DNA of 64,000 nucleotides, from the sequence record PV467748.1; one strand, written 5' to 3'. A model generated the notes under the pieces. That model made no database searches. It was not told where the DNA came from and saw only the letters and a program-made list of their open reading frames with translations. The DNA comes from a phage. A program made the position numbers and the translations under genes. This document shows, piece by piece, positions 1 to 64,000 of the stretch (within the stretch, counting starts at the first letter, position 1; every line of letters starts with the position of its first letter).

Positions 1-642
1 TCAAACTTGGCTGCGAAACGAGCGTCCTGACCTTCACCACGAGCCCATAACAGTACATGGTAATCGGCAGGCATCATTTTCATATTAGTTTTGTTGATAA
101 TGAATTTGAATTCAGGGCCATCATGGTCTGCAACCACTAAGGAATACAATGGACGTGCCAGGTCCTTATCATCAACTTGTTTGTAGCCATTGATTACAAT
201 TTTACCATTGTCTACAGTAATAGCAAATGTATCAATACTCAGTCCAGAGGACACACGCATCAACTGTTGGTAATCTTCGGCTTTAAGGTCAAAAATAACT
301 TCAGCCACCGGGAACGGAATAGCTTTGCTTGGGAATGCAATTGTACTTGGGTCGGCAATAGGCCACTTAATAGTTGAACGTTGGTCTTTAATAATTAGAG
401 TGGTTTGGTCTTCACTTACCGAAACTTCAGCGCTATCAGATACCAATGACAGAATACTTAAGAAGCCGTTCAAATCATAGATTGCGGCTTCGATATCAAA
501 GGTATCACTTACAGTAGCTTCACCATAACTTGCACCCGTTACTGAACGAGTTAGAATAGTGTTACCAGGCTTAAGCATGATACCTGGGTTAATACTGGAG
601 AAGTTTTTCAGAATGGTCAGAGTTTCTTTAGAGAATTTCATA
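1..642 (-). CDS. 45: DNA polymerase sliding clamp gp45, N-terminal ~214 codons (gene runs off the window edge)
   Basis: Hand translation of the minus strand from the ATG near 642 gives MKFSKETLTILKNFSSINPGIMLKPG..., closely matching recalled T4 gp45; not in the ORF track because it has no stop in the window. Confidence 0.85.
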
Positions 643-665
643 ATGTTTCCTTATCAAGTCAAAAA

Positions 666-1079
666 TTAAGCAATAACGATCATTTGTTTACGAATGGATT
701 CAGGCAGAGATTTAATATACTCTGGAATCTGGGAAGCAACAATAGCACCGGCTTCAAGCAGTTGTTCGTCAAAATCTACGCAATAATCATCTTCGAGACG
801 TTCAGAACCATCACGGTCGATAACCAGTTTAGCACCTGCGGCCAATGAATCATTATAATGGCGACGCATAATTTCTACCCACTTATCAGATACGTCGTTA
901 TCAATGATACCGTAGAGCATGAACTTAGTTTCTTGTGGAAGAGACTGCAATCGACGTGCAGAGTCGGTATCAATATTCAGTACCCATGATTTACGGATAC
1001 GGTTTTGATTGTGTGGGTTGGAGTCAGTACGAATGGTTTTAACTTGGATATCTTTAACAGTAATAGCGTTAGCAAACAT
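666..1079 (-). CDS. small early protein in the rpbA position (RNA polymerase-binding protein A-like)
   Basis: Track ORF 666..1121 trimmed to the internal ATG (MFANAITVKD...); sits between genes 45 and 46 as rpbA does in T4. Identity is by position only. Confidence 0.4.
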   Translation of the reverse strand: MFANAITVKDIQVKTIRTDSNPHNQNRIRKSWVLNIDTDSARRLQSLPQETKFMLYGIIDNDVSDKWVEIMRRHYNDSLAAGAKLVIDRDGSERLEDDYCVDFDEQLLEAGAIVASQIPEYIKSLPESIRKQMIVIA

Positions 1080-1134
1080 AATATTTTCTCTCATTTGGTT
1101 GGTAGATGTATTATAAATCAATATTTTAAAGCAC

Positions 1135-1332
1135 TTAACGTTTAATCAAGTATTCATAAACGAACCAGGCAGGGTTCCTGTTCGACATGATTCTATCATA
1201 CTCTGACTTAAAAGCATTTCGGAGATAATCTTCAGTAACAAGATGTTCGTCTCCAGAGAAGTTGTTAACTAAAACATACCGCTTTAGTTCAGGAACGGCC
1301 AACAAATGCTGGCCTGTTATAAAATCACTCAT
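1135..1332 (-). CDS. hypothetical small protein (gene 45.2 position)
   Basis: Track ORF of 65 aa between 45 and 46; its start overlaps the gp46 stop. Confidence 0.4.
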   Translation of the reverse strand: MSDFITGQHLLAVPELKRYVLVNNFSGDEHLVTEDYLRNAFKSEYDRIMSNRNPAWFVYEYLIKR

Positions 1333-3011
1333 TCCATCACCGTGAATCGTCCAACTTTCTTCATTTGAAGATGTTGGCCATAAGCTTGTGGGTCATGGTC
1401 TCGGTGAGAGATAATGAACACGTTCGTATCTTCAAGGCTATTCAAGATGGTTGCAATGCTCTTAACACCCTCGGCGTCAGTAGCACTGTCAAAAACTTCA
1501 TCAAGAATTAATGTGCTGATATTAACACCGGATACCTTTGAAGCAATATCACGCCAGGTAAAAAGTAGTGCGATATCAATACGTGCTTTCTCACCCTGTG
1601 AAAATGAAGCATAACTAAAGTCTTCACGTCCACGTGATTTAATCGTCTCATTGAATTCTTCGTCTAGGGTAAAGACGTAGTCGGCTTCCATAATCTTCAA
1701 ATAAGAATTTATCTGCTTATTAAAGATAGGAATGTATTTCTTAATAATGGAACCTTTAATACCGGTATCCTTCAACATTTCTGTTAGAATTCCACGATGA
1801 TATTTTTCCATTACCAATGTGGATTTGGTAGAGACGATTTTATCAAGCTCTGCTTGAAGCGTGGCAATCTCTTCGGCATTACTTACAAACTCTGCAGCTG
1901 CTTGGTCTATTAATACTTTAACCTTTTTAGCCTTCTCAACAGCAGTAACAGCTTGTTGCTTATGAGTAGCTATCTGGGATTTAATAGCCAGCGCTTTATT
2001 ACGTTGCTCAGTTACTTGGTCTTTAATAAGTTTGAGCTCTTGGTATTGCTCATTAATCTTATCCAAAGATTTTTGAAGCTCAAAGTTTTTATCCTTAATT
2101 TTAGTAAGGATATTACCATGCTCTTCTAACCCTTGCATACACGTAGGACAGCTGCCACCAGTTTCGTATAATTTCACGACCTTAGTAAAGGTTGCCATAT
2201 CATTCTTGATTGCAAACCCTTTATTGCTCAGGTCACTCATGGAGTCGCTAGGGTCATCGTCGACAATGACATTGAGTAATTCATCAGTTAGTTTTTCTAT
2301 ATTGCCCTTCGCAGTCCTGGCTTCTTTAACGAGCTCATCATACATTAATTGTAGTCGTGCCGCGTTCTCGCCGGATAATTTACGCTGACGCTCTTCGTTG
2401 TCATTATAAATTTTAATCTGTTGGGTAATAGAATCCTGTTTAACGTCTATTACCTGGATTTGGCTATTAGTCTCACGAATCAGAGATTTGTTCAACTTAT
2501 CCATATCCGCTAATACAGAAACCTCTAAAAGGTCTTCCACCAGCTTTCGACGCGCTGGGGTTGACAAACCCATGAAGGGGGTATACCCTGCCGTGCCAAG
2601 AACGACAATCTGTTTGAAGCTTGCATAGGACATTCCGATAAGCTGTTCAAATTCTGCTTGGAAGTCTTTACTGCTGGCAGATTCATCAAGACGTTCACCG
2701 CCACAAGAGATTTCAAAAACGTTCGGTTTTTGCCCACGTTTGATGTAGTATTCTTTGTCGTCATATTCCATCCACAGTTCGACCAAAAGGTCTTTCTTGT
2801 TACTTGAGTTAATTAATTGCCCTTTCTTAACATCACGAAAAGGCTTACCGAACAGAGCAAATGTAACAGCTTCAAGGAACGTAGATTTCCCTGCACCATT
2901 TTTACCTGTGACTAAGGTCTTTTGGACCTTATCAAGTTGGATTGTAATAGGCTGCTGGCCTACTGACATGATATTTTTATACGTTACTTTCTTTAACTTA
3001 AAAGTCTTCAT
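1329..3011 (-). CDS. 46: recombination endonuclease subunit gp46 (SbcC/Rad50-like ATPase)
   Basis: 560-aa track ORF with Walker A GKNGAGKST, long coiled-coil middle and C-terminal LILDEVFD motif; same length as T4 gp46; followed by gp47. Confidence 0.9.
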   Translation of the reverse strand: MKTFKLKKVTYKNIMSVGQQPITIQLDKVQKTLVTGKNGAGKSTFLEAVTFALFGKPFRDVKKGQLINSSNKKDLLVELWMEYDDKEYYIKRGQKPNVFEISCGGERLDESASSKDFQAEFEQLIGMSYASFKQIVVLGTAGYTPFMGLSTPARRKLVEDLLEVSVLADMDKLNKSLIRETNSQIQVIDVKQDSITQQIKIYNDNEERQRKLSGENAARLQLMYDELVKEARTAKGNIEKLTDELLNVIVDDDPSDSMSDLSNKGFAIKNDMATFTKVVKLYETGGSCPTCMQGLEEHGNILTKIKDKNFELQKSLDKINEQYQELKLIKDQVTEQRNKALAIKSQIATHKQQAVTAVEKAKKVKVLIDQAAAEFVSNAEEIATLQAELDKIVSTKSTLVMEKYHRGILTEMLKDTGIKGSIIKKYIPIFNKQINSYLKIMEADYVFTLDEEFNETIKSRGREDFSYASFSQGEKARIDIALLFTWRDIASKVSGVNISTLILDEVFDSATDAEGVKSIATILNSLEDTNVFIISHRDHDPQAYGQHLQMKKVGRFTVME

Positions 3012-3232
3012 GTATTGTTCTCACGAATTGTTTGTTCGGCATATTCTAGCATTTCTTCGGAAGAAGCAAACACGTCGTCAAGTTCCATGGCCCATGAAAC
3101 ACCTTCAGAATATTCAGAAGTGACATACATAGTTCCGGTATACCAAGAACCATCCACGTCCCATTCTACATTACCAAACCAGCCATCGCCAATATGAAAA
3201 TCATGTTTATACATTTTCATCATTATAAGCAT
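3008..3232 (-). CDS. hypothetical protein (gene 46.1 position)
   Basis: 74-aa track ORF between 47 and 46 with overlapping stop/start. Confidence 0.45.
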   Translation of the reverse strand: MLIMMKMYKHDFHIGDGWFGNVEWDVDGSWYTGTMYVTSEYSEGVSWAMELDDVFASSEEMLEYAEQTIRENNT

Positions 3233-3470
3233 CCTTGATGCATGATTCAGCCATATGAATTAATGTTTCTGGAGTATCATCTACCATTACATTAAAGCTA
3301 AATTCTACAGCCCAATCAGTGGCAACATAAACTTTAATAAGCTCGTTGGTATCACGAGTGCTCACGGCTTCAAACCAGAACTTAATAATACTCGTTTGTC
3401 CATCGTCATCAATAACTGTGCAGTCATGCTCCAGTTCAAGTCCTGATTTTTTGAATTCATCTAAAGTCAT
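3207..3470 (-). CDS. hypothetical protein (gene 46.2 position)
   Basis: 87-aa track ORF; its start overlaps the gp47 stop. Confidence 0.45.
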   Translation of the reverse strand: MTLDEFKKSGLELEHDCTVIDDDGQTSIIKFWFEAVSTRDTNELIKVYVATDWAVEFSFNVMVDDTPETLIHMAESCIKDAYNDENV

Positions 3471-4489
3471 CGTGTAACCTCATTATAAAGTTGTGCAGCC
3501 ATAGTCTTAAGGGCTTTAACATCGTCTTCGGTGTGACCATCAGGAAGGGCATCGATATAATCATACATCATATCCAAGAGGGACTTAACTTCATCTTCCT
3601 CTTCAGAATCATCGATATCAACGCTGTTATCTACCTTAGACACAATACGTAAAGAGTGAACAACCTTTTCAAGTTCAGATTCGAACTTGGTAAGCCCGTC
3701 ATCAATTTTATCGACTATAACACGAACCGCAATATTTGTAAAATCTTTGTAATCGATAGTCGCATTCGGGTAATGAATCTTACGATGCCAACAGGTTTCA
3801 TTGATGATGAAATCCATTTTATGCGTTTCTGTATCGAAAATCCAGAAGCCACGAGGGTCGTTCTCATCACCGGCAGTTAGGGTCCATGGCGTACCAATAT
3901 ACTTAACGTTTGCCGCATCAGAAATGGTGTGGAAGTGGCCAGACCATACTTGCTTATACTTCTTAAGGAAATCAGGTTCTAAACCATGTGATTTCATTCC
4001 TTTATAGAAATAGAAACCATTTAATTCCCAGTGGCCAATACAGAAATCTGCTGTAGTATTTTTGATATGGTCCATGATATCGGTCGTGTTTTCTTCACAC
4101 ATCCATGGAATCAAATCAATTTCGGTGCCATCAAAGTTAACCGTAGTAGGTTTTTCAATAACCTTGATATGGTCGTATTTACCCAGAACTTCAGAAGCCG
4201 CGTTCGGCGTCAGGGTGTTTTTGTAGTGCATATCATGGTTGCCAACGATAGTATACATGGTAATGCCGTTGGCTTTAAGCAAATCAGAGATTTCGCGAGC
4301 GAATTCCATACACTTATGGGTAATTGCTTTACGAACGTCAAAGATATCACCGTATTGAATCCATACAGTAATGCCATTTGCTTTAGAATAATTAATAGCG
4401 TCTTGGATACCTTGACGTTGGATATTTTGTACCCACACATCATCGGCCTTCACTCCAAGGTGCCAGTCACCTGTGTTTAATATTTTCAT
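3467..4489 (-). CDS. 47: recombination nuclease subunit gp47 (SbcD/Mre11-like phosphoesterase)
   Basis: Track ORF 3467..4516 begins at a TTG; the first ATG gives MKILNTGDWHLGVKADD...GNHDMHYKN, near-identical to recalled T4 gp47, with calcineurin-like phosphoesterase motifs. Confidence 0.9.
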   Translation of the reverse strand: MKILNTGDWHLGVKADDVWVQNIQRQGIQDAINYSKANGITVWIQYGDIFDVRKAITHKCMEFAREISDLLKANGITMYTIVGNHDMHYKNTLTPNAASEVLGKYDHIKVIEKPTTVNFDGTEIDLIPWMCEENTTDIMDHIKNTTADFCIGHWELNGFYFYKGMKSHGLEPDFLKKYKQVWSGHFHTISDAANVKYIGTPWTLTAGDENDPRGFWIFDTETHKMDFIINETCWHRKIHYPNATIDYKDFTNIAVRVIVDKIDDGLTKFESELEKVVHSLRIVSKVDNSVDIDDSEEEDEVKSLLDMMYDYIDALPDGHTEDDVKALKTMAAQLYNEVTR

Positions 4490-4629
4490 AAGCCAAGCAC
4501 CGTTATTGCAATGCAAAATAAAATTATTGAAATGACCCCGTCAGGAGTGGAAAAGAATCCTATCCAACAAGCTCGTGTGAATGTGTAGAATGCCATGAAT
4601 AACACGACATATCCTAAAAGTAGTTCCAT
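4486..4629 (-). CDS. small hydrophobic peptide (47 aa), translationally coupled to gene 47
   Basis: Hand translation: MELLLGYVVLFMAFYTFTRACWIGFFSTPDGVISIILFCIAITVLGL; SD GAGGAGA 5 nt upstream; stop overlaps the gp47 ATG (ATGA). Below the track length cutoff. Confidence 0.45.
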   Translation of the reverse strand: MELLLGYVVLFMAFYTFTRACWIGFFSTPDGVISIILFCIAITVLGL

Positions 4630-4671
4630 ATGTTCTCCTCAGTTGGTTCATTTTATCATCCGAATATAAAG

Positions 4672-4692
4672 CAAAAAAGGAGCCTAAGCTCC
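4672..4692 (-). terminator. intrinsic-terminator-like hairpin (GGAGC-TTAG-GCTCC then U-run on minus strand)
   Basis: Plus sequence caaaaaaggagcctaagctcc read on the minus strand gives stem-loop followed by TTTTTTG. Confidence 0.45.
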
Positions 4693-4857
4693 TTTACCAA
4701 CTAATACACCATACAGAGGTTCATGAGAAGACCTGAACTTAATAGGCTTATATGTAATAGTACCTTCGTTTTCTGCTTTAATACGAGCGGCTTCAAATTT
4801 AAGAATCATCTCGTTTTTGTCAGATTTAATCTTATCAAAATCCATCGAATTCGTCAT
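4687..4857 (-). CDS. hypothetical small protein (56 aa)
   Basis: Hand translation MTNSMDFDKIKSDKNEMILKFEAARIKAENEGTITYKPIKFRSSHEPLYGVLVGKGA with SD AAGAGG 8 nt upstream; stop sits in the terminator hairpin; below the track cutoff. Confidence 0.35.
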
Positions 4858-5099
4858 TCATACGACCTCTTAAACTTTTTCGTATTCGTCATTCATTAGC
4901 CTGCAGTCCATGTTATCATCGCTGCCACCATTTCTTAAGTTGATGCGAATCTACCCAAACCTTGGCTACGGGCTCAATCCGAAAAATTCCATCGGAATAC
5001 TGGCCGACCATTTTGTATTCGGTTTCGGACTGCTTAATACAGATATTACCGTATGAGCGAAGTCTAAAGGCGGCTCCAATAAGAAGCCGTTTAAAGGGT

Positions 5100-5411
5100 T
5101 TATTTACTAGAGCCATTGACGATTTCCCAAATTTGTTTGCGGGTAGATTCCCACATCAATTGAACAAGTTCATCAGTAACAGGTTGACGGTAAATACCAC
5201 GTAATTTAATTAAAGCGTACTTATATGCTTCAAAGTTGTTTTCAAGTACAGCGCCTTGGGCATGGAGATTTAAACGACGGATTTCACGAGCATTCTTCTT
5301 AAGAATCTTAGCCGCTTGCGAATTAGCTTCTTTAATATTGTGCTCTTCTAAACGTTGCTGGGCTTCTTCAATTTGCTCATCAGTCAATTGAGAAATGTCA
5401 TGGCTTTGCAT
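5100..5411 (-). CDS. hypothetical protein (103 aa, helical, K/E-rich)
   Basis: Track ORF with SD AAAGGA upstream of the ATG; lies between 55 and 47 where T4 has a-gt and 47.1. Confidence 0.5.
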   Translation of the reverse strand: MQSHDISQLTDEQIEEAQQRLEEHNIKEANSQAAKILKKNAREIRRLNLHAQGAVLENNFEAYKYALIKLRGIYRQPVTDELVQLMWESTRKQIWEIVNGSSK

Positions 5412-5412
5412 A

Positions 5413-5643
5413 TTAATCCTTTGGAGTCAATTCAATAGTGAAGTAGAAATTAGCGTTCTCAACATGATAACGATAATCTACGTTATTGTCAGGAGAAGTG
5501 AATTCAATATTCCTGACGTTAAGTGGGTCAATATCAATAGGAAGACCTTTAACATCCCGTAATATCAATTTAATAAAATAAGGGAGTGCTTCGAAGTCTT
5601 CCATTCCATCTAAAAGTGGAGTGATATTAATCTGATGTTCCAT
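5413..5643 (-). CDS. hypothetical protein
   Basis: Track ORF 5413..5679 starts at GTG inside the gp55 3' end; the first ATG gives [11 protein letters not shown]...; weak RBS. Confidence 0.3.
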
Positions 5644-6184
5644 ATAAAAAATCCAGTTCACCAACTTTAGGTTCGGCACTCTTATCAGACCCTGGTGCTT
5701 TAGTTAAAGAGGTTTCATACTGTGTCATTTTATCGTAGATATCTTGGATAAAGGTTTCATCTGCAATACCTACCATATCGTCATCATTACTGTCGTAGAC
5801 ATTATGGACGAAGTAGCTATATTTCTTTGCCATTTCTTTACGTTCTTTTTTGATACGCTGAACGAAGGCATTAAAACAAGCCATAGTGATATATGCATGT
5901 GGGTTGTCGTATTTTGTTTCGTCGAAGTTGTGAAGACCTTTAATAGAAGCTTCGATTCCATCAGAAATCATTTCTTGCTTCCAGGATTGGGTATATCCTG
6001 AGAAGTTGAAACGTTTACTTAGTCCTTCAGCAATGAGCATAATAGCCAAGCCTATAACGTCGTTCTGACGAACTATTTTATTTGGATCGGTATTTTCTCT
6101 GAGCTCTGTTTTCCATTGGGTAATAGCTTTCAGAAGCTCCTTATTATTTACATAATTATTTTTAGTCAGTTTAATTTCGGTCAT
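5627..6184 (-). CDS. 55: late-transcription sigma factor gp55
   Basis: 185-aa track [31 protein letters not shown]...[12 protein letters not shown]... closely matching recalled T4 gp55 in sequence and length. Confidence 0.9.
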
Positions 6185-6250
6185 TGTTACCTCAGATAAC
6201 TCAAATCATAGGTCTATTATATCATGGTATTTGAAGACCCGTTTAAAGCA

Positions 6251-6514
6251 TCAACGGAGTAAGCAATAAGCCTGAAATACGGTTTCAAGGATTTGTATGA
6301 ACTCGGAATAAGAAATTGTATCAGTACATCCATGTTCAGACATATATCCACAAAATTCTTTAAAAAGACCTGGATATTCACGATGGTTGTATTTGGAAAT
6401 ATGAGACTTCCATACTAAAGAAGTCTCACCACAAACAAACTCAACATCCATACAGTTATCTATTAAGAAAAATCCGAGACCTTCATAAGCGAGGGTGGTG
6501 GATACGGGTTTCAT
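6251..6514 (-). CDS. hypothetical protein (87 aa)
   Basis: Track ORF in the gene-dense minus-strand early block (T4 55.x region). Confidence 0.45.
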   Translation of the reverse strand: MKPVSTTLAYEGLGFFLIDNCMDVEFVCGETSLVWKSHISKYNHREYPGLFKEFCGYMSEHGCTDTISYSEFIQILETVFQAYCLLR

Positions 6515-6777
6515 TGTAGGAATCGAGCTCCTTCTAATGCATCATCAAGATTATCAAACTCATCGACGTAATCAATACCGCCAACTTCATCTTTAGCGTA
6601 TAGCCAGTACCGTTTAAATTCATATTCGATAATAAAGTGGGCACCTTCAATCTGGAGAACCCCATCACCATTAAATTGGACTGCATAACCTGTAAAGCGG
6701 ACATCATCCAGGAGTTCTTCTTTCATAGCAATCATTTCCAAGTTTTTATCGTAATTAGAGAGTTTTATTTTAATCAT
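6511..6777 (-). CDS. hypothetical protein (88 aa)
   Basis: Track ORF; stop/start overlaps with neighbours. Confidence 0.45.
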   Translation of the reverse strand: MIKIKLSNYDKNLEMIAMKEELLDDVRFTGYAVQFNGDGVLQIEGAHFIIEYEFKRYWLYAKDEVGGIDYVDEFDNLDDALEGARFLQ

Positions 6778-7103
6778 TTCGCAGCCTTAACAATTTTCAG
6801 GTCAACGAATTTTTTCTTACGTTGGTTTTTCATGCGGCGGATAGTTTTATCCGTAATTTCACCTGGCTGCCAAGCTTTAGATTCAACACCAAAGGCGGCC
6901 ACATCAAACTCGTCGAGAATATATTGAACCAGGATTTCACGAATACCATTCTTACCAATTTTCTGGTCTTTAGAATGCATAATTGGTAACAGTTCAGCAA
7001 CCCATTGGTCGAGAATTTCAGGAGTCACAAAACCTGTATTCATCAGTTCGTTTACTTTATCGAAAGCGAAAGAGTTCAGTACGTTTTTGATTGCTTGTGA
7101 CAT
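6774..7103 (-). CDS. hypothetical protein (109 aa) with MSQAI N-terminus
   Basis: Track ORF 6774..7265 trimmed to the ATG preceded by CTGAGGAAATTATT; the N-terminal extension in the track covers promoter sequence. Confidence 0.5.
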   Translation of the reverse strand: MSQAIKNVLNSFAFDKVNELMNTGFVTPEILDQWVAELLPIMHSKDQKIGKNGIREILVQYILDEFDVAAFGVESKAWQPGEITDKTIRRMKNQRKKKFVDLKIVKAAK

Positions 7104-7175
7104 AATAATTTCCTCAGTTTTAAATTTATAATCCGTAGGACCATTATACTCTGGTCCCAAGAGTTTGTAAACTAT
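7104..7175 (-). promoter_or_regulatory. early-type promoter plus conserved leader (GTTTAC -35, ~18-bp spacer, TATAAT then GGTCCTACGG, SD GAGGAAATTATT)
   Basis: Minus-strand read: TAGTTTACAAACTCTTGGGACCAGAGTATAATGGTCCTACGG...CTGAGGAAATTATTATG; leader shared with the gene starting at 14376. Confidence 0.5.
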
Positions 7176-7372
7176 TTTTGTGCTTTGGCGCCTTTCCAAC
7201 CTTCGTACATCATTGCTGCGGAAATTAACAAAGCACCTGAGCAACTTGAATATTTGTGATTCCAAAACCAGTTCAGAAAAACTTCGTCATCAATACCTTG
7301 GGCTATCATATTTTCAAAGAACTGACGACGAGATTCGGCGATTCGCTGTGATAATTTAGATTCAGGATTCAT
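7172..7372 (-). CDS. hypothetical protein (66 aa)
   Basis: Track ORF 7172..7465 trimmed to the ATG preceded by GCTGAGGAAAAT. Confidence 0.4.
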   Translation of the reverse strand: MNPESKLSQRIAESRRQFFENMIAQGIDDEVFLNWFWNHKYSSCSGALLISAAMMYEGWKGAKAQK

Positions 7373-7379
7373 ATTTTCC

Positions 7380-7673
7380 TCAGCTATATCGATAACACTC
7401 GTTTGATTTACGTTTTGCAACTTGATGAGAAGTATTGTAATCAGGTTCATCGTCGTTGTAAACATCTTTTTTCAGCTTTCTCACTTCTTTACGAAGCTGG
7501 CGATTCATTTCATTCTTAACTTCAGAATCAACACCGCGCATACGTTTCCACTTGTCAGAACGGAAGATATTTTCTTCAACTCGTTCCTGACTTACGCCGT
7601 CAGGCGCTTTACGGCGTCCGGAATAATAAAAATCTTTTACAGACAATTCTTTACGACGAATAGTTTTACCCAT
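7380..7673 (-). CDS. hypothetical basic protein (97 aa)
   Basis: Track ORF with SD GAGGT upstream; K/R-rich. Confidence 0.45.
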   Translation of the reverse strand: MGKTIRRKELSVKDFYYSGRRKAPDGVSQERVEENIFRSDKWKRMRGVDSEVKNEMNRQLRKEVRKLKKDVYNDDEPDYNTSHQVAKRKSNECYRYS

Positions 7674-7675
7674 AG

Positions 7676-7930
7676 TTACCTCAGCAGTTTGTATCCAATA
7701 AGATGTTTAATGTACTGGATATCTTTGATATCCAAATCCAACTTAAGGTCTTTCAGACGGTCGGCCAGGGTCAAAAAGGTTACATGCTTCCAATTCTTAA
7801 CAGGACAGCAATAAGTTTTAGGGCCGTTGGCGATTTCAATATTCTTATCAGTGACGGTGAGAAAAATCAGGCGCTCATCATCCAGATTAAGGGTGACGAC
7901 ATTTTTCATTGAATGTAATTTCAGGCTCAT
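7676..7930 (-). CDS. hypothetical protein (84 aa)
   Basis: Track ORF with SD AAGGAAA upstream. Confidence 0.45.
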   Translation of the reverse strand: MSLKLHSMKNVVTLNLDDERLIFLTVTDKNIEIANGPKTYCCPVKNWKHVTFLTLADRLKDLKLDLDIKDIQYIKHLIGYKLLR

Positions 7931-8109
7931 AATTTGATTTCCTTAGCTATTGAACAAAACACGCTACGGTCACATACCATCATTGGAATATTTCTATGGT
8001 CCAGTACACGATACCATACGTCTGAATCGCTAGCAGCAATTACACGAACCGCACGCCCATTTACCAAATAATACTGGTCGGCTTTAATTTCTTTATCTTG
8101 GATAGTCAT
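7927..8109 (-). CDS. hypothetical protein (60 aa)
   Basis: Track ORF directly downstream of the promoter cassette at 8114-8168, SD GAGGAG. Confidence 0.45.
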   Translation of the reverse strand: MTIQDKEIKADQYYLVNGRAVRVIAASDSDVWYRVLDHRNIPMMVCDRSVFCSIAKEIKL

Positions 8110-8113
8110 AATG

Positions 8114-8168
8114 TTCTCCTCATGTGTTGATAGGATAGACTATAACACGTGAGGAGAGGAAGTAAACA
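8114..8168 (-). promoter_or_regulatory. early promoter cassette (PeSL-like): -35 GTTTAC, 17-bp spacer, -10 TATAGT, inverted-repeat arms ctcctcatgtg/cacgtgaggag enclosing the SD
   Basis: Plus sequence ctcctcatgtgttgataggatagactataacacgtgaggagaggaagtaaacac; member of the repeated family. Confidence 0.6.
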
Positions 8169-8486
8169 CTAATCTTCAATTAAATCTTGGTCATAACCAA
8201 GTTCAATCAAAAGTGACTTAAAGGCAGGAATATTTTCTATTTTCTTATTATCGACAAATATGACAGGATAGCGTATCGCTAAGCTCTTGAAGCCTGCACG
8301 TTTGGCCAATGATACTATAAGAGGCTTGTCATATACTGCGCCTGACAGCGTCTGGTTAATCACAGGATAGAAAGTATGTGGGATAGAAAGGGAATTTAGG
8401 AGCGATAGAACAGCAATGCACCCTGGACAGCGCATGACTGTCTCAGGGATACCGTAAATCTCAATTTTAGTTAACTTTTGGTCCAC
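8169..8486 (-). CDS. nrdH: glutaredoxin/thioredoxin-like redoxin (NrdH-like)
   Basis: 105-aa track ORF with CPGC active-site motif near the N-terminus; lies between 55 and 49 where T4 carries nrdH. Confidence 0.6.
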   Translation of the reverse strand: MDQKLTKIEIYGIPETVMRCPGCIAVLSLLNSLSIPHTFYPVINQTLSGAVYDKPLIVSLAKRAGFKSLAIRYPVIFVDNKKIENIPAFKSLLIELGYDQDLIED

Positions 8487-8763
8487 AGGAAATAACTCCT
8501 TGGTAGTCCCAGGTTTTTAGAACTTCGTCTTCATTAGTTCCGTACGGAACGTAAATCTGGATAAGGAACCCGGTATCATCAAAAGAGAAGTAGACAGTAG
8601 GTTTAATACCATGAATCTCTGACAGAGCATAGATGTCCTTGAGGTCTTCTTCCTTATCTTTAAAGAATTCTTGGTTCAGGTCACAGTCATGGAAGTACCA
8701 ATCATCACCAAACTTGTCCCATGCGGCCCAATTCAAAGCTACATATTCTTCAAAACGTTTCAT
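8467..8763 (-). CDS. hypothetical protein (98 aa)
   Basis: Track ORF. Confidence 0.45.
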   Translation of the reverse strand: MKRFEEYVALNWAAWDKFGDDWYFHDCDLNQEFFKDKEEDLKDIYALSEIHGIKPTVYFSFDDTGFLIQIYVPYGTNEDEVLKTWDYQGVISCGPKVN

Positions 8764-8975
8764 TCTTTCACCTTCATCATTTTTACTATAACACTATGAA
8801 CAGCCTGGATTCGTTTGTTGAACTCAGACCCTTCAAGACCCTTTTCAGTACTCAGAGCACCAATAATCACGAACAGCAATCCAAACGGAATAGCCAGGAT
8901 TAAAAGGCACACGATAAACAGAACCAATGTAATATTGGCCAGGATATCAGAAACAGCATTACGAAATTTATTCAT
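8760..8975 (-). CDS. small membrane protein
   Basis: Track ORF 8760..8987 trimmed to ATG (MNKFRNAVSDILANITLVLFIVCLLILAIPFGLLFVIIGAL...); one or two predicted TM helices. Confidence 0.4.
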   Translation of the reverse strand: MNKFRNAVSDILANITLVLFIVCLLILAIPFGLLFVIIGALSTEKGLEGSEFNKRIQAVHSVIVKMMKVKE

Positions 8976-9096
8976 TAAAGAACCCACATATTAGTTACAA
9001 CAAATAACCATTGGGCAGGATACTCAACACCCATAATACGCACTGCATCGTTCAGAGATTCGGCTAAAGCATAAAATGTGTAGCCATAAAAATTAA

Positions 9097-9570
9097 TCAT
9101 TTAAGCGATTTCCTCAGTTGTTTTTTAAATGAACCGACCATTTGTTTCTTTGTGTCAGATTCATTATAAGTCATTCCATGTGAAAGCATTTCAGCAATCA
9201 TTTCTTCCTTACCTAATCTACTGAACTCTTTGGTTTTATCAGTTACAAAGGTAGGGTGAATAGGATTCTTGGAGCAATCATTCTCGAGGTACGCAACTAG
9301 ATTTTTAAGACACTCGAGGTAGTCGTTGCCACGACCTTTAAGACCAGAGCGTACAAATTGGTGTCTGCTGCGTCCTTCCCAGGCGTTACAAAGATTACAG
9401 AGCAACCCACGAACTCGTCCGGCTTGTGGCCCTTCTAAATCATGAGAGTGGTCTAAGTGGTTACTTTGAACATCCGTATTTAGATGTTGTTTACATACTA
9501 AACACAAGCCCTGTTGGTCTTTGTACATCTGTTCTTTTTGTTCTTTATAAAGCTTGCCAGTCAACAACAT
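9097..9570 (-). CDS. 49: endonuclease VII (Holliday-junction resolvase) gp49
   Basis: 157-aa track ORF MLLTGKLYKEQKEQ...GLLCNLCNAWEG...SFKKQLRKSLK matching recalled T4 gp49 in sequence and exact length. Confidence 0.88.
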   Translation of the reverse strand: MLLTGKLYKEQKEQMYKDQQGLCLVCKQHLNTDVQSNHLDHSHDLEGPQAGRVRGLLCNLCNAWEGRSRHQFVRSGLKGRGNDYLECLKNLVAYLENDCSKNPIHPTFVTDKTKEFSRLGKEEMIAEMLSHGMTYNESDTKKQMVGSFKKQLRKSLK

Positions 9571-9606
9571 AATAAAACCCTTACCATTATTAGATAAGGG
9601 TATTTA

Positions 9607-9792
9607 TTATTTTTCGAATGTACTATAAAACGAGCGATGTAATCGTTTAAATTGACGCATCATCTTTTTGGTAGGTCGAGTGTATAACCCTACACAGGTG
9701 GCCATAAACTGGTCAGTAGGACTTCCTTTGATAAGAAGTTTCCAGAACTTTGCGCCATTTAATTTTTCAGTATAAATCAGTTCAGTTTTCAT
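9607..9792 (-). CDS. hypothetical protein (61 aa)
   Basis: Track ORF. Confidence 0.35.
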   Translation of the reverse strand: MKTELIYTEKLNGAKFWKLLIKGSPTDQFMATCVGLYTRPTKKMMRQFKRLHRSFYSTFEK

Positions 9793-9971
9793 CAGAACGG
9801 CCTATCAGCAAAGCGAAGTTGGGCTTCAAGCCAATGGATATAATCAGCTGCAGCTTTAATCAAGCCGGATTCTTCATCAGGTAACTTACGAGAATCTGAC
9901 AATTCATAAAGTGAATGTTCAATCAGACGGCCTTTATGACGGCCAATTTCAATTTTGGTACTCATAGCCAT
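9792..9971 (-). CDS. hypothetical protein
   Basis: Track ORF 9792..9983 trimmed to the first ATG (MAMSTKIEIGRHKG...). Confidence 0.35.
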   Translation of the reverse strand: MAMSTKIEIGRHKGRLIEHSLYELSDSRKLPDEESGLIKAAADYIHWLEAQLRFADRPF

Positions 9972-10090
9972 ATTCCATATCAATTAAATCATTGTTTGAA
10001 GGTTCATTATACTCTATTTCGGAATTGTTGTAAACAGGTTCCTCTGGCTCGGTAGGTTCTATCGTATCCCACCGAGCGACATACCATGGC

Positions 10091-10399
10091 TTAACGGTCA
10101 CACCACCAACTTGACACTTCAAAATCAGGCTCGCCGTTTTCCCAATACCAAGGGCCAACTGGATGCCAATCGCCATGCTCATCTTCTTCAAATTCTTCAG
10201 ATTCTAGCCCAACGTATTGCCATTGGACTTCATAAGCAGTGCCACCGATTACAACAGTATTCTCACCATACGGATTAGCCACAACAAAATCAATACCTTC
10301 TGCTTTAGCCAACCAAACCATGTATTCATAAAGTTTATATTCTAGGTCGTCTTCAGTACCATCACCTAGAAAAATGGTCTGTTCGTTTAATCCAATCAT
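10091..10399 (-). CDS. hypothetical acidic protein (102 aa)
   Basis: Track ORF; D/E- and W-rich. Confidence 0.4.
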   Translation of the reverse strand: MIGLNEQTIFLGDGTEDDLEYKLYEYMVWLAKAEGIDFVVANPYGENTVVIGGTAYEVQWQYVGLESEEFEEDEHGDWHPVGPWYWENGEPDFEVSSWWCDR

Positions 10400-10557
10400 T
10401 TAAAGTTCCAGAATGAAGCACCAACCAGAAATAAAGGCCAACAAATCATAGACGTCAGCCACCAACAAAAGTCACCGGAATCATCTAATTTAGCTAGAGT
10501 CTTAGCATAACCAATACCGATGATAAGATACAAAACAACCAACGATAATTCAATCAT
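10397..10557 (-). CDS. small membrane peptide (52 aa), coupled to nrdC
   Basis: Hand translation MIELSLVVLYLIIGIGYAKTLAKLDDSGDFCWWLTSMICWPLFLVGASFWNFK; its ATG overlaps the nrdC stop (ATGA); below the track cutoff. Confidence 0.4.
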
Positions 10558-10817
10558 TTGAAATATGCTCGCAGTTGGTCAAAGCCGCCAATAGAAGTTC
10601 CATCAGGAGCAAATACCTGAGGCATAGTCAAACCTACTTGAGATTCACGACCAAGAGCAGCCAGGAGTTCAGAAATCTTCTCGTCATCAAATACGCCTTT
10701 TTCCGGCATCACGTTAATGAATTCGTAAGGTTGCTTCTTAACATCAAGTAGACGTTTGGCATTATCACAGAAAACACAGCGGTGAATATTTGAATCATAA
10801 CCATAAACTTTAAACAT
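10554..10817 (-). CDS. nrdC: thioredoxin NrdC
   Basis: 87-aa track ORF MFKVYGYDSNIHRCVFCDNAKRLL... near-identical to recalled T4 NrdC (CVxC active site). Confidence 0.9.
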   Translation of the reverse strand: MFKVYGYDSNIHRCVFCDNAKRLLDVKKQPYEFINVMPEKGVFDDEKISELLAALGRESQVGLTMPQVFAPDGTSIGGFDQLRAYFK

Positions 10818-10818
10818 T

Positions 10819-11070
10819 TTAAATTCCTAATACTTGTTTGAATGCTTCAGAACGGTCAAGTTCTGTTCCATATTTTTCGAGGTGTTCGTATTTTAAATCA
10901 TACACATCAGATAGTATATTATTATACGAACGAGTTAAAGCAGATTTCAATACTGAATAACTGTCCGGAAATTTACCGTGCTCTTTATAATAAGCTAGAG
11001 TAAGTTCACGAACCGCCTTATCGGCGGCCTCTACATATTCTTTACGCTTTGCCATTTTCGTCTCGCTCAA
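10819..11070 (-). CDS. hypothetical protein (83 aa)
   Basis: Track ORF. Confidence 0.45.
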
Positions 11071-11263
11071 ATTTGTGCTTACAATGACGGCATTTATACT
11101 GAAGAGGGTTATGACGCCAATAAGTCAATTGGACCTGTTCAGTTCCACATTCAGGACAATTTGGAACATTCTTAGAAGCTCGTTCGCGACGTTCTACAAT
11201 TTTAATAATTTGATTCCAATCAGGAATACTTTGGTCGATATCATCGGCTAATTGGTATTTCAT
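11042..11263 (-). CDS. small zinc-ribbon protein (two CxxC pairs)
   Basis: 73-aa track ORF with CPEC...CRHC motif. Confidence 0.45.
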
Positions 11264-12270
11264 TTCAACAGCTCCAGAGCTTGTTCAAGACGGTCTAAAC
11301 GATTGGTAGACTCTTCCCAAAGTTTCTTGGCAGCGGTATATTGGCCAGCCAGTTTTTTGTTAATAGCAAGGGCATCTTTATACGCTTTTTCTAAGGCAAC
11401 GATTTCCGGTAACTTGGATTTAGTAATTGGTGTAGGAGCCATGATAGGGCTGTTCAAGTCGTTAATCAAGTCTTCTAATGTAGCAGGCTCTTTATCAGTA
11501 TTCACAATTTCCTCACATTTTTCTTGGTAAATTTCGGCGTCAGTTTTTGGAACAGGGCATTTGATTTCGCGAACTGTTACCAAAACTTCATATCCTTTCC
11601 AGCCTAAGTGGTGTTTAACTTCTTGGGTCTCATATTTCTCTACGGTATCCATCAAAGCTAAGGCTTGTTCGATAGTATTCAAGGTATCGTAAGCAATATC
11701 TTGATACTTTACAACTTCCGCATCATCTTTAGGTTTCCTATTAGGTGACCAAATAACAGAAATAATAGCTTTTCCTTTATAACTATTTGTTTTAATCATG
11801 CAATTAGCCATCGGGTGAATAGTACGGCAATCACCGGAAACTATAGTTTTAGAGGCCGCTTTGAGAATTAATGCAGAGTTAGCCTTGAATTCGCTAACCC
11901 AACGTTGCGGAAATAAACTACTAGGGTCCATACCTTTAATTTTGATATAACTATTTATGGTATCACCAAACCATTTGTAGCTAACAACACGGTTGGAACC
12001 TGGGTGTTTCTCTTTGCCAAACTCTGAAAGGATGTCCTTATTGACCAGTCGCGAAAGCAGTCGAGAACCTTTAAATGTTTTAATGATATCATGAATGCAC
12101 AAACGGCCTGCAATCTTTTCGATTTCAGCTTTGAAACAGCGCGATAATGCATCATCAATTTGGTCGACCCATTTATTGATATTAGAAACTATTACCACAT
12201 ATGGGGTTAATGGAGGGGTATTGGCAGTGATATACGTAGTAAAGGCATTGATGTATTCGGTACGGGTCAT
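11260..12270 (-). CDS. hypothetical protein (~336 aa) with C-terminal coiled coil
   Basis: Track ORF 11260..12330 trimmed to the ATG (MTRTEYINAF...) that follows the promoter cassette and SD GAGGAG; the first 20 track codons are promoter sequence. Confidence 0.5.
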   Translation of the reverse strand: MTRTEYINAFTTYITANTPPLTPYVVIVSNINKWVDQIDDALSRCFKAEIEKIAGRLCIHDIIKTFKGSRLLSRLVNKDILSEFGKEKHPGSNRVVSYKWFGDTINSYIKIKGMDPSSLFPQRWVSEFKANSALILKAASKTIVSGDCRTIHPMANCMIKTNSYKGKAIISVIWSPNRKPKDDAEVVKYQDIAYDTLNTIEQALALMDTVEKYETQEVKHHLGWKGYEVLVTVREIKCPVPKTDAEIYQEKCEEIVNTDKEPATLEDLINDLNSPIMAPTPITKSKLPEIVALEKAYKDALAINKKLAGQYTAAKKLWEESTNRLDRLEQALELLK

Positions 12271-12274
12271 GATA

Positions 12275-12329
12275 TTCTCCTCAGTAGTTGATAAAAGGAT
12301 TATACTCCATCCGTCCTTGGATGTAAACA
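12275..12329 (-). promoter_or_regulatory. early promoter cassette (-35 GTTTAC, ~18-bp spacer, -10 TATAAT)
   Basis: Plus ctcctcagtagttgataaaaggattatactccatccgtccttggatgtaaacat; degenerate family member without clear arms. Confidence 0.5.
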
Positions 12330-13223
12330 TTATTTTAGAGCTAATAGTGCCGCGCGAAGCTTGTCACGTTGGGCTTCCATATTCTTGATGCTATTCAGAA
12401 CGTCTTGAATACTCTTTTTCTCATCTTCAATCTGACCATTTAAACGGTGGATTGATTCCTGAATGCTATCTGCATAATAGGTCTCAATAGGTTTCATCGT
12501 AGGGTTAGTAACAACCAAAGAATTATCAGGTTTAATTTTCCAATGATACGGTTCTGAATTGAATGGCCTCGGCACAGCAGTGGTTTTGAATTTGTCATAA
12601 GTAGCATACTGACCTACAGGCCCATATGACGCAGTGGAGATTCGACGTTCCATTTGTGGTTCCTTTTGTTGGGATTGATAAGGGGCATAAGACAAAAGAT
12701 ATTCACGAGTTAGTTTAACATTAAAATACACCGCATCAGGCCGTCCGGAACAATCAGCATATTCATCGGTTGTAACCTTATATGATTCTACGGCCTTAAT
12801 ACGAGTCATTGCTTCTCTGAATAAGGTTTCGAATGCTTCACGAAGGGCCTTATTGCCTTTTGAGGTAGGACGGAAACGAACTTGGATACCGTCAGCCAGA
12901 ATATTAATGACTAGGTTACGAGCCGTAAAATTAATATTCTTGATATTGACAGGAACCGTAGAAATACGTCCTGCAGTAGCCAAGAGGTCTTTAATATTAG
13001 CTCGTAATGTCGCGCCAAATAAATGAGCTGGGCTACGGCAATAATCGTTCAAAGAACTAATATAAGTTCCTTTACGGCCTACGCCGTAAGTGTAGTTACC
13101 ATTACGAATCTGGCCGAAGTCGGCCAGCCGATCGATAGCGATACGACGTGTGGTATCAAAATCATATCGGGAATATTCTTTACGCGTTTTAATGTTCATA
13201 TTAAAGTCCAAATAATTTTTCAT
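12330..13223 (-). CDS. hypothetical protein (297 aa) with C-terminal coiled coil
   Basis: Track ORF; C-terminus ...EAQRDKLRAALLALK. Confidence 0.5.
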   Translation of the reverse strand: MKNYLDFNMNIKTRKEYSRYDFDTTRRIAIDRLADFGQIRNGNYTYGVGRKGTYISSLNDYCRSPAHLFGATLRANIKDLLATAGRISTVPVNIKNINFTARNLVINILADGIQVRFRPTSKGNKALREAFETLFREAMTRIKAVESYKVTTDEYADCSGRPDAVYFNVKLTREYLLSYAPYQSQQKEPQMERRISTASYGPVGQYATYDKFKTTAVPRPFNSEPYHWKIKPDNSLVVTNPTMKPIETYYADSIQESIHRLNGQIEDEKKSIQDVLNSIKNMEAQRDKLRAALLALK

Positions 13224-13401
13224 AGAATTTAGCTAAAGGCCAAGTCACAATAGAAACTATTCCAAATAAAGCAAGCACTGGCCAAATAAAGGTAGCGAAT
13301 ACTGCTTCGCCACCTGAGCTAATTTCCATATGTTTGCGGCCAATCAGAACAGTAATGAATCCTAATGCAAGGTACAGAAGAATAAAACCTGCGATTTCCA
13401 T
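13201..13401 (-). CDS. small membrane protein (66 aa, two predicted TM helices)
   Basis: Track ORF MEIAGFILLYLALGFITVLIGRK...IWPVLALFGIVSIVTW.... Confidence 0.45.
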   Translation of the reverse strand: MEIAGFILLYLALGFITVLIGRKHMEISSGGEAVFATFIWPVLALFGIVSIVTWPLAKFYEKLFGL

Positions 13402-13403
13402 AA

Positions 13404-14376
13404 TTAATCCTTAAGAAGATTTAAGATATCGATATATTTCTGGCGTTCAGCCTTAGCTTTGGCATTCAGACCAGAGAGTCGGAAAATCTCATCATCTTGT
13501 TGTTGAATTGTAACATTCAAGCAAGTAAGCAAATTGCTAAAATACTCGATTTGAGCTTGATGCTTCTCATTGCTGCGCACCGGTACAGGTTCTGGTTTAG
13601 GAGCTTGTTCTGAATGCTCCTCAGCCTGGTCTTTAATTTTATAAAGTTTAATACGCTGACCCACTCCAGTTTCGGCATCACCAAAACTAAGAACACCGCG
13701 CTGTTCTAATACAGACAGGGCCAATCGGAGATGGAACTTCCAGTTGTCATATTGACAACCACTAAAAGTTGAAATGGTATACTCATTTTCATTTCCGGGG
13801 TGGTTAACAATATTAAAGATAATCCGATCACCTGAACCATTAGTCTTAAAGGTCATTTGTTTATCTTGACCTTTTGCAAGTCGAGCACCAAGAGCCAGTA
13901 GACGTCGTTGGTTGGCATGAAGGTCTTGAACAACTTCGTCAAATGACATCGTCATCACCTGAACCATTAGTCTTAAAGGTCATTTGTTTATCTTGACCTT
14001 TTGCAAGTCGAGCACCAAGAGCCAGTAGACGTCGTTGGTTGGCATGAAGGTCTTGAACAACTTCGTCAAATGACATCGTCGGGATTAAACGTCCGTAGAG
14101 GTCATAGCCTTTGTTATAATTTTTAAGAATAATTTTGGCATTAGCACGAGACAACATACCCGTTTTACGAAGAGTTTTCATGACTCGGTCTTCTAACGTA
14201 AACGAACCTTTAGTCTTGTCAAAGATTTTAGTGAAGTCATCTTTAACAGTACAAACGTTGAACTTGTCCCACATCATATATAGAACCTTTTCAACTACTT
14301 CTTTAGTACTCGGAATACGACCAAATTTAATAACTTTTTTAACTTCAGAACGAATTTGATTAATTGCCTGTGACAT
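13404..14376 (-). pseudogene. gene split by a frameshifting 127-bp tandem duplication (two overlapping track ORFs; intact form ~280 aa)
   Basis: Track ORFs 13939..14376 and 13404..13967 both contain the 41-aa segment MSFDEVVQDLHANQRRLLALGARLAKGQDKQMTFKTNGSGD; codon arithmetic puts the two copies 127 nt apart; the first ORF ends DDVI* at the junction. Confidence 0.6.
13827..14080. repeat. perfect tandem direct duplication, 2 x 127 bp
   Basis: Copy 1 13827-13953 and copy 2 13954-14080 read identically (atcacctgaaccattagtcttaaaggtcatttgtttatcttgacc...caaatgacatcgtc). Confidence 0.8.
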
Positions 14377-14440
14377 AATAATTTCCTCAGTAAGTAATTA
14401 AGAACCTAGAACCATTATACCATCCTTGGTATAAAGCGTT
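14377..14440 (-). promoter_or_regulatory. middle-promoter-like element (MotA-box-like CGCTTTA, 12 nt, TGgTATAAT) plus conserved leader shared with 7104-7175
   Basis: Minus-strand read: AAACGCTTTATACCAAGGATGGTATAATGGTTCTAGGTTC...CTGAGGAAATTATTATGTCACAGGCAATT. Confidence 0.45.
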
Positions 14441-14964
14441 TATGCGAGAACCGTCTTTAAACGCTCTTCAAATTTCTGAAGCAGAGCTTGGCGTTCAACT
14501 CGTTGTGATTTGTACTGCTCGATACGACCTGAAGTGAGGGCGTACTGTTCGTTTACTGATTCCCGCATGAATTCAGGAATCTCTTTACAAGCTTTGATTT
14601 CGTCAAACTTATCAATAACAGCTTGTTGTTCGGCAATCAGATTATCGAAATAAGCGATATCAGATTTAACGTTTGCCAGGTCGGATTCAGTAGGCATTAA
14701 ACGTTTGTTACGTTCAGCTTGATAAGCTTGATTGTTTTCACGACTCCAGTGAAGAGTACGTTTTTTGTTAGTGTTTTTATAGAGCTCTACAATACCAACT
14801 GAATCGATGACTGCAATCCAGTTCCAACGGCTTTTGTAAATCTCTCCTCCAGATACGGTAATCTCATTACCACAAGCAACGTCGTTAAAGAACTTGCTTT
14901 GTTTTTCAGATTTGAAATTACCATTGTTAAAATTAATCAGTGAAAAAATATCTTTAGCGTTCAT
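14440..14964 (-). CDS. hypothetical protein (174 aa)
   Basis: Track ORF directly downstream of the promoter cassette 14969-15020. Confidence 0.5.
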   Translation of the reverse strand: MNAKDIFSLINFNNGNFKSEKQSKFFNDVACGNEITVSGGEIYKSRWNWIAVIDSVGIVELYKNTNKKRTLHWSRENNQAYQAERNKRLMPTESDLANVKSDIAYFDNLIAEQQAVIDKFDEIKACKEIPEFMRESVNEQYALTSGRIEQYKSQRVERQALLQKFEERLKTVLA

Positions 14965-14968
14965 GATA

Positions 14969-15020
14969 ACCTCCAGTAGTTGATAGGTCTATAGTATCAT
15001 TTCTACTGGAGATGTAAACA
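14969..15020 (-). promoter_or_regulatory. early promoter cassette (PeSL-like): -35 GTTTAC, 17-bp spacer, -10 TACTAT, perfect 9-bp arms ctccagtag/ctactggag
   Basis: Plus cctccagtagttgataggtctatagtatcatttctactggagatgtaaaca. Confidence 0.65.
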
Positions 15021-15021
15021 A

Positions 15022-15363
15022 CTAATAGAAACTTTTTTCACCTGCTTGACCACTAAACCATGCGGATTGAGTGTTCTCTTTCCGTTGGTGTTTAATACGA
15101 ATAAGGTATTCGTTCCTGATGGCGCAGAGTTCATCTCTGAAGTCGACTGCCAACTTAACCTGCTTACGGTCTAGATTTATTAAGGCCTGGGTCTTCGCGG
15201 CCAAGGCCAGTCTCTTGTAGTCTCCTTCTTCACAATCGGTTTTGTAAACCTTCTCGGCGAATTGGTGTTTAAATTCATTATCATAGTCTTCAATAGACTG
15301 TTTCATGGCATTAGAGTATTTCAACTCTGCTTTTATAAGGTCATAACTAAATTGTTCGAACAT
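15022..15363 (-). CDS. hypothetical protein (113 aa)
   Basis: Track ORF. Confidence 0.45.
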   Translation of the reverse strand: MFEQFSYDLIKAELKYSNAMKQSIEDYDNEFKHQFAEKVYKTDCEEGDYKRLALAAKTQALINLDRKQVKLAVDFRDELCAIRNEYLIRIKHQRKENTQSAWFSGQAGEKSFY

Positions 15364-15373
15364 AATTTCACCT

Positions 15374-16354
15374 TTATTTCAGAAGTGTAACTTCAGCGAT
15401 TTCGCTCCAGTCATTTTTATCGGTGGCAATGAAGTCCGCCAGATAAAGAGCCGTACGTAATGATACGTTACGAAGACGAGATACATTGGCCTTCATCCAT
15501 GCTAGAGCTTGATAAGTCTCAGCATCAGTCAGACCTCGGTTTTGCATCATATCAGTGGACAGGATAACGTCTTCAACACGAACCATAATCTCTTCATTCG
15601 AGTGAACTCCGAGGTCTAAGTAAACTGAACGAGATACTAAAGCCTGGAGGTGTGGAGCAAGTTTAGTGCCGCGTTCTAATTCACGGTCAATATCAACGTT
15701 GGTGATGAACACGATGGTGCCTTCATATTCGAATTCTTTATCGATATTTTTATCATCGAGGTAAGAACTTGAAGTGCTCCAGCACACCTTACGTTTTTCA
15801 CCGGTATCCAATGCCGCTTTTAACAGGTTCAGGATATCCATATCAGAGAATACATCGACATCATCGATAAGAAGAACACTATTAGGGCCGCGGTTATTCC
15901 AAAGCTGCTCGTAAAGACCGATTCCACTAATCTTTCCGTTGATTGATTTATATTCGATAGTTTCATTTTCGTGGGCATTCTGTAATGCTTTATCCAAAGA
16001 ATACGTTTTACCAATACCTGCGGCACCAGAGATGATAAGGGAACGAATTTTACCATCGATGATTCCGTTAGTCATCATGTTCATTACTTTAAAACGTTTG
16101 TTGATGCGGTGTTTCATTTCTTCAGCGGATTCAGTAACCACTACAGGAGCTTCAGCACCTTCCATTTCAACATCACATTTGAACACCCATATACCACGTT
16201 CAACACCATCAATCTGTACGAATACCTTGCCATCACCGAGGTGAGCTTCGGATTCATGAATTTTATTAGGGAACCAGGTTTTACCTGAACTCATGAACGT
16301 ACCAGAGATTTCATTACCGCGATAGATACCTTTGTTGATTTTGATAGTTAACAT
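15374..16354 (-). CDS. P-loop ATPase (AAA-like core)
   Basis: Track ORF 15374..16477 trimmed to the ATG (MLTIKINKG...) after SD GGAGAATATA; Walker A GAAGIGKT, Walker B VLLIDDVD, sensor-like FITN. Confidence 0.6.
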   Translation of the reverse strand: MLTIKINKGIYRGNEISGTFMSSGKTWFPNKIHESEAHLGDGKVFVQIDGVERGIWVFKCDVEMEGAEAPVVVTESAEEMKHRINKRFKVMNMMTNGIIDGKIRSLIISGAAGIGKTYSLDKALQNAHENETIEYKSINGKISGIGLYEQLWNNRGPNSVLLIDDVDVFSDMDILNLLKAALDTGEKRKVCWSTSSSYLDDKNIDKEFEYEGTIVFITNVDIDRELERGTKLAPHLQALVSRSVYLDLGVHSNEEIMVRVEDVILSTDMMQNRGLTDAETYQALAWMKANVSRLRNVSLRTALYLADFIATDKNDWSEIAEVTLLK

Positions 16355-16359
16355 TATAT

Positions 16360-16422
16360 TCTCCGTTTCACTCAGTAGATTTGATAGGTCCATAATAACA
16401 TGCTCTACGAGGTTGTAAACAC
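16360..16422 (-). promoter_or_regulatory. early promoter cassette (-35 GTTTAC, 17-bp spacer, -10 TATTAT)
   Basis: Plus ...ctcagtagatttgataggtccataataacatgctctacgaggttgtaaac. Confidence 0.55.
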
Positions 16423-16439
16423 TTTTTTGCACTAAACCC

Positions 16440-16462
16440 AAAAAAAGGACCCCGAAGGGTCC
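16440..16462 (-). terminator. intrinsic terminator (GGACCC-TTCG-GGGTCC then T7 on minus strand)
   Basis: Plus aaaaaaaggaccccgaagggtcc. Confidence 0.6.
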
Positions 16463-16686
16463 TAAATTGCGCTCCAATAATTATGGAAGCGGATATTATT
16501 GATAGCCCAGTTAATACAACGTCTTATCTGCTTAGTCGTAGGCTTGCATACGTACTTGAAATTGATTCTTCTACCGGTTTCTCTACAAACTACTTCAAGA
16601 TACCAACGACAGGTTTTATGAGGTCTTCCATATGACAGGAAAACCTTGATTTCTTCTTTAACGGTAATAAGAGTTGTGGTTGTCAA
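16462..16686 (-). CDS. small basic Cys-rich protein (74 aa)
   Basis: Track ORF; four Cys (CRW...C...C...C); overlaps the 3' end of the upstream gene by 29 nt. Confidence 0.35.
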   Translation of the reverse strand: MTTTTLITVKEEIKVFLSYGRPHKTCRWYLEVVCRETGRRINFKYVCKPTTKQIRRCINWAINNIRFHNYWSAI

Positions 16687-17668
16687 GATACACCTCTTCG
16701 ACGAACTTGTCCCAGAACTTCATGTCTACCTTCTCAGGCATACCGTTCTTAGCAGCCTGGATGGCTAGGACTTCAACCAAATCAACAGTATCTTCAAGAA
16801 GTTCTTGAACTTCTTTAAATGGTAATTCACCGGCTTTAATCAGCTTAATGATAGAGGCTTCACGCAATGGGAACACCAGGTCGCCTGTTTGGTAGATTTC
16901 CAACAATTGATACCCTGCGCGATAAGCATGGCTCAGAGCTTTCCAGTCAATACCTTCGTTAGCTTCAGCTTTACGGGCCCGTTCACCATATTCCGCATCG
17001 AGCTTATTCAGAGATTGCTTGAGCTCGATTAAAGATAAAGTAGTTTGGTACTTACGTCCAAGAACAGTATAGAACGTTTGAGGGCCTGTTTTCTCATGGT
17101 TATGGAATACCCATTCACAGAATTCGTTTTCAGGGAGTCGATGTTTGATATCTTCTACCTTAGTGCGACGTTGCTTAGTAGAACCATCTTCTTGATAATC
17201 AACCCACTGTTCAGGAATCTGGTTGACTATTGCCAGTACACCACGCAGAGCAGCCAGACGAGAACCTTTAACACCATATTTAGAAGCTTGCTTACGGACA
17301 TACCCTAAATAGGCTTTCATGTTGGTTGTATAGAACCGAGAACGGTTGTCTTGGATAAATTTCCATACATCAGGTAAATCAGATTTAACCACCATTTCAG
17401 GCGGAGTGTGGAGCATATCCAGAGCAACGGTTTCGCCATCAGCAGCCAGTTTAAAGAAATATTTCAGGCTATAAAGCTCATGGTCAACATCATCTTTAGT
17501 GTTTTTGGAAGCAGTGTTATTCGTGTTCAGGTTGGTATGGTTCATAGCCGTACCTAACAGAATATCACGCGGATGCGGAACAAAGATTTCTTTAAAATCG
17601 ATATCAGATTCCGGAGTACTTGTTCCATAAAGGTGGCTACCGAAGTAGCCCTTCATAATTGTTCTCAT
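16658..17668 (-). CDS. nucleotidyltransferase-fold protein (pol-beta superfamily motif GS-x10-SDIDF)
   Basis: Track ORF 16658..17698 starts at GTG; trimmed to the first ATG (MRTIMKGYFGSHLYGTSTPESDIDF...). Confidence 0.55.
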   Translation of the reverse strand: MRTIMKGYFGSHLYGTSTPESDIDFKEIFVPHPRDILLGTAMNHTNLNTNNTASKNTKDDVDHELYSLKYFFKLAADGETVALDMLHTPPEMVVKSDLPDVWKFIQDNRSRFYTTNMKAYLGYVRKQASKYGVKGSRLAALRGVLAIVNQIPEQWVDYQEDGSTKQRRTKVEDIKHRLPENEFCEWVFHNHEKTGPQTFYTVLGRKYQTTLSLIELKQSLNKLDAEYGERARKAEANEGIDWKALSHAYRAGYQLLEIYQTGDLVFPLREASIIKLIKAGELPFKEVQELLEDTVDLVEVLAIQAAKNGMPEKVDMKFWDKFVEEVYLDNHNSYYR

Positions 17669-18117
17669 TCTTTGTTCTCGAAGTGGATTACAGGACACAT
17701 CTTAGATTTACGAGCTTTAATGTATTGAATAACGATATTTTCTTTAGTTTCTCGGCCTTCACGCTCAGCTTGAATACGTTGCCATTCCTTTTCTTCTCTA
17801 CGGGCATCATACCATGCGTGTAAATTCATCGCACCAAATGCCAAACCGATGGATAGTGCAATAATAAGAGCTATTGTAATCAACCCTAAAGCAAACCCTA
17901 GACTCAACAGAACAGGAGTACTTAATACAAAGAAATGCTCTAATACCCCAGCGCCTGCAACAGTTAATCCAAAAAGCGTACTACCTGCAACAACAGCACA
18001 AGCAAAACAAGCCCAAACCATTTTCCAGAAATAAGCACACAAAGAGTGTGGTCGAGAATGACGGTCATAAAAACGGTCGTGTAATTTAACGTGCCAAGAG
18101 TTTGTGTTGATAATCAT
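17665..18117 (-). CDS. membrane protein (150 aa, about three TM helices)
   Basis: Track ORF with hydrophobic stretches FACAVVAGSTLFGLTVAGAGVL and LSLGFALGLITIALIIALSIGLAF. Confidence 0.5.
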   Translation of the reverse strand: MIINTNSWHVKLHDRFYDRHSRPHSLCAYFWKMVWACFACAVVAGSTLFGLTVAGAGVLEHFFVLSTPVLLSLGFALGLITIALIIALSIGLAFGAMNLHAWYDARREEKEWQRIQAEREGRETKENIVIQYIKARKSKMCPVIHFENKE

Positions 18118-18127
18118 AATATTTTCC

Positions 18128-18688
18128 TTAAGAGTTCATAGTTGGGATAACAGAGTTCAGATAAGAGACTAAAGCCTTGAGCTCGTCTTTAGTAAATACC
18201 ACTTCACTTTCACCATCGTGTCTTTGGGTCAAGGATAGCAAATCACGACCCTGATATTGATACACGGTTAATTCAGTATCATAATCCAGTTCTTCTTCGT
18301 CGCCTTCAAAGGTTTCACTAGAGCGAATTACAGCATCTTGACCAGGCACTTTCCATTCGACTTCTGGCTTGCATTCTTCCTGGAACAGTTTGAAAATACA
18401 ATCAAAGAATTTATCAGAATCGCTGATGCTCAGACATTCAATACCATTTTCCAGATTAAACCCAGTTTCATTTTTATAGATATAGGCAAACACATCATCA
18501 TTGATATCGATAGGAGCACTATGTCGACCGTTAAGATAATCGTGTCTATCTAAAACCATTAAATCATAAAGCGGTTTAATATCAGCGATAGTCAGTACGA
18601 TTTTATCGTCTTCTTGTGAAAGCTCAATTGCGTTATTAACTACTTCAGCGGACAGTTCGCCAAACAATTCAGTTGTTTCAATAATCAT
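18128..18688 (-). CDS. hypothetical highly acidic protein (186 aa)
   Basis: Track ORF; D/E-rich throughout. Confidence 0.5.
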   Translation of the reverse strand: MIIETTELFGELSAEVVNNAIELSQEDDKIVLTIADIKPLYDLMVLDRHDYLNGRHSAPIDINDDVFAYIYKNETGFNLENGIECLSISDSDKFFDCIFKLFQEECKPEVEWKVPGQDAVIRSSETFEGDEEELDYDTELTVYQYQGRDLLSLTQRHDGESEVVFTKDELKALVSYLNSVIPTMNS

Positions 18689-18698
18689 TTTCTATTCC

Positions 18699-18896
18699 TC
18701 AACGGTTATGTTTTAAAATACTATAAAGCTCTTCGACTTGGTCTGCATTCAGACAAATCATATCATTTTCTTGTTGGAGCGTAATTCCACCTTTTTCTTC
18801 CCAATCTTTAACAAAGACGTCATCGTCAGATTCTTCAACATCTGCTAAAAGGGCAATCACACCATCTTCAGAACAACCATTTGGATCGTATAACAT
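18699..18896 (-). CDS. hypothetical acidic protein (65 aa)
   Basis: Track ORF. Confidence 0.4.
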   Translation of the reverse strand: MLYDPNGCSEDGVIALLADVEESDDDVFVKDWEEKGGITLQQENDMICLNADQVEELYSILKHNR

Positions 18897-19016
18897 TTAC
18901 AATTTCCTCGCTAACCATGAAAAGAATAAACCGATTAAAATAGGGCCTATAATCATTGTTGACCAAGCCCAGGGTTCTAAGTAATAAATCATCTCATACT
19001 CCTGTGCCAATAGCCA

Positions 19017-19199
19017 TTATGCTTTCAACTCATTAAGATACTCAACCAATGCCGCTTTAGAGTTATCCAAATCTCGTTTACACTGCTCTATTGCGGAATA
19101 TGAATAGCCTTCACAATGTTCTACTGCACTATCATAAGAATCACGTTCAATAGCAGTAGCCAGTTTAAGGATTTGTTCAATCTGTTCAGTAGTTAACAT
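19017..19199 (-). CDS. hypothetical protein (60 aa)
   Basis: Track ORF. Confidence 0.4.
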   Translation of the reverse strand: MLTTEQIEQILKLATAIERDSYDSAVEHCEGYSYSAIEQCKRDLDNSKAALVEYLNELKA

Positions 19200-19203
19200 A
19201 TTA

Positions 19204-19440
19204 TCACCAGTATTTGTTGATGGTAGAAATCAATTCTTGGGCTTGAGTAGTCTTCAGCTTACACCCACAACCCTTTAATGTATCTTTAAGGAGCCATGGT
19301 TCCTTGAGCTCGTCCTTTTCTAGGCGAATTCTGTATCCTCGATAATCGACAAAGATGCTTTGGTCGTCGAATATCTTAACCTCAAGAAGGCGGTTATTAA
19401 TTTCATATTCTAATGAAACCGTAGTACTTGTAAGTTTCAT
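19204..19440 (-). CDS. hypothetical protein (78 aa)
   Basis: Track ORF directly downstream of promoter cassette 19446-19498, SD GAGGAG. Confidence 0.5.
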   Translation of the reverse strand: MKLTSTTVSLEYEINNRLLEVKIFDDQSIFVDYRGYRIRLEKDELKEPWLLKDTLKGCGCKLKTTQAQELISTINKYW

Positions 19441-19445
19441 TTTGT

Positions 19446-19498
19446 TCTCCTCATTAGTTGATAGGTCTATAGTATCACGTTCCTAGAGGATGTAAACA
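19446..19498 (-). promoter_or_regulatory. early promoter cassette (PeSL-like): -35 GTTTAC, 17-bp spacer, -10 TACTAT, imperfect arms
   Basis: Plus tctcctcattagttgataggtctatagtatcacgttcctagaggatgtaaaca. Confidence 0.6.
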
Positions 19499-19506
19499 CC
19501 TAAACG

Positions 19507-19532
19507 AAAAAAGGTCCCACCGAAGTGAGACC
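19507..19532 (-). terminator. intrinsic terminator (GGTCTCAC-TTCG-GTGGGACC then T6 on minus strand)
   Basis: Plus aaaaaaggtcccaccgaagtgagacc. Confidence 0.6.
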
Positions 19533-19537
19533 TTTGA

Positions 19538-19921
19538 TTATTCTAACGTTAACAAATATTTAGTCTGGTAAAAGACACCAGTGATATCGTCCAAAGTCGA
19601 CTGGATGGCCTTAGGAAGTGTATCATAGATTTTATCAGATGCTTTAAGAAGCTCGTCAAGAAAATCTACCGGGTCCTTAGGCAAGTCTGAAGCAGACGGT
19701 AATGATGCTTTATATTCTTTGCCACTGAATCCGAGATATTGCTCACTAAATTGGTCCAGTGGTCCTTGAACTTCTACATAATAGAAGTCATACGCTTTGT
19801 GTCTTGCATAGCTTTTGGTTTCTAAATGGGCTGACTTAAAATAGGCTAAAGAAACCAGTAGCCAACCAATATAAGAATCCACTTCAGACCCTCGACCGGG
19901 TACGAAATCATTGAACTTCAT
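19538..19921 (-). CDS. hypothetical protein (127 aa; rI.-1 position)
   Basis: Track ORF immediately downstream of the rI-like gene. Confidence 0.45.
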   Translation of the reverse strand: MKFNDFVPGRGSEVDSYIGWLLVSLAYFKSAHLETKSYARHKAYDFYYVEVQGPLDQFSEQYLGFSGKEYKASLPSASDLPKDPVDFLDELLKASDKIYDTLPKAIQSTLDDITGVFYQTKYLLTLE

Positions 19922-20201
19922 CTTCCACCTTCATTAGTTTTGCATAACGCTCTCCGATGGCACGACCTTCAATTGAGCATGTTTCTACAGTCTGACAACT
20001 TGAAATCTTCCAGGAAGCCGTAACATAGGCCCAATAGTCTTCGGAGGCCTTTACGCTAGGTCTACTCATTTGCGCATAAACAGGCATCGCACTACTAGCA
20101 AATGCATCCATCAATTTATCATGAGTATTATTTGCTAGTGAAACTGTAGGGCTTAAACATCCCGCCATAAGGATACAAGCCGCTGTACGGAAAATATCCA
20201 T
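19908..20201 (-). CDS. rI: lysis-inhibition regulator RI-like periplasmic protein
   Basis: 97-aa track ORF, same length as T4 RI; N-terminal hydrophobic signal-anchor; C-terminal pattern resembles recalled T4 RI; located just downstream of tk. Confidence 0.5.
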   Translation of the reverse strand: MDIFRTAACILMAGCLSPTVSLANNTHDKLMDAFASSAMPVYAQMSRPSVKASEDYWAYVTASWKISSCQTVETCSIEGRAIGERYAKLMKVEDEVQ

Positions 20202-20293
20202 ACAAAAGTCCTTTGTTGTTTTATACTATTTGCCTTTCGGCCTTAACCGATAGCGATTACCAAAAGCTAAAGCTCTACGGTTAGTATTATTAT

Positions 20294-20572
20294 TTATAGC
20301 TTTTTAAGCTTACGACAATAAGAATAGAACACGTCGTTAAAATTATGCTCAGCCCAATTCCTCTGTATAGGCGAGGTAATGGAAAGCATATAATGGGCTT
20401 TAATTAAGTCCATCCCATTTTTATTAGGACATTCTTTATTATTAGCATTATACGTCGCCGCTACAACCTCTATCTCTCTTTTGTAAGCCACCTCATCCAT
20501 GATAGGCGAAAGAACAATATAAGAAATAGCCACAGCGAACGCTAGAATTAAAATCTTTGAATTTAGGTCCAT
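20294..20572 (-). CDS. small membrane/secreted protein (92 aa)
   Basis: Track ORF with N-terminal hydrophobic segment ILILAFAVAISYIVLSPI. Confidence 0.45.
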   Translation of the reverse strand: MDLNSKILILAFAVAISYIVLSPIMDEVAYKREIEVVAATYNANNKECPNKNGMDLIKAHYMLSITSPIQRNWAEHNFNDVFYSYCRKLKKL

Positions 20573-20579
20573 AGTACCC

Positions 20580-21152
20580 TCAACTCGTTATTTCTATCCA
20601 GTGCTTCCTGCACAATGACACGTAAGAATCGTTGCCACCTATAGAAACTTGGGCTCCGTCCTTAATTGCGACACCATCTTGGACCCTAGCAGTCATAGTA
20701 GCTTTACGGCCGCAATGGCACACACCTTTGTACTCAACGAGTTTATCTGCCGTAGCGAGTAATTCAGCAGAACCAGGAAACAGTTTACCCTGAAAATCAG
20801 TTCTTAGCCCATAGCACATAACTGGAACATTATAATTGTCTACTATCTTTGCCAGTTGTTTTATCTGTGCAGGTTCTAAGAACTGTGCTTCATCCACAAA
20901 CACACAGTGGATATCTTTTTGAGATTCAGCCCAACGATAGAACTCGTATAGGTCCATATCCGGAGTCACTGCATTAGCCTCTTGACTAATCCCTATACGA
21001 GACGAAATGGTATGGCTTGATTCTCTATTGTCTATCGCAGGCTTTAAAAGGAGCACGCCCATACCACGTTCTTTGTAGTTATGAGCTGCCGTTAGCAATG
21101 AAGCGGTCTTACCTGAGTTCATTGCCGCATAGTGAAACATCAAACTTGCCAT
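20580..21152 (-). CDS. tk: thymidine kinase
   Basis: 190-aa track ORF MASLMFHYAAMNSGKTASLL...VFVDEAQF...CHCGRKA...CRKHW, closely matching recalled T4 Tk. Confidence 0.9.
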   Translation of the reverse strand: MASLMFHYAAMNSGKTASLLTAAHNYKERGMGVLLLKPAIDNRESSHTISSRIGISQEANAVTPDMDLYEFYRWAESQKDIHCVFVDEAQFLEPAQIKQLAKIVDNYNVPVMCYGLRTDFQGKLFPGSAELLATADKLVEYKGVCHCGRKATMTARVQDGVAIKDGAQVSIGGNDSYVSLCRKHWIEITS

Positions 21153-21877
21153 TTAGATACAATTCCTCTATAAGAACAATCAGGATAACCTTTATTCAGG
21201 GCTATCTTTTTAAACATATATGCCGAGGGCTTATTAGATTCTTCCCATAGCATTTTCAATTCGTCATAATATTTCCAAGCCTCATTTCTAATAGGAGAAG
21301 GTTTTCCTTTCATTGCACCTTGTTTACCAAACATAGGATTCTTTTCACCCTTTTTAGAATCACTCATGTTTTTAATAGTAGCACATGAATGCTTAAAGCC
21401 TTTTAATTTTTTAGAGGCTTGCCCTATTTTAGCTTTATGTTCGTCTGTAAACCCTATTCTATTTGAATAGTGGTTCTGGCCTTTATTAGAAGTAGTGTGT
21501 TTAGAAGCTTCTATCCTCGCGTCGCTCCATTTAACTCCTTTTTTAGACCTAGACATTTTATATTTGGTCAATAAAGATAACTTGGACCCTTTCTTTTTAC
21601 CACGTCCGCCATCAGCAAAATTTAAGGAATGTTTTCCATATTTTAATTTAGCTTTTTCTACTAAAGGAACTTCAGCGTCGTAAGCTTCATCCTCAGTTTC
21701 AAAGAATTTTAATATACGGGTTTTATAAGGGTGTTTTTTGCAAATATTTTTAACAACAGTACCACTTCCAAAATACCCATCAGAAAGATTATCGGTAGAA
21801 TGTTTTCCTACGTAATAATAGTTGGCCTTGAGGGTTTTTATTACAGTTAAATAATTATAATGGAATTCCTTTACCAT
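21140..21877 (-). mobile_element. free-standing GIY-YIG homing endonuclease gene (Seg-like) upstream of tk
   Basis: 245-aa track ORF with N-terminal GIY-YIG-type motifs (YYYVGKHST...YFGSG) and K-rich NUMOD-like repeats; its 3' end overlaps the tk start. Confidence 0.65.
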
Positions 21878-21886
21878 ATTACCTTC

Positions 21887-22081
21887 TTAAAGACTATTCA
21901 CATAAGCAATTAATTCATTTTCTTTTTTAGAAAACTCATCTTCTTCATCACCATACGCATCCCAAGGAAGAGAGTTATCTAATTCACATTCTGTATTGAG
22001 TTCCATAAGCTCATGGATAAGCTCAAACAATTTATCTTTCTGTTCTTTACTCAGACTCATAACCATTGCACCTTTAAGCAA
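21887..22081 (-). CDS. hypothetical acidic protein (64 aa)
   Basis: Track ORF. Confidence 0.4.
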   Translation of the reverse strand: MLKGAMVMSLSKEQKDKLFELIHELMELNTECELDNSLPWDAYGDEEDEFSKKENELIAYVNSL

Positions 22082-22269
22082 TATTCTTCTACATGCTGTT
22101 TACGTTTATTTTTATCTATAAAAGTATATTCAACATATTCACCGATATACCATTTATCAGTATTGTGTTGACTTTTTATAGGGCATTTAGTTACTCGTGT
22201 TTCGGTCCAGTGCCGAATAATTTCCGCTTTGTTTTTAGGGTCAAATGGATGCGGGTAATGTGCTTTCAT
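22057..22269 (-). CDS. hypothetical protein (70 aa)
   Basis: Track ORF. Confidence 0.4.
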   Translation of the reverse strand: MKAHYPHPFDPKNKAEIIRHWTETRVTKCPIKSQHNTDKWYIGEYVEYTFIDKNKRKQHVEEYCLKVQWL

Positions 22270-22720
22270 AATCCACCACTATTAAATCAATATCAGGAGT
22301 AAACATGTCGATTAATTTAGAAACCTTGTCCCAATCACCGCCAGCAATACCACAACCTATACGAGGAATATAAATTCTTGGTTTAAACAAAAGGTCATTT
22401 GCTTGTAGATTTAATTCTATCATACAGTTTACTAAAGCACCGTAATCAAGATTAGGGCCTGGTTCGTATTGGGTATATAAATTATAGCACATTGCAAATC
22501 CATTAGGCTTATGTTTAAAAACAATAGACATATCACCTAATTTATCTCGAGAGCCGTATTCGGTAGTAGTCTTATCAATTTCTAAAATTTTAGGATAAGC
22601 TCTTGCTAATTGACCTGCTACACCTGAACCCATAGTGTGAAAACAGTTGCACCCATGTGCAATAATATTACCTTGGAGAAACAGGGCGACGATATCGCCC
22701 TTAATATAATTAATAATCAT
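22241..22720 (-). CDS. macro-domain protein (ADP-ribose binding/processing fold)
   Basis: 159-aa track ORF with GDIV...NIIAHGCNCFHTMGSGVAGQLA and later IPRIGCGIAGGDW, matching the macro-domain glycine-rich loops. Confidence 0.6.
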   Translation of the reverse strand: MIINYIKGDIVALFLQGNIIAHGCNCFHTMGSGVAGQLARAYPKILEIDKTTTEYGSRDKLGDMSIVFKHKPNGFAMCYNLYTQYEPGPNLDYGALVNCMIELNLQANDLLFKPRIYIPRIGCGIAGGDWDKVSKLIDMFTPDIDLIVVDYESTLPASI

Positions 22721-23073
22721 TTAGAGTTTAGTCCTCGGTTGTAAGAGTCAACGAGTCTGTCTACCATAGACGCGCACATTTCTTTGTACTTTTTATCAGA
22801 TGGAACACATTCAGTAACGTTTAGACGTTGCTCGTATCTTTTAGAAAGAGTTTTCTCTTTCATTCGGCGATGCTCGACGTCGTTCTGTCCATCTTTAAAA
22901 GCAGCTGTTATTTTTGAACTGAATTCAATAACACATTCAGTATTACTAGGATGACAATAATCTTTTGCTGTACGGGTAGCATACTCGACAATTGAATTAT
23001 TACTATCACCAACTTGTGACGCTAATACTCCCGGAGCAATCAACATAAGCGCTATAGTCATCTGTTTAATCAT
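22717..23073 (-). CDS. secreted/periplasmic protein with signal peptide (118 aa)
   Basis: Track ORF; N-terminus MIKQMTIALMLIAPGVLASQ. Confidence 0.5.
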   Translation of the reverse strand: MIKQMTIALMLIAPGVLASQVGDSNNSIVEYATRTAKDYCHPSNTECVIEFSSKITAAFKDGQNDVEHRRMKEKTLSKRYEQRLNVTECVPSDKKYKEMCASMVDRLVDSYNRGLNSK

Positions 23074-23613
23074 TTAATATACCGCCTCAAACATCTTTTT
23101 AGATTTTAGGTAATTGGCCTTTTCTAGAACTTCGGAAGCATATTTACTGCCTGCTTTGACGTCCCAGCCCGCATTATAAGAAGCAATCGCTTTTCTCAGG
23201 TCACCTTTGTGAACATCAATCCAATAAGACAGTTCAATGTAGGCCCAAGAGGCACTGTTCTGTCGTTTTTGGACCATACGAATTATTTCTTTATCAGACA
23301 TCTTCCAACCTACCTGTTGAACACGACTTCTTAACGTAGGCAAGTAATTTTGGAACATGCCATAAGCATGGTGCTTATCTTTATTTAAACCCTGATTAAT
23401 TCCGGCGGATGATTCCTGCCATAGTAATCCGGCCATGATATATCCTAATCCTTTTTGATTAGGGTTTTCTTTGAACTTTCCCGACTTTTGGTATTGTTCA
23501 CCGAAAGCATACGCATAATGTAAATTGTCGAGCTGCTCACTGTTGAAAGTAGGCTCTACGCTATAGGCAGACATACTAACTGTCAATAGTAAAGTGGCTA
23601 ATACTTTTTTCAT
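23074..23613 (-). CDS. periplasmic lytic-transglycosylase-like protein (SLT domain)
   Basis: 179-aa track ORF with signal peptide MKKVLATLLLTVSMSAYS and motifs WQESS, YGMFQ, SYNAGW typical of SLT lysozyme-like domains. Confidence 0.55.
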   Translation of the reverse strand: MKKVLATLLLTVSMSAYSVEPTFNSEQLDNLHYAYAFGEQYQKSGKFKENPNQKGLGYIMAGLLWQESSAGINQGLNKDKHHAYGMFQNYLPTLRSRVQQVGWKMSDKEIIRMVQKRQNSASWAYIELSYWIDVHKGDLRKAIASYNAGWDVKAGSKYASEVLEKANYLKSKKMFEAVY

Positions 23614-23625
23614 GAGTCCTCATTA

Positions 23626-24084
23626 TTAAAGATAGATTACTTTCGTGCTGGTTTTACCTTCTAAACGTTTAGAGTTAACAAATGCCATACGACATTTTAA
23701 TGAATATCCTTTATCAGGATGTTTACGATCTACGGTCATACCCAACCATAAGGTTTTATCGGTAATCTCGAGACGCAGTGGGCGATACACTTTACCAGGG
23801 ACAATTTCAGATTCTATGTCAGGAAGAGGCTCCTGGATTAAAAATTCATGGATTTCTTTAACATGATTGTGGAGCTTCTTGAACAAAGAGAAAACGTATT
23901 TTTCGTCAATTTCACGTTGGATAGCACGGTCCAACAGGTGATTAGAGTACTTAATAAAGAAAGCTGGGACCCCGCTCTTGATGGCGGCTTTTTTGATGGA
24001 CGCGTTAAGTTCACGAAATTCGGTTTCGAACTGACGACGTAATTTGTTGCGGCGGATGAATACTTCTGAATTAATTTCTGACAT
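23626..24084 (-). CDS. regB: endoribonuclease RegB
   Basis: 152-aa track ORF MSEINSEVFIRRNKLRRQFETEFR...LDRAIQREIDEKYVF... closely matching recalled T4 RegB. Confidence 0.88.
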   Translation of the reverse strand: MSEINSEVFIRRNKLRRQFETEFRELNASIKKAAIKSGVPAFFIKYSNHLLDRAIQREIDEKYVFSLFKKLHNHVKEIHEFLIQEPLPDIESEIVPGKVYRPLRLEITDKTLWLGMTVDRKHPDKGYSLKCRMAFVNSKRLEGKTSTKVIYL

Positions 24085-24091
24085 TTTGTAA

Positions 24092-24141
24092 TCTCCTGTA
24101 GTTGATAGGTCTATAGTACCACGTCTACAGGAGATGTAAAC
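24092..24141 (-). promoter_or_regulatory. early promoter cassette (PeSL-like): -35 GTTTAC, 17-bp spacer, -10 TACTAT, perfect arms ctcctgtag/ctacaggag
   Basis: Plus ctcctgtagttgataggtctatagtaccacgtctacaggagatgtaaac, immediately upstream of regB. Confidence 0.65.
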
Positions 24142-24145
24142 TGCT

Positions 24146-24355
24146 TTATTCTTGGAATGGGGTAAGTTTTCCGACAGCAGAACAAATTTCTACCAGCACC
24201 GGATAAAACTCTTTCACCTGTTCAAGGCGCTGGGCTGCGTACTGCAATTCACCTTCTTCAATACAAGCCGTTTGGTCGTCAAGCAAGTATTTGTGGTAGC
24301 CGGTACAGGCTTCACCGATGATGCGTTGGAATTCTTGCAAACTTTCGATTTTCAT
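24146..24355 (-). CDS. hypothetical protein (~69 aa)
   Basis: Track ORF 24146..24397 trimmed to an internal ATG that abuts the upstream stop. Confidence 0.35.
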   Translation of the reverse strand: MKIESLQEFQRIIGEACTGYHKYLLDDQTACIEEGELQYAAQRLEQVKEFYPVLVEICSAVGKLTPFQE

Positions 24356-24633
24356 TAGTATTTCTCTTCCGGTTGGAAAACGGAACGACAGGCCCACATA
24401 CTAGCTTCTTTAAGACGGTCAATTGCATTACGAATCTGGGTAATGCGTTCATGAGCCTGGTCTAGTTCTTGTTCAGAAACCTCTTCGGCATCTAAGTTCA
24501 TATAATAGGTAACATGTTCTTCTTCTAATGCTTTAAAGATTAAGCCTAATCGAACTTCGGCATCTTTAATAGCATTCACTTTACTGATTTTGTCATCGGT
24601 ATGTGGCTTATAACCTTTGATATCTTCAATCAT
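24355..24633 (-). CDS. hypothetical protein (92 aa)
   Basis: Track ORF. Confidence 0.45.
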   Translation of the reverse strand: MIEDIKGYKPHTDDKISKVNAIKDAEVRLGLIFKALEEEHVTYYMNLDAEEVSEQELDQAHERITQIRNAIDRLKEASMWACRSVFQPEEKY

Positions 24634-24848
24634 TTCACTTCCTCACCTGTTCCAATATCATATTCTACCAAACGAAGGCCGTCAGTCCAGCCTTGCACCG
24701 AGATATACGTAGTCGGGTAAATCACTTCTTTACCATTCCACTGACCGCCGTCCCAGACTTCCAGAAAGTCTTGTTCACCCGGCCCATTAAACCATTCAAC
24801 AAATCTCTTCAGAGCTTCATCAGAGCCTTCAATTGTCAATTTAGACAT
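24630..24848 (-). CDS. hypothetical protein (72 aa)
   Basis: Track ORF. Confidence 0.45.
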   Translation of the reverse strand: MSKLTIEGSDEALKRFVEWFNGPGEQDFLEVWDGGQWNGKEVIYPTTYISVQGWTDGLRLVEYDIGTGEEVK

Positions 24849-25137
24849 ATTTTTTCCAGTCAGAAATCATATGAATCTCTTGGTCATACGTCAAGAGACT
24901 GCGAGTAATAATACCCTTACACGGCCCAGAGATGAACTCGAGAGTGAAGTAAGGAACCTGTTTCATTAATCGGATGCTTGGGGCATGACATCTAAAACGA
25001 GAGCCCTTAAAGGGCCCTGACATGAATACATATTCTAATGGATAGAAATAAGCATATTCGAAATTTGCAGTAAGGTCCTCTCTTCGAACCTTACGTGAGA
25101 AATAACAGAACTCAAAAAGTTCTTCATCAGTCATCAT
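24841..25137 (-). CDS. hypothetical protein (98 aa)
   Basis: Track ORF. Confidence 0.45.
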   Translation of the reverse strand: MMTDEELFEFCYFSRKVRREDLTANFEYAYFYPLEYVFMSGPFKGSRFRCHAPSIRLMKQVPYFTLEFISGPCKGIITRSLLTYDQEIHMISDWKKYV

Positions 25138-25661
25138 TGCATTCCTATCACAAAGAACAGCGGCAGAGGTTTAGAACCCTGGCACATAAATTTGTTAATC
25201 ATTACCTGGTAAGCTTCATAGAACTTATCCATCGATGGAAGGCGCATTGGCTCTTCGATAATAATCAATAATCGAGTAACTGATAGACCACGATACTTAT
25301 GGAAGTTATCTTCGTCTAAAAATGATCGCACGGTATCATATACAATAAACCCAGGACCTTCTACTTGAAGATGTGGATGAGCCTTAGAAACCCTTTTTAT
25401 TACATTACAGATTTCGCGTGACCGGTGCGAAGAACTCGACATAACAATCACATCATTACCCTTGGAAACCCAATCAGCTGCGAACTGGGCAAGGGCACTT
25501 GTTTTACCTGTTTGGCGTCCACCGTCAAGTCGAAGAGTACCAAACTCTTGCATTCTTGAAGTAGGTTCGTACCAGGTGTATTGGTTTGAGTCTAAACGTT
25601 CAATGGCGCGTTCAGCGAAGGCGTGCATTAAGGTTAGATAAATGGGAGTTAAAAATTTCAT
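25134..25661 (-). CDS. small P-loop NTPase (175 aa)
   Basis: Track ORF with Walker A GGRQTGKTSA and Walker-B-like LLIIIEEP. Confidence 0.5.
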   Translation of the reverse strand: MKFLTPIYLTLMHAFAERAIERLDSNQYTWYEPTSRMQEFGTLRLDGGRQTGKTSALAQFAADWVSKGNDVIVMSSSSHRSREICNVIKRVSKAHPHLQVEGPGFIVYDTVRSFLDEDNFHKYRGLSVTRLLIIIEEPMRLPSMDKFYEAYQVMINKFMCQGSKPLPLFFVIGMQ

Positions 25662-25810
25662 AGTGGTCTCTTAGTTGTGGGGCCATTCCTTGGCACATAA
25701 TTCATCCCTTTCTGCATTTACCCATTACCGCACTTGGGCTCGACCTTATTACAGGTTGGCGGGAGTCCCTCACAGAATTGTGAGGTCCAGGTTGCTCCCA
25801 TTTTTAAAGA
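25662..25810 (-). other. 149-nt structured intergenic region with a nested ~40-nt stem-loop and no promoter cassette
   Basis: Plus 25759-25800 gcgggagtccctcacagaattgtgaggtccaggttgctccc has outer arms GGGAG/CTCCC and inner arms CCTCACA/TGTGAGG. Confidence 0.35.
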
Positions 25811-26170
25811 TTAAAGATGGTCGAGTGCCGGGTTATGAGGCTTTTCTGCTTTAGCAGTATTTTTGTGCCAATCTGATTTAGAAACACGAATTGCATCCGC
25901 ACCGTAAGAGCTCTTAAGGAGGCCCTTTTTATTGTAAACACTTATAGAAGTAAGGGTGTCACCATTCCAAGTAGCATGGACGAAGTTGGATTTAGATTTA
26001 AGTTCTTTAGCCAGGCTCTGGTTGGTAGCCATGGAAGCAAAGTCTTTACCTGTAACTTTAAAAACTTCAGATGGGTTCAGCCCTTCTTTAGCCTTAGCCA
26101 ATTGTTCAGGAGACATAGCTTCGTTAATGCGCTGAGTAGATTCAGTAATAAATTGTTGGTAAGTTTTCAT
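25811..26170 (-). CDS. internal-protein-like gene with capsid-targeting sequence (CTS), 119 aa
   Basis: Track ORF starting MKTYQQFITE, matching the T4 internal-protein N-terminal CTS and prohead-protease site pattern [IL]-x-E. Confidence 0.6.
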   Translation of the reverse strand: MKTYQQFITESTQRINEAMSPEQLAKAKEGLNPSEVFKVTGKDFASMATNQSLAKELKSKSNFVHATWNGDTLTSISVYNKKGLLKSSYGADAIRVSKSDWHKNTAKAEKPHNPALDHL

Positions 26171-26212
26171 ATTATTCCTTAAGTTGATAGAAGTATTCTA
26201 TCACGGATTTAA

Positions 26213-26629
26213 TTAAGCGTAAATAGCCTTGCCGTAATGTTTGTACCAGGTAGGACGCTGTGCAATTTTTTCGTCCAAACGAGCTTGTGAAATGGCGATA
26301 GAAGCTTCGTGAGGAACATAATCACCACGGAATTCCTGAGGAATGTCACTAATGTCCTGGACCGTAGTATCCTTGATATTAAAGCCACGTTTTAAACATT
26401 CAGCTATAAGCTCAATTTGACGCTTACGTAAAAATTCAAGCTTATCATAAAAGAATGTAACGTGGCCTGTACCAAGGATAAAAGTAGGACTGATTTTAAA
26501 ATCACGAACACGTTTACCGTTAGCAACATGCTTACGAACTGCACCGAAAACACGTGGTAATTCACGATATTCGGCCATTAAGTGTTGGTCAGCCAATTCA
26601 GATACTAAGGTAAGGTTGATACGAGTCAT
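26213..26629 (-). CDS. denV: endonuclease V (pyrimidine-dimer DNA glycosylase) DenV
   Basis: 138-aa track [37 protein letters not shown]... essentially identical to recalled T4 DenV. Confidence 0.92.
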
Positions 26630-26635
26630 TTTTAA

Positions 26636-26686
26636 TCTCCTGTAGTTGATAGGTCTATAGTATCATGCCTACAGGAGATGTACACT
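26636..26686 (-). promoter_or_regulatory. early promoter cassette (PeSL-like): -35 GTGTAC, 17-bp spacer, -10 TACTAT, perfect arms ctcctgtag/ctacaggag
   Basis: Plus ctcctgtagttgataggtctatagtatcatgcctacaggagatgtacac, immediately upstream of denV. Confidence 0.6.
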
Positions 26687-26711
26687 GCTTTTTATCTATA
26701 AGAGGGCTTTA

Positions 26712-27308
26712 TTAATTACCACGGGCTGCATTAGCAACGGCGTAAGCGTACTGAACATTAGCGTCTTTAAACGTACCTTTAGAGGTATCTATTTCTGCCT
26801 TAAAGCCACCTTTAGCCATAACATCAGCAAATTCTTTACGGAAAGCCATTGCATCAAGACCTTTCCATGTTGATTTGTGCTTGGCAAATTCAAGACCGGC
26901 GAAGTTGACAGCCTTAGCCAATTTATTATCAATAGTCCATTTACCTGCTTTAGGTACAACTACCGGGCCTTTCTGTTTAGAGAACAGTTTTAAATTCCAG
27001 CGACGAAGGTCGCCGTCAGCTTTAACAAAAGCTGCGTCCAAGTTACTAGCAACAACATCCTGAATATGGCCAAATTTAAGCCCATCAGCTTCAATATTTA
27101 GGTCGTTACGCCAGCGAAGTCCTTCCCAGGCGAAAGCTTTAAAGTCAGAAGCTTTTGTAGCTAAGTACCGTTCAATAGGAGCTGTTTTAGCATCAAAACC
27201 GTTTCCTGGGCGATCAACGCCGTTTCCTCGGTAAGTCCACTCATCTTTATTAATGCCTTGGACCTTTCCTACAGAAGCTTCGGCGATAAATTCTTTATAC
27301 GTTTTCAT
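26712..27308 (-). CDS. internal-protein-like gene with CTS (198 aa; ipII position)
   Basis: Track ORF starting MKTYKEFIAE; lies between denV and e where T4 carries ipII/ipIII. Confidence 0.6.
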   Translation of the reverse strand: MKTYKEFIAEASVGKVQGINKDEWTYRGNGVDRPGNGFDAKTAPIERYLATKASDFKAFAWEGLRWRNDLNIEADGLKFGHIQDVVASNLDAAFVKADGDLRRWNLKLFSKQKGPVVVPKAGKWTIDNKLAKAVNFAGLEFAKHKSTWKGLDAMAFRKEFADVMAKGGFKAEIDTSKGTFKDANVQYAYAVANAARGN

Positions 27309-27324
27309 ACGGGTTCCTTAAAGG

Positions 27325-27390
27325 TAAATATTTTAATTGGTCTGTTCAAGTAACTGTATATATACTATCACAATTCTAGGAGATGTAAAC
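27325..27390 (-). promoter_or_regulatory. degenerate early promoter (-35 GTTTAC, 17-bp spacer, -10 TAGTAT) overlapping the 3' end of the upstream IP-like gene
   Basis: Minus-strand read GTTTACATCTCCTAGAATTGTGATAGTAT.... Confidence 0.45.
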
Positions 27391-27789
27391 TTATTTGTAA
27401 GTTTTCATCCAATTCTTGAACAAAGCCGCGACGTCTTTCTCTTTAACGTTCAGTTTAACGTCCAGCATTTTGCCACCAGCGGCACGTGTCTGACGAATCT
27501 TAGCCGTACCGGTTTCGCCGTTCCACTCAACATAATACTGTCCGGTGTTCATAGCGATACCATCGCCATAGTCTTCATTTTTAGAAGTGGTGAATGCCAG
27601 CTTCATAGTCTTAGATACACGAGCCTGCATGCCTGACTGTAGAGCGTTACGAACGCGAATAACCTGAGGAGTGGCCTGGGTCAGGTTCTCGTTCAGTTCT
27701 TCGGTGAACTCTTCGGATTCGAACATCGCCAAAAGTTCTTTAGATGCAGGAACTACATTCTCTGCGATAAATTCATTATAAGTTTTCAT
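27391..27789 (-). CDS. internal-protein-like gene with CTS (132 aa; ipIII position)
   Basis: Track ORF starting [10 protein letters not shown]; ends ...KNWMKTYK*, a CTS-like remnant at the 3' end. Confidence 0.6.
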
Positions 27790-28270
27790 ATGCTTTCCAA
27801 GTACCTGTTTTAAATGTTGAAATCACGCGCTTAGCACGGTTAGGAGTTTGCTTGTACCAACGAGATTGAGCCAGGTTAACTGCCGCATCGTTCCAACGTT
27901 TCTGTTGGAGCATACGTAAAGAGTTAGTGAACCCTGCTACACCTGCTTCACCCATTTGGAAGACCATATTAATCAATGCGCAACGACGAACTTCGTCCAA
28001 CACATCATAAACCGGTTTCAATTTAGGATTACGCATTATAGCTCTACGAGCATTTTCCACTGAACGATTAAAGAGTTGTTCGGCTTCAGCCATAGTAATA
28101 CGACCATTACAAACTCGACCCATAAGCTTATCAAGTTCAGCGCGGGCAACATCTTTAGATGGGTTCTTGGTAACTAACTGGCCAATACCAATAGTCCAAT
28201 AACCTTCAGTGTCTTTATAAAGATTTAAATCAAGACCTTCGTCTTGACGTAACATATCAAAAATATCCAT
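27776..28270 (-). CDS. e: lysozyme (endolysin) e
   Basis: 164-aa track [35 protein letters not shown]... closely matching recalled T4 lysozyme in sequence and length. Confidence 0.92.
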
Positions 28271-28274
28271 AATA

Positions 28275-28300
28275 CCTCCTGAGTATAGGAGGTATTTATA
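28275..28300 (-). promoter_or_regulatory. late promoter TATAAATA with SD-sequestering hairpin (CCTCCT/AGGAGG) for gene e
   Basis: Minus-strand read GATATAAATACCTCCTATACTCAGGAGGTATTATG; same architecture as described for T4 gene e. Confidence 0.6.
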
Positions 28301-28750
28301 TCAAAAGAGCGAATCTAAAACCTTAAACATCGACGGGCCCATGACATATTTCCATTGTGGACGTTTAATCAAGGCAAAGGCATCGAATTCAGGAATCGTA
28401 CGACCATCAGGGAACGTATGGTAAGCTGTACATTTGCAATTCTTGAACTGCTCGTGTTCCACAGGCACAGTATATAAGAACAGGTGTAGATTCTTATTGC
28501 TTGAATATTTGAACTCGCCTAGGTCTTTCAGGAATGCAGGATCGTATGCCGTGAATCCAATCTCTTCTTCGGTTTCACGCATTGCGGCTTGAATAGGCTC
28601 TTCGCCTGGTTCTACATGACCTTTAGGAATGTCCCATTTATGACGCATGTTCTCTGGATTACGAGAGCCTGTTACACGACCCATAACTAGTTCTTTATCA
28701 ACGGTCATGAACAAAATACCGGCAGATAGTTCTTTCACTTTCTTACTCAT
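28301..28750 (-). CDS. nudE: Nudix hydrolase NudE
   Basis: Track ORF 28301..28855 trimmed to ATG (MSKKVKELSAGILFM...); Nudix box GHVEPGEEPIQAAMRETEEEIG; sits directly downstream of e as in T4. Confidence 0.8.
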   Translation of the reverse strand: MSKKVKELSAGILFMTVDKELVMGRVTGSRNPENMRHKWDIPKGHVEPGEEPIQAAMRETEEEIGFTAYDPAFLKDLGEFKYSSNKNLHLFLYTVPVEHEQFKNCKCTAYHTFPDGRTIPEFDAFALIKRPQWKYVMGPSMFKVLDSLF

Positions 28751-28979
28751 CGTCTCGTTTCCATGATTGGTTAAAAATATCTTGCATAATAATTTGAAGT
28801 CTATTTTCTGATGATGGACTTTCACTATCAGACACTTGAAGCATATAGTCACCAATAGGACAGAACATATTCATATCGCTTTCTAAATCTTCTTTGATTT
28901 TCTCTTCTGACGTTCCGGTATCATAGGAATACAGATAAGAATCACATGACTCAGATTTAATATAAATTGCAATACTCAT
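28743..28979 (-). CDS. hypothetical acidic protein (78 aa)
   Basis: Track ORF; start coupled to the upstream stop. Confidence 0.4.
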   Translation of the reverse strand: MSIAIYIKSESCDSYLYSYDTGTSEEKIKEDLESDMNMFCPIGDYMLQVSDSESPSSENRLQIIMQDIFNQSWKRDDE

Positions 28980-29569
28980 TTACGGCATTCCTTAATAAAC
29001 TCATTTAAATTATGTTTGTTTTTACCTTCGTCGTAAAGACGTTGTTGACGACGTAAACGCCATGGCATTTCAATAGCCAAGCACCAAATACTTAAAGCAG
29101 CGCCAGCTGTGAAAAGATTCATTAATCCGGCGCCAATAATAGTTCGTTCTAGCGCATCATTCCAGTTAGCATCGATTAAAAATGAACTCAACACTAACAT
29201 TGGAAGTAAAGTAATAAAATACGCTACAACATATCGTCCGAACGTAAGCCATTCAGTATCGATGAGCTTAGCCTTTCCATCTTGGAGACAAATATACTTA
29301 TCGTCAGTGCGGGTGATTTTCTTTACCGGTTGCCAACCATTTACGATATAACCCATTCTGAACTCCTCAATTAAAAGCTGTTTCATTTCGGCAGTACAAC
29401 CTGACCAATCTATTGTACTGGCTGAAATTCCTTCATCACCGTCATCGATATTTCGCCAGGACTTTTTAATAATCATAGTCTCACCACTTGGGATAATAAT
29501 TCCGGCATTTTCCGACCGACGGATGAAGTTTGTATCAATACCCATACAACCAGGTTCATAAAGGGCCAT
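28976..29569 (-). CDS. membrane protein (197 aa) with C-terminal tail ...NEFIKECRK
   Basis: Track ORF; two C-terminal TM helices then a basic tail whose last codons contain the SD of the next gene. Confidence 0.5.
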   Translation of the reverse strand: MALYEPGCMGIDTNFIRRSENAGIIIPSGETMIIKKSWRNIDDGDEGISASTIDWSGCTAEMKQLLIEEFRMGYIVNGWQPVKKITRTDDKYICLQDGKAKLIDTEWLTFGRYVVAYFITLLPMLVLSSFLIDANWNDALERTIIGAGLMNLFTAGAALSIWCLAIEMPWRLRRQQRLYDEGKNKHNLNEFIKECRK

Positions 29570-30255
29570 TACCAGCCCTCCATAGGAAATTCCAGATATA
29601 CTTGAGCATTAACGCGGATTTCATTTGTAATCTTTTTAACACGGTCGGTATTACGAGACACACGACCAAACCAGCGCCACCCGTTACTTACTGCACGAGA
29701 ACCTGTATGCCATGTTTGCCAATCAAACTGGAGTAACGTGCGGTCAGGAGCATCCCACTTGGTTAATTCATTGGACTCAATTTTTTCCAGAACTTCTTTA
29801 TGCCACTGGCGATAGATAAGTTCGCCTTCAGGAATCTGACTGAACCAGGCAGTTCCGGTTGCAAAATGAGTAGGACACACATCAGCGTTAACAAGACCAA
29901 GAATATGTTCAGAATGGTATCGAGGATTATCATAATCAGGTTGGCCTGCGGTAATAAAGTGTTGACCCACCGGAATATCCGGGCGTGGTACATCATCATG
30001 GTGATAACCTGGGATAGCAGGATACCAACCAGGCATCAGCATATGAACCCGAGAATCAAATACGCATTCAACGGCTTTCCACTCATCAGGGAGATTAGTA
30101 ATAAAGCTACGAGTAATAGGACCACCATTTTGTGCAGCAAAATTCAAATCGCAGTTAAAGAACATAGGCTCGTTTTTAATATCATCATTAGAAATATGAC
30201 CTGCAAAACCACCTACTGCACGAGCTTTAGAATTAAAAGTTTTTGGACCGTTCAT
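29569..30255 (-). CDS. hypothetical protein (228 aa) with His/Asp cluster YHHDD
   Basis: Track ORF; possible metal-binding HxD...H arrangement, not a confident family assignment. Confidence 0.45.
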   Translation of the reverse strand: MNGPKTFNSKARAVGGFAGHISNDDIKNEPMFFNCDLNFAAQNGGPITRSFITNLPDEWKAVECVFDSRVHMLMPGWYPAIPGYHHDDVPRPDIPVGQHFITAGQPDYDNPRYHSEHILGLVNADVCPTHFATGTAWFSQIPEGELIYRQWHKEVLEKIESNELTKWDAPDRTLLQFDWQTWHTGSRAVSNGWRWFGRVSRNTDRVKKITNEIRVNAQVYLEFPMEGW

Positions 30256-30269
30256 AATATTTTCCTCAC

Positions 30270-30482
30270 TTACTTTTTGTTGAAAAAGTACATTTTACCT
30301 TTAGGAGATAAGGATACACGAAGGGCGTTACCAATACCAACTGAACATTTAACCAGGTCAGCAGATTTCAATTCACCAAATGCTTGACGAAGGTCTCCAT
30401 CACGGGTGTTAACCATCAGGCATTTAGCACCAGCTGCACGAACTTCGTTTAACATGTTGATTGCTTGGTTAGAAAGTTTCAT
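30270..30482 (-). CDS. hypothetical protein (~70 aa)
   Basis: Track ORF 30270..30560 starts at TTG within promoter sequence; trimmed to the ATG (MKLSNQAINML...) after SD GGAGAATAAA. Confidence 0.45.
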   Translation of the reverse strand: MKLSNQAINMLNEVRAAGAKCLMVNTRDGDLRQAFGELKSADLVKCSVGIGNALRVSLSPKGKMYFFNKK

Positions 30483-30493
30483 TTTATTCTCCA

Positions 30494-30551
30494 TTTCACT
30501 CTGTTGTTTTGATAGGTCTATAGTATCACACCTATAGACCTTGTACACTGT
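30494..30551 (-). promoter_or_regulatory. early promoter cassette variant with internal 10-bp palindrome aggtctatag/ctatagacct (-35 GTGTAC, -10 TACTAT)
   Basis: Plus ctctgttgttttgataggtctatagtatcacacctatagaccttgtacac. Confidence 0.55.
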
Positions 30552-30560
30552 TTTGTGCAA

Positions 30561-31520
30561 TTATTTTTCGAAAGGACGAATTAAATGATGGTTATCTTGG
30601 AAACGCTTGATGTAGTCGTTTTCACCTAAAGTCTTATACATATTCACTACAGCTTGGTAGTTTTCCCAGGCGTACTCGCGGAACCAACCTGAAGTGATTG
30701 AGGTACACACTTTCTCAAGAGCCATATAAAAACTTAATGATGGTGAAATATTGAAATCATTAGGAACCTGTGAACGTTCTAGTGCCAGGACACAAGTTTC
30801 TTCATATACACCAGCCAGTTTAATAGCTTCAGGCAAAGCCTCGAACTTCTCACGAGAGGTCATGACTTCAGAACCTTCCTTCATATAAAAGGTATATGCA
30901 GGGCGTCCAGCCAATGCTACTGCTTCATGAATAGAGTCATGGTCCAGCGTATAAATGGTATCATTAAAGAACGATGATTTGTTTACGTCCAATTTAGGGT
31001 GAGAATAGCTCAACGTTTCTTTTTGACGTTGCAACATAATTTCCTGGAGTTCTTCGTTCAGGGTGATACCTTTATTACGAAGGTATTTGATGTGGGACAT
31101 AGTTTTCAAGAAGAACGGATTATTCTTCAGGAAACGATGAGAGGTTTTGATAGCCAGACAGATATCAGGGGTTGCCCAATAGAAACCAGTAAGACGGTCC
31201 TTTTTAATATGATTTTCAGCATATTTCAGGAGACGATAGCTTGAAGTGAAATCTTCGTCTTGAAGCTCACCGGTAATTTCTCGTACGTTAGTCAGGGCAC
31301 GAACGATATAAGCTTCAAAATAGGTTTCTTTACCGTTGTACATGCATTTAAAAGCCTGGACATCAGGGTTATCCACAGGAACATGAGCGCCGAACATACG
31401 TGCTTTAAAGTGATTCCATGAGCCTTGGTCGGCAATGAAATCCCAATCAGAATTTTCGATATGCTTACTTTCAATCAGACCTGCGTGGTGCAGTGCACGA
31501 GAACCAATAACTAGCATCAT
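30561..31520 (-). CDS. hypothetical protein (319 aa); N-terminal GS...SDWDF motif loosely resembles a nucleotidyltransferase loop
   Basis: Track ORF MMLVIGSRALHHAGLIESKHIENSDWDFIAD...; assignment weak. Confidence 0.45.
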   Translation of the reverse strand: MMLVIGSRALHHAGLIESKHIENSDWDFIADQGSWNHFKARMFGAHVPVDNPDVQAFKCMYNGKETYFEAYIVRALTNVREITGELQDEDFTSSYRLLKYAENHIKKDRLTGFYWATPDICLAIKTSHRFLKNNPFFLKTMSHIKYLRNKGITLNEELQEIMLQRQKETLSYSHPKLDVNKSSFFNDTIYTLDHDSIHEAVALAGRPAYTFYMKEGSEVMTSREKFEALPEAIKLAGVYEETCVLALERSQVPNDFNISPSLSFYMALEKVCTSITSGWFREYAWENYQAVVNMYKTLGENDYIKRFQDNHHLIRPFEK

Positions 31521-31547
31521 AATATTTTCCTCATTAATAAAGACGAG

Positions 31548-31700
31548 TTACTTCATATTTACCCAGTTCAGATTTTTTGCTTCAATACGCGTTGCGGCTA
31601 GATTAGCAGCCTCTAGTGAAGAAAATTGGACCACTTGGGAAGTATTCTGCCTTACGCCACCTTGTGGGTGAGTAACAAAAACAATAAGAACATTATACAT
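31548..31700 (-). CDS. hypothetical small protein (50 aa)
   Basis: Hand translation MYNVLIVFVTHPQGGVRQNTSQVVQFSSLEAANLAATRIEAKNLNWVNMK; fills an otherwise empty gap; weak SD; below the track cutoff. Confidence 0.3.
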   Translation of the reverse strand: MYNVLIVFVTHPQGGVRQNTSQVVQFSSLEAANLAATRIEAKNLNWVNMK

Positions 31701-31721
31701 AATATTTTCCTCAGAGTAAAC

Positions 31722-31961
31722 TTAAATTTCAGCAACGTAATCGTTATGCAATTCCCACATATCATCAGAATTATTCTTAATGATAGGAATTATCTCATTA
31801 GAGATTTCTTCTGCATAAGGGTCATTGATACAGTGAGCATCTTCAAAACTAACACCGTAATCAGACTTCTTATAGGCAAAGCCATAAATCTTTTTAAACT
31901 TGACACGACTAATTCGTACCGGCTCATCAGACTTATCAGACAATGGAGAGTAATACCACAT
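31722..31961 (-). CDS. hypothetical protein (79 aa)
   Basis: Track ORF. Confidence 0.45.
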   Translation of the reverse strand: MWYYSPLSDKSDEPVRISRVKFKKIYGFAYKKSDYGVSFEDAHCINDPYAEEISNEIIPIIKNNSDDMWELHNDYVAEI

Positions 31962-32002
31962 ATGTTCTCCTCGTTTGTGTAGGGTAATAGTAACATGATT
32001 TT

Positions 32003-32332
32003 CTAGAGTTGTACATCACTTCTGCAATATTCTAAAAATAATTTATCATTGTCTACTGTATCCCAACGACGCCAAGATGGGTTCCAGACCAAAGCGTTGT
32101 CACCACAATCATTGAGCTTAAAATGGTCGTAGTACATAGCTATATGTCTGGTTTCGTCGCCAGAGAACCCTAGTATAGGCTCACCATGAGTATGATACAT
32201 ATGATGGTGCATTGAGAGGTCGCATTTGTAAAACATCTCACGTTTACCACGAATGAACAAGAAAGCTTGACCATTCATATAGAATTCTTTATCTGTTTTC
32301 AAAAGATATTTGAATACCGAATCTTTATGCAT
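32003..32332 (-). CDS. hypothetical His-rich protein
   Basis: Track ORF 32003..32347 trimmed to ATG (MHKDSVFKYL...); contains HHHMYHTH. Confidence 0.4.
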   Translation of the reverse strand: MHKDSVFKYLLKTDKEFYMNGQAFLFIRGKREMFYKCDLSMHHHMYHTHGEPILGFSGDETRHIAMYYDHFKLNDCGDNALVWNPSWRRWDTVDNDKLFLEYCRSDVQL

Positions 32333-32362
32333 AAGTCCTCCTACCACATCCTTGTGGTTAAA

Positions 32363-32590
32363 TTATTTTCCTAACGAAACACGAGTAGGTTTTTTACCAA
32401 AATAGTCTTCATAAGACCCATCTAAACGACCTGCTTTAGACCGACAATATGAATCGTACTTTTTGTAATAAGACATCTCAGTATTATACCGCGGGTGTCT
32501 ATCAGACATAATAATACTTAACGGCCAACCTTTGGCATAATCGCGAAGACCATTTATTTTACGAATGTATCTTTTCTTTAATTTTAGCAT
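32363..32590 (-). CDS. hypothetical basic protein (75 aa)
   Basis: Track ORF. Confidence 0.4.
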   Translation of the reverse strand: MLKLKKRYIRKINGLRDYAKGWPLSIIMSDRHPRYNTEMSYYKKYDSYCRSKAGRLDGSYEDYFGKKPTRVSLGK

Positions 32591-32808
32591 GAGCTCGGAT
32601 ACCAGATTTTACCATCGGCCTGGGCAACGAAGGTACGACCAGCTTCTTCACCATAACAAGAGCTATTCAGCCAATCTTCGAGACGAACTTCGCCGTCATA
32701 ATCGTCGAGCTCAACACCAAAACTTTGAGCAGAAGCCATATCTTTTACTTTCTTATACAGTGCAGCCAGTTCAAGTGCCGCTTTTTCTAATTCATTAATA
32801 TCAGACAT
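32584..32808 (-). CDS. small protein, paralog family member 4 (C-terminus ...YPSSC)
   Basis: Track ORF 32584..32958 trimmed to internal ATG (MSDINELEKAALELAALYKK...). Confidence 0.45.
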   Translation of the reverse strand: MSDINELEKAALELAALYKKVKDMASAQSFGVELDDYDGEVRLEDWLNSSCYGEEAGRTFVAQADGKIWYPSSC

Positions 32809-32818
32809 TTTTATCGCC

Positions 32819-33031
32819 TTAGCAAGACATAGAGGATGTAAACCAGAAACCTTCACCATCCGGGATACCGTAATCATCACGGGCCCATTCATAATCATCA
32901 TATTCCGGATTCTTTGGAGAAATGTATTGTCCACGACCAGAAACATGGAACTCTTCACCCGTTTCGTCAGCCACGGCCTGGCCTTTACGTACTAATTCGC
33001 GGATTTGTTTTTCAATTTCATCAATAGTCAT
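32819..33031 (-). CDS. small protein, paralog family member 3 (C-terminus ...FTSSMSC)
   Basis: 70-aa track ORF with SD AAGGAAATAAA upstream. Confidence 0.5.
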   Translation of the reverse strand: MTIDEIEKQIRELVRKGQAVADETGEEFHVSGRGQYISPKNPEYDDYEWARDDYGIPDGEGFWFTSSMSC

Positions 33032-33040
33032 TTTATTTCC

Positions 33041-33322
33041 TTAACATTCAGAAGAAGAGGACACCCAACCGCCATTTTCTAGGCTGGTGGTGTAATCATG
33101 CTGGTTTACAATAGCGTACTGGGCTTCACCGTATTCTTCCCAGTGGGCAAGGTCGGCTTTCAAGGCGCCAGGAGAATAATAGTCACCGCCCATACCGCGA
33201 GCAGGGTATATATTAAAATGAGTCTCATATTTGTCAGCAATTTCCTCAGCACGACGAATAGCTTTGTGGATATCATTTACTGCGTCAGCCAGCTCTTTAT
33301 TTTTATGGTAATCATTCATCAT
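33041..33322 (-). CDS. small protein, paralog family member 2 (C-terminus ...VSSSSEC)
   Basis: 93-aa track ORF; shares the EEIADKY motif with member 1. Confidence 0.5.
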   Translation of the reverse strand: MMNDYHKNKELADAVNDIHKAIRRAEEIADKYETHFNIYPARGMGGDYYSPGALKADLAHWEEYGEAQYAIVNQHDYTTSLENGGWVSSSSEC

Positions 33323-33331
33323 AAAATTTCC

Positions 33332-33622
33332 TTAGCACATTGCCGAAGAGGAGATCCAAGCACCAACTGTAACGACGCCATTTTCAACTTCACCACCGTT
33401 GTTTTCAATTTCATCTTTAAACCACTGGGAGCATTCATAACCAACAGGGTAGTATGTACGTCCTGAGCCATAATCACCTGTTCCGAATTGAATACCGTAC
33501 TTATCGGCAATAGCTTCACATTTGGATTCGATGGTATCCACTTTATTCAGAAGAGCATAGATAGCCTTTTCTGCAGATTTCTCGTCGTTGTGTTCTGGGA
33601 TTTCGATTTCAATTTTATTCAT
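33332..33622 (-). CDS. small protein, paralog family member 1 (C-terminus ...ISSSAMC)
   Basis: 96-aa track ORF; EAIADKYGIQF motif; GGWxSSSxxC-type C-terminus. Confidence 0.5.
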   Translation of the reverse strand: MNKIEIEIPEHNDEKSAEKAIYALLNKVDTIESKCEAIADKYGIQFGTGDYGSGRTYYPVGYECSQWFKDEIENNGGEVENGVVTVGAWISSSAMC

Positions 33623-33969
33623 GATTTACATTCCTTAATAAAGGTTTCAAGGTCATTACGTTTGGTTTGTTTTACATACTCATTATAATTAGCCATCTCT
33701 AAAGCATATCTCTTTTTACGCGGCTTGTTTATCCTATTGGTGTTGATAATATCCAAGACCAGAGGGATAAAGTATCCTATTAAAGCTGGAACCCAAATCC
33801 AGGCAAGGTTCAATTCAAATAGGTTTTGTGTCGTATCATTAACGACTCCACCAGCAATTAGTCCAACAAATCCGGCAATCGTACCAGTGACAAGTCCAGC
33901 GAATAAAGAAATAGCGATATCATAATCTGCTAATGCGTAACCAGGGTCGGTTTTACTAGGCTTATACAT
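33619..33969 (-). CDS. membrane protein (~116 aa) with C-terminal tail ...DLETFIKECKS
   Basis: Track ORF 33619..34005 trimmed to ATG (MYKPSKTDPG...); TM helices then basic tail. Confidence 0.5.
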   Translation of the reverse strand: MYKPSKTDPGYALADYDIAISLFAGLVTGTIAGFVGLIAGGVVNDTTQNLFELNLAWIWVPALIGYFIPLVLDIINTNRINKPRKKRYALEMANYNEYVKQTKRNDLETFIKECKS

Positions 33970-34498
33970 TTTGAACCTCTTTAGCGTATTCACGGCATTC
34001 AGCAATAAAACGATTAAGCTTCCGTTGTTGTTTACGACTTTCTAATGTGTACTCAGTAGTTAAGATACCAAGCTCGGCTTTATCATAATTTTTAATATCA
34101 GTGTAAGATGGGCGACGGTCGACCATTCCAAATACATCACCATTTTCTAAAGCTACATAGCATACTAAATGGTAATCATCGTCTGCTATATTAAGAAGCA
34201 CACAATCAGCGCTCTCGTTTAAAGAATATACTGAATAACGTAGTCCGGCGAATTCCACTCGTTGAATAGCCAGATTTACGTCAATAATTTCCAAAGCATC
34301 TTCAAAAGAAAGGTCTTCAGCTAAAGCAAAAATAAAAGGTAATTTGGTAGTATCGCCACGGCTAGATGTTCTGCTTAAGAAATCGTTTGAATAGCCTAGG
34401 TCTTGGCGAATTCTATAAAGAACTGAATTGGTTTCATGGGAAAGACCGCTATTTTTAAACCAATCAATATTAGATATCAAATTATCATATAAGCTCAT
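33962..34498 (-). CDS. hypothetical protein (178 aa) with tail motif ...NRFIAECRE
   Basis: Track ORF with SD GGAGGAGAGGAG upstream. Confidence 0.5.
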   Translation of the reverse strand: MSLYDNLISNIDWFKNSGLSHETNSVLYRIRQDLGYSNDFLSRTSSRGDTTKLPFIFALAEDLSFEDALEIIDVNLAIQRVEFAGLRYSVYSLNESADCVLLNIADDDYHLVCYVALENGDVFGMVDRRPSYTDIKNYDKAELGILTTEYTLESRKQQRKLNRFIAECREYAKEVQNV

Positions 34499-34514
34499 AA
34501 TATTCTCCTCTCCT

Positions 34515-34539
34515 CCAAATAGGGAGACCGAAGTCTCCC
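34515..34539 (-). terminator. terminator-like hairpin (GGGAGAC-TTCG-GTCTCCC) followed by the SD of the next gene
   Basis: Plus agggagaccgaagtctccc; weak U-run. Confidence 0.4.
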
Positions 34540-34546
34540 GGTAATA

Positions 34547-35140
34547 TTACTTAAGTGAATTAATGTAGTCTTCGATATCAGCAGAAGTCGTATCCATTCC
34601 AACTTGTGGGCCTTTAAACGTTTCTACACGAAGCAGGGTATCTTCAATATCAATCTTAGTCAGTGCAGCGATTTCAACAACATCATCGGCAGTAGCAATA
34701 CCAAGGGCAGCCATATTACGAGTTTCACGGATGTACTCGAGCTTAACGGCTAGTTCCTGACGGGAGTCATCAAGTTCCTTGACCTTCAGTTTAATTTCAT
34801 TACGCATTTCGATATAATCATCGGCTTTCTTACGAAGTTGAGTAGCCGTACGACGGTAAAGGAGGCCAAGTTTAGCATGCACCTGAACATCAGAGCCTTC
34901 TTTAATCAGTTTACGAATTTCGCGTTCTTTAGAACTAGCCAGTTGGTCTTTTTCGTTAGCAAGTTCACGAATACGTTTTTCTTCATTCACCGACTTAACA
35001 TGAGCAGTCTGGAGTTCAGTAATTTTATCAATCAGGGTAGAAGCAGCTTTAGTATACTGGTCTTCGATTGACAGGTTCTGAGTCATTGCGGTACCCAGTT
35101 TAGAACGGATGAACTCAACAATTTTCTTTAAAGTATTCAT
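34547..35140 (-). CDS. coiled-coil protein (~198 aa), possibly PspA/IM30-like
   Basis: Track ORF 34547..35215 trimmed to the ATG ([15 protein letters not shown]...) after SD GAAGGAAATACT; long heptad-rich helices; family assignment tentative. Confidence 0.4.
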
Positions 35141-35159
35141 AGTATTTCCTTCAGTTGGT

Positions 35160-35216
35160 TGGTATTTTGTAATCCATGAGGACATTATACCCTGTCCTCT
35201 GAGGGGTGTAAACATT
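35160..35216 (-). promoter_or_regulatory. early promoter (-35 GTTTAC, 18-bp spacer, -10 TATAAT) with arms GAGGAC/GTCCTC flanking the -10
   Basis: Minus-strand read GTTTACACCCCTCAGAGGACAGGGTATAATGTCCTCATGG. Confidence 0.55.
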
Positions 35217-35218
35217 TT

Positions 35219-35617
35219 TTATTTCATTTTTGCTAGGCAGATTTCATTGGCTTCCCATTGAGCTTGCTTAATAATAGCTTTGGATACAGGAACCCTTTGG
35301 CCATAAGTTTTTGACGTTGAGAGAACAATGTATTTGTTTGCTTCATTATGCCAGCCCCGTGATTTTTCGCCATGGGTGCCTTTAACTACAGCTGACACCT
35401 CAACAGAGCAACCACCATCAGAAATCTTGGTTTCGACAATCCATTCATTTCTCTCAGCAGCTTCAAGTTCCAATCTAGTTTTTTCTTCATACATCGCGGC
35501 CCAATCAGTTTTTGCCAAGTTGAAAGTAAGAGCTTTCTCTAATTCTTTGGCATATTTTTGTTGTTCAGGTGTTAATGAATTATACAACTCTTGCATTTCT
35601 TTATCTTCGATATTCAT
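35219..35617 (-). CDS. hypothetical protein (132 aa)
   Basis: Track ORF. Confidence 0.45.
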   Translation of the reverse strand: MNIEDKEMQELYNSLTPEQQKYAKELEKALTFNLAKTDWAAMYEEKTRLELEAAERNEWIVETKISDGGCSVEVSAVVKGTHGEKSRGWHNEANKYIVLSTSKTYGQRVPVSKAIIKQAQWEANEICLAKMK

Positions 35618-35675
35618 TATGTTCTCCTCAAATTATGGGCTCATAATATCTTAATCATGGGCCCATGTAAACGTT

Positions 35676-35942
35676 TTATTTCATATTATTGAAATAATCT
35701 TCCGCATCAAAATCATTATCATGATAAACTTTGGTAGACAATTTAACATAACCTTCGGCAGCGAACATATTAACCACAACCTTTACAGTATACCATTGTC
35801 CATCATCTTCATTACCCATTACTGCATAGGTTTCATACACCGGGTGTTCAGGACCGACAACCTTAATATCGTTAACTGTGGCACCAAATTCTTCCGGAAC
35901 ACATTTCATAAAGAAATTAAACACTTCACCATAATTATCCAT
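35676..35942 (-). CDS. hypothetical protein (~88 aa)
   Basis: Track ORF 35676..35957 trimmed to ATG (MDNYGEVFNFF...) after SD GGAGAGTAAA. Confidence 0.45.
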   Translation of the reverse strand: MDNYGEVFNFFMKCVPEEFGATVNDIKVVGPEHPVYETYAVMGNEDDGQWYTVKVVVNMFAAEGYVKLSTKVYHDNDFDAEDYFNNMK

Positions 35943-35948
35943 TTTACT

Positions 35949-36007
35949 CTCCTTCACTCTGTTGTTTTGATAGGTCTATAGTATCATGTTCTACGAAAGA
36001 GTAAACA
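35949..36007 (-). promoter_or_regulatory. early promoter cassette (-35 GTTTAC, 17-bp spacer, -10 TACTAT); leader shared with cassette at 30494
   Basis: Plus cactctgttgttttgataggtctatagtatcatgttctacgaaagagtaaacatc. Confidence 0.6.
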
Positions 36008-36028
36008 TCTTTTTAAACCTTTTAGAAA

Positions 36029-36057
36029 CAAAAAAGGCCCAACCTTTCGGAAGGGCC
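36029..36057 (-). terminator. intrinsic terminator (GGCCC...CCTTCCGAAAGG...GGGCC then T6 on minus strand)
   Basis: Plus aaaaaaggcccaacctttcggaagggcc. Confidence 0.6.
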
Positions 36058-36062
36058 TAGAA

Positions 36063-36617
36063 TCAGTTCTTGTAGAACCGGAATGGGTTTATGTGGAAGG
36101 CTAACATAGCCTTAGGGATTTTACGAGACAAAAGGCTCTTAAGCTTCCAACCACAGTACACGCGAAGGTAAAAGGTAATCCCACCAACCTTAAGATATGG
36201 AACTGAAGCAAATACACCCCAGGCGTCGTCATTCCACATCCATAACCACCCGTGATGAGCTTTATCAGGAGAACCGGATTCCACGTCGGGATTACCTCGA
36301 TAATGGAATTCCGAGCTACAATCACGACCGAGTTTATGGTAAGCAAAGTTATAAGCTTTATTTCGCCATAGCCAAGCTACTCTCTGAAGATAAACGCCGC
36401 CCGGCATTTTCCTGATGTTAGCCCAACGTTTAATATGACCTTTATCACCGTCAATTGGATTATCGTATGTCATCATCCAATCAAAGCCGTACGGTAATTT
36501 ACCTGTCTTTTTATTGTGGAAAGGAACCACAAATGGTGCAAGGATAACAGCCAGAACCATAGAGATAAAATCTAGTGGGACCAACAGAACCCAACTCAAA
36601 TATTTTAAAAGTTTCAT
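36063..36617 (-). CDS. membrane-anchored Trp-rich protein (~185 aa)
   Basis: Track ORF 36063..36722 trimmed to ATG (MKLLKYLSWVLLVPLDFISMVLAVILAPFVVPF...) downstream of the terminator at 36635. Confidence 0.45.
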   Translation of the reverse strand: MKLLKYLSWVLLVPLDFISMVLAVILAPFVVPFHNKKTGKLPYGFDWMMTYDNPIDGDKGHIKRWANIRKMPGGVYLQRVAWLWRNKAYNFAYHKLGRDCSSEFHYRGNPDVESGSPDKAHHGWLWMWNDDAWGVFASVPYLKVGGITFYLRVYCGWKLKSLLSRKIPKAMLAFHINPFRFYKN

Positions 36618-36634
36618 ATATTTCTCTAAGTTAA

Positions 36635-36656
36635 CCAAAAAGCCCCAGATGGGGCT
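36635..36656 (-). terminator. intrinsic terminator (AGCCCC-ATCT-GGGGCT then T5 on minus strand)
   Basis: Plus aaaaagccccagatggggct. Confidence 0.55.
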
Positions 36657-36660
36657 TTCG

Positions 36661-37125
36661 TTATTTGATTTGTTTAGCAGACCAGATACGGTCTTTGATG
36701 ATTTTCTGAATATCTTCAACATACTCTAAGTCGTGAGCATGCGGATTATCTTTGAAGCTATGTGCTCGTGCCAGTTTCTGGCCTTCTGTTTTGATTACTA
36801 AAAGCTCTTTAAGAATTGCTTCATACTTAGAAATAATTCCTTTGGCGATATTTTTTTCTTGAGCGGCTTTAGGGTCCGCTTTTGTCGCAGGTGCTTTACC
36901 TGTAGCTTTCTGGAACAATTCACCTGATGCAGCTAGGCTTTTAAAAACTCGGCTAACAGTATTAGCATTAGTAAAACCTTCGGCTTTAAAATCTTTAATA
37001 AAACGGAAACGTTCTTCATCAGAGGCGTCTTTGTAAGAATATTTACCTGCTTGAATTGCTGCAATAGCAGCGGCTTTTACATCTGAACTAGATTGTTCGG
37101 TCAAAAATTCATTGTAAGTTTTCAT
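36661..37125 (-). CDS. internal-protein-like gene with CTS (154 aa)
   Basis: Track ORF starting MKTYNEFLTE; first gene downstream of the tRNA locus. Confidence 0.55.
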   Translation of the reverse strand: MKTYNEFLTEQSSSDVKAAAIAAIQAGKYSYKDASDEERFRFIKDFKAEGFTNANTVSRVFKSLAASGELFQKATGKAPATKADPKAAQEKNIAKGIISKYEAILKELLVIKTEGQKLARAHSFKDNPHAHDLEYVEDIQKIIKDRIWSAKQIK

Positions 37126-37164
37126 TATTATTTCCTAAGTTAATTAACTTATCTATTTATTATG

Positions 37165-37194
37165 CCAAAAAGCCCCAACCTTTCGGAAGGGGCT
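37165..37194 (-). terminator. intrinsic terminator (AGCCCC...CCTTCCGAAAGG...GGGGCT then T5 on minus strand)
   Basis: Plus ccaaaaagccccaacctttcggaaggggct; same core as the terminator at 36029. Confidence 0.55.
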
Positions 37195-37243
37195 ATGCCT
37201 TGCGGCAACCTTGTCGGGGTTCCACCTGCTAAGGCAAGTGTTT

Positions 37244-37335
37244 GTACGAAACGCCGGGATTCGAACCCGGTTATTAAGTAGTTGACGCTACTCAATATTT
37301 TTAAAAGGCCATATCTCGACCATATCCGAACGTTC
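37244..37335 (-). ncRNA. tRNA-like structured RNA (canonical T-arm and acceptor-like stem, overall too long for a standard tRNA)
   Basis: Minus-strand CCGGGTTCGAATCCCGG T-arm followed by CGTTTCG, with complementary CGGAACG about 85 nt upstream; could be a type-II tRNA or a T4-type small stable RNA. Confidence 0.3.
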
Positions 37336-37576
37336 CGTCAAAAACGCTACTCGGCTTACGGCAAAGATATTTCCTCGAATCGATAATTCTGTGCGCCGTT
37401 TCTGCTGTGATGTAAGGGGACGTTAACAGATCGTAAAGATTTGTTAATGCCAGTCCTTACTCAGGGAACATCAGTCCGACGACTTACCGGTAGCGACCCG
37501 GTTTCTTGTTTGTTGCGCCGGTGAATGCTGGTAATCAGTCTTCATACGACGGCTTGACTATATAATAGTCTTCATT

Positions 37577-37651
37577 TGGTATCCCGCCCTGGGATCGAAC
37601 CAGGACCGCAAACTTAGAAGGATCGTATGCTATCCATTACACCAGCGGGAC
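37577..37651 (-). tRNA. tRNA-Arg (anticodon UCU)
   Basis: Minus-strand GTCCCGCTGGTGTAATGGATAGCATACGATCCTTCTAAGTTTGCGGTCCTGGTTCGATCCCAGGCGGGATACCA; anticodon loop CTTCTAA; T-loop TTCGATC; encoded CCA. Confidence 0.65.
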
Positions 37652-37656
37652 GTAGT

Positions 37657-37733
37657 TGGTGACCCAGACCAGATTTGAACTGGTAACCTTTCCCTTATGA
37701 GGGGACTGCTGCTAACCATTGAGCTACAGGGCC
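37657..37733 (-). tRNA. tRNA with CAU anticodon (Ile-lysidine type or Met)
   Basis: Minus-strand GGCCCTGTAGCTCAATGGTTAGCAGCAGTCCCCTCATAAGGGAAAGGTTACCAGTTCAAATCTGGTCTGGGTCACCA; anticodon loop CTCATAA; T-arm ACCAG-TTCAAAT-CTGGT. Confidence 0.6.
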
Positions 37734-37818
37734 TTAATTCTATTATGAAAGGCTCTTTGAGGGAAGAACCTTTGGTAATAGAGGGTATTAATGATAGAGT
37801 AATAATATCATATAATTC

Positions 37819-38295
37819 TTAAAGCATATCAAGTGCTTTCACATCAGGAATTTTAATTTCTTCTTCAATGATATACAGCTTGACATAAGAAATTACACGG
37901 ATAAAATCGCCATCATATTCACAAGCCATACCAAGGAGCTCAGTAAGGGCTTCATTCAAGTAGTATTCTTCCTCGTCGTCATTCAGCAAAGCTTCTAAGT
38001 CTTGGACCCAAAGGACTTTATCTAAAAATTCAGGAGTCAACTGGCCTGATTTTACACCAGATTCAATGTGAGCAATAACCAAGTGCTTAACTACGTCCCA
38101 TTCCGAATTACCACATTTATCCGGGTTGTTGCAATGCGAACCATGGAAAAGTTCTAGGATATATTTGTACTGTTGGATTTCATGTTCTTCTACGCCAAAT
38201 ACAGTCTGGGTTTTATAGTTATCGCCATCATTTTCCCAGGTTTCAATTTCAATCGCATAACCTTTAGGGATAGTTTGTCCGAATTTAATATTCAT
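37819..38295 (-). CDS. hypothetical acidic protein (~158 aa)
   Basis: Track ORF 37819..38304 trimmed to ATG (MNIKFGQTIPKG...). Confidence 0.45.
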   Translation of the reverse strand: MNIKFGQTIPKGYAIEIETWENDGDNYKTQTVFGVEEHEIQQYKYILELFHGSHCNNPDKCGNSEWDVVKHLVIAHIESGVKSGQLTPEFLDKVLWVQDLEALLNDDEEEYYLNEALTELLGMACEYDGDFIRVISYVKLYIIEEEIKIPDVKALDML

Positions 38296-38582
38296 TGCGG
38301 CCACATATTAATGTAATCAAGTTTAATAGAAGCAATCTTCAAAGGATTTTTAAAGATGTCGTATTCGACCAATCCGTTTTCAGTTGCGGTGTAGAAAGTA
38401 AAGTTAACAGAATTATAACGGCGACCATTAACTTTTAGTTTAACGTCGCTTGAACTACGACCAATATTAACCTGTTGGACATCAAGCACAGCATCTTTGC
38501 CAAAGTTGCGAATCAGTAGCTCTGCTGCAACCTGGTCTGAATTATATCCATTCTCTGGATTAGTAACCTTAACGTATAACAT
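38292..38582 (-). CDS. hypothetical protein (96 aa)
   Basis: Track ORF. Confidence 0.45.
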   Translation of the reverse strand: MLYVKVTNPENGYNSDQVAAELLIRNFGKDAVLDVQQVNIGRSSSDVKLKVNGRRYNSVNFTFYTATENGLVEYDIFKNPLKIASIKLDYINMWPQ

Positions 38583-38984
38583 TTAACCCTCGTCTACAAT
38601 AGTATGGGTATTAGCATTAACAATCTGCCACCAGTCAAAACGATCGGAGCCGTAAAGAAACTTATTCTCGTTTTCTTTAACAATTTCACGTAGTTCATCT
38701 TCAGTGGCAGCTTTAGCGATTAAATCGGTATAGCCACCACGTGGATAGTAGTTATCACCCGCGAACAGAAGGAAATTTACTTTACCAGAAGGAACATATG
38801 CTTCCTTAGGATACTTGTTTCCTGCTTGGTCTACCACTTCAATATAACGGTAAGGAATATCAGTACTTTCAACCCATTGCCAAGCCGCAGCAGGGGATTC
38901 AAAAGCATCTACACCTAAACGGTTATCTTCATCTTTAGACGGATTATTTTCATAATCCGCATATACATAATATTCAACGTTCAT
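38583..38984 (-). CDS. hypothetical protein (133 aa)
   Basis: Track ORF. Confidence 0.45.
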   Translation of the reverse strand: MNVEYYVYADYENNPSKDEDNRLGVDAFESPAAAWQWVESTDIPYRYIEVVDQAGNKYPKEAYVPSGKVNFLLFAGDNYYPRGGYTDLIAKAATEDELREIVKENENKFLYGSDRFDWWQIVNANTHTIVDEG

Positions 38985-39169
38985 TATTCACCTTTAGAGA
39001 TTTTATCCATAACGAAAGAAATTGAACCAATTAAGAATGCCACTACTAAAGAAATTATATTCTCGGAAGTTGAAAGCATATCGAGCATGAATCCTGTAAA
39101 CATACTAAAGCCAAAAGCGGTAACAGCGGCCAGTGCAGTAACATTTCTAATTAATTCACAACGTTTCAT
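38984..39169 (-). CDS. small membrane protein (~61 aa)
   Basis: Track ORF 38984..39181 starts at TTG; trimmed to ATG (MKRCELIRNVTALAAVTAFGFSMFTGFMLDM...). Confidence 0.45.
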   Translation of the reverse strand: MKRCELIRNVTALAAVTAFGFSMFTGFMLDMLSTSENIISLVVAFLIGSISFVMDKISKGE

Positions 39170-39184
39170 TTTATTCTCCAATCA

Positions 39185-39236
39185 CTCATTTGTTTTGATA
39201 GGACTATAGTACCATCACTAAAGCCCGTTGTAAACA
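39185..39236 (-). promoter_or_regulatory. early promoter cassette variant (-35 GTTTAC, -10 TACTAT)
   Basis: Plus tcactcatttgttttgataggactatagtaccatcactaaagcccgttgtaaaca. Confidence 0.55.
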
Positions 39237-39237
39237 A

Positions 39238-39510
39238 TTATTTTAAATAAATTGCATATTTTTTATAACCAGCTGTCTCGTGGCGCAGCCCTTTTTCATT
39301 AGCAAAACGTTCAATATTATTGATTTGATTCTGGTCAAGTTCTGACGTGTCAAATACAAAAAAGTTTCGCTTGTTGCCTAAAGTTACATGATTAGTCAAA
39401 TCGATGTTATAGAGATGATTTATATTATCAATCATGGTCTTAACAGATTTGTTAATTTTTGCTTCTTCATTAAGAATAGATTCAGCGATAAATTCTTGAT
39501 AAGTTTTCAT
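39238..39510 (-). CDS. internal-protein-like gene with CTS (~91 aa)
   Basis: Track ORF 39238..39555 trimmed to ATG giving MKTYQEFIAESILNEE.... Confidence 0.55.
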   Translation of the reverse strand: MKTYQEFIAESILNEEAKINKSVKTMIDNINHLYNIDLTNHVTLGNKRNFFVFDTSELDQNQINNIERFANEKGLRHETAGYKKYAIYLK

Positions 39511-39519
39511 TTTGATTTC

Positions 39520-39578
39520 CGTGTGGTTGGTTTGTTTTGATAGGTCTATAGGCATGATACTATAGACCTTGTAAACAC
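39520..39578 (-). promoter_or_regulatory. early promoter cassette variant with internal palindrome aggtctatag/ctatagacct (-35 GTTTAC)
   Basis: Plus ttttgataggtctataggcatgatactatagaccttgtaaacacc. Confidence 0.5.
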
Positions 39579-39587
39579 CTTTTTAAA

Positions 39588-40486
<899 letters not shown>

Positions 40487-40494
<8 letters not shown>

Positions 40495-41248
40495 TTTTAT
40501 TTCCTAATAATTTATCAATAGTGGTGTATAGTTCAGAAAGAGTGCCGTTATTTTCAACAACAACGTCACCAGGTAAAATTGGTAGACCCGCTTCAGTGAT
40601 GTGCGAGTCTTGTACTTGACCGGTTTCAGCGCGAACTACATGAATAATCGTAGCACCCATCGCTCTGAGCGAATCAATTTCGTGTGTTTGACGAACATCA
40701 GGTACGACATAGTATTTCGCATCAGAGTATATTTTATCAAAATAGTCTAAAGCGAACAACTTAACCCAATACATCTTATCAAATTGGTTAACAATAATGT
40801 CGGTCCCAAGGGTCTGCATGAGACGACGTACTGACCAATTGTTATTTTTATTTATTACTTCAAATAGCTGGTCTTTTGTTTCTTCAGACAGATACTGGAC
40901 CGGGGTAAGACCATAATGATATGCGGTACGAATGTCCATTCCTGGAATAGGAAGGATATTATTCAGTTTGACAATAGCATGTTCAAAAATATCAACCACA
41001 TCATATGGTTTTAAAGGAAGGATTTCTTCACGGTCGTAACCGATACCTTCAAAACAGTTGAAATCCAGTTTAGGCATATAACTACGGTCGAATACAGGGT
41101 CATCAGAGATGTATTCATAGGCTTCAGCCAGATACTTTTTAATAGGACCCGCGAGCTGAAATTTTACCGAATCCATATTTTCGATTACATAGTTAGCAAC
41201 GGTATCCTTACCGCTACGTTTGATTCCTACAATTGATATTAGTTTCAT
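40487..41248 (-). CDS. 1: deoxynucleoside monophosphate kinase gp1
   Basis: 253-aa track ORF MKLISIVGIKRSGKDTVANY...VRRLMQTLGTD...MYWVKLFALDY matching recalled T4 gp1. Confidence 0.88.
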
Positions 41249-41838
41249 TATTTTCTCATAGATGGATGCATAGACATACGAGCCACACGTTGTTCGGCAT
41301 ACGAATCAATTTGTGGACGACCTGTAACTATTGTACCATCTATTTCTACAGCAAACGATTTGAAGTTGAATGTTGCTGTAGCGATTATCGCAGGGTCAGA
41401 ATCTTCTTTATACGAGTACTGGATTTCCGAGAGGTCGGATGGCCATCCACCGTAGTAATGAATGCTCATTACGATTTTCTGTTTGTTGTTATCAAGGATG
41501 TGGAGGGTGATAGCTTCCGGCTGTCCTTTAGGATGCCAGGCTTCTGAATCATGGGTTACATAGTTGTTTAATGACAACATCCACTTATAAACGTCAAGCC
41601 ATGATTTCAATTCTTTGTCCACAAGAAAGTTCACGACCAATGGGTCGAATTCTACAGTAGAACCTGGCAGCTTAGCACGATGTATGCCCTGGGTCGATCC
41701 TGGGACGTCTGAGACCGGAATATGGATACCCGGTAGTGTTACATCTTGTACGTTCAATTTGAATGCCTGCGTCATTCCTGCGTCACTAACCTCTAAGATA
41801 AAGTTAGTAGTGTTAGTTTGGTTAAATAAACCGTTCAT
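41248..41838 (-). CDS. 3: tail completion / sheath stabiliser gp3
   Basis: Track ORF 41248..42003 trimmed to internal ATG (MNGLFNQTNTTNFILEVSDAGMTQAFKLNVQDV...), removing the overlap with gene 2; SD AGGAA upstream. Confidence 0.75.
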   Translation of the reverse strand: MNGLFNQTNTTNFILEVSDAGMTQAFKLNVQDVTLPGIHIPVSDVPGSTQGIHRAKLPGSTVEFDPLVVNFLVDKELKSWLDVYKWMLSLNNYVTHDSEAWHPKGQPEAITLHILDNNKQKIVMSIHYYGGWPSDLSEIQYSYKEDSDPAIIATATFNFKSFAVEIDGTIVTGRPQIDSYAEQRVARMSMHPSMRK

Positions 41839-41850
41839 AGGGTTCCTATA

Positions 41851-41885
41851 TTGCTTAAGTCCTAGCCAGTGTATAATGGTCCTAG
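41851..41885 (+). promoter_or_regulatory. plus-strand promoter-like element (MotA-box-like TGCTTAA, 13 nt, TATAAT then GGTCCTAGGT) antisense to the early genes
   Basis: Plus atattgcttaagtcctagccagtgtataatggtcctaggtctg; the downstream motif TATAATGGTYCTAGG recurs on the minus strand at 7144 and 14414. Confidence 0.35.
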
Positions 41886-41923
41886 GTCTGTTCCATTCAA
41901 TAACTGGCTGGGATAATAGATTA

Positions 41924-42760
41924 TTATGAGTTCTTCCATACTTTCTGAGCTGAGTAACGCTTACCTTTAGACATAAATTGCTGAAGTGGAAGCATGACCA
42001 CATTAGCCCAATCAGCAGGTTTTATCTCTACTAAAGGTCCCTTAATATTTCCAGGGATATAAGCCTTAATCATCACGTCTGCACCAGCGAATCCTTTTAC
42101 CTTACTCCAATCGATTTTTAATTTAGTCGAGTTAGTAATGGTAGGCGTACTCGCGTATTGCTTCAGCAATTCTTCCAGAAATTGTTGACGTGCTTTAGGT
42201 GGAATATAGTGTAAGTTCAGTCCGTACATTAAATTATGCTTACCTAACCCAAGATAAATGATTAAAGGATATTTGTCCCAGTATGGTAGGGTATCCTTGT
42301 GCTTGGCGTCATAGATATAAGCATAAAGCTTACCAGGAGATGGTTTAGATATCTGGTGTCCACGAATTCCTTTCTTTAATGTTTCTGTAAACCATTTAGC
42401 TGATTTATTGTTTACGGCAGCGCCTTCGTTAGCAATCTTATCACGAATACTCTTTCTAAAACTATTCACCAAAATTAATTGACGTTCGGCTTTGGTTAAT
42501 TTATTGCCAGGTTTCTTCTGAAGTTTTTCAACCTGTACAGCAGTTTTAATTCGACTCGAGTATCGAGACATCGCAGATGTAAAGCTAGAATACTTAATGC
42601 CTTTATCTTCAGCGAATTTCTTAGCCGAAACACCTTTAGCCTTAGCCTTGGCATATTCAACGCCTAAAGTTATCCATTGTTGTTCTGAACGGGTAGGCTT
42701 GGAACCTTTTGTAGTTTCAGTAGCCTCGTTTATGTAAGAAAATATACTCATCCTTTCCAT
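41924..42760 (-). CDS. 2: DNA end-protector protein gp2
   Basis: 278-aa track ORF in the gene 2 position between 3 and 4; length close to T4 gp2. Confidence 0.7.
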
Positions 42761-43197
42761 CCTAATTTTTTCAGTGAGTTTTCGGTAATCAATCTGAAAT
42801 TAATTCCCATTTTATCTGCTGTAGCTTTAGCAGCTTTCCATTTATCTTTATTTACACTCCATGTATAATGTTCGTTGATATATCTCTTTTTAGCAGCTGT
42901 AGTCATTTTAGCAGGCGCCGCTGGAGGATGGGTTTCTTTAAAAGGTTTGACTTCGAAAAAGAATTGTTGACCGTTGTCGAACTTCACCCAGAAGTCCATA
43001 AAATACCGACGTTTCTTTCCATCGGCGTTACTAAAATATGGAATCACAACCTCTTCCGAGTTCCACTGGACGACATTAGGATGGTTGTCAAGCCAACGCA
43101 TAAGCCATGCTTCCCAAGAGGAACGATATTGGATTTTCTTCCAATCACCTTTATATTTTTGTAAGTTTGTAGGTTTAAATTTCCCTGAGTAGGCCAT
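42748..43197 (-). CDS. 4: head completion protein gp4
   Basis: 149-aa track [21 protein letters not shown]... matching the recalled T4 gp4 N-terminus and length; divergent from gene 53. Confidence 0.8.
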
Positions 43198-43207
43198 AGT
43201 GCCTCCT

Positions 43208-43215
43208 TATAAATA
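43208..43215 (+). promoter_or_regulatory. late promoter TATAAATA for gene 53 and the baseplate operon
   Basis: Exact TATAAATA 27 nt upstream of the gp53 ATG. Confidence 0.7.
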
Positions 43216-43222
43216 TTAATAT

Positions 43223-43230
43223 TATTTATA
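43223..43230 (-). promoter_or_regulatory. late promoter TATAAATA for gene 4
   Basis: Plus tatttata is TATAAATA on the minus strand, about 25 nt upstream of the gp4 ATG. Confidence 0.65.
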
Positions 43231-43242
43231 CTCGGAGGCACT

Positions 43243-43845
43243 ATGCTCTTCTCATTTTTCGACCCTATAAATTACGAATCAAAAACAGTCAAGGCAGATT
43301 CCGGCTCATTAACAAATGCCGATGTATTGAGCGTACCGATGACTGATATATTTAGAAATTATAAAGAATATTTTGATAGAGTGGCTAAAAATTATACACT
43401 AAAAACTTATTATATCAATGGAGCCCCGCGTCCGGAAGAATTAGCCCATCAACTTTATGGTAACGTGCAATTATATTGGGTTTTATTGATGTGTAATAAT
43501 ATATACGACCCTTATTACGGCTGGATTACAGGCCAAGAAGTTGCATATCAAGCAGCTATTCAACGTTATGCTACTGCAGGCGGAAACCAAGTTCTTTATC
43601 ATGTCAATGAAAAAGGTGAGAAATTCTGGAATCTTGTTAATACCCCAGAAAATCCTTATACTTGGTACGATAAAGGCGATACAGAAAAACGTTATCCTCA
43701 ATATGAAGGTCCTTTGGCCGCAGTAGATATTTACGAGGATGCCATTCGTAAAAATGAATATAAGCGCGAAATAAAGATTATAGACCCTAATGACATCGAG
43801 TCCTTTGTTTCCGCTTTAATTAGAGAAATGGAAAAAGCGCTATGA
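43243..43845 (+). CDS. 53: baseplate wedge protein gp53
   Basis: 200-aa track ORF in the gene 53 position, followed by gp5. Confidence 0.75.
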   Translation: MLFSFFDPINYESKTVKADSGSLTNADVLSVPMTDIFRNYKEYFDRVAKNYTLKTYYINGAPRPEELAHQLYGNVQLYWVLLMCNNIYDPYYGWITGQEVAYQAAIQRYATAGGNQVLYHVNEKGEKFWNLVNTPENPYTWYDKGDTEKRYPQYEGPLAAVDIYEDAIRKNEYKREIKIIDPNDIESFVSALIREMEKAL

Positions 43846-45629
43846 TTAACATGTCTGATAATGTCAGTTGGTTCGTCGGTGTAGTTGAAGACCGAATGGA
43901 CCCACTCCAACAAGGCCGAGTACGCGTGCGAGTATGGGGTATGCATCCATATGAAAAAGTGCAAGGTCCAGTAAAAGGCCTTCGTACAGAAGATTTACCA
44001 TGGATGTCTGTATTAATGCCTACATCTTCCGCCTCTGTTTCAGGTATTCAAACCGCTATGACTGGTATGGTTCCTGGTACACAGGTTTATGGGCATTTTC
44101 TTGATAAGTGGAAATTAAACGGACTTGTCCTTGGTACATACGGTTCCGCTTCAAGACAGAAGGCTAATCCTAATGAAGGTTTTAGCGATCCAACAGGTCA
44201 ATATCCGCTTTATTTAGGTAACGATGCCGCTGCACTAAACCGAGGTGGTGAAGTTGGATATGATGCCACTTCCAACGTAATACAAGATGCAAACACCGAT
44301 GTAGGTATTAATCCTGATGGTTTAGATTTGAGCCAGGTTAAGCCTGATGATAATCCTAATTTCACAATAGAAAACATGCTTCACCGTGATGAAGGGCTTC
44401 GACTGAAGGTATATTGGGACACCGAAGGATACCCTACTATAGGTATAGGCCACCTTATCGCCCCACAACCTATTAGAGATATGAATCGAATAAACAAAAT
44501 ATTATCTAATCAGGTAGGACGAGAAGTTAAAGGTAACCCTGGTGCAATATCAATGGATGAGGCTTCTAAATTATTCCAAGAAGACCTTAAAAAAGTCCAA
44601 AACGATATAGGTCGGCATAGTGTTGTAGGTCCTGTTTACAATAAAGAAAACCGTTCAAGACAAATGGCTCTTGAAAACATGGCTTTCCAAATGGGATTAG
44701 GTGGATTGGCTAAATTCCGTGGAATGCTTAGTGCAATGCTAATAGGCGATTATAAAAAGGCATTTGAGGAAGCTCGTAATTCAGTATGGTTTAACCAAAC
44801 TAAAGGTCGCGCATCAAGGGTATCAATGATTATCCTTACAGGTAACATGGAATCATATGGTATTATGGCCCCTAAAGAAAGGTCATTTAATGGTCGTTCG
44901 TATAGAATGATTCAAACATTTGCTGCCCCTACAAATTCGGACCCTGCAGACCCGTGGACTCCAGAAGACACAAGGATTCTTTTTAAAGAACCTGATTCTA
45001 GTTATAAAGGCGAATATCCATATGTCCAAACCATGCAAACTGAAGGTGGGCATATCCAAGAATTCGATAATACCCCAGGGCAAGAACGTTATCGATTAAT
45101 CCATCCTACCGGTAGTTATGAAGAAGTTGCTCCTGATGGTCGTAAAACTTCTAAGACGGTAGCCGATGGTTATTATATGACCCAAGGCGATTCAAATACT
45201 TATGTTGGTGGTAATAATAAAGTCAACGTTGGCGGTGATGAAACCTATTATAATATGGCTAACGTTCGCCGTCAGACTGATGGGTCTGAAAGCATTCATA
45301 TTCGAGGTAATGAAACCAAAACTGTAGAAGGTAATGGAACTCTGCTTGTTAAAGGAAATGTTAAAATAGTTATTATGGGTACTGCTGATATAACTGTTGA
45401 ACAAGAAGCATATATTACGGTTGAAAAGGATACAACAGTTAATGTCAACCAGAATGCAGATATAAGCGTTAAACAAAAGGCCACAATCAATGCTCAAAAT
45501 ATGGATGTAAATGTCGAACAAGATTTAAATTTTGCAGCGACGAACATTAATTTAAACGCATCAAATACTGTGCATATGGATGGTGGTTCATTAGCTAAAG
45601 TATCTGGTGGCAACGTACAGGTCGGTTAA
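43842..45629 (+). CDS. 5: baseplate hub and tail lysozyme gp5 (cell-puncturing device)
   Basis: 595-aa track ORF with internal T4-lysozyme-like domain (MLHRDEGLRLKVYWDTEGYPTIGIGHLI) and C-terminal beta-helix repeats (VNVNQNADISVKQKATINAQNMDVNV). Confidence 0.9.
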   Translation: MINMSDNVSWFVGVVEDRMDPLQQGRVRVRVWGMHPYEKVQGPVKGLRTEDLPWMSVLMPTSSASVSGIQTAMTGMVPGTQVYGHFLDKWKLNGLVLGTYGSASRQKANPNEGFSDPTGQYPLYLGNDAAALNRGGEVGYDATSNVIQDANTDVGINPDGLDLSQVKPDDNPNFTIENMLHRDEGLRLKVYWDTEGYPTIGIGHLIAPQPIRDMNRINKILSNQVGREVKGNPGAISMDEASKLFQEDLKKVQNDIGRHSVVGPVYNKENRSRQMALENMAFQMGLGGLAKFRGMLSAMLIGDYKKAFEEARNSVWFNQTKGRASRVSMIILTGNMESYGIMAPKERSFNGRSYRMIQTFAAPTNSDPADPWTPEDTRILFKEPDSSYKGEYPYVQTMQTEGGHIQEFDNTPGQERYRLIHPTGSYEEVAPDGRKTSKTVADGYYMTQGDSNTYVGGNNKVNVGGDETYYNMANVRRQTDGSESIHIRGNETKTVEGNGTLLVKGNVKIVIMGTADITVEQEAYITVEKDTTVNVNQNADISVKQKATINAQNMDVNVEQDLNFAATNINLNASNTVHMDGGSLAKVSGGNVQVG

Positions 45630-45630
45630 T

Positions 45631-47694
45631 ATGAATTACTACGATAAAGTTGATGAAGTGGTAGGGACTGTAACAAGTCCCTGTGATGACGCAGTAGGAC
45701 CCGGTGAATATCGCCGGGTTAAATGGGAATTATATAACCCAACAGGTGCTTTTATTCAACCCGGGAATGGCGTTGAATGGGATACCGAGATTATTCCACT
45801 AGCTACACATTTATACACACAAAATCCATTTGGTAATAAGTCCGAAACTTTTCCTGCACCTCCCCCGCCGGAAGATGGAACAAGTCAAGGTATCTGGTGT
45901 GCTAAACTCGGAATATTCTTTATTACGCAATTGGATTTAGAAAATTATGTAGAATCGATTGGTGCAACTCTTTTGCCCGGTAATGATTGGTATGGCGCTG
46001 ATTTATCAAAATCTGTATTGTATAAAACATCTATTGAATATGATATGTATCGCATCGAAAACTGTGGCGGTGTATGGACGTCACAAGGCCCCAGAATGGA
46101 CCCCAGGACGATGATTGCAGTTACGGCTGATTATCATATGTATGTCAACTTTAACGGCCTTGGTGACTCCCGCAGGGCTTATTTGAAGTACTATGAGACA
46201 AAACCTTGTACTTATGTTGGACTGGTATTAAATCTAGATGTTGATATGAGTATCCCAGGAACTCCGATTCCAGGACCGGTATCCATCGGGTCTTTACCAC
46301 CAGAAATAACCGGGCGAGCCAGGGCAATAAGCTGTGTTCCTTTTACAGCGGAATTCCCTTACAACGGATTGACCAATGCGATTATGGCTTCATGGAATAC
46401 ATCTAGGAATTCATTCAAATTATATTGGGATATGCTCCCTGGATGGCCATCATCTGGTGGGACCGATTGGGAAAAATTCTTCGATTCTGGGTATAGTAAG
46501 CTATCGGTCGCAATGGAAGAGCTAGGCAACTCAGCTGTTGCTATGTGTCAATATGTTCAGCAAATGGCTTTTCTTGCATTTAAAGATGCCATATCACAGG
46601 TCTTGAATATTGTTGGTGGTGGGTGGGACTTACTTAAAAGCTTTTTACCCTCGATTACTATTATGGGCATGACTATTGACCTGGAAGACCTCTGCACTTC
46701 AGGTGATGGTGTACAGAAATTAAAAGAAGCATGGAAAAACTTTAATTTAGAAGAAACCATCCAATCGATTTATTCTGCCATTGGGTCGGCATACGATTAT
46801 TCGGTTGAACGCGTCAAGATGTATTCGCGTGACCTTATTGATGCAATTACAGACTTGTATGACTGGGCCTGGTCTCAATTGCTTATGGCTGGTGTTGCAT
46901 TATCAAAACTGTGTGTAGACCTCGCTCAAATATGGAGTATGCCTCCTATAGTTCCGAACCCAGTTTGGAGCGTTATTACTGCGGTCAAGGAAATGATGAA
47001 GCAAGTTAAACCACTGGACATGATAATGAGCGGTAACTTTCCAGGATTCACGGCATCAGATGTTTATCAAGTGGTTATGGAAAAGGTAGACCAGAAAATA
47101 GACGAAGCTTATGCAATGATTGAGGCTCTTAAAACCCAGGCACTCAATCTGTGGAATGAGATTAAGCTCAAAAAGCAAGAAGTACAAAAACAAGCTATTG
47201 AATTTAAACAATATCTTTCAGGAATGTACGAAAAAGTTACAGACGAGCTAACTGCTCAGAAGGAAGCCGCATTAGCACAAGCTGAAGCTGCACTTGAACT
47301 TTTAAAGAATAAATATAAACAGATTAAGAACTCTATTACCGAAAGTCAAACCTCCGTTTCTGATGTATTAGATATGGCTTTAGAAGAATTCAAAAAACTT
47401 CCTATTGTGGCTCAAATGGAAGAACTTCTCGGTATGCTCGGAGCTACTGTAGATGATATCATGGTTATATACGAGAACTCAGTAACTAAAGCAAAATCTT
47501 TATATCACGAATTTACTGATGGTTCCAGGTCAATGAAAGACTTGTGCAAATCAATGTATAACCAAATATCAACATTATCCTTAAGTAAGGTGGTACAATG
47601 GATTAATAAGATGCTGGGAATATTCGGTTTAACGATTGCATTTCCATCCCTTTCCATTTGCATACCTTGTTTAGAATCTCCTACTAGGAATTAA
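45631..47694 (+). CDS. large uncharacterised protein (687 aa) in the gene 5.1-5.4 position
   Basis: Track ORF 45607..47694 trimmed to the ATG 2 nt after the gp5 stop; Gly/Pro/Trp-rich N-terminal half, Ala/Lys-rich coiled-coil near residue 520, hydrophobic Cys-containing C-terminus; no PAAR motif seen. Confidence 0.6.
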   Translation: MNYYDKVDEVVGTVTSPCDDAVGPGEYRRVKWELYNPTGAFIQPGNGVEWDTEIIPLATHLYTQNPFGNKSETFPAPPPPEDGTSQGIWCAKLGIFFITQLDLENYVESIGATLLPGNDWYGADLSKSVLYKTSIEYDMYRIENCGGVWTSQGPRMDPRTMIAVTADYHMYVNFNGLGDSRRAYLKYYETKPCTYVGLVLNLDVDMSIPGTPIPGPVSIGSLPPEITGRARAISCVPFTAEFPYNGLTNAIMASWNTSRNSFKLYWDMLPGWPSSGGTDWEKFFDSGYSKLSVAMEELGNSAVAMCQYVQQMAFLAFKDAISQVLNIVGGGWDLLKSFLPSITIMGMTIDLEDLCTSGDGVQKLKEAWKNFNLEETIQSIYSAIGSAYDYSVERVKMYSRDLIDAITDLYDWAWSQLLMAGVALSKLCVDLAQIWSMPPIVPNPVWSVITAVKEMMKQVKPLDMIMSGNFPGFTASDVYQVVMEKVDQKIDEAYAMIEALKTQALNLWNEIKLKKQEVQKQAIEFKQYLSGMYEKVTDELTAQKEAALAQAEAALELLKNKYKQIKNSITESQTSVSDVLDMALEEFKKLPIVAQMEELLGMLGATVDDIMVIYENSVTKAKSLYHEFTDGSRSMKDLCKSMYNQISTLSLSKVVQWINKMLGIFGLTIAFPSLSICIPCLESPTRN

Positions 47695-47695
47695 A

Positions 47696-49654
47696 ATGGC
47701 TACTCCTACGAATTACCAATTAACAAGAACCGTTAACGCTATCCCAAAAGTATTTGTGGGAGCTACGTTTGAAGAGATTAAAAAGAATATTATCGATTGG
47801 CTTTCTAGCCAGGACGAATTTAAGGATTACGATTTCGTTGGTTCGCGAATGAATATCCTGATTGACATGTTAGCTTACAACACCCTGTATATGCAGCAGT
47901 TTGCTAATACCGCGGTATATGAATCTTTCATCGGTACTGCTAACTTGCGTTCCTCCGTCGTCCAGGCTGCACAGGATAACGGCTATTTGCCAAGTTCTAA
48001 ATCAGCAGCCAAAACAAGTATCATGTTGACATGTACTCAAGCCCTGAATGAAAAGAATATTCGTATCCCACGTGGTACTAAATTCCTGGCCTATGCCCGT
48101 GATACTTCAGCGGACCCATATGCTTTTGTTACCACGGAAAACGTTATTGCCGTACGTGATGTTAATAACCAATATCTTCCTATCGTATCTTTAGCACAGG
48201 GCCGTATTATTCGTACCGAACTTAAGTATGACCCTAAAACCCCTATTCTTATTCGTGACCCGGATATCGATAGACAAGAAGTTAAACTTTATGTTGATGG
48301 CGCAGAATGGGCTAACTGGACTAATAAATCCATGGTTCATGCTGGTAGTACATCAACAATTTACTATATGCGTGAAACCGTAGATGGTAATACTGAATTC
48401 TTCTTTGGTGAAGGTGTTGCTGAAAAATCAGTTGCAGGTGGGGTATTAGAAGCTAATTATATTGGTGGTTTAAAACCTGTTAAAGATGCCACCATTGTTA
48501 TAGAATACCTTCGTACAGACGGCGAAGTTGCTAATGGGGCAGTGGACTTTAGTTATGCGGATTCTTTGGCATATATTACGGTTGAAAAAATTACAGAAAA
48601 CTACGATGAAAATCCGGATTATGTAGGTGCTGATGGTGGTGGTGACCCTGAAGATATTGAACGTATTCGTGAATTGGCTGTAGTTAAACGTGAAGCCCAG
48701 ATGCGTGCTGTAACTGGTACAGATTATGATACATTCGTTTCAGAGCGATTTGGTTCTATTGTACAAGCAGTACAAACCTTTACAGACCCAAATAAACCGG
48801 GTTACGCCTTTGTTACCATTAAACCTAAATCAGGATTGTATTTGACGGCAGTACAACGTGAAGATATCCAAAATTATCTTTCAGAATTTAACTTGGCACC
48901 TATTACCCCTTCGGTTATTTCTCCTGACTACTTGTTCTTGAAGCATAAAATTAAGGTTTCATATGCACTGAACAAATTACAGGAATCCGAACAATGGCTA
49001 ACGGCCCAAATCCTTTCCCAAATAGACCGTTATTATATTAACGAAGTTGAAATATTCAACCATGGGTTTGCCAAGTCTAAAATGTTGACTTATATTGATA
49101 ATGCAGACCACAGTATCCTTGGCTCTTCGGCTACGGTAACAATGGTTCGCGAAGTATTAAACTTCTTCAAAACACCTGAAGCAGGTATTAAATACTATAA
49201 TCAATACACCAACCGTTCTGTAACTTCTAGTGAATTTGAGTTCGTCCCAACAAACGTATCGGATGTTGTTAAATCTTACAACGTACGTATTGTTGCCACA
49301 GATAAAGACGAACGAGGCGATGGTAAAATGGTTATAGGTCCTTTCCGACCTGGCGATGTAATTGAAAACCAATACATTCAACCTTATACCGGAGATGACT
49401 TTGATAAAATGGCAGCGCCTGCAGACCAATCAGTCTACTATATTATTGGCGAAATTGATTATTACTCAGATTTTATTTTCTGGGATATCGCCGCAATAGG
49501 CCTTACTTCCGACCGTTTTGAAGTCCAGTCTATTGAACTTTATGCAGGGCCAGACCAAGACAACATCTTTACCAAAGACGGTTCTTTAATCGTATTTGAA
49601 GATGACCTTCGTCCTCAGTACACAACTATAGAGTTGGAACCAATTACAATATAA
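47696..49654 (+). CDS. 6: baseplate wedge protein gp6
   Basis: 652-aa track ORF MATPTNYQLTRTVNAIPKVFVGATFEEIKKN... closely matching recalled T4 gp6. Confidence 0.9.
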   Translation: MATPTNYQLTRTVNAIPKVFVGATFEEIKKNIIDWLSSQDEFKDYDFVGSRMNILIDMLAYNTLYMQQFANTAVYESFIGTANLRSSVVQAAQDNGYLPSSKSAAKTSIMLTCTQALNEKNIRIPRGTKFLAYARDTSADPYAFVTTENVIAVRDVNNQYLPIVSLAQGRIIRTELKYDPKTPILIRDPDIDRQEVKLYVDGAEWANWTNKSMVHAGSTSTIYYMRETVDGNTEFFFGEGVAEKSVAGGVLEANYIGGLKPVKDATIVIEYLRTDGEVANGAVDFSYADSLAYITVEKITENYDENPDYVGADGGGDPEDIERIRELAVVKREAQMRAVTGTDYDTFVSERFGSIVQAVQTFTDPNKPGYAFVTIKPKSGLYLTAVQREDIQNYLSEFNLAPITPSVISPDYLFLKHKIKVSYALNKLQESEQWLTAQILSQIDRYYINEVEIFNHGFAKSKMLTYIDNADHSILGSSATVTMVREVLNFFKTPEAGIKYYNQYTNRSVTSSEFEFVPTNVSDVVKSYNVRIVATDKDERGDGKMVIGPFRPGDVIENQYIQPYTGDDFDKMAAPADQSVYYIIGEIDYYSDFIFWDIAAIGLTSDRFEVQSIELYAGPDQDNIFTKDGSLIVFEDDLRPQYTTIELEPITI

Positions 49655-49681
49655 GCCTCTTCGGAGGTTTAAGGAGATTTA

Positions 49682-52600
49682 ATGTCTGTACAAGCGCCTT
49701 ATGTTACTAGTCTGAGAATTGATAAACTCTCGGCTAACCATGTGAGCATTCTTTGGGATGACGTAGGCGCCAACTTCTATTATTTCGTAGAACTGGCCCA
49801 AACGAAGGATGCGGGTGTAGAAATTCCCGACGATAGATTATTTTGGAGAAATTTAGGTTACACCCCTAATAACGAATGGTTTGAAGAGGCATTCATTTCT
49901 CCTAATTCATTTTATAAAATGCGAGTTGCGGTGGCCGCCCAGGGGTTTGAGCAGTCTGAATGGGTTTACACTGAAGAATTTGAAACTTTCTCTACCAACG
50001 CATATACGTTTGAGCATATGCGTGAATTCACTTTATCTAATAAATTTATTGAAGAAAAATTCACAAAAAATAATCAGAATTATGTGAACTTTAATACTGA
50101 TGCCATTATGGCTTCCTTAATGACGGAAGATTTTAACTTTACGCCGGCGTATTCGCATTTGTCATCTATATCAAATTATGTTTTAAAAGCAGACCGGTTC
50201 CATGAAATCCAAGGAAGCATTCAAGCAGTTTGTAAAGACCCTAAACGTTCTATTTTAATGGAACTTGGTGGTGTACTTTACCTTTTAGAAAGGTTCCAAA
50301 GTACTGCTAAGGTTTCTAATGATAAAGGGCAGAACTGGCATTATATCCGTTTGTTTAATGACCGAGTAGGTAACCCTGTTTCACGTACGGCACATTACCA
50401 AACTGAAACTACTACGTATGTTCTAGGTTATGACCAAATATTTTACGGACGTAAATCAAGTGATATTCGTTGGTCTGCTGATGATGTCCGTTTTAGCTCC
50501 CAAGATATAACATTTGCTAAAATAGGTAGTGATATCGACCTTCCATTTGAAATCGAGATATTTGGGTCATATGCAAAACTTCCTTTGCCTATTTCCACTA
50601 TTGCCGAAGCTATATGCGCTTCTGATGATTTCATTTATGTTGCAGGTAGAGACAGAGTTTATAAAGCAAAAACATCTGAGGCCCCTATAGACACCGACCC
50701 TAGTTCTCCGACTTATGGAGAGAAGATATTTGAAAGCGGATATTCGACTATCACAGGGAACCCTAAAGCTGTTTGTTATAAATTAGATTCTATCCAAGGC
50801 CATACATTTGCTTTAATTACAGGTGAAGTTAAAGAAGAAAAAATGGACCCTACGGTCGAATCCAATGTGGTTGATTCTGAATCCAAAGGTGTTTATTGGT
50901 TAGACACTTCAACTGATACATGGATCCGTGTATTTGGAAACACTGAAGAAGAACGTCGTCGTATAGAGCATGGATATACCAGCATGTCTACTGATGGAGA
51001 GGAATTATTTTTCAGTTCAAGCAACTTTAGATATGAAGTAGAGGTTGATTCTGAGCTTCCTTTGGAATACCCTGAAATTGTCACCTCCGCCGTTAAATAT
51101 GTTAAAGATGAACAATGGATTCACGATAAACATTATTTGATGATGAGTTTTAGGTCTAACTCTAAATCCGATTTCAAAGAATTTAAACCCGGGCGTATGG
51201 CTTATTATGCCGAACCATTCTTTAGTTGGTCTCGACGCGATGGAACCCGTTCATGGATTACCACTGGTGGCCATGCGATGGTTGTTTATAACGATGCTTT
51301 ATACCAGAAAATTATCGACCTGAACAGTGGTTCTTCACCTGAACGTATTGTTCATGAGATTTGGAATAAAGGTTTTTGTAAAGTCACATCTCCTAATATA
51401 GAGTTCAACGGCTTTAAGAAATATTCTTCTGGAATGATGATTCACAAATCTACAGGTGAATTGGTTGGATATTTTGAATTCGACTATCGTGTACGCGATG
51501 AAGTCCGTGTTATTTGGAAGCCTAAAGAAATTATGTTTACGGCTGAATTGCAAAACCAAGAACATGAAATCCCGTGGAAACCTAAAGAGGAAGTTGGTGA
51601 GCAAGACCCGGACCTCCAGCCTTTACTGGTTAAAATGATTCCAGATAGTTATTTGCTTCAAGATAGCAACTTTGAAAAATTCTGTGAATACTATCTCCAA
51701 TTTATTAGTGATGGCTCAGGTACACACTATAATAATTTGTTGAATCTTATTCGTAACCAATACCCACGTGAAGAAGATTCATGGGAATATTTGTGGTCGG
51801 AAATCTATAAGCGTAATATCTATTTGTCGAAAGAAAAACGCGACGAAGTAGTTCGTTTTTTCCAGGCACGCCAAACCGATTTTTGGTCTACAAAAGGTAC
51901 CGAAGCTTCTTATAAGTTCCTGTTTAAATTGCTTTATAACGAAGATGTCGAAATTGATATCGAGTCCAAGAACTCTATCGAATATGATATCATCGTAGAA
52001 TCCGACAATATCAGTGAAGATATCGTAGGCCAAACGATTTATACTCCTACAGGTCGTAGTAATGTTACTTATATAGAACGAAATTACAAAGATGGTAAAC
52101 TGCAATGGCGTTTAACCATTCATAATCTTTTAGGTCGTTTTATAGTCGGACAGGAAATTAAATCTGAACGTACTTCGTTCAAGGGTATGATTGTTCAGGG
52201 CGTACGTGGTAAAGAGCTTTTGAGTAACAATATCGACTATATCAACCGTAACCGTTCTTATTATGTGATGACCATTAAGTCTAATCTCCCTACCTCTCGT
52301 TATCGCAACGATGTTTTGAGATTTGTTCATCCAGTAGGTTTCGGCTTTGTAGGTATAACTTTGCTTTCTATGTTCGTTAACGTAGGTTTAACGCTAAAAC
52401 ATACAGAAACTATTATTAATATCCTTAAGAACTACAAATGGGACTCAGGTTTGCCATCTGAATGGTATGATAGAGTTGCTGTAATAGGTTTTGATGGTAA
52501 TATAGAACGAGACCCTAGAACAGGACTTCCGGTTTATAACGTTGGGCCTAAAGCAGGAGAACCGTTTGATATTCCTGTTGATTATGATGCAGAAAATGAT

Positions 52601-52777
52601 TTCTCTGTATTCCAAGGTCAATTACCACACGAACGTATTAAAAAGCATAGTCCATTGTTTGACCAAAGTGCTGTGACCTTTGCCAATTGGCGTGCACTGG
52701 TTGATAAGCGTCTTAAAGACGATATTGGAAATCCTAGAGACCCTAAAGTTCCAACTCAGGTAAAAATTAATGATTAA
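49682..52777 (+). CDS. 7: baseplate wedge protein gp7
   Basis: 1031-aa track ORF (T4 gp7 is 1032 aa) in the expected position; SD AAGGAG upstream. Confidence 0.85.
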   Translation: MSVQAPYVTSLRIDKLSANHVSILWDDVGANFYYFVELAQTKDAGVEIPDDRLFWRNLGYTPNNEWFEEAFISPNSFYKMRVAVAAQGFEQSEWVYTEEFETFSTNAYTFEHMREFTLSNKFIEEKFTKNNQNYVNFNTDAIMASLMTEDFNFTPAYSHLSSISNYVLKADRFHEIQGSIQAVCKDPKRSILMELGGVLYLLERFQSTAKVSNDKGQNWHYIRLFNDRVGNPVSRTAHYQTETTTYVLGYDQIFYGRKSSDIRWSADDVRFSSQDITFAKIGSDIDLPFEIEIFGSYAKLPLPISTIAEAICASDDFIYVAGRDRVYKAKTSEAPIDTDPSSPTYGEKIFESGYSTITGNPKAVCYKLDSIQGHTFALITGEVKEEKMDPTVESNVVDSESKGVYWLDTSTDTWIRVFGNTEEERRRIEHGYTSMSTDGEELFFSSSNFRYEVEVDSELPLEYPEIVTSAVKYVKDEQWIHDKHYLMMSFRSNSKSDFKEFKPGRMAYYAEPFFSWSRRDGTRSWITTGGHAMVVYNDALYQKIIDLNSGSSPERIVHEIWNKGFCKVTSPNIEFNGFKKYSSGMMIHKSTGELVGYFEFDYRVRDEVRVIWKPKEIMFTAELQNQEHEIPWKPKEEVGEQDPDLQPLLVKMIPDSYLLQDSNFEKFCEYYLQFISDGSGTHYNNLLNLIRNQYPREEDSWEYLWSEIYKRNIYLSKEKRDEVVRFFQARQTDFWSTKGTEASYKFLFKLLYNEDVEIDIESKNSIEYDIIVESDNISEDIVGQTIYTPTGRSNVTYIERNYKDGKLQWRLTIHNLLGRFIVGQEIKSERTSFKGMIVQGVRGKELLSNNIDYINRNRSYYVMTIKSNLPTSRYRNDVLRFVHPVGFGFVGITLLSMFVNVGLTLKHTETIINILKNYKWDSGLPSEWYDRVAVIGFDGNIERDPRTGLPVYNVGPKAGEPFDIPVDYDAENDFSVFQGQLPHERIKKHSPLFDQSAVTFANWRALVDKRLKDDIGNPRDPKVPTQVKIND

Positions 52778-53774
52778 TTCTACAGTAGTTTATCGTTCTA
52801 TTGTTACTTCAAAATTTAGAACGGAAAAAATGTACAACTTTTACAGAACAATAGGTGATGGCGAAGACCAGAACACTATGTATGTATCTTTCGGAAGGGC
52901 CCGACCATGGGCCGATAACGAAAATGACCCTGGTTTTGCTCCGCCTTATCCTGTAGATGATTCTGAGGGCGTAGAAGACGTCTGGACAAACATGATGGGT
53001 TGTGTTAAGGTTTATAAGAGTATGTTGGATTGTGTTGTTCCTCGCAAAGACTGGGGCGATACCTCTTATCCTAATCCGTTTACTTTCCAGATTGGTGAAA
53101 TTGTAGTGGCGAACAGCCAGCCGCAAAACCGTACTGATGTCGGTGCCGGGTGGATGGTTTATCGTTGTGTAGATATTCCGGAATCAGGTACATGTTCTAT
53201 TTTGTCCCTTGATAATAAAACTGAGTGTATTAAACTTGGTGGTAAATGGACTTCAAACGTACAATCGGTTAAAGCCCCTGCAGGACAAGGCGATACGGAA
53301 GGTATGGTTGATACAGGTGATGGTTATCTCTGGGAATATTTGTATGAGATTCCGCCTGATGTAAGTATCAACCGTTGCACTAATGAATATATTGTGGTTC
53401 CATGGCCGGAAGAAATTGCCGAAGACCCAGAACGTTGGGGATACGAGAATAACCTTACTTGGCAGCAAGACGATTATGGATTGATTTATCGTATTAAAGG
53501 CAATACCATTCGTTTTAAAGCATTCTTAGATTCAGTTTACTTCCCTGAATTTAGTCTTCCTGGTAACAAAGGATTTAGACAGCTTTCGATAATCTCTAAT
53601 CCATTAGAAGCTAAAGCTCACCCATCCGATCCGATCATTAAAGCCGAAAAAGAGTACTATGATGTTATAGACCTCTCCCGCCATTCAGGTGAAATGATTT
53701 ATATGGAAAACCGCCCTCCGGTTATTCGTTCCATGGACCAAACAGAAGAAATTAACATTATCTTCGAATTCTAA
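52770..53774 (+). CDS. 8: baseplate wedge protein gp8
   Basis: 334-aa track ORF, same length as T4 gp8, correct position. Confidence 0.85.
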   Translation: MINSTVVYRSIVTSKFRTEKMYNFYRTIGDGEDQNTMYVSFGRARPWADNENDPGFAPPYPVDDSEGVEDVWTNMMGCVKVYKSMLDCVVPRKDWGDTSYPNPFTFQIGEIVVANSQPQNRTDVGAGWMVYRCVDIPESGTCSILSLDNKTECIKLGGKWTSNVQSVKAPAGQGDTEGMVDTGDGYLWEYLYEIPPDVSINRCTNEYIVVPWPEEIAEDPERWGYENNLTWQQDDYGLIYRIKGNTIRFKAFLDSVYFPEFSLPGNKGFRQLSIISNPLEAKAHPSDPIIKAEKEYYDVIDLSRHSGEMIYMENRPPVIRSMDQTEEINIIFEF

Positions 53775-53776
53775 TA

Positions 53777-53795
53777 AGGGCCGCAAGGCCCTTTC
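53777..53795 (+). terminator. stem-loop (AGGGCC-GCAA-GGCCCT) after gene 8
   Basis: Plus agggccgcaaggccct followed by ttcgggttt. Confidence 0.4.
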
Positions 53796-53835
53796 GGGTT
53801 TAATAAATACAGTATATCAATAATGAGGCATACCT

Positions 53836-54696
53836 ATGATTAAGCAAACTGGTAAAGAACTAATTGACGTCGGTGAAATTGGTAATGCCAGCACCGGCGA
53901 CATTCTTTATGATGGCGGTGTTAAACTGAACACTGACTTAAACAACATCTATAATACTTTCGGCGACCAACGTAAAACTGCTTTAACTGGCGAATTAACC
54001 GGTCAGAAATTACACGCTACAGGTTATTATCAAAAATTTGGTGATATGGACCAAGCAAGCTCAGTAGATTTAGGCTCTTTGGTGGATATCGATGCTTCTA
54101 CCGGTTCTATCGTGTTAACCACTGTAAAAGGTGCGGTCGGTGAAGGTATTGAAATAATTAACTCTAATGGAAGTATTTCAGCTACCAACTATCTTGAAAT
54201 CCGTATATTGGATACTTTCGCAAGCCATTCATCTTCGTCTTTGCGTATTGTGACACCTTATACACGAGTTCTTTTATGGTGTGTATCAGATACAAACGGC
54301 ATTGCAGTATGGGATTATTCAATTGAAAGTATGTTTGGTGATAAACGTGTTCCATTAAATAAGACATATAATATATCTTCTGTTGCTCGTGATATTCCGG
54401 TGGTTTATTCTGGCCAGTATTCATTGGTCAAACTTTTAGTTACAGCAGTGAATGCCAACGAAACCATTTACAAAGCTTCAGAATACCTTGTGTTTATCGA
54501 CAACCAAGCTAGAAAGATTTATTCCACCGAATACGCCGTTATTAAACGTGGACAAACTTCAGATGATGACGAAATTTATTCCCTAGATTTTAAATTCGAT
54601 ACATCAAACTATATTATCGCGACCGCTTCTTCTGTCAATCCTATGAGGCTTGCAATTAAGGTCGTAGAAACCCAAACTATTGGAGTTCCAGTATAA
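53836..54696 (+). CDS. 9: baseplate protein gp9 (long tail fibre socket)
   Basis: 286-aa track ORF (T4 gp9 is 288 aa), correct position. Confidence 0.85.
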   Translation: MIKQTGKELIDVGEIGNASTGDILYDGGVKLNTDLNNIYNTFGDQRKTALTGELTGQKLHATGYYQKFGDMDQASSVDLGSLVDIDASTGSIVLTTVKGAVGEGIEIINSNGSISATNYLEIRILDTFASHSSSSLRIVTPYTRVLLWCVSDTNGIAVWDYSIESMFGDKRVPLNKTYNISSVARDIPVVYSGQYSLVKLLVTAVNANETIYKASEYLVFIDNQARKIYSTEYAVIKRGQTSDDDEIYSLDFKFDTSNYIIATASSVNPMRLAIKVVETQTIGVPV

Positions 54697-56507
54697 TGAA
54701 ACAAGACTTAAAAGTAGGTTCCGCTGTTGATGACGGGTCCGGTGATTACCTGCGTGCAGGTGGTCTTAAAATTAATAACAACTTCAATGAGCTTTATTAC
54801 CAATTAGGTGATGGCAACAACCCGCATGCAGCAGGCGCTTGGAAACAGCATTCTACTGCAGATGGTGCTTTGTTGAACGCTGTAATGGGTCATAGCTATA
54901 CACTTAATACTCAAGGTGGGCGTATTAACGTTCAGCTTCCTAAAGGCTCCCCTGAAGAATATAACTTTGTTATCCGTGTACGTGACGTGTATTCTTCATG
55001 GCAAGCTAACCCAGTAACCCTAATCCCTGCCACAGGTGATACCATTAAGGGTTCAGCTACTCAAGTAGAAATTGCTCGCAACTTCTCTGACCTTGAATTA
55101 GTTTATTGTGCGCCAGGACGTTGGGAATATGTTGAAAATAAGCAAGTAAACCGTATTCCAAATAACGACCTCGCTACTGTAGCAACTAAGCAGTTTATTG
55201 CCACTGAAGGCCAAACGGATTTTCTAGACATTTTCCCAGGGCTTTCTTATAACGTGGCGAGTTTAAGCGTTTCACAACGTGGTAACAATTTGTTCTACGG
55301 TGTTGATGATATTTTTGATGCTGCTACCGCAGAGTTCGGTTCTCCAGGTGCTCAACCAGGTGAATTGGTAGCTTTGAATGGTAAGGACATCCGTTTAAAA
55401 TATCCTTGTGAAGCCGGTGATACTGTTATTATCAAATCATATAATGACGGACTTGCCCAATGGCGTAGCTCTTATAACCGCCGTGATATAACAATCCAAA
55501 GTTCAGAATTGACTAAAAACGTTTCTGTTCCTGGTTCTTCTTTCGTCGGAGATTTGAATACTTCGCATGTTATATCGGCCGCTGATTTGAATATTTCTGT
55601 TAACAGCCCTATCAACCCAAATGCTTGTCAAGTCATGCTTAATAGCACATTACTTCATCAAGCTGGTACAGCTGGACTTCCTTCGTTTTATTGTGAAGGT
55701 GCTGATGGCCGTACTGCTACCGAGTGTTTTAATGCTGGTGGCCAATGGACCCAATCTAAATCAGACTATATTTTTAATTTGACTCCTGAAGATAAGATTG
55801 AATCCATCGAATTTGGACGTAACTTTGAACACGGTGATATTCTTACAGTAATTTGGTACAATAATGATATCGGTACCACCATGGAAATTGATGAGATTTT
55901 GGATTATACCAACAACATCTATATTTCTAAAGGGCCTTCTATCGATATAACAGGTCAAGTTCGTATCACTGATGTAGACAATCCTTTTGCACCTAACGTT
56001 GAACCGGTCGCCGCATCCAATATTACAATAGACACAGCAGCAACGTTTTTTGATTTGATTTATCCAATAGGAACCATCTATGAGAACACAGTGAACCCTA
56101 ATAACCCTAAAACTTATATGGGCTTTGGTTCATGGAAGCGTTTATCTGATGTGTTCTTAGTAGGTTGGTCTCCTGACGCTAGTTCTTTGTTTAATGCAAA
56201 TAACAACGATCTGGATTCTGCTGGTATTCCACAGTCAACTGCCGGTGGTACTGGTGGCGCTCATGTGGCTAATTTGAAATATGAGAATATCCCTGAACTT
56301 AATACCGATGATAAAGTCCTTATTGCTGATAACGATGGCCCTATTTTTGTAGGTGGATGTTTAGTTGACCCTGATTCACAAGGACCAGCTTATACAAAAT
56401 ATCGTGAAGATAAAGCCAGTATTAATAAGGCTCAAGGAACCACTCCTATCCCGGTTAATACTCTACCACCATACTTAACTGTTCATCGCTGGATGAGGAT
56501 TGCATAA
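54696..56507 (+). CDS. 10: baseplate wedge protein gp10
   Basis: 603-aa track ORF (T4 gp10 is 602 aa), correct position. Confidence 0.85.
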   Translation: MKQDLKVGSAVDDGSGDYLRAGGLKINNNFNELYYQLGDGNNPHAAGAWKQHSTADGALLNAVMGHSYTLNTQGGRINVQLPKGSPEEYNFVIRVRDVYSSWQANPVTLIPATGDTIKGSATQVEIARNFSDLELVYCAPGRWEYVENKQVNRIPNNDLATVATKQFIATEGQTDFLDIFPGLSYNVASLSVSQRGNNLFYGVDDIFDAATAEFGSPGAQPGELVALNGKDIRLKYPCEAGDTVIIKSYNDGLAQWRSSYNRRDITIQSSELTKNVSVPGSSFVGDLNTSHVISAADLNISVNSPINPNACQVMLNSTLLHQAGTAGLPSFYCEGADGRTATECFNAGGQWTQSKSDYIFNLTPEDKIESIEFGRNFEHGDILTVIWYNNDIGTTMEIDEILDYTNNIYISKGPSIDITGQVRITDVDNPFAPNVEPVAASNITIDTAATFFDLIYPIGTIYENTVNPNNPKTYMGFGSWKRLSDVFLVGWSPDASSLFNANNNDLDSAGIPQSTAGGTGGAHVANLKYENIPELNTDDKVLIADNDGPIFVGGCLVDPDSQGPAYTKYREDKASINKAQGTTPIPVNTLPPYLTVHRWMRIA

Positions 56508-57172
56508 TGACTTTAACTGAAATGAAAAGCGGGTTAAAATCCCGCTTAGCCGATTATTTGGAATTATCTTACACTAGTGACAAGCCTACTGCTGTCGCTG
56601 ACCAACGTCCTATCGGTGGGCCTTCTGCAAACCAAACCCAGAAGGGTGTTTATTTTCCTACAGTCCAAAGTGCAATAGATGATATTGCATTTAGAACAGA
56701 GCTTCCTGTGAACTCTGTTATTATTACCACAGAAAACAGAGCACCTGGATTTATTCAGCAATCTGATAAAATTACATTTACCGGTTCTATTTCTTCAGGT
56801 GGTGAACTTGGCGACCCGGTTATTATTAAAGTGTTCGGACTTCCTGTAGAGGTCTTAGTTGGCGATTCATCTGTATTGGTTGCATCTAAAGTAAATGATG
56901 TGTTTTTAGACGCTATTGCTAATAGCTATATTTTAGCCGAAACTGCTATTGATGCCTTAGACCAATCTACCTTGAATATTAAATACAATGACTATCAGAA
57001 TCATATTTTTTCACCATATAAACAATCGGGTTGTACAATTTCCCATACTATAGTCCAACAGCCAAGGGCTGGATACGGTAAGTGGGAATACTTAGGTAAC
57101 TCTACCCAATCGTTAGCAGGTGGTACAGTTAACGGCACGATTCCTTTATATTACTATAAGAGATTATATTAA
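56507..57172 (+). CDS. 11: baseplate wedge protein gp11 (short tail fibre attachment)
   Basis: 221-aa track ORF (T4 gp11 is 219 aa), correct position. Confidence 0.85.
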   Translation: MTLTEMKSGLKSRLADYLELSYTSDKPTAVADQRPIGGPSANQTQKGVYFPTVQSAIDDIAFRTELPVNSVIITTENRAPGFIQQSDKITFTGSISSGGELGDPVIIKVFGLPVEVLVGDSSVLVASKVNDVFLDAIANSYILAETAIDALDQSTLNIKYNDYQNHIFSPYKQSGCTISHTIVQQPRAGYGKWEYLGNSTQSLAGGTVNGTIPLYYYKRLY

Positions 57173-58698
57173 TGTCAACAAACACACTAAAACACATTAG
57201 TGATAAATCGGAATTCAAATCATTCGACCCTACTGGGTCGAATTTCCCGCCTGATATTACTAATGTTCAAGAAGCATTGGCAACTATTTCATTAATCGGC
57301 GTCACAGGTAATGTTCCTTCAGCTACAGAAACGTCCCAAGGCATTATTCGTCTTGCCACAACACAAGAAGTAATGGATGGTCTGGATGCTTATAGTGCAG
57401 TGACACCAGCAACTTTAAAAGCTCGTTTAGATATTCCTACTCAGGCAACAGAAACTTATGTAGGTATCACCCGTTATGCTACTAATGCTGAAGCTATAGC
57501 AGGCACAGAGCCCCAGGCTGCAATCGTAGCAACCTCTTTGAAAGCGGTAATGGATTATACATTTGAGAACCGTTTATCAACAGAGAACGCCACAGGCGTT
57601 ATCAAGATTTCAACTACACCTGCCGCATTAGCTGGTACCGACGATACCACAGCAATGACCCCACTTAAAGTATCGCAAGCAATTGGCGCGGCCACAGCGG
57701 CGTTACCGGTTTATTCTACAGCAACGACCACAAATGAAGGTTTGGTTCGTTTAGCTACTAATGCTGAAGTTGGCAATGGAAGTCTTTCGGTAGGTATTGC
57801 TATTTCTCCAGCCGGATTAGCCACATTAACTTCCACCGAAGCTCGAAGCGGTATTATTAAACTCGCTGGTTGGGATATGGTATCTAATGGTACCGACCAC
57901 ACTGCCGCTGTTACACCGGCTTCTTTGTTAGCTCGTACAGGTAATACCGGACGTATTGGGTTGGTTCGTTTATCTACTACCGTAGGTCAAGGTGATGGTA
58001 ATACAGCACTGGCTTATAATGCTAACGTTATTTCTACTTCAGGTGGTGAAATATGGGGTACTTTAAACGTTAATGGCGCGTTACGTCGTAACGGTGTTGA
58101 TGTTGTTACACATGACCAATTATCAGATAGCGTTCCGGTAGGTACTATTTGTATGTGGGGTGGCAATGAAGGTAATATACCTGGTAAATGGCGAGCTTGT
58201 GTAGGTGGGACTTATACTGGCGGTGCATATTTAAATGCTGTTGGTGGGCGTTGGGGATGGTGGGGTGCTATTCCAGATTTCCGTGGATTATATCCTCGTG
58301 GCGCTAACATGGTTGGTGGATATTCTGAAGGCGAAGTTAACCCACATATTGCTGGTAACCGAGGACAAGACGGTAAAGGTAAAGCCCGTTTAGGTAACGG
58401 TGTCGGTTCGTTCCCACAATCTTCCGTTCAAGCCCAAGCATTACGTTATCATAAACATGCCGGTGGTTTTGGTGAACATGATAACTATGGCGCTTTTGGT
58501 AACACCGCTAACTCCGGGTATGTTGGTACTCGTAAAGGCCTTGACTGGGATAACCGTAGTTATTATACCAACGAAGGTTTTGAGACCACCGATCCTTGGA
58601 ACCGTGATGGACATACCACATTGAATAGTGAAGGTCTTATTGCCAACGAAACACGTCCATGGACAATGTCCGTTCTTTTTATTATTAAAGTAGAATAA
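57172..58698 (+). CDS. 12: short tail fibre protein gp12
   Basis: 508-aa track ORF with repeated ATxxGxIRLAT-type motifs and a C-terminal His-rich knob region (RYHKHAGG). Confidence 0.85.
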   Translation: MSTNTLKHISDKSEFKSFDPTGSNFPPDITNVQEALATISLIGVTGNVPSATETSQGIIRLATTQEVMDGLDAYSAVTPATLKARLDIPTQATETYVGITRYATNAEAIAGTEPQAAIVATSLKAVMDYTFENRLSTENATGVIKISTTPAALAGTDDTTAMTPLKVSQAIGAATAALPVYSTATTTNEGLVRLATNAEVGNGSLSVGIAISPAGLATLTSTEARSGIIKLAGWDMVSNGTDHTAAVTPASLLARTGNTGRIGLVRLSTTVGQGDGNTALAYNANVISTSGGEIWGTLNVNGALRRNGVDVVTHDQLSDSVPVGTICMWGGNEGNIPGKWRACVGGTYTGGAYLNAVGGRWGWWGAIPDFRGLYPRGANMVGGYSEGEVNPHIAGNRGQDGKGKARLGNGVGSFPQSSVQAQALRYHKHAGGFGEHDNYGAFGNTANSGYVGTRKGLDWDNRSYYTNEGFETTDPWNRDGHTTLNSEGLIANETRPWTMSVLFIIKVE

Positions 58699-58707
58699 GG
58701 GTAAAAA

Positions 58708-60297
58708 ATGATTAACAAATTGGAACTTAGTGAGTTACCATTTGTTGACGGCGTACCTGATGCTCCTCAAAAGCGTATCCAATGGATACGCGAGGGTGAT
58801 TGTATGTCTGCAGCAAAAACAAAATACGGCAATGAAGGTAATTTGAACGCTGCTGCTTTAGGAGTTCAGAAAAACGTTGAAGCTCTTGATGCGAATGATT
58901 TGAAAACCGCAGATAAAGTTAACGAACTGGTAGAAAACGTTAATAATATCAATGATGCCTTAGAAATGGCTACGGATATTTCCGTCATCCAACAAATTGA
59001 GAAAAACCGTGTTGATATCGTAGAGCTTAAGAGAGTAGAAGGCGAAACCACTACTGGGCTAAACAATTTAACCATAAATTTCGACCACCTAAAAGAAGAC
59101 GTTGGTTACCATGACCCTTTACAAGATGGCCCATATTTAACTGTACGTGAAAATATTGTTCTTCTTAAAACCGAAATAGGTCATTATGAAAACCAGGATA
59201 TAAATGGTAATCCGTTGCCTCCTGGTGAAACCAGTGAAGCCACCGGTATGAAACGTCGCATCATTGATAATACCACTCAATTGGTCGACCATCGTCTTCG
59301 CATTGATACCCTTGAAAGGAATTATGAAGATTCTGACGTCGGGCAACTAGGTATTAAATTAAATGAAATTCGTGCTGAACTTGGCCCTCATTCTGATACT
59401 GTAGGTAAACAACAGGCTTATACCCGAATTTCTGTATTAGAAACGGCTGCAATTAATTTCAATACATCTATCGACGAAATTAAGACTAATATTGATTTCT
59501 CCGGTATGCCTATAAAGGACCGAGTAACTACTTTAGAAAACAAAACTCTTACCCTAGAAAATTCAGTCAACGTTGATTTAAAACCTCGTGTAACATCAAT
59601 TGAAACCCAAATAGGTTCTGAATCAACTCCTACTTCTATTAATGGACGTTTAAGCGGTCTTCGTACTGATGTAAATGACCTTAAAACCATAGTGGGTGTT
59701 AGTTCAAGTGATGGCTTACGTTTCCAAGTTACTGATATCAACCGCCGTTTAGGTAGTGAAGTATCTCCGGCAGCTGGGACCGTTAATAAGCGTTTAAATG
59801 ACGTTATTATCCAAGCAAACCAATCTACTTCATCTATCCAGGATATTCAAGTAGAAATTGGAAATAACCAATCCGGTATTAAGGGTACTTTACTTAAACT
59901 CACCAATAAGGTTGACGGGACAAACCCTAACGGTACTACTGTAGAAGAACGTGGTCTTATTAATGCGGTTACTTCTTTAGAAACCCAGATGTTAGGTAAG
60001 TTGAATGATGCCCCTTCCGATGGTAAGCTTTATGCTCGTCGTAATGCTACGTGGACCGAAGTTCCTAACGTTTCTACTGAAATAGGGACCGTTAAAGCTG
60101 ATTTAGTTGTTACCGATGGTAATGTGGCAGCTTTAACTTCTAGAGTTACTACGGCAGAAGATAAAATCACTGCATTAGAAACTGAACTTGCTAAACGTCC
60201 GCCAGTGGCTCCTGTTGCTGATGGACTTCCGTATGTTCTGGTTGATAATGCGTGGGTGCTATTGTCAGATTTTGTGACTTTAAACCCATCACCATAA
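58708..60297 (+). CDS. wac: fibritin (whisker) Wac
   Basis: 529-aa track ORF with N-terminal LPFVDG motif, long coiled-coil body and foldon-like C-terminus (DGLPYVLVDNAWVLLSDFV). Confidence 0.85.
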   Translation: MINKLELSELPFVDGVPDAPQKRIQWIREGDCMSAAKTKYGNEGNLNAAALGVQKNVEALDANDLKTADKVNELVENVNNINDALEMATDISVIQQIEKNRVDIVELKRVEGETTTGLNNLTINFDHLKEDVGYHDPLQDGPYLTVRENIVLLKTEIGHYENQDINGNPLPPGETSEATGMKRRIIDNTTQLVDHRLRIDTLERNYEDSDVGQLGIKLNEIRAELGPHSDTVGKQQAYTRISVLETAAINFNTSIDEIKTNIDFSGMPIKDRVTTLENKTLTLENSVNVDLKPRVTSIETQIGSESTPTSINGRLSGLRTDVNDLKTIVGVSSSDGLRFQVTDINRRLGSEVSPAAGTVNKRLNDVIIQANQSTSSIQDIQVEIGNNQSGIKGTLLKLTNKVDGTNPNGTTVEERGLINAVTSLETQMLGKLNDAPSDGKLYARRNATWTEVPNVSTEIGTVKADLVVTDGNVAALTSRVTTAEDKITALETELAKRPPVAPVADGLPYVLVDNAWVLLSDFVTLNPSP

Positions 60298-60299
60298 TA

Positions 60300-60319
60300 A
60301 AGGGCTTCGGCCCTTTTTT
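60300..60319 (+). terminator. intrinsic terminator (AGGGC-TTCG-GCCCT then T6)
   Basis: Plus agggcttcggcccttttttg immediately after wac. Confidence 0.7.
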
Positions 60320-60321
60320 GC

Positions 60322-60329
60322 TATAAATA
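60322..60329 (+). promoter_or_regulatory. late promoter TATAAATA for gene 13
   Basis: Exact TATAAATA about 21 nt upstream of the gp13 ATG. Confidence 0.7.
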
Positions 60330-60350
60330 CGGTTATTAGAGGAATAAACC

Positions 60351-61286
60351 ATGGCAAGTGAATCATATAACCCTAAGCAACTCAAGGACGCAATCCTGCG
60401 CCGCCTGGGTGCACCGATTACGAATATTGAAGTAACTACAGACCAAGTATACGATTGCATCCAGCGCGCCCTGGAGCTCTACGGTGAGTATCATTATAAC
60501 GGCTATAACAAAGGTTATCAGGCTTTTTATATAGGTCATGATGATGAAGAAAAATTCCGTAACGGCGTATTTGACCTTAAAGGTCGTAATATATTTGCAG
60601 TGACACAAATTTTAAGAACCAATGTGGGTTCTTTAACATCTATGGACGGTCAAGCGACTTATCCATGGTTTACTGATTTTGTATTGGGCCTAGCTGGTAT
60701 TAATGGTGGTCTTGGAACTTCTTGTAATAGCTTTGGACCTAATGCCTTCGGTGCTGACCTCGGTTATTTTACCCAACTGATGCAATATCGTTCTATGATG
60801 CAGGACCTTTTGGTTCCATTGCCTGATTATTGGTATAACGATGCCACCGAACAATTGAAGGTAATGGGCAACTTTGTTAAAGGCGACTTTATTGTAATTG
60901 AAGTTTATACCCGTTCATTTAATGGCGTTGATTCCATGGTTGGGAATACAGCAGGATATGGATATGCTTCTGGTGGCTGTGACGAAAATGAATGGAGCCC
61001 TGGGGCTATTTGGGATAACCCGGCTCGTCGTATTTCAGGTATGAGGGCAGGTGAAGACCTTGGTTTGCAAGATGGTTCATATAATAACCGTTGGGTCAAA
61101 GATTATGCCACGGCATTGGTTAAAGAAGTCAATGGTAATATTTTGGCCAAACACCAAGGCATGCAACTTGCGGGTGGAACCACTGTAGATGGTATTCGAT
61201 TGATTGAAGAAGCCCGTTTAGAAAAAGAACGTCTTCGCGAAGAATTAGATTTACTCGACCCACCAACACCTATTTTAATTGGATAA
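60351..61286 (+). CDS. 13: neck protein gp13
   Basis: 311-aa track ORF (T4 gp13 is 309 aa), correct position after wac. Confidence 0.85.
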
Positions 61287-61288
61287 TT

Positions 61289-61933
61289 ATGAACTATAAT
61301 AAGATTTACAAATCTTTAATAAATAAGGGCCTCGAAAGAGGTCTAAATAAAAAGAAGGTAGGGTTTTATACAGAGAAGCATCATATTGTCCCTAAATCCA
61401 TGGGTGGTAGTGAAGACAAATCCAATTTTGTCCTTTTAACCGCTAGAGAACATTTTGTAGCTCATCAATTATTGTATAAAATACACAAAAACCGTTCTAT
61501 GGCCCATGCTATGATTAATATGTGTGCTGATAGCACAGGTAATAGGGTTAATTCTAAGTTATTAGATTGGCACCGTAAAGCTAAGGCTAAGGCCCAAAGT
61601 GAGATGGTTTCAGGTGAAAACCATCCTATGTATAACAAGAAACATAAAAAAGAAACATTAGAAAAAATGAGATTGGCCAAATTAGGCGTCCCATGGACTG
61701 AAGAAGTTAAGGAATCTAGAAGAGAAGAATTACTTAAAACCTCTGAACACGCTAGGACTTTCATCGACTATAAATCTGGCGGAGAAAATTCAGCCGCAAA
61801 GAAAATATGTATAGAAGGTATAGTATTTGATTATATGGAAGAAGCGGTTCCTTGGTGTAATATATCAAGAAGAACTCTTTTAAATAGAATCAAATCTTCA
61901 GACCCTAAATGGAGGGATTGGAATTATGTCTAA
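61289..61933 (+). mobile_element. free-standing HNH homing endonuclease gene inserted between genes 13 and 14
   Basis: 214-aa track ORF with HNH motif EKHHIVPKSMGGSEDKSNFVLLTAREHFVAH and NUMOD-like GENHPMYNKKHKKETLEKMRLAKLG; no gene occupies this junction in T4. Confidence 0.7.
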
Positions 61934-62702
61934 CACTTTTGATTCAAGCTTATTTGCTAGGCTTGAGGATGGTTCAGGTTACGTTAATACAAATAAAAGC
62001 GAAATTCTCAATCCGTTCGTCAACTTTTATCGCCATGAGAATACTCAAACATTGGCCGATGCTTTAGTTGCAGAATCTATCCAAATGAGGGGAATTCCTT
62101 TATATTATATCCCTAGACAGTATGTTAAGCCTGACCAATTGTTCGGCGAAGACCTCCAAAACAAGTTTACAGTGGCCTGGAAATTTGCAGGGTATTTGGA
62201 TTCCTTTGAAGGTTATTCCGGTGACAATACTTATTTCAGTAAGTTCGGTATGATGGTTAATGATGAAGTAACAATCACAATTAACCCTAACCTTTTTAAA
62301 CATCAATGCAATGGCACTGAACCTGTTTCAGGCGATTTGATTTATTTCCCAATGGACAACAGCCTATTCGAAATTAACTGGGTACAACCTTACGACCCAT
62401 TCTATCAAGTAGGAGCTAACGTCCAGCGTCGCATCACTGCTACCAAGTTCATTTACAATGGTGAAGAACTTCGTCCTGAATTACAGAGAAATGAAGGTAT
62501 TAATATTCCTGAGTTTAGTGAGCTTGATTTAATGCCCGTTAAGAATATCGACGGATTGGCTGATATCTCCGACATTCAATACGAAGAGGTCAATGAGATT
62601 AATGCTGAAGCGGCTGAATTCGTACATCCTTATGTTGTAATTAATGGACGAGGAGAGGATGCTCCTCCTACAGCATTTGATGATGCTTTTTTAGATGATT
62701 AA
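61926..62702 (+). CDS. 14: neck protein gp14
   Basis: 258-aa track ORF (T4 gp14 is 256 aa). Confidence 0.85.
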
Positions 62703-62710
62703 ATAATACA

Positions 62711-62732
62711 TGGCGCATGGTGCGCCATTTTA
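62711..62732 (+). terminator. stem-loop (ATGGCGCA-TGG-TGCGCCAT then TTTT) after gene 14
   Basis: Plus atggcgcatggtgcgccatttt, followed by SD AGGAGG of gene 15. Confidence 0.5.
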
Positions 62733-62741
62733 GGAGGTTTG

Positions 62742-63608
62742 ATGTTTGGACATTGGTATAATAGTTCGCTACGTCGCTATATTGTTTTGATGGGTGATTT
62801 ATTTTCCCATGTTCAAGTAGCACGTCAAAGAGAAGATACAGGACTTAAATTTATTAAGGTTCCTATTACATATGCTTCTAAAGAAAGATTTATGGCTAAC
62901 TTAGGTAAATGGACGGCAGTACAGAATATTCCAAATCCTAATATGACAGCTAAAGAACGGGCCGAACAAAAAGCTAAAGTGGAAACAGTTCTTCCGCGTA
63001 TGAACCTCCAAATGGTTGATATGCTTTACAACTCACAATATAAAACGGCCCTTCAAAACAGAACACAAATTCAATTTGAGAATGGCGACCCACGTAAGCG
63101 TGTCAGCCAATATTCTCCTACTCCGGTTAAAATGATTTTCGAACTGGGTATTTACACTAGAACCCAAGATGATATGTTCCAAATTGTAGAACAGATTATG
63201 CCTTATTTCCAACCTCACTTCAATACAACTATCACTGAACTCTATACAAACGAAATTAAATTTGACCGTGATATCCGTATTGTGTTCCAATCTATAGCAA
63301 TGGATGAACAATTAGAAGGTGATACCACTTCTAGACGTCGCTTAGAGTGGTCTATGATGTTTGAGGTTAATGGTTGGTTATATCCTCCTGTGAAGGAAAT
63401 GGAAGGCGAAATTAAAACCATTTATCTTGATTTCTTTGCCAACTCAAAGGAACTCGCTCCTGAAGGTAATTTCGAATCGGTTGATAGCGAAGTGGTTCCT
63501 AGAGGTGTAGAAGAAAAAGAATGGGACGGTAGGTCCATTCAAACATATTCACAAGATATTCCAGTGCCTGTCGAGCCAGCGCCTCCAGCACCAAGGAGAA
63601 ACCCATGA
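62742..63608 (+). CDS. 15: tail sheath stabiliser and completion protein gp15
   Basis: Track ORF 62739..63608 starts at TTG; ATG one codon later; SD AGGAGG; position after gp14. Confidence 0.85.
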
Positions 63609-64000
63609 GCGATTTAGATATCAGTAAATTAATGGATATTACCGACCTCCCTGGCTTGTCCGGGGAGGAAGTTACAGCCTACGAACCATTAGTATTAAAG
63701 GAAGTGGAAAGTAATCCACAAAACCGAACTCCAGATTTAGAAGATGACTATTCAGTGGTTCGTAGAAACTTACACTTCCAGCAGCAGATGTTAATGGATG
63801 CAGGTAAAATATTTTTAGAAGCCGCTAAGAACGCAGAATCACCACGCCATATGGAAGTATTTGCCACATTAATGGGTCAGATGACTACCACTAACAAAGA
63901 GCTTTTAAAACTTCATAAAGAAATGAAAGATATTACCGCTGAACAAATCGGTACTAAAGGTGGAGAGCCTAATCAAACTAATATCCAAAATGCTACTATT
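63605..64000 (+). CDS. 16: terminase small subunit gp16, N-terminal part (gene runs off the window)
   Basis: Hand translation [114 protein letters not shown]... matching recalled T4 gp16; ATG overlaps the gp15 stop. Confidence 0.85.

Follow-up and report, generated by a model that had tools for sequence, protein, structure and literature searches.

What use does a phage have for several adjacent small proteins that end in the same serine-rich, cysteine-terminated tail? This question is raised by a locus in record PV467748.1, of which we analysed one stretch of 64,000 nucleotides (the window), from a JS98-like T4-type coliphage (Dhakavirus). The original prediction, made from the letters alone, described four consecutive open reading frames with Ser-rich, Cys-terminal ends, two of them sharing an (E/A)IADKY motif. 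All four are present on the minus strand exactly where they had been placed, and the shared motif reads EAIADKYG in paralogue A and EEIADKYE in paralogue B.

A tandem array of small paralogous genes

The array and its neighbours are as follows.

33332..33622, minus strand: paralogue A, 96 aa, ends GAWISSSAMC; in the ORF list; phrog_899 E = 2.1e-23
33041..33322, minus strand: paralogue B, 93 aa, ends GGWVSSSSEC; phrog_899 E = 1.5e-20
32819..33031, minus strand: paralogue C, 70 aa, ends GFWFTSSMSC; phrog_899 E = 2.9e-14
32584..32808, minus strand: paralogue D, 74 aa with the ATG at 32808 as start, ends KIWYPSSC; phrog_899 E = 1.4e-9
32656..32673, minus strand: internal second tail motif in D, W-L-N-S-S-C, residues 46-51, read from the sequence
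33619..33969, minus strand: small membrane-protein gene upstream of the array, 116 aa, phrog_2330, its translation coupled to that of gene A
31722..32590, minus strand: three small, lineage-specific genes that separate the array from the enzyme gene, 75 aa (phrog_7065), 109 aa (phrog_9796) and 79 aa (phrog_3723)
30561..31520, minus strand: gene for a DUF7277-DUF7275 protein, 319 aa, phrog_2141, Pfam E = 1.8e-26 and 1.9e-77; the syntenic partner of the array

The genes are tightly packed. Read from the sequence, the ATG of gene A overlaps the stop codon of the upstream membrane-protein gene (ATGA), the Shine-Dalgarno sequence of each array gene starts within the TAA stop of the preceding gene (TGC/TGT-TAA-GGA), and the final codons of paralogue D overlap the ATG of the next gene (TC-ATG-C-TAA). 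The ORF list gives D as a longer, GTG-started version. D is without the Gly-rich loop.

The four genes had been proposed to be paralogues, with chance similarity as the competing possibility. Each of them matches a single profile, phrog_899, over its full length (E = 2e-23, 1.5e-20, 2.9e-14 and 1.4e-9), so the resemblance among the copies is not due to chance. A profile built from the window copies retrieved 180 representatives at E values up to 1e-3, and PHROG 899 comprises more than 175 representatives at 50% identity. Its proteins are small (65-140 aa) and acidic and usually contain one cysteine. Their variable parts are an N-terminal helix and acidic loops. Tail-bearing members occur in phages of Escherichia, Acinetobacter, Pseudomonas, Aeromonas and Stenotrophomonas, and orthologues of paralogue B are found at 55-60% identity in Mosigvirus and Marfavirus. 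Profile matches of 1,300-1,600 aa were discarded as Ser/Thr-rich Ig-repeat false positives, and T4 Tk.1 and Tk.2 were not accepted as members, their match being weak (E = 0.037), confined to the N-terminal helix and without the tail.

Known examples of PHROG 899 are RB69 ORF136c, ORF137c and ORF139c, JS98 orf126-129 and Aeromonas phage 31 ORF064c, all annotated as hypothetical proteins. PHROG 899, and PHROG 4882 for the additional copy E described below, are clusters without an assigned function, described motif or gene context, and we found no literature on PHROG 899, the RB69 ORFs, DUF7275/DUF7277 or the combination of a C-terminal cysteine with a nucleotidyltransferase. Neither Pfam nor NCBIfam gave a significant match to any of the four proteins or to distant members. 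What the present analysis adds is the signature of the tail, the way copy number changes and the connection with DUF7275. A DNA pattern coding for YGMGGTYYP had 13 matches in viral contigs and none in 185,579 bacterial and archaeal genomes; by this measure the family is restricted to phages, the absence from cellular genomes applying to the subtype that this one pattern represents.

To judge by an AF2 model of paralogue A (pLDDT 92 overall), these proteins have a confidently predicted alpha/beta fold, which has no match in the PDB. The last six residues average a pLDDT of 77, so the tail is placed less firmly than the core. The best PDB profile hit, lacto-N-biose phosphorylase (E = 0.14), aligned DYGKGR...WSSSNPEC across a domain boundary and was judged coincidental.

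The C-terminal tail is conserved as protein

The C-terminal cysteine had been singled out as a notable feature of the four proteins, and it proved to be a hallmark of the whole family: cysteine is the final residue in 175 of 188 small family matches, and most exceptions carry one extra residue. The family consensus is G-x-W-x-S-S-S-x-x-C with the cysteine last. In a logo of 175 representatives, W(-7) and S(-4) were each found in 174 and S(-3) in 173. Paralogues A, B and C carry the 8-residue form of the tail, and D carries a shortened W-x-P-S-S-C in addition to its internal motif. In a six-frame search of the 64-kb window, a regular expression for the tail matched these four ORFs only.

We considered whether the motif might be a by-product of the ribosome-binding sites that overlap the gene ends, an explanation that the original prediction had already set aside. 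The tail serine positions are encoded by TCC, TCT, TCG, AGC, TCA and ACA across the copies, and the tail is kept in single-copy homologues whose downstream genes are unrelated. These two observations rule out an origin at the level of the RBS or DNA and show that selection on the tail acts on the protein. Many family members also contain internal W-x-S-S-(x)-C repeats, and when copy E was aligned to the family with hhalign only its last 16 residues aligned (87% probability), the N-terminal body of E being unrelated. The tail is a modular unit, found on the unrelated body of copy E and as internal repeats. The role of the conserved W, F and Y residues may be structural only.

What might such a tail do? 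One possibility, quite improbable in our view, is that the terminal cysteine binds a metal, a nucleotide-like ligand or a thiol partner through its thiol and carboxylate, possibly together with Asp40, Tyr57 and the Gly-rich loop, so that the proteins would act as a sponge, chaperone or redox shuttle. Another is that they are precursors of modified peptides whose tail is cyclised or cross-linked, possibly from Trp to Cys. The invariance of the terminal Cys and of W(-7), the near-invariance of S(-3) (173/175) and the position of an S/T-x-x-C element at the very C-terminus would fit such a fate; the aminovinyl-cysteine of epidermin, to take a LanD substrate for comparison, forms from Ser19 and Cys22, the same spacing as in S-x-x-C-COOH. 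However, these are folded domains of 65-140 aa (pLDDT 92) rather than a leader with a short core. Among the neighbouring genes scanned there was no radical-SAM, LanB/LanD or YcaO-type Pfam domain, only DUFs or nothing, and these neighbours vary by lineage except for DUF7275. We therefore regard peptide precursors as very improbable.

The paralogues are old and their copy number changes

The original prediction spoke of paralogue families that diversify, and for recent evolution this part of it did not hold. Purifying selection acts on all orthologue groups (dN/dS 0.08-0.25), with values of 0.14-0.18 for A, about 0.21 for B, about 0.25 for C, which is the most variable group, and about 0.09 for D. 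Subtypes A-E are older than the split of several phage genera. Recent duplication of the copies was ruled out, as DNA-level sharing among them amounts to a junction of about 12 nt.

Similar arrays in related phages, which had been proposed as a check, were found, and most relatives carry more copies than the window does: five in 9 of 11 related genomes, as against four in this window and in genome L005. Across the family, copy number per phage ranges from 1 to 5. Comparison with the related genomes located the difference to a single junction.

33031..33043, minus strand: B/C junction without the fifth copy, E (65 aa, ends WVSSSYEC)

The missing unit, 207 bp long, lies between the 3' ends of B and E, which are near-identical over about 35 nt, plus the TAAGGnAAT junction. 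This arrangement indicates that the window lost copy E by recombination between the near-identical 3' ends of the neighbouring copies B and E.

The array has the marks of pre-replicative expression

The array sits in an accessory block between e.6 and nudE, and placement in an early region had been suggested for it. Consensus matching identified two promoter-like elements upstream.

33682..33708, minus strand: MotA-type middle-promoter match, TATGCTTTA-N12-TATAAT, 86 bp upstream of A, inside the 3' end of the membrane-protein gene
35184..35212, minus strand: sigma-70-type (early-like) promoter match, TTTACA-17-TATAAT, 11/12 matches

The window has four MotA-type matches on its minus strand, where 0.31 would be expected, and its plus strand has none. 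The sigma-70-type match lies upstream of e.6 and heads a string of genes that includes the array. No late-promoter motif was found upstream of the array, the nearest on the minus strand lying outside 28.3-43.2 kb. The suggested placement is therefore borne out as pre-replicative, and the array proteins appear to be made before replication, as far as promoter matches can tell.

These data bear on the possibility that the array encodes virion structural proteins, as implied by several GenBank records (for example vB_EcoM_005, ABTNLsp5 and UPEC07) in which homologues of B are labelled 'tail completion protein'. Yet the promoter matches in the 28.3-43.2 kb interval are of early and middle type, with no late motif on the minus strand. 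PHROGs gives no function, and there was no functional PHROG or Pfam match. The proteins themselves are acidic, 70-96 aa long and multi-copy, and their genes lie in the e.6-nudE block, outside the tail gene cluster. The label is probably a propagated misannotation, and we give a structural role a negligible probability.

The array is linked to a putative nucleotidyltransferase gene

Neighbouring genes vary with lineage, with one exception: the DUF7277-DUF7275 gene adjoins the family at every locus that could be evaluated. All 11 Dhakavirus loci have it on the array's strand, 0-1.1 kb away, and it is likewise adjacent in Mosigvirus, Marfavirus, Tulanevirus, Hadassahvirus, Otagovirus, an Erwinia jumbo phage, Phapecoctavirus, Shewanella phage Thanatos-1, Stenotrophomonas phage Mendera and two metagenomic lineages. 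In a blind test, it was adjacent in all ten evaluable IMG/VR loci that had been fetched by a DNA pattern for the small family only. The small gene or genes usually lie directly upstream and co-oriented, with gaps of 2-90 bp in most lineages and often of 2-60 bp; D-type copies are the immediate neighbours of the enzyme gene in Thanatos-1 and ESCO13, and in Mendera the small genes are downstream of it. The dependence is one-way: shorter enzyme homologues occur without small genes, and no case was seen of small genes lacking the enzyme gene. The array and the enzyme gene of this phage have three other small genes between them; spacer genes of these phrog_7065, phrog_9796 and phrog_3723 types are fewer or missing in other lineages, and the array there abuts the enzyme gene.

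The DUF7277-DUF7275 protein is probably a Pol-beta-type nucleotidyltransferase. Its N-terminus (MLVIGSRAL...SDWDFI), together with E68, resembles the signature of that superfamily: the pattern hG[GS], x9-17, DxD and, downstream, a third carboxylate on a predicted strand is present in the protein encoded at 30561-31520. Fifteen diverse homologues share G5, S6, D24 and D26 without exception, with E68 conserved in at least 90%, and the alignment contains many invariant polar residues. Most homologues have a spacing from GS to DxD of 10-13 residues; in T4-type phages it is 17. Homologues are labelled 'putative nucleotidyltransferase' in two GenBank records. Searches against Pfam, NCBIfam and PDB profiles gave no match to a recognised nucleotidyltransferase family. 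Aligning the N-terminal domain to the aminoglycoside nucleotidyltransferases KNTase and AadA with hhalign put GS and DxD in register at a probability of 0.3%, which is not significant, and a single-sequence AF2 model of the enzyme was unusable (pLDDT 38).

The synteny denotes linkage, not interaction, and co-regulation or co-transfer alone could account for it. As the linkage is invariable, the tail is likelier to serve in modification or as a partner than in a free-standing role. We weighed the latter as a set of host-takeover or anti-defence binders (nucleic-acid mimics or decoys), each inhibiting a different host protein stoichiometrically and linked to DUF7275 through a shared early accessory block. 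Small size, a net charge of -8 to -9 (family median -9), a location in an early/middle region among small accessory genes, a copy number of 1 to 5 across phages and the variable N-terminal helix and acidic loops all suit such binders. The acidity, however, is not extreme for this phage, with charge densities of -0.09 to -0.13 compared with a 10th percentile of -0.14 among its small ORFs, and no diversifying selection was seen. Moreover, the tail is invariant across phages of Escherichia, Acinetobacter, Pseudomonas, Aeromonas and Stenotrophomonas, which argues for a universally conserved partner and against fast-evolving defence proteins, and adjacency to one gene in every evaluable locus would be left unexplained. 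Binders of this kind are a serious but rather unlikely alternative.

The gene order also invites comparison with toxin-antitoxin or effector-immunity-like pairs, in which the putative nucleotidyltransferase would be an effector acting on host tRNA or protein and the small acidic proteins its inhibitors or timers. A small gene upstream of a larger enzyme gene is the classic type II/type VII layout, as in MntA/HepT and AbiEi/AbiEii. Here, too, small acidic genes lie directly upstream of a larger, co-oriented enzyme gene, which occurs without them while the reverse was never seen. But such a pair would have up to five non-redundant 'antitoxins' per enzyme, the small genes of Mendera are downstream, and phages with the enzyme only would need to tolerate an unregulated toxin. 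The family signature, for the one pattern and subtype searched, was found in phage contigs only, never in bacterial or archaeal genomes. We consider this arrangement distinctly unlikely.

A possible enzyme-plus-partner module

The conserved synteny suggests an undescribed phage module made of an enzyme and small partners. The explanation that we favour, tentatively and at somewhat less than an even chance, is that the paralogues are dedicated substrates or carriers, cofactors, or else adaptor or regulatory partners, of the DUF7277-DUF7275 enzyme, with the tail as the functional site. The small proteins would be the variable-copy component of a two-part module and the DUF7277-DUF7275 protein the other, the two being coupled physically or functionally. 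As substrates or carriers, their Ser/Cys tail would enter the active site and be covalently modified, for example by nucleotidylylation; as adaptors or regulatory subunits, they would dock through it. The divergent N-terminal helix and acidic loops could give each paralogue a different downstream target. In its most specific form, which we think doubtful, this would be a phage protein-modification system in which the nucleotidyltransferase-like enzyme loads the Ser/Cys tail of small carriers (by O- or S-nucleotidylylation or terminal-Cys chemistry) and each paralogue presents the group to a different target in early infection. Five ancient paralogues per enzyme would be unusual for a simple substrate.

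The two families, neither of which has a solved structure, occur together in hundreds of genomes of large virulent phages of Proteobacteria (T4-type, rV5-type, Otagovirus and jumbo phages), the enzyme gene in 734 phage records and the small family in at least 400. Neither was found in T4 positions 1-78 kb, the span scanned, which may explain how the module escaped study. An invariant, strictly terminal Trp/Ser/Cys tail gives biochemistry a precise point of attack, and so does an almost obligate enzyme neighbour whose acidic triad looks catalytic; the two turn a set of hypothetical proteins into a directly testable enzyme-partner hypothesis. Should the enzyme modify the tail, phages would have a new kind of protein modification with its own carriers, which could matter for host takeover or counter-defence. 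Should the hypothesis be wrong, what stays is the definition of a large family and its signature and a clear example of copy-number change by recombination at conserved 3' ends.

Comparison with known systems

In size, negative charge and pre-replicative accessory location, the array proteins are like Arn and Ocr, the anti-restriction or DNA-mimic proteins of T-even phages and T7, but they have no sequence or fold similarity to them. Arn and Ocr are not known to have a conserved terminal motif, conserved enzyme neighbour or tandem families. Flexible cysteines at the C-terminus work as a chemical arm in HypE, whose C-terminal ...PRIC is carbamoylated and then cyanated, and in class Ia ribonucleotide reductase, which has a C-terminal Cys pair. 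The array proteins may be likened to HypE and NrdA in having an invariant, strictly terminal Cys on a less ordered tail; there is no homology, and those are large enzymes whereas these are proteins of 65-140 aa with usually one Cys.

Parallels in layout are offered by pairs of a nucleotidyltransferase and its own protein substrate: MntA/HepT, a type VII toxin-antitoxin system that works by oligo-AMPylation of tyrosine, and GlnD/PII, in which a loop tyrosine of a small protein is uridylylated. Unlike these systems, the proposed module is phage-only, with one to five putative partners per enzyme, and its conserved site is a C-terminal Ser/Cys tail; neither in sequence or profile nor in fold was there a match to MNT, GlnD, HEPN or PII. 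Like them, it places the gene for a protein with an N-terminal GS...DxD...E signature tightly beside genes for small proteins, whose loop and tail contain invariant residues with hydroxyl and thiol groups.

A tandem array of small genes with a common C-terminal tail

The four consecutive small ORFs with Ser-rich, Cys-terminal ends described in the original prediction fill positions 32584-33622 exactly, as tightly packed genes:

33332-33622, minus strand: gene A, 96 aa, C-terminus WISSSAMC
33041-33322, minus strand: gene B, 93 aa, C-terminus WVSSSSEC
32819-33031, minus strand: gene C, 70 aa, C-terminus WFTSSMSC
32584-32808, minus strand: gene D, 74 aa, C-terminus WYPSSC

The window comes from a JS98-like, T4-type coliphage of the genus Dhakavirus, and the 4 kb round the array are 91-95% identical to fDHCT2, CLB_P2, JS98 and Bp7. 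The array sits in an accessory block with e.6 on one side and nudE/e on the other. All four proteins matched a single profile, PHROG 899 (no assigned function), with E = 2e-23 to 1e-9, which supports the predicted paralogy as likeness beyond chance; pairwise identity of the paralogues is 21-39% against copy D and, for B-D, 20-27% against copy A. In six frames of the window, matches to the tail pattern were confined to these ORFs. The tail is no DNA-level artefact, and, as the original prediction held, an overlapping RBS does not explain it: its Ser codons are not the same from copy to copy, and the copies share little DNA-level likeness beyond a 12-nt stop/RBS junction.

The Shine-Dalgarno sequence of every array gene begins within the TAA stop of the gene before, and gene A is coupled to an upstream membrane-protein gene via an ATGA overlap. 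At the 3' end of D (32584-32590), TCA TGC TAA holds the ATG at which the following gene (75 aa, phrog_7065) starts, so the invariant Cys codon is also part of a start codon; the overlapping stop and start codons suggest that these two genes are translationally coupled.

We infer the expression class of the array from promoter-consensus matches. Upstream of the array, the minus strand has strong sigma-70-type matches at 35212 and 35671. The T4 consensus for MotA-dependent middle promoters, [AT][AT]TGCTT[TC]A-N11-13-TAnnnT, matched four times on the minus strand (0.31 expected from shuffling) and not at all on the plus strand:

33682-33708, minus strand: perfect MotA-type match, TATGCTTTA-N12-TATAAT (33708-33682), 86 bp before gene A
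36186-36212, minus strand: MotA-type consensus match
37802-37828, minus strand: MotA-type consensus match
4650-4675, minus strand: MotA-type consensus match

All four are on the early-transcribed strand. The late-promoter motif TATAAATA was absent from the array strand between 28.3 and 43.2 kb.

A phage protein family defined by its tail

Among 1.8 billion representative proteins, a profile search gave 180 matches at E values up to 1e-3, nearly all of 70-140 aa and aligned to their final residue; a further search found more than 330 clusters, every one hypothetical and without a Pfam domain. Cys was the last residue in 175 of 188 small matches, and most of the remainder had one extra residue. 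Among those 175, Trp occupied position -7 in 174, and Ser positions -4 and -3 in 174 and 173, with Gly predominant at -9. Most contain a single Cys. A metal, ligand or redox role for the terminal Cys is very unlikely, and a RiPP-like precursor is more improbable still.

The body comprises, in order, a long N-terminal helix closing with A-[IV]-A-D-x-x-G; x-F; a Y-G-[MS]-G-[GR]-x-Y-Y-P hairpin; and a variable acidic stretch before the tail. The median net charge is -9 (-8 to -9 for the window copies). AlphaFold2, given 46 sequences, produced a confident alpha/beta model (pLDDT 92, pTM 0.78) in which the last six residues scored below the core (mean pLDDT 77). When the PDB was searched with the family profile, the sole match covering both family motifs was lacto-N-biose phosphorylase (PDB 2zus/3wfz, residues 647-704; ...DYGKGRGVY...WSSSNPEC...), a non-significant likeness (E = 0.14) that is probably coincidence.

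tblastn placed the family in Dhakavirus, Mosigvirus (RB69 type), Marfavirus and related Klebsiella and Enterobacter phages, T4-type phages of Serratia, Yersinia, Aeromonas and Acinetobacter, Pseudomonas Otagovirus and an Erwinia jumbo phage; BFVD and protein searches added Acidovorax phage ACP17 and Myxococcus phage Mx1. A DNA pattern coding YGMGGTYYP matched 13 times in viral contigs and never in 185,579 bacterial and archaeal genomes. Neither the small family nor the family of the enzyme gene described below was found in the 78 kb of T4 examined, which included the syntenic e-tRNA region. T4 Tk.1 and Tk.2 (locus L003, 347-723) and their window homologue (19017-19199) weakly resemble the N-terminal helix (E = 0.037 to 0.4), and have neither Gly-rich loop nor Cys tail.

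Some records (NC_055783, MW149274, PP693301 and MW250787; GenBank matches H28, H29, H33 and H36) label copy B orthologues 'tail completion protein'. Such a virion role has a negligible probability; nothing in this analysis supports the label, so it looks like a propagated misannotation.

Copy number changes and purifying selection

Similar arrays occur in relatives: 9 of 11 Dhakavirus genomes have a five-copy array, ordered A-B-E-C-D, and the window and one other lack E. Tandem sets, from pairs to quintets, are also present in unrelated lineages (Otagovirus 4, ESCO13 3, Mendera 3, several metagenomic phages 2-3). The missing E unit, 207 bp, is flanked by the near-identical 3' ends (~35 nt) of B and E plus a TAAGGnAAT junction, and its absence is a clear example of loss by unequal recombination at the motif-coding ends.

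Copy E (65 aa, PHROG 4882) has only its last 16 residues in common with the family (hhalign probability 87%), and the tail is therefore a portable module. Further evidence comes from mini-ORFs of ~50 aa (L020 9123-9287; L025 683-841) that combine a helical 'ALELLRSG...EEQR' insert with a W-x-x-S-S-C end and adjoin full-length members bearing the same insert. Many members also contain internal W-x-S-S-(x)-C repeats, such as WLNSSC at residues 46-51 of copy D.

The family had been proposed to be diversifying, a view that, for recent evolution, the dN/dS values contradict (A 0.14-0.18, B 0.21, E 0.08, C 0.25, D 0.09): purifying selection acts on every orthologue group. The loops and the first half of the helix take the substitutions, with the motifs invariant throughout. 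Mosigvirus and Marfavirus have discernible A, B, D and E types (identity 55-61% for A and B, the two that were measured), which by sequence comparison makes the subtypes old.

A constant neighbour resembling a nucleotidyltransferase

Two metagenomic homologues lie directly upstream of a DUF7277-DUF7275 gene, whose window counterpart is:

30561-31520, minus strand: the enzyme gene, 319 aa, Pfam E = 1.8e-26 and 1.9e-77

In all 11 Dhakavirus loci this gene follows the array in the same orientation, at a distance of 0.26-1.1 kb. It also lies next to the small genes, or close to them, in Mosigvirus, Marfavirus, Tulanevirus, Hadassahvirus, Otagovirus, the Erwinia jumbo phage, Phapecoctavirus ESCO13 and Shewanella phage Thanatos-1, and Stenotrophomonas phage Mendera has the opposite order. 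A family-only DNA pattern, and hence one blind to the enzyme gene, retrieved 13 IMG/VR loci. Three end too early on that side; the other 10 all have it downstream, at 2-90 bp in eight and 687 bp in two (L019, L029). All other neighbours differ from lineage to lineage. Shorter enzyme homologues (250-270 aa, at most 35% identity) in KVP40-like, Vibrio K406, Streptomyces and Gordonia phages had no small partner nearby; the dependence therefore seems one-way, the enzyme occurring without the small genes.

Diverse enzyme homologues (9 to 21) have ~60 invariant residues in common. At the extreme N-terminus, G5, S6, D24 and D26 do not vary, and E68 is at least 90% conserved. Pol-beta-type nucleotidyltransferases carry the signature hG[GS]...DxD...E, which these residues and their GS-to-DxD spacing of 10-17 residues fit. 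Homologues appear in two GenBank records as 'putative nucleotidyltransferase'. Profile searches for a known nucleotidyltransferase match were negative, and hhalign against two such sequences placed the motifs in register without significance. The DUF7275 C-terminal domain, helical in a poor-quality single-sequence model, abounds in invariant His, Asp, Arg and Lys (SHRF, HP, YDHDSIHE, VCTSITSGWFRE). The neighbour looks like an enzyme, a candidate Pol-beta-type nucleotidyltransferase.

Gene neighbourhoods hint that the enzyme may have an RNA- or tRNA-related role. In Hallingskeid and Annadreamy, genes for RNA ligase or polynucleotide kinase are close to it, and in OneUp a tRNA cluster is. A tRNA pair found ~4 kb upstream of the array directly follows the DUF7275 gene in Thanatos-1 (L040 3959-4106):

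37577-37651, minus strand: tRNA-Arg(TCT)
37657-37733, minus strand: tRNA-Met(CAT)

Within a few kb of the module, several lineages carry Gad2-like (anti-Gabija), Sir2-like and NAD-salvage (nicotinamide phosphoribosyltransferase) genes (L034 10139-10339; L036 7200-8331; L037 6975-7640; L018 1-332; L042 508-2163), placing it in counter-defence or auxiliary-metabolism neighbourhoods.

A proposed enzyme-partner module

The reading with the best support is a module of two components: a single enzyme would work with one to five small acidic partners bearing the same terminal tag. The tail does not vary across very different hosts, has to stand at the very C-terminus, is modular, as shown by copy E and the internal repeats, and is modelled less confidently than the core. 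These features suit a site that a conserved partner recognises or puts to chemical use, and are less in keeping with a surface chasing fast-evolving host defences. We therefore tentatively favour the small proteins as possible substrates, carriers or adaptors of the enzyme. Free-standing host binders or DNA mimics are unlikely, and an inhibitor-effector pair like a toxin-antitoxin system is quite unlikely. In the most concrete version of the substrate reading, the enzyme would nucleotidylylate the Ser/Cys tail; alternatively, by analogy with GlnD/PII, the modified site could be the nearly invariant Tyr of the Gly-rich hairpin.

PHROGs and Pfam carry these clusters solely as unknowns, and full-text literature searches by cluster or ORF name, by DUF number and by motif turned up nothing. 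To our knowledge, neither the tail signature nor the copy-number mechanism nor the obligate synteny had been described before, and the module may be a variation on known nucleotidyltransferase-partner systems or else of a new kind.

Follow-up and report, generated by a model that had tools for sequence, protein, structure and literature searches.

A candidate internal-protein gene behind a predicted late promoter, at a third locus of a T-even phage genome

The internal proteins (Ips) of T-even phages have been described from two loci, the 57B-ipI side and the e-ipIII-ipII-denV side (PMC12373910). The window analysed here, a stretch of 64,000 nucleotides of phage DNA (sequence record PV467748.1), holds an open reading frame of 154 codons at 36661-37125 that lies outside both loci, between rnaC and the DUF7338/e.8 region. 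This location is descriptive, not mechanistic, and differs from that of T4 IPII and IPIII in that the ORF is beside neither e/denV nor 57B. Does the ORF encode a further Ip, when would it be expressed, and what might its product do? Our reading, to which we assign a probability of about 0.75, is that its product belongs to the T-even Ip class, as a hitherto unnamed member encoded at a third locus.

The phage belongs to the genus Dhakavirus. In the 2 kb that surround the ORF, its sequence has 97% identity to two phages of that genus, UGJNEcP3 and UGJNEcP4, and matches JS98 at about 92% identity over only 54% of the query; all belong to the Straboviridae, Tevenvirinae. The gene order on the minus strand is that of T4, with gene 1, 57A, 57B, Ip genes, trna.x ORFs, tRNAs, stable RNAs and e.x-type ORFs. 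Two groups of RNA genes lie upstream of the ORF:

37577..37733, minus strand: two tRNA genes, Arg-TCT and a tRNA with CAT anticodon (ARAGORN and comparison with T4)
about 37245..37511, minus strand: homologs of rnaD and rnaC, two stable RNAs of T4, with about 95% identity to T4 L002:7909-8172

Among the T4 stable RNAs, rnaD is species 2 and rnaC species 1. In an Rfam scan of the upstream stable-RNA region no family detected the rnaD and rnaC homologs; JS98 has a shorter, rearranged version of this region. The CAT tRNA (37657-37733, minus strand), which ARAGORN calls Met, matches T4 tRNA-Ile without a difference along all 74 nt of the T4 gene and is therefore presumably a lysidine-modified Ile tRNA. 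The locus carries two tRNAs in this phage, eight in T4 and ten in slur03. Protein P0009, from one public contig of 2.9 kb, is chimeric across the locus (compared regions 38583-38984 and 36661-36745 of the window): a trna.3-like N-terminal part is fused, at KEN/PHAH, to the last 28 residues of the 154-aa protein, which implies that the tRNAs, rnaC/rnaD and the greater part of the Ip gene were lost in a natural deletion.

The ORF itself and its ribosome-binding site are as follows:

36661..37125, minus strand: coding sequence for a product of 154 aa and 17.2 kDa, a candidate internal protein in family phrog_2280
37132..37136, minus strand: Shine-Dalgarno AGGAA, separated from the ATG by 6 nt and seen in the sequence itself

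The frame runs from ATG to stop and its product begins with MKTYNEFLTE; its strand, on which the initial annotation was silent, was set in the present analysis. The Ala/Lys-rich body which that annotation described is evident in the composition, with 23 Ala and 22 Lys (29% Ala+Lys over 154 residues). The protein matches phrog_2280 over its full length (E 3e-53). By tblastn it is found in 511 phage records, in 470 of them at full length, with matches in Tequatrovirus (RB32/AR1 type), Mosigvirus and Dhakavirus; orthologs are 72-99% identical, and named relatives include RB32ORF133c, fD1 g140, KpnM6E1 gp123 and fHe-Yen9-01 gp153. Jiaodavirus and Tegunavirus have divergent relatives of which only the N-terminal half can be aligned, while the members from Klebsiella and Yersinia phages share the N-terminal domain and have a longer, much diverged C-terminal domain. 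An exhaustive HMM search of 1.8 billion representatives returned only ten proteins, all of them in phrog_2280 and labelled 'unknown function', and every source name is 'hypothetical'. An IMG/VR scan gave nothing beyond the same isolate genomes, and a literature search for RB32ORF133c or the family's N-terminal peptides found no paper. The gene is absent from T4 and from JS98, a member of the same genus, and its presence is polymorphic among related phages.

Searches of Pfam, NCBIfam and PDB sequences with the protein gave nothing above threshold, and an Rfam scan of the ORF gave no match. The lack of a Pfam or NCBIfam family and the uniformly 'hypothetical' annotations are what one could cite for a chance ORF or a decaying remnant instead of a functional gene. 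This explanation is effectively refuted by the full-length conservation in 470 phage records, by a strong synonymous excess and by the detection of peptides of the ortholog in phage fD1, and the combination of Shine-Dalgarno site, promoter and terminator likewise speaks against it. We regard the ORF as a real gene with near certainty. The codon comparisons with Tequatrovirus orthologs differ between its two halves: the C-terminal 70 codons show 23-26 synonymous and only 2-4 replacement differences, whereas the 72 compared N-terminal codons show 21-25 synonymous and 25-28 replacement differences. These counts indicate that the C-terminal domain is under strong purifying selection and that the N-terminal domain evolves fast between close genera.

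Membership in the Ip class hinges on the first ten residues:

37096..37125, minus strand: capsid targeting sequence (CTS)/propeptide MKTYNEFLTE, identified by motif and disordered in the AF2 model (pLDDT 42)

In T4 IPIII ten residues suffice for packaging, including that of foreign proteins (PMC9026906, a review of Black's work), and amber-suppressor analysis has assigned targeting to residues 4 and 7 and cleavage to residues 8 and 10 (PMC9026906). MKTYNEFLTE holds all four of these T4 CTS-defining residues, Y4 and F7 for targeting and L8 and E10 for cleavage by gp21. The gp21 processing motif is present as L8-T9-E10 followed by Gln, with a predicted cut after Glu10 (LTE/Q). Across the phrog_2280 alignment F7 and E10 are invariant and Y/F4 is nearly so, while the flanking residues vary, and the prefixes of distant members keep the CTS positions as well: MLKFNEFLAE (P0010), MISFNEFVDGNLITE (P0015), MLEYSEFLKE and MK-FKEFLAE. 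Tequatrovirus orthologs have two candidate gp21 sites (FLNE/AVLNE/A). The initial description of the ORF as IP-like with a CTS is thus supported by the published determinants and by the conservation of the same positions across the family.

A strict CTS motif finds five ORFs in the six-frame translation of the window, and a looser motif adds a sixth, at 25811-26170 (MKTYQQFITE); the initial count of six, of which the present ORF is one, is therefore right. About 0.002 such motifs would be expected by chance per six-frame translation, a rough estimate made from residue frequencies with no tool. The other five are:

39588-39797 and 39238-39510, minus strand: CTS ORFs beside 57B (motif search)
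27391-27789, 26712-27308 and 25811-26170, minus strand: CTS ORFs beside lysozyme e (motif search)

The ORF at 36661-37125 stands isolated from both the pair at 57B and the trio at lysozyme e. The product of 26712-27308 is 87% identical to T4 IPIII. The ORF at 25811-26170 (minus strand) encodes 119 aa, has Gln at position 6 of its prefix instead of Glu/Asp, and its product has no NCBIfam or Pfam match. BLASTP among the six CTS ORFs of the window and T4 IPI, IPII and IPIII left only the prefix in common. For the other five ORFs the similarity to the 154-aa protein ends within the first 10-34 residues, which agrees with the initial view that its body is unrelated to theirs, and the same limit of 10-34 residues holds against T4 IPI and IPIII. 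Homology to T4 IPII beyond the prefix was rejected as unproven (hhalign probability 18%, residues 1-44 only); hints that had once favoured such kinship were the strings 'HSF.D'/'YSYKD', a pairwise E of 4e-4 and a phrog_7857 match at E 7e-4, limited to residues 1-43. In Yersinia phage fHe-Yen9-01 (L007, 1200-3037) three CTS ORFs form a tandem array, gp156 (MKTYIEFINE), gp154 (MLQYNEFLKE) and gp153 (MLEYSEFLKE), and the last of these is the homolog of the present protein.

The AF2 model of the 154-aa protein (pLDDT 73) has a disordered prefix, a three-helix N-terminal domain (pLDDT 80-90), a linker and a long helical hairpin, and thus divides the body as follows:

36916..37095, minus strand: N-terminal domain, aa 11-70, three helices, motif AGKYSYKD..RF.F..D.K.EGF
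36874..36915, minus strand: Pro/Ala/Lys-rich linker, aa 71-84, with low pLDDT and no secondary structure, variable in length in the alignment
36664..36873, minus strand: C-terminal domain, aa 85-154, antiparallel helical hairpin with helices 85-121 and 130-151 (AF2)

Only the N-terminal domain can be recognised by sequence in the homologs from Klebsiella and Yersinia phages. The C-terminal hairpin gave only generic hairpin matches, and fold and sequence searches with the protein found no likeness to any inhibitor or other function. A pentatricopeptide repeat in the N-terminal domain was considered and rejected: the HMM match to P0016, a pentatricopeptide-repeat protein, is weak (E 1.8e-4) and the ORF has no reciprocal PPR match in Pfam, so that we treat the P0016 match as a helical-hairpin or compositional similarity.

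The timing of expression can be addressed through the sequence between the ORF and the RNA genes, where one element is of particular relevance:

37154..37161, minus strand: late-promoter box AATAAATA, which differs from TATAAATA by A(-13) and lies 29 nt upstream of the ATG, with a predicted start near 37148

Late transcription units of T4, which depend on gp55, gp33 and gp45, have a box of the TATAAATA type at -13 to -6 and need no -35 element. At T4 late promoters no departure from this box is more frequent than A(-13) (9 of 50 sites; PMC2988020, Geiduschek and Kassavetis). Enrichment of either octamer in the window was rejected, both being below shuffle expectation (AATAAATA occurs six times against 9.5 expected, TATAAATA five times against 8.0). 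The AATAAATA octamer is not enriched, and its significance therefore rests on position and comparison, not on frequency. All five TATAAATA boxes lie upstream of ORF starts on the same strand, four at 22-28 nt and one at 90 nt, and the genes so equipped include 53, 4 and e. Three of the six AATAAATA boxes are intergenic and stand 27-31 nt before an ORF start, namely those of gene 9, gene 49 and the present ORF; a fourth lies within gene 1, at a position where T4 has the canonical TATAAATA. The spacing between box and ATG at the present ORF matches that at genes 53, 4, e, 9 and 49 in the window. The low number of TATAAATA copies compared to shuffles, each copy preceding a same-strand ORF start, is consistent with selection against stray late promoters; the divergent boxes at 43208 (plus strand) and 43223 (minus strand) serve genes 53 and 4.

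Comparison with other phages gives a similar picture. At 11 of 12 other distinct homologous loci a [T/A]ATAAATA box starts 34-48 nt before the ATG, directly after a terminator; nine of these boxes are the canonical TATAAATA and two are AATAAATA. QL01 has the canonical box before a protein that is 99% identical. The only locus of the 12 without a box is that of fHe-Yen9-01, whose homolog directly follows another CTS gene. A sigma-70 promoter search upstream of the ORF found no good match, its sole match there being 9/12; the IPI-like and IPIII-like ORFs of the window do have TTTACA-type, sigma-70-type early promoters, and the present ORF apparently differs from them in having a late promoter only, behind a terminator. 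The A(-13) box, its genic spacing, the homologous boxes and the want of a good sigma-70 match thus bear out the initial proposal of a late-type rather than an early promoter, and the gene is very probably transcribed late. In JS98 a promoter at the same slot drives the DUF7338 gene instead, so the late promoter is not specific to the Ip gene; the alignments indicate that the late promoter after the rnaC terminator occupies a conserved slot and serves any gene that happens to follow first. The promoter region also varies by ATA units (ggTATAAATAg in JK1, ggcATAATAAATAg in the window, gcATAATAATAAATAg in mogra and gcATAATAATAATAAATAg in L012), a pattern that identifies slippage of ATA units as the route from T(-13) to A(-13) at 37154-37164 (minus strand) of the window.

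The gene is enclosed by terminators, and a leader sequence is repeated behind it:

37165..37194, minus strand: upstream intrinsic terminator, hairpin AGCCCC..GGGGCU then UUUUU, MFE -18.2 kcal/mol, z -2.6
36635..36660, minus strand: downstream intrinsic terminator directly after the stop codon, MFE -15.8 kcal/mol, z -3.85, none of 200 shuffles as stable
36618..36634, minus strand: second leader copy ttaacttagagaaatat, which precedes the DUF7338 gene and forms the far edge of the segment inserted as compared with JS98

The initial placement of the gene between a terminator and the tRNA locus is true as far as it goes and incomplete, as there are two terminators, and the rnaD/rnaC homologs lie between the tRNAs and the upstream one. 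The upstream terminator is conserved in T4, slur03, JK1 and JS98, and is predicted to end the tRNA/rnaD/rnaC unit and to shield the ORF from early and middle transcription. From this arrangement the ORF looks late-only, insulated from the early and middle tRNA transcripts. The leader of about 23 nt contains the Shine-Dalgarno site and is conserved, as ttaacttaggaaataataATG, in QL01, JS98 and mogra. The order of elements in the cassette is terminator, AATAAATA box, Shine-Dalgarno, ORF and terminator, and a 13-nt repeat, CCAAAAAGCCCCA (plus strand), is common to the upstream and downstream terminators.

These repeats provide insight into the mobility of the cassette. In T4, rnaC is followed by one terminator and then directly by the sequence that lies past the downstream terminator in RB32-type phages, and in slur03 and JK1 a 36-nt direct repeat of that terminator (92-94% identity) stands on either side of the cassette. 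In JS98, of the same genus as the present phage, terminator, TATAAATA, leader and ATGAAA run straight into the DUF7338 gene; compared with JS98, the window has an insertion of about 510 nt, comprising the ORF, a terminator and the second leader copy. As the comparison of these genomes shows at the sequence level, the gene is an accessory cassette, gained or lost by recombination between repeated terminator and leader sequences. The DUF7338 gene (36066-36617, minus strand; a membrane protein, Pfam E 6e-63) follows right after the cassette terminator in the window. It has lost its own promoter, no box being present there, and its transcription must therefore come from terminator read-through.

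Evidence for the presence of the protein in virions comes from Yersinia phage fD1. Its g140, 78% identical and at the same position, was scored as particle-associated by LC-MS/MS at the strict threshold in purified particles, as were g129 and g146, the two other CTS ORFs found in the 14-kb stretch of fD1 that was examined. The preparation was not clean: the label 'particle-associated' also went to 672 proteins of the host and to 113 of the 277 of the phage, DenV, lysozyme and NudE among them, and therefore the detection of g140 proves expression and co-purification, not encapsidation. The idea of packaging, already put forward in the initial annotation, would agree with the particle association of this ortholog, with the state of the preparation kept in mind. 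Could the product then be a late cytoplasmic protein that is never packaged, its CTS-like prefix a by-product of recombination in which Ip-type 5' ends and leaders serve as sites of cassette swaps? The repeated leader and terminator sequences that flank the cassette, a next gene that also starts with ATGAAA and a fD1 proteome too permissive to prove packaging would all suit this explanation. It has to contend with a prefix that keeps its four functional positions despite fully diverged DNA and different leaders, with the capacity of the ten T4 CTS residues alone to package foreign proteins, such that a late-made carrier would be expected in proheads, and with late-only expression, which suits a head component. 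We consider it quite improbable, and packaging and processing of the product, as predicted from its prefix, are probable.

Under the preferred Ip reading, the life of the protein would be as follows. After the tRNA/rnaC terminator, the gp55-type late promoter AATAAATA would start a short monocistronic mRNA near 37148, which would end at the terminator just past the stop codon; with this start and this end, the 17-kDa precursor would be made only late, at the time of prohead assembly. By the paradigm of T4 IPIII, MKTYNEFLTE would serve for capsid targeting by binding to the scaffolding core, and the prohead protease gp21 would cut the precursor after Glu10 (L-x-E/). Genes 21 and 22 belong to the T4 core genome (PMC9026906) and both lie outside the window; the phage is of the Tevenvirinae. 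Cleavage would leave a basic protein of 144 aa and 15.9 kDa (pI 9.5) free among the packaged DNA. By analogy with Ip1, Ip2 and Ip3, the mature protein would be injected with the DNA at infection, where it may disarm a first-response host defence, e.g. a modification-dependent nuclease of the GmrSD type.

This last step follows the known internal proteins. Work from 2022 to 2025 has shown all three T4 internal proteins to be injected inhibitors of high specificity: Ip1, Ip2 and Ip3 are unrelated in sequence, and each of them blocks a different enzyme of the GmrSD type (PMC12373910; PMC9391042). For Ip2 and Ip3, rescue has been done with the mature form expressed in trans. The authors of PMC12373910 predict the same inhibitor role for the many other Ip genes. 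No likeness of the 154-aa protein to any inhibitor was found, and the proposed function therefore rests on analogy; we put an anti-defence role at slightly less than an even chance. A structural or physicochemical role is an alternative for a packaged product: a Lys/Ala-rich, DNA-associated protein could neutralise charge or aid packaging or ejection and inhibit no defence. The predicted mature form is basic (net +7, pI 9.5, 31% Ala+Lys), lysines of internal proteins contact DNA phosphates in T4 by solid-state NMR (PMC3012670), and the predicted fold consists of simple helices with no recognisable binding site, all of which would be in line with such a role. We nevertheless think it unlikely, as the gene is dispensable and patchy, T4 and JS98 being without it, all three T4 Ips tested are specific anti-restriction proteins, and a fast-evolving N-terminal domain (25-28 replacement against 21-25 synonymous differences) suits an arms-race interface better than bulk neutralisation. 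The preferred reading of an injected Ip can be taken a step further, to a doubtful but conceivable scheme of a two-domain effector at a third, independently mobile Ip locus, in which the C-terminal hairpin would be a common module, e.g. for oligomerisation or DNA binding, and the N-terminal domain a specificity module that competes in an arms race against some host defence to which no Ip has so far been tied, either a new GmrSD subtype or a first-response system other than GmrSD.

The ORF and T4 IPII/IPIII (Ip2 and Ip3; phrog_7857 and phrog_5341) have several traits in common: a ten-residue CTS (MKTYQEFIAE in T4, MKTYNEFLTE in the present protein), a cleavage motif of the form L/I-x-E, a body that is small, basic and rich in Ala and Lys (pI 9.5-9.65, 28-32% Ala+Lys), and a non-essential gene that is polymorphic among T-even phages. 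The present protein differs from these two in lacking detectable homology beyond the prefix and in its two domains. With T4 IPI (Ip1), an injected GmrSD inhibitor, the ORF shares a CTS-type propeptide, here predicted to be cut by gp21, an accessory gene in a hypervariable region and, by analogy, a presumed injection with the DNA. By contrast, the T4 IPI propeptide has 19 residues and the mature fold consists of two beta sheets flanked by helices (PMC3012670), whereas the present product is predicted to be all-helical, and no sequence similarity between the two extends beyond seven residues. The cassette also resembles the morons of lambdoid phages, promoter-gene-terminator units: it is autonomous in that it carries both a promoter and a terminator, it lies between conserved genes, and some close relatives have it while others do not. 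Unlike morons, it has a phage late promoter and is not prophage-expressed, and its insertion and deletion proceed via repeated terminator and leader copies.

On the preferred reading, Ip genes also occur beyond the two classical loci, and one of their number seems to be expressed late only. Since the T4 Ips are specific inhibitors of GmrSD enzymes and the same role has been predicted for others, the CTS-bearing phrog_2280 family, widespread with its 511 phage records, may by analogy be a ready candidate for an anti-defence protein. Natural presence/absence pairs for comparisons of host range are at hand in this phage and JS98, and in RB32-type phages and T4.

What the first reader, a model, noticed from the sequence alone, without database searches (positions are those of the whole stretch)
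45631..47694. Large uncharacterised 687-aa ORF between gp5 and gp6 in the baseplate-hub module
In T4 the interval between gene 5 and gene 6 holds only the small genes 5.1-5.4. Here a single 687-aa ORF starts 2 nt after the gp5 stop and ends 2 nt before the gp6 start, so it is co-transcribed from the late baseplate promoter. I see no PAAR, lysozyme or obvious catalytic motif. Its position and late expression suggest a spike-associated structural protein or a virion-delivered protein.
Basis: partly seen in the sequence, partly recalled or inferred. Interest (0 to 1): 0.7.

Follow-up and report, generated by a model that had tools for sequence, protein, structure and literature searches.

The report
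Non-PAAR spike-tip protein after gp5
The 687-residue gene between gp5 and gp6 is this phage's version of a recently proposed, poorly characterised alternative tip protein for the T4-type cell-puncturing spike, and it travels between phages as one cassette with the end of gp5.

Summary
The ORF is real: 45631-47694, + strand, 687 aa, 76.7 kDa, packed between gp5 and gp6 behind a T4 late-promoter consensus. It is not an orphan. It is a full-length ortholog (43% identity) of RB43 orf205w. A 2025 preprint proposed orf205w as a non-PAAR spike tip from a 17.7 A cryo-EM map, and a 2026 paper modelled it for Klebsiella phage Helios gp203.

What this analysis adds:
- The gene and the last ~95 residues of gp5 form one exchangeable cassette. 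It replaces gp5-tip + 5.1 + 5.4(PAAR) in otherwise ~99% identical backbones in two genera: window/WG01 vs QL01, and SG1 vs T4.
- The gp5-tip type and this gene each occur in 216 phage records with identical organism breakdowns. The PAAR type occurs in 1335.
- No T4-type PAAR (gp5.4) or gp5.1 homolog was found in the window or in the rest of the closely related WG01 genome.
- There is no profile homology to PAAR or gp5.1.
- AF2 gives a confident model. The N-domain matches no solved fold.

No direct virion evidence exists for this family. I rate it a new member of a recently proposed kind, of moderate interest.

The parts
43208..43215 (+). T4-type late promoter consensus TATAAATA upstream of gp53. 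A second copy on the - strand at 43223-43230 faces gene 4.
   Evidence: This is a consensus match only. There is no further + strand TATAAATA until 60322.
43243..43845 (+). gp53 baseplate wedge subunit
   Evidence: Pfam Phage_gp53, E 2.4e-72
43842..45629 (+). gp5 baseplate hub/tail lysozyme (595 aa): OB domain, lysozyme and C-terminal beta-helix
   Evidence: Pfam Gp5_OB 3.3e-61, Phage_lysozyme, Gp5_C; PHROG 430
45285..45629 (+). gp5 C-terminal beta-helix end (about aa 482-595), which belongs to the exchanged cassette. It ends ...LAKVSGGNVQVG.
   Evidence: Nucleotide identity to QL01 falls from 100% to about 50% between 45221 and 45428 and stays low afterwards. The last 95 aa are 32.5% identical to QL01 but 89.5% identical to Salmonella phage SG1. 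tblastn with this segment finds 216 records.
45631..47694 (+). ORF687 (687 aa, 76.7 kDa, pI 4.7): ortholog of RB43 orf205w, a member of PHROG 5296 and a putative non-PAAR spike tip protein
45631..46245 (+). N-terminal alpha/beta domain (aa 1-205). It is confidently predicted and matches no solved fold.
46246..46500 (+). Pro/Gly-rich connecting region (aa 206-290). Confidence is lower when it is modelled without the helical part.
   Evidence: pLDDT is 49-78 in the isolated model and 58-88 in the full model.
46501..47691 (+). Alpha-helical body (aa 291-687). The core helices are 294-328, 398-435 and 631-664. Each is followed by a highly conserved extended segment: FLPSITI-G, SMPPxVPNPxW and FPxxSICVP.
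   Evidence: AF2 secondary structure and block conservation of 0.79-0.83 at aa 321-340, 461-480 and 641-660. The same three helices form the 'triple coiled-coil core' in the AF3 model of Helios gp203 (PMC13611949).
47053..47355 (+). Long antiparallel helical hairpin (aa 475-575). This is the least conserved part of the protein. It is the source of spurious 'tape measure' and 'SbcC' annotations.
47617..47676 (+). Conserved hydrophobic C-terminal segment GIFGLTIAFPSLSICIPCL, predicted as a beta-strand at aa 673-682
   Evidence: The Kyte-Doolittle 19-mer score is 1.87 here, with a family median of 1.87, and it is >=1.6 in 39 of 51 members. DSSP strand.
47684..47698 (+). Right-hand cassette junction. 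The sequence TAGGAATTAAAATG is shared with QL01. It contains the ORF687 stop, the gp6 Shine-Dalgarno sequence and the gp6 ATG.
   Evidence: Identity to QL01 is 100% from this point on.
47696..49654 (+). gp6 baseplate wedge subunit
   Evidence: Five gp6 Pfam domains, E 1e-37 to 1e-47; 99.7% aa identity to QL01 gp6.

Best explanation
ORF687 is the Dhakavirus member of the RB43 orf205w family. It is a late-expressed protein of about 77 kDa. Most likely a single copy caps the blunt C-terminal end of the trimeric gp5 beta-helix, in place of the 10-kDa PAAR protein gp5.4 (and gp5.1) of T4. It is not a PAAR protein. It combines a novel-fold N-terminal alpha/beta domain with a helical body. That body contains three long core helices, each followed by a conserved hydrophobic extended segment. 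These probably offer a pseudo-threefold surface to the three terminal strands of gp5, which here end in the family-specific motif ...K(V/I)(S/T)GGxVQVG, about one strand longer than in T4. On tail contraction the protein would be the first part of the virion to meet the outer membrane, and it would enter the periplasm with the spike. Shown here: gene order, cassette co-inheritance with the gp5 tip, mutual exclusivity with PAAR, lack of homology to PAAR and gp5.1, and a confident fold prediction. Taken from the literature: extra tip density in RB43. Inferred: stoichiometry, the interface, presence in this phage's virion, and what the extra mass does.
For: Orthology: 43% identity over 687/690 aa to RB43 orf205w, E=0, and PHROG 5296 full length, E=0. 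Synteny: the gene starts -1 to +16 nt from the gp5 stop in 19 of 19 loci that hold upstream sequence. These include a 31%-identical relative and one that follows a 389-aa, lysozyme-less gp5. Replacement: sister Dhakavirus QL01 has gp5.1 + gp5.4(PAAR) in the same slot. Mosaicism: the gp5 N-part is 99.6% identical between the window and QL01 and 98.9% between SG1 and T4. The gp5 last 95 aa are 32.5% (window-QL01) and 36.2% (SG1-T4) identical, but 89.5% between the window and SG1. gp6 is 99.7% identical between the window and QL01. The breakpoints lie at gp5 codons ~480-520 in both genera. Co-occurrence: tblastn with the gp5 tip segment and with ORF687 each give 216 records with identical organism breakdowns, against 1335 records with gp5.4. 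No gp5.4 or gp5.1 homolog was found in the window or in the remaining WG01 genome at E<=10. Structure: AF2 pLDDT 86.3, pTM 0.77. Literature: a 17.7 A RB43 baseplate map shows a larger tip than T4, and the orf205w model fits it (PMC12407873). An AF3 model of the Helios gp202 trimer with gp203 shows a gp5.4-like hydrophobic contact (PMC13611949).
Against: There is no direct evidence that any family member is in a virion. The RB43 map is at 17.7 A with C6 symmetry imposed, and attempts to make the recombinant complex failed (PMC12407873). The only virion proteome I found for a likely carrier, Morganella phage MP1, detected neither gp5 nor any product between gp2 and gp6, so it is uninformative. 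I could not model the complex, so the interface is inferred from conservation and secondary structure only. An internal threefold repeat is not detectable by sequence (hhalign probability 0.4-35%). Co-inheritance with the gp5 tip would also fit a dedicated folding or assembly factor for that tip. The PAAR-absence test covers the window plus WG01, a 97.7%-identical relative, not this phage's own full genome.
Confidence: 0.7

Rival explanations
1. The protein is a tip carrying a payload. It sits on the spike, but its main role is membrane activity after delivery. The helical body would be a metastable bundle with hydrophobic core helices shielded by amphipathic ones. In the periplasm it would refold and insert into a membrane to help build the DNA conduit or disturb the envelope.
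For: Two hydrophobic core segments are conserved: aa 416-435 (KD 1.5) and aa 658-683 (KD 1.87), the latter >=1.6 in 39 of 51 members. The protein is about 67 kDa larger than a PAAR cap needs to be. The structural neighbours are long-hairpin proteins that include the pore-former YaxB and the translocator IpaB. The best, non-significant, PDB sequence hit is Hbl-B. By established knowledge of T4, the spike is released into the periplasm.
Against: All structural and sequence matches are generic helical hairpins, with rmsd of 2-25 A and E values above threshold. The long hairpin is highly charged and the least conserved region. The hydrophobic C-terminal segment carries conserved prolines and sometimes a glutamate, and it is predicted as a strand, which fits a buried interface better than a transmembrane helix. 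No experiment supports this reading.
Confidence: 0.13
2. The protein is a non-virion assembly factor. It would be a dedicated chaperone or capping factor that folds or protects the variant gp5 beta-helix end during baseplate assembly and is then discarded.
For: Strict co-inheritance with the gp5 C-terminus would be expected for a cognate chaperone too. T4-like phages use many dedicated assembly chaperones (established knowledge: gp51, gp57A, gp38). There are no virion MS data for the family.
Against: The RB43 map shows extra mass at the tip in mature particles (PMC12407873). These genomes would otherwise have no tip protein at all, because no PAAR was found and gp5 has no HxH apex motif at its C-terminus (sequence). 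77 kDa is very large for a chaperone of a ~100-residue segment.
Confidence: 0.08
3. The protein is an enzymatic effector. The conserved N-terminal domain would be an enzyme acting on LPS, peptidoglycan or lipids at the point of penetration.
For: The N-domain has invariant acidic and basic residues (D124, E136, E143, K92, K127) and the motif NDWYGADLSK. T6SS tips often carry enzymatic cargo (established knowledge).
Confidence: 0.06
4. The protein is a tape-measure-like or SbcC-like protein, as some GenBank records annotate its homologs.
For: There are weak PHROG hits to tape-measure families (E 8e-4 and 5e-3). The exhaustive profile search gives tail hits to PhageMin_Tail proteins (E 4.5e-6 and 1.7e-4). 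Some records carry such names.
Against: The matches cover only the charged helical hairpin (aa ~475-640) and co-occur with apolipoprotein and other coiled-coil noise. The related WG01 genome already has the T4-type tape measure gp29 (WG01 ORF195). The N-domain and core are unrelated to tape-measure proteins.
Confidence: 0.02

Closest known systems
RB43 orf205w (YP_239181) and Klebsiella phage Helios gp203: putative large spike tip protein of Pseudotevenvirus and Slopekvirus (PMC12407873; PMC13611949)
   Same: They are full-length orthologs: 43% identity, the same length, and the same slot directly after gp5. The partner gp5 has the same extended ...GGxVQVG end. PAAR is absent. The predicted architecture is the same: an alpha/beta N-domain and a helical body with a three-helix core.
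   Different: This copy sits in a Tevenvirinae (Dhakavirus) backbone whose closest relatives use PAAR, so here it is a swapped-in cassette rather than a lineage-wide trait. It belongs to a subgroup with SG1, KM16 and Proteus phages (59-73% identity). With a 51-sequence alignment AF2 gives a confident model, whereas the preprint reported low confidence.
T4 gp5.4, the PAAR-repeat spike tip (PF05488; PDB 4KU0 as cited in PMC12407873)
   Same: Same genomic slot. Same proposed role: a single copy capping the blunt end of the gp5 beta-helix. The two are mutually exclusive in genomes.
   Different: There is no homology (hhalign probability 0.05%) and no Pfam PAAR hit in 51 members. It is 687 aa against 97 aa. 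It is mostly helical rather than a beta-hairpin cone. There is no His3Cys metal site: the protein has only three histidines and none is conserved.
Phage P1 UpfB alpha-helical tripod on the PAAR protein UpfC (as described in PMC13611949)
   Same: Both are alpha-helical extensions with a distal loop at the very tip of a gp5-like spike.
   Different: P1 keeps a PAAR and adds three copies of a separate helical protein, whereas here one chain is proposed to do both jobs. No sequence or fold match to anything in the PDB, including the P1 baseplate entry, was found. I did not compare it with UpfB directly.
T6SS PAAR proteins with C-terminal extensions, such as Rhs-PAAR effectors (established knowledge; PMC8651086)
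   Same: Both are large cargo carried on the tip of a contractile-injection spike, and both are exchanged as spike-tip modules.
   Different: Those attach through a true PAAR domain. No member of this family was found outside T4-like phages among 1.84 billion cluster representatives.
P2 gpV apex domain (HxH iron site) (PMC12407873)
   Same: It is an alternative, non-PAAR way to finish a spike.
   Different: The apex is part of the spike chain itself and is trimeric. The window's gp5 has no HxH near its C-terminus.

Membership tests
RB43 orf205w-type spike tip protein (PHROG 5296) | Full-length sequence homology to orf205w | tested here: met
   BLASTP gives 43% identity over aa 1-682, E=0. PHROG 5296 matches aa 1-682 of 685 profile positions, E=0.
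RB43 orf205w-type spike tip protein (PHROG 5296) | Gene lies immediately downstream of gene 5 in the baseplate late operon | tested here: met
   There is a 1-nt gap here and -1 to +16 nt in 19 of 19 other loci.
RB43 orf205w-type spike tip protein (PHROG 5296) | Partner gp5 has the divergent, roughly one-strand-longer beta-helix end instead of the T4 ...GSRIDIG end | tested here: met
   The window's gp5 ends ...VSGGNVQVG and is 15 aa longer than QL01's gp5. RB43, KP15, POP12, phiP4-3 and SG1 all share the motif. This tip type is found in 216 records with the same organism breakdown as the gene.
RB43 orf205w-type spike tip protein (PHROG 5296) | Genome lacks a gp5.4 PAAR ortholog | tested here: met
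   tblastn of QL01 gp5.4 against the window plus the rest of the WG01 genome gives no hit at E<=10. No PAAR product is annotated in WG01. Caveats: WG01 stands in for the unseen part of this phage's genome, and a very divergent PAAR cannot be excluded by tblastn alone.
RB43 orf205w-type spike tip protein (PHROG 5296) | Protein is located at the tip of the gp5 spike in the virion | not testable with these tools
   Only a 17.7 A RB43 map (PMC12407873) and AF3 models (PMC13611949) exist. No complex prediction tool was available here.
PAAR-repeat proteins (PF05488) | Profile match to PAAR repeats | tested here: not met
   There is no PF05488 hit in ORF687 or in any of 51 homologs at E<=0.01. hhalign of the family against a 29-sequence gp5.4 alignment gives probability 0.05%.
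PAAR-repeat proteins (PF05488) | Conserved His/Cys metal site at the cone apex | tested here: not met
   There are only three histidines (H60, H169, H626), none invariant or nearly invariant. The conserved cysteines are C18, C193, C235 and C677. Whether these cluster in space could not be checked, because no model coordinates were returned.
PAAR-repeat proteins (PF05488) | Small beta-hairpin cone fold | tested here: not met
T4 gp5.1 family (PF26906) | Profile homology | tested here: not met
   hhalign against a 30-sequence gp5.1 alignment gives probability 0.2%.
Tail tape measure proteins | Tape-measure signature domain, and being the genome's only tape-measure candidate | tested here: not met
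   No PhageMin_Tail or Tape_meas hit. Only sub-threshold coiled-coil matches over aa ~475-640. gp29 is present in WG01.

The most novel reading that the evidence does not exclude
The protein is more than a sharpening cap. It would be a phage-specific, spike-delivered device of new fold. Its N-domain would recognise an envelope component such as LPS core or a periplasmic or inner-membrane target. Its metastable helical bundle would refold into a membrane to start the DNA conduit. On this reading the gp5-tip + tip-gene cassette is a swappable 'penetration module' that sets which envelopes a T4-like phage can breach, independently of the tail fibres.
Probability: 0.15. Interest if true: 0.75.

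Novelty: new member of a known kind. Interest (0 to 1): 0.4.

Why it matters
How contractile-tail phages finish and use the tip of the puncturing spike is only now being worked out. T4 gp5.4 was shown in 2025 to matter for fitness and for infecting LPS-core mutants. About one in seven T4-like records in the phage collection (216 against 1335) use this unrelated protein, which is seven times larger, and its structure and role are unverified.

The useful result here is that nature has already made near-isogenic pairs that differ essentially only in the cassette: WG01-type vs QL01 in Dhakavirus, and SG1 vs T4 in Tequatrovirus. Both sets infect E. coli or Salmonella and are tractable in the laboratory. 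This turns the question 'what does the alternative tip do?' into a clean comparative or swap experiment. The cassette boundaries also define the minimal gp5 segment, roughly the last 95-115 residues, that must travel with the tip protein. That is practical guidance for making the recombinant complex that failed with the T4 gp5 fragment.

Tried and rejected
- Fusion or descendant of gp5.1: rejected by hhalign (0.2%).
- Tape measure or SbcC, as in some GenBank annotations: rejected as coiled-coil noise confined to the aa 475-640 hairpin.
- Relatives outside T4-like phages, such as T6SS or other contractile systems: none in 1.84 billion representatives. Only 8 full-length clusters plus fragments were found.
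- Internal threefold sequence repeat matching the trimeric gp5: not supported.
- Transmembrane anchor at the C-terminus: the hydrophobicity is conserved, but the prolines, occasional charges and strand prediction argue for a buried interface. This remains unresolved.
- Foreign base composition of the cassette: none. GC is 40.3% against 39.3% for the window.
- Virion proteomics for any carrier phage: four literature searches found none that is informative. The Morganella MP1 proteome missed gp5 as well.
- Model coordinates are not exposed by the tools, so I could not check cysteine clustering, helix polarity or overall shape.
Full report
OBSERVATION. The ORF is as described. An ATG at 45631 follows the gp5 stop (TAA, 45627-45629) after one base. 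The frame runs 687 codons to a TAA at 47692-47694, and the gp6 ATG is at 47696. The neighbours are gp53, gp5 (OB domain, lysozyme, beta-helix repeats), gp6, gp7, gp8, gp9 and gp10 by Pfam. A T4 late-promoter consensus (TATAAATA) lies at 43208-43215, upstream of gp53, and none follows on the + strand until 60322. Late co-transcription is therefore plausible, but it rests on a consensus match. The window is a Dhakavirus (Tevenvirinae), 97.7% identical at the nucleotide level to Escherichia phage WG01 over this region.

NOT AN ORPHAN. The protein matches PHROG 5296 end to end (E=0, function unknown). tblastn finds full-length homologs in 216 phage records: Klebsiella 113, Escherichia 27, Enterobacter 20, Cronobacter 18, Citrobacter 13, Proteus 7 and others. 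Nearly all are annotated 'hypothetical'. In 5.8 billion clustered proteins there are 62 clusters, all about 670-700 aa and 42-99% identical, plus one at 31%. An exhaustive profile search of 1.84 billion representatives finds only eight full-length clusters plus fragments. Below those come only helical, tape-measure-like noise. The family is thus confined to T4-like phages.

ALREADY IN THE LITERATURE. The protein is a full-length ortholog of RB43 orf205w: 43% identity, E=0. A 2025 bioRxiv preprint (PMC12407873, 'The spike tip protein of bacteriophage T4') makes four relevant points. RB43, RB16 and Lw1 lack gene 5.4. The 5.1-5.4 locus is occupied by orf205w, about 690 aa, with residues 1-220 mixed alpha/beta and the rest helical. 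Attempts to produce the complex with the T4 gp5 fragment failed. A 17.7 A baseplate reconstruction shows a larger tip than in T4, into which a low-confidence AlphaFold model fits. A 2026 Viruses paper (PMC13611949) identifies Helios gp203 as the same protein. It presents an AF3 model of the gp5 trimer with one copy, notes a triple coiled-coil core and a loop at the distal end, and proposes that it is an analogue of gp5.1 + gp5.4.

WHAT THE SEQUENCES ADD.

(a) Replacement. Sister Dhakavirus QL01 carries gp5.1 (165 aa) and gp5.4 (PAAR, 97 aa) in exactly this slot.

(b) The swap includes the end of gp5. Window and QL01 gp5 are 94% identical over 543 aa by BLASTP, with the mismatches concentrated after residue ~480, and the two C-termini do not align. 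At the nucleotide level, identity decays between 45221 and 45428 and stays low afterwards. It returns to 100% at a sharp right-hand junction (TAGGAATTAAAATG) 11 nt before the gp6 ATG.

(c) The same thing has happened in T4's own genus.
- gp5 N-part: Salmonella phage SG1 (Tequatrovirus) is 98.9% identical to T4, and the window is 99.6% identical to QL01.
- gp5 last 95 residues: SG1 is 36% identical to T4 but 89.5% identical to the window.
- Tip protein: SG1 is 73% identical to ORF687.
- gp6: the window is 99.7% identical to QL01.
- Breakpoints: they fall at gp5 codons ~480-520 in both genera, inside the repetitive beta-helix.

(d) Co-occurrence. tblastn with the last 96 residues of the window's gp5 returns 216 records with exactly the same organism breakdown as ORF687. 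The PAAR gp5.4 returns 1335 records.

(e) Synteny. In 19 of 19 loci that hold upstream sequence, the gene starts -1 to +16 nt from the gp5 stop, and gp5 ends in L(T/S/A)K(I/V)(T/S)G(G/A/S)x(V/L)Q(V/I)G or FTGGTV(S/V)VG. This includes a relative that follows a 389-aa gp5 with an OB domain and no lysozyme hit on record. In a twentieth locus, only a gp5 fragment survives upstream, and a gp25-like gene sits between the tip gene and gp6.

(f) No spare PAAR. QL01 gp5.4 and gp5.1 find nothing at E<=10 in the window or in the rest of the WG01 genome, and WG01's annotation lists no PAAR product.

Taken together, 'gp5 beta-helix end + tip gene' behaves as one exchangeable module. This is what is expected if the two products form a specific contact.

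WHAT THE PROTEIN LOOKS LIKE. With a 51-sequence alignment, AF2 gives mean pLDDT 86.3 and pTM 0.77. The model contains:
- an alpha/beta N-domain, aa 1-205, with pLDDT about 95 when folded alone;
- a Pro/Gly-rich connector;
- a helical body with core helices 294-328, 398-435 and 631-664;
- a long antiparallel hairpin, helices 475-529 and 538-575;
- a C-terminal strand, aa 673-682.

Conservation is highest just after or at the ends of the three core helices: 0.79-0.83 at aa 321-340, 461-480 and 641-660. It is lowest in the charged hairpin, at 0.37-0.46. The hydrophobic C-terminal segment is conserved in character across the family. I infer that the three core helices and the conserved extended segments that follow them form the pseudo-threefold face that docks on gp5. 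This agrees with the published Helios AF3 model. I could not test it, because no complex prediction tool was available and no coordinates were returned. An internal sequence triplication is not detectable.

WHAT IT IS NOT.
- Not PAAR. There is no Pfam hit in any of 51 members, hhalign probability is 0.05%, there are no conserved histidines, and there is no fold match.
- Not gp5.1. hhalign probability is 0.2%.
- Not a tape measure or SbcC, despite some GenBank labels. The hits are limited to the hairpin and are mixed with apolipoprotein-type noise, and gp29 exists in WG01.

These fold statements rest on predicted models.

MECHANISM AND RIVALS. The best-supported reading (confidence about 0.7) is that one copy caps the gp5 trimer in place of PAAR, is the leading point at penetration, and enters the periplasm with the spike. 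The rivals are these:
- The helical body is additionally a membrane-active payload (0.13). The evidence is limited to conserved hydrophobic core segments and generic structural neighbours.
- It is a discarded assembly factor for the variant gp5 end (0.08). This is disfavoured by the RB43 tip density and by the absence of any other tip.
- The N-domain is an enzyme (0.06). No supporting match was found.
- It is a tape measure (0.02).

Direct virion evidence is missing. The one proteome I found for a likely carrier, Morganella MP1, detected neither gp5 nor any product between gp2 and gp6, so it says nothing either way.

VERDICT. The protein is a new member of a recently proposed kind, the RB43 orf205w-type non-PAAR spike tip, and is not a discovery in itself. 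Identical proteins are already in GenBank (WG01, Bp7, SP18 and others) as 'hypothetical'. Some interest remains. The family is structurally new and experimentally unverified. The natural cassette swaps documented here in Dhakavirus and Tequatrovirus provide near-isogenic pairs and define the gp5 segment that must accompany the tip protein. That makes the function directly testable.

Noticed in passing
window 43208-43230: Two T4 late-promoter consensus sequences (TATAAATA) face away from each other in the 45-nt gap between gene 4 (- strand) and gene 53 (+ strand). They overlap a short palindromic stretch (TATAAATATTAATATTATTTATA).
   Followed up: partly
GenBank records listed (e.g. PP889464.1, PQ657830.1, PP889466.1, MZ612130.1): Homologs of this protein are variously annotated 'tail length tape measure protein', 'SbcC-like subunit of palindrome specific endonuclease' or 'baseplate hub structural protein'. 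These labels appear to come from coiled-coil hits to the aa 475-640 hairpin and are probably wrong.
   Followed up: yes
L021 (RB16) 6567-7283: RB16 has about 0.7 kb between the tip gene's stop and gp6, where other phages have 1-30 nt. I did not examine what the insert encodes.
   Followed up: no
L008 219-1388 (JGI metagenome contig Ga0620835_007198): A gp5 homolog of only 389 aa, with an OB-domain hit and no lysozyme family on record, directly precedes a 743-aa member of the tip family. The family may therefore also partner lysozyme-less spikes.
   Followed up: partly
L007 2542-2967 (ENA metagenome scaffold_330): In the most divergent full-length relative (31% identity, 764 aa), a gp25-like gene (PF04965) sits between the tip gene and gp6. 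This gene order differs from that of T4-like coliphages.
   Followed up: no
L002 1-425 (QL01) vs L001 1-342 (WG01); L013 5197-5619 (T4 segC): Homing endonuclease genes lie next to the variable region. QL01 has one beside gene 2, where WG01 has gene 3. T4 carries segC inside the 5.1-5.4 interval. They could promote the local gene conversion that moves the cassette.
   Followed up: no
window 45192-45521 (- strand): A 109-codon TTG-initiated antisense ORF lies inside the 3' part of gene 5 and spans the left cassette boundary. T4 has the small antisense genes repEA and repEB and oriE inside gene 5. I did not test whether this ORF is more than chance.
   Followed up: no
window vs SG1 (L009): Within the shared cassette, the gp5 end is much better conserved than the tip protein: 89.5% against 73% identity between the window and SG1. 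The most variable part of the tip protein is the distal helical hairpin. This could reflect relaxed constraint or host-driven diversification.
   Followed up: partly
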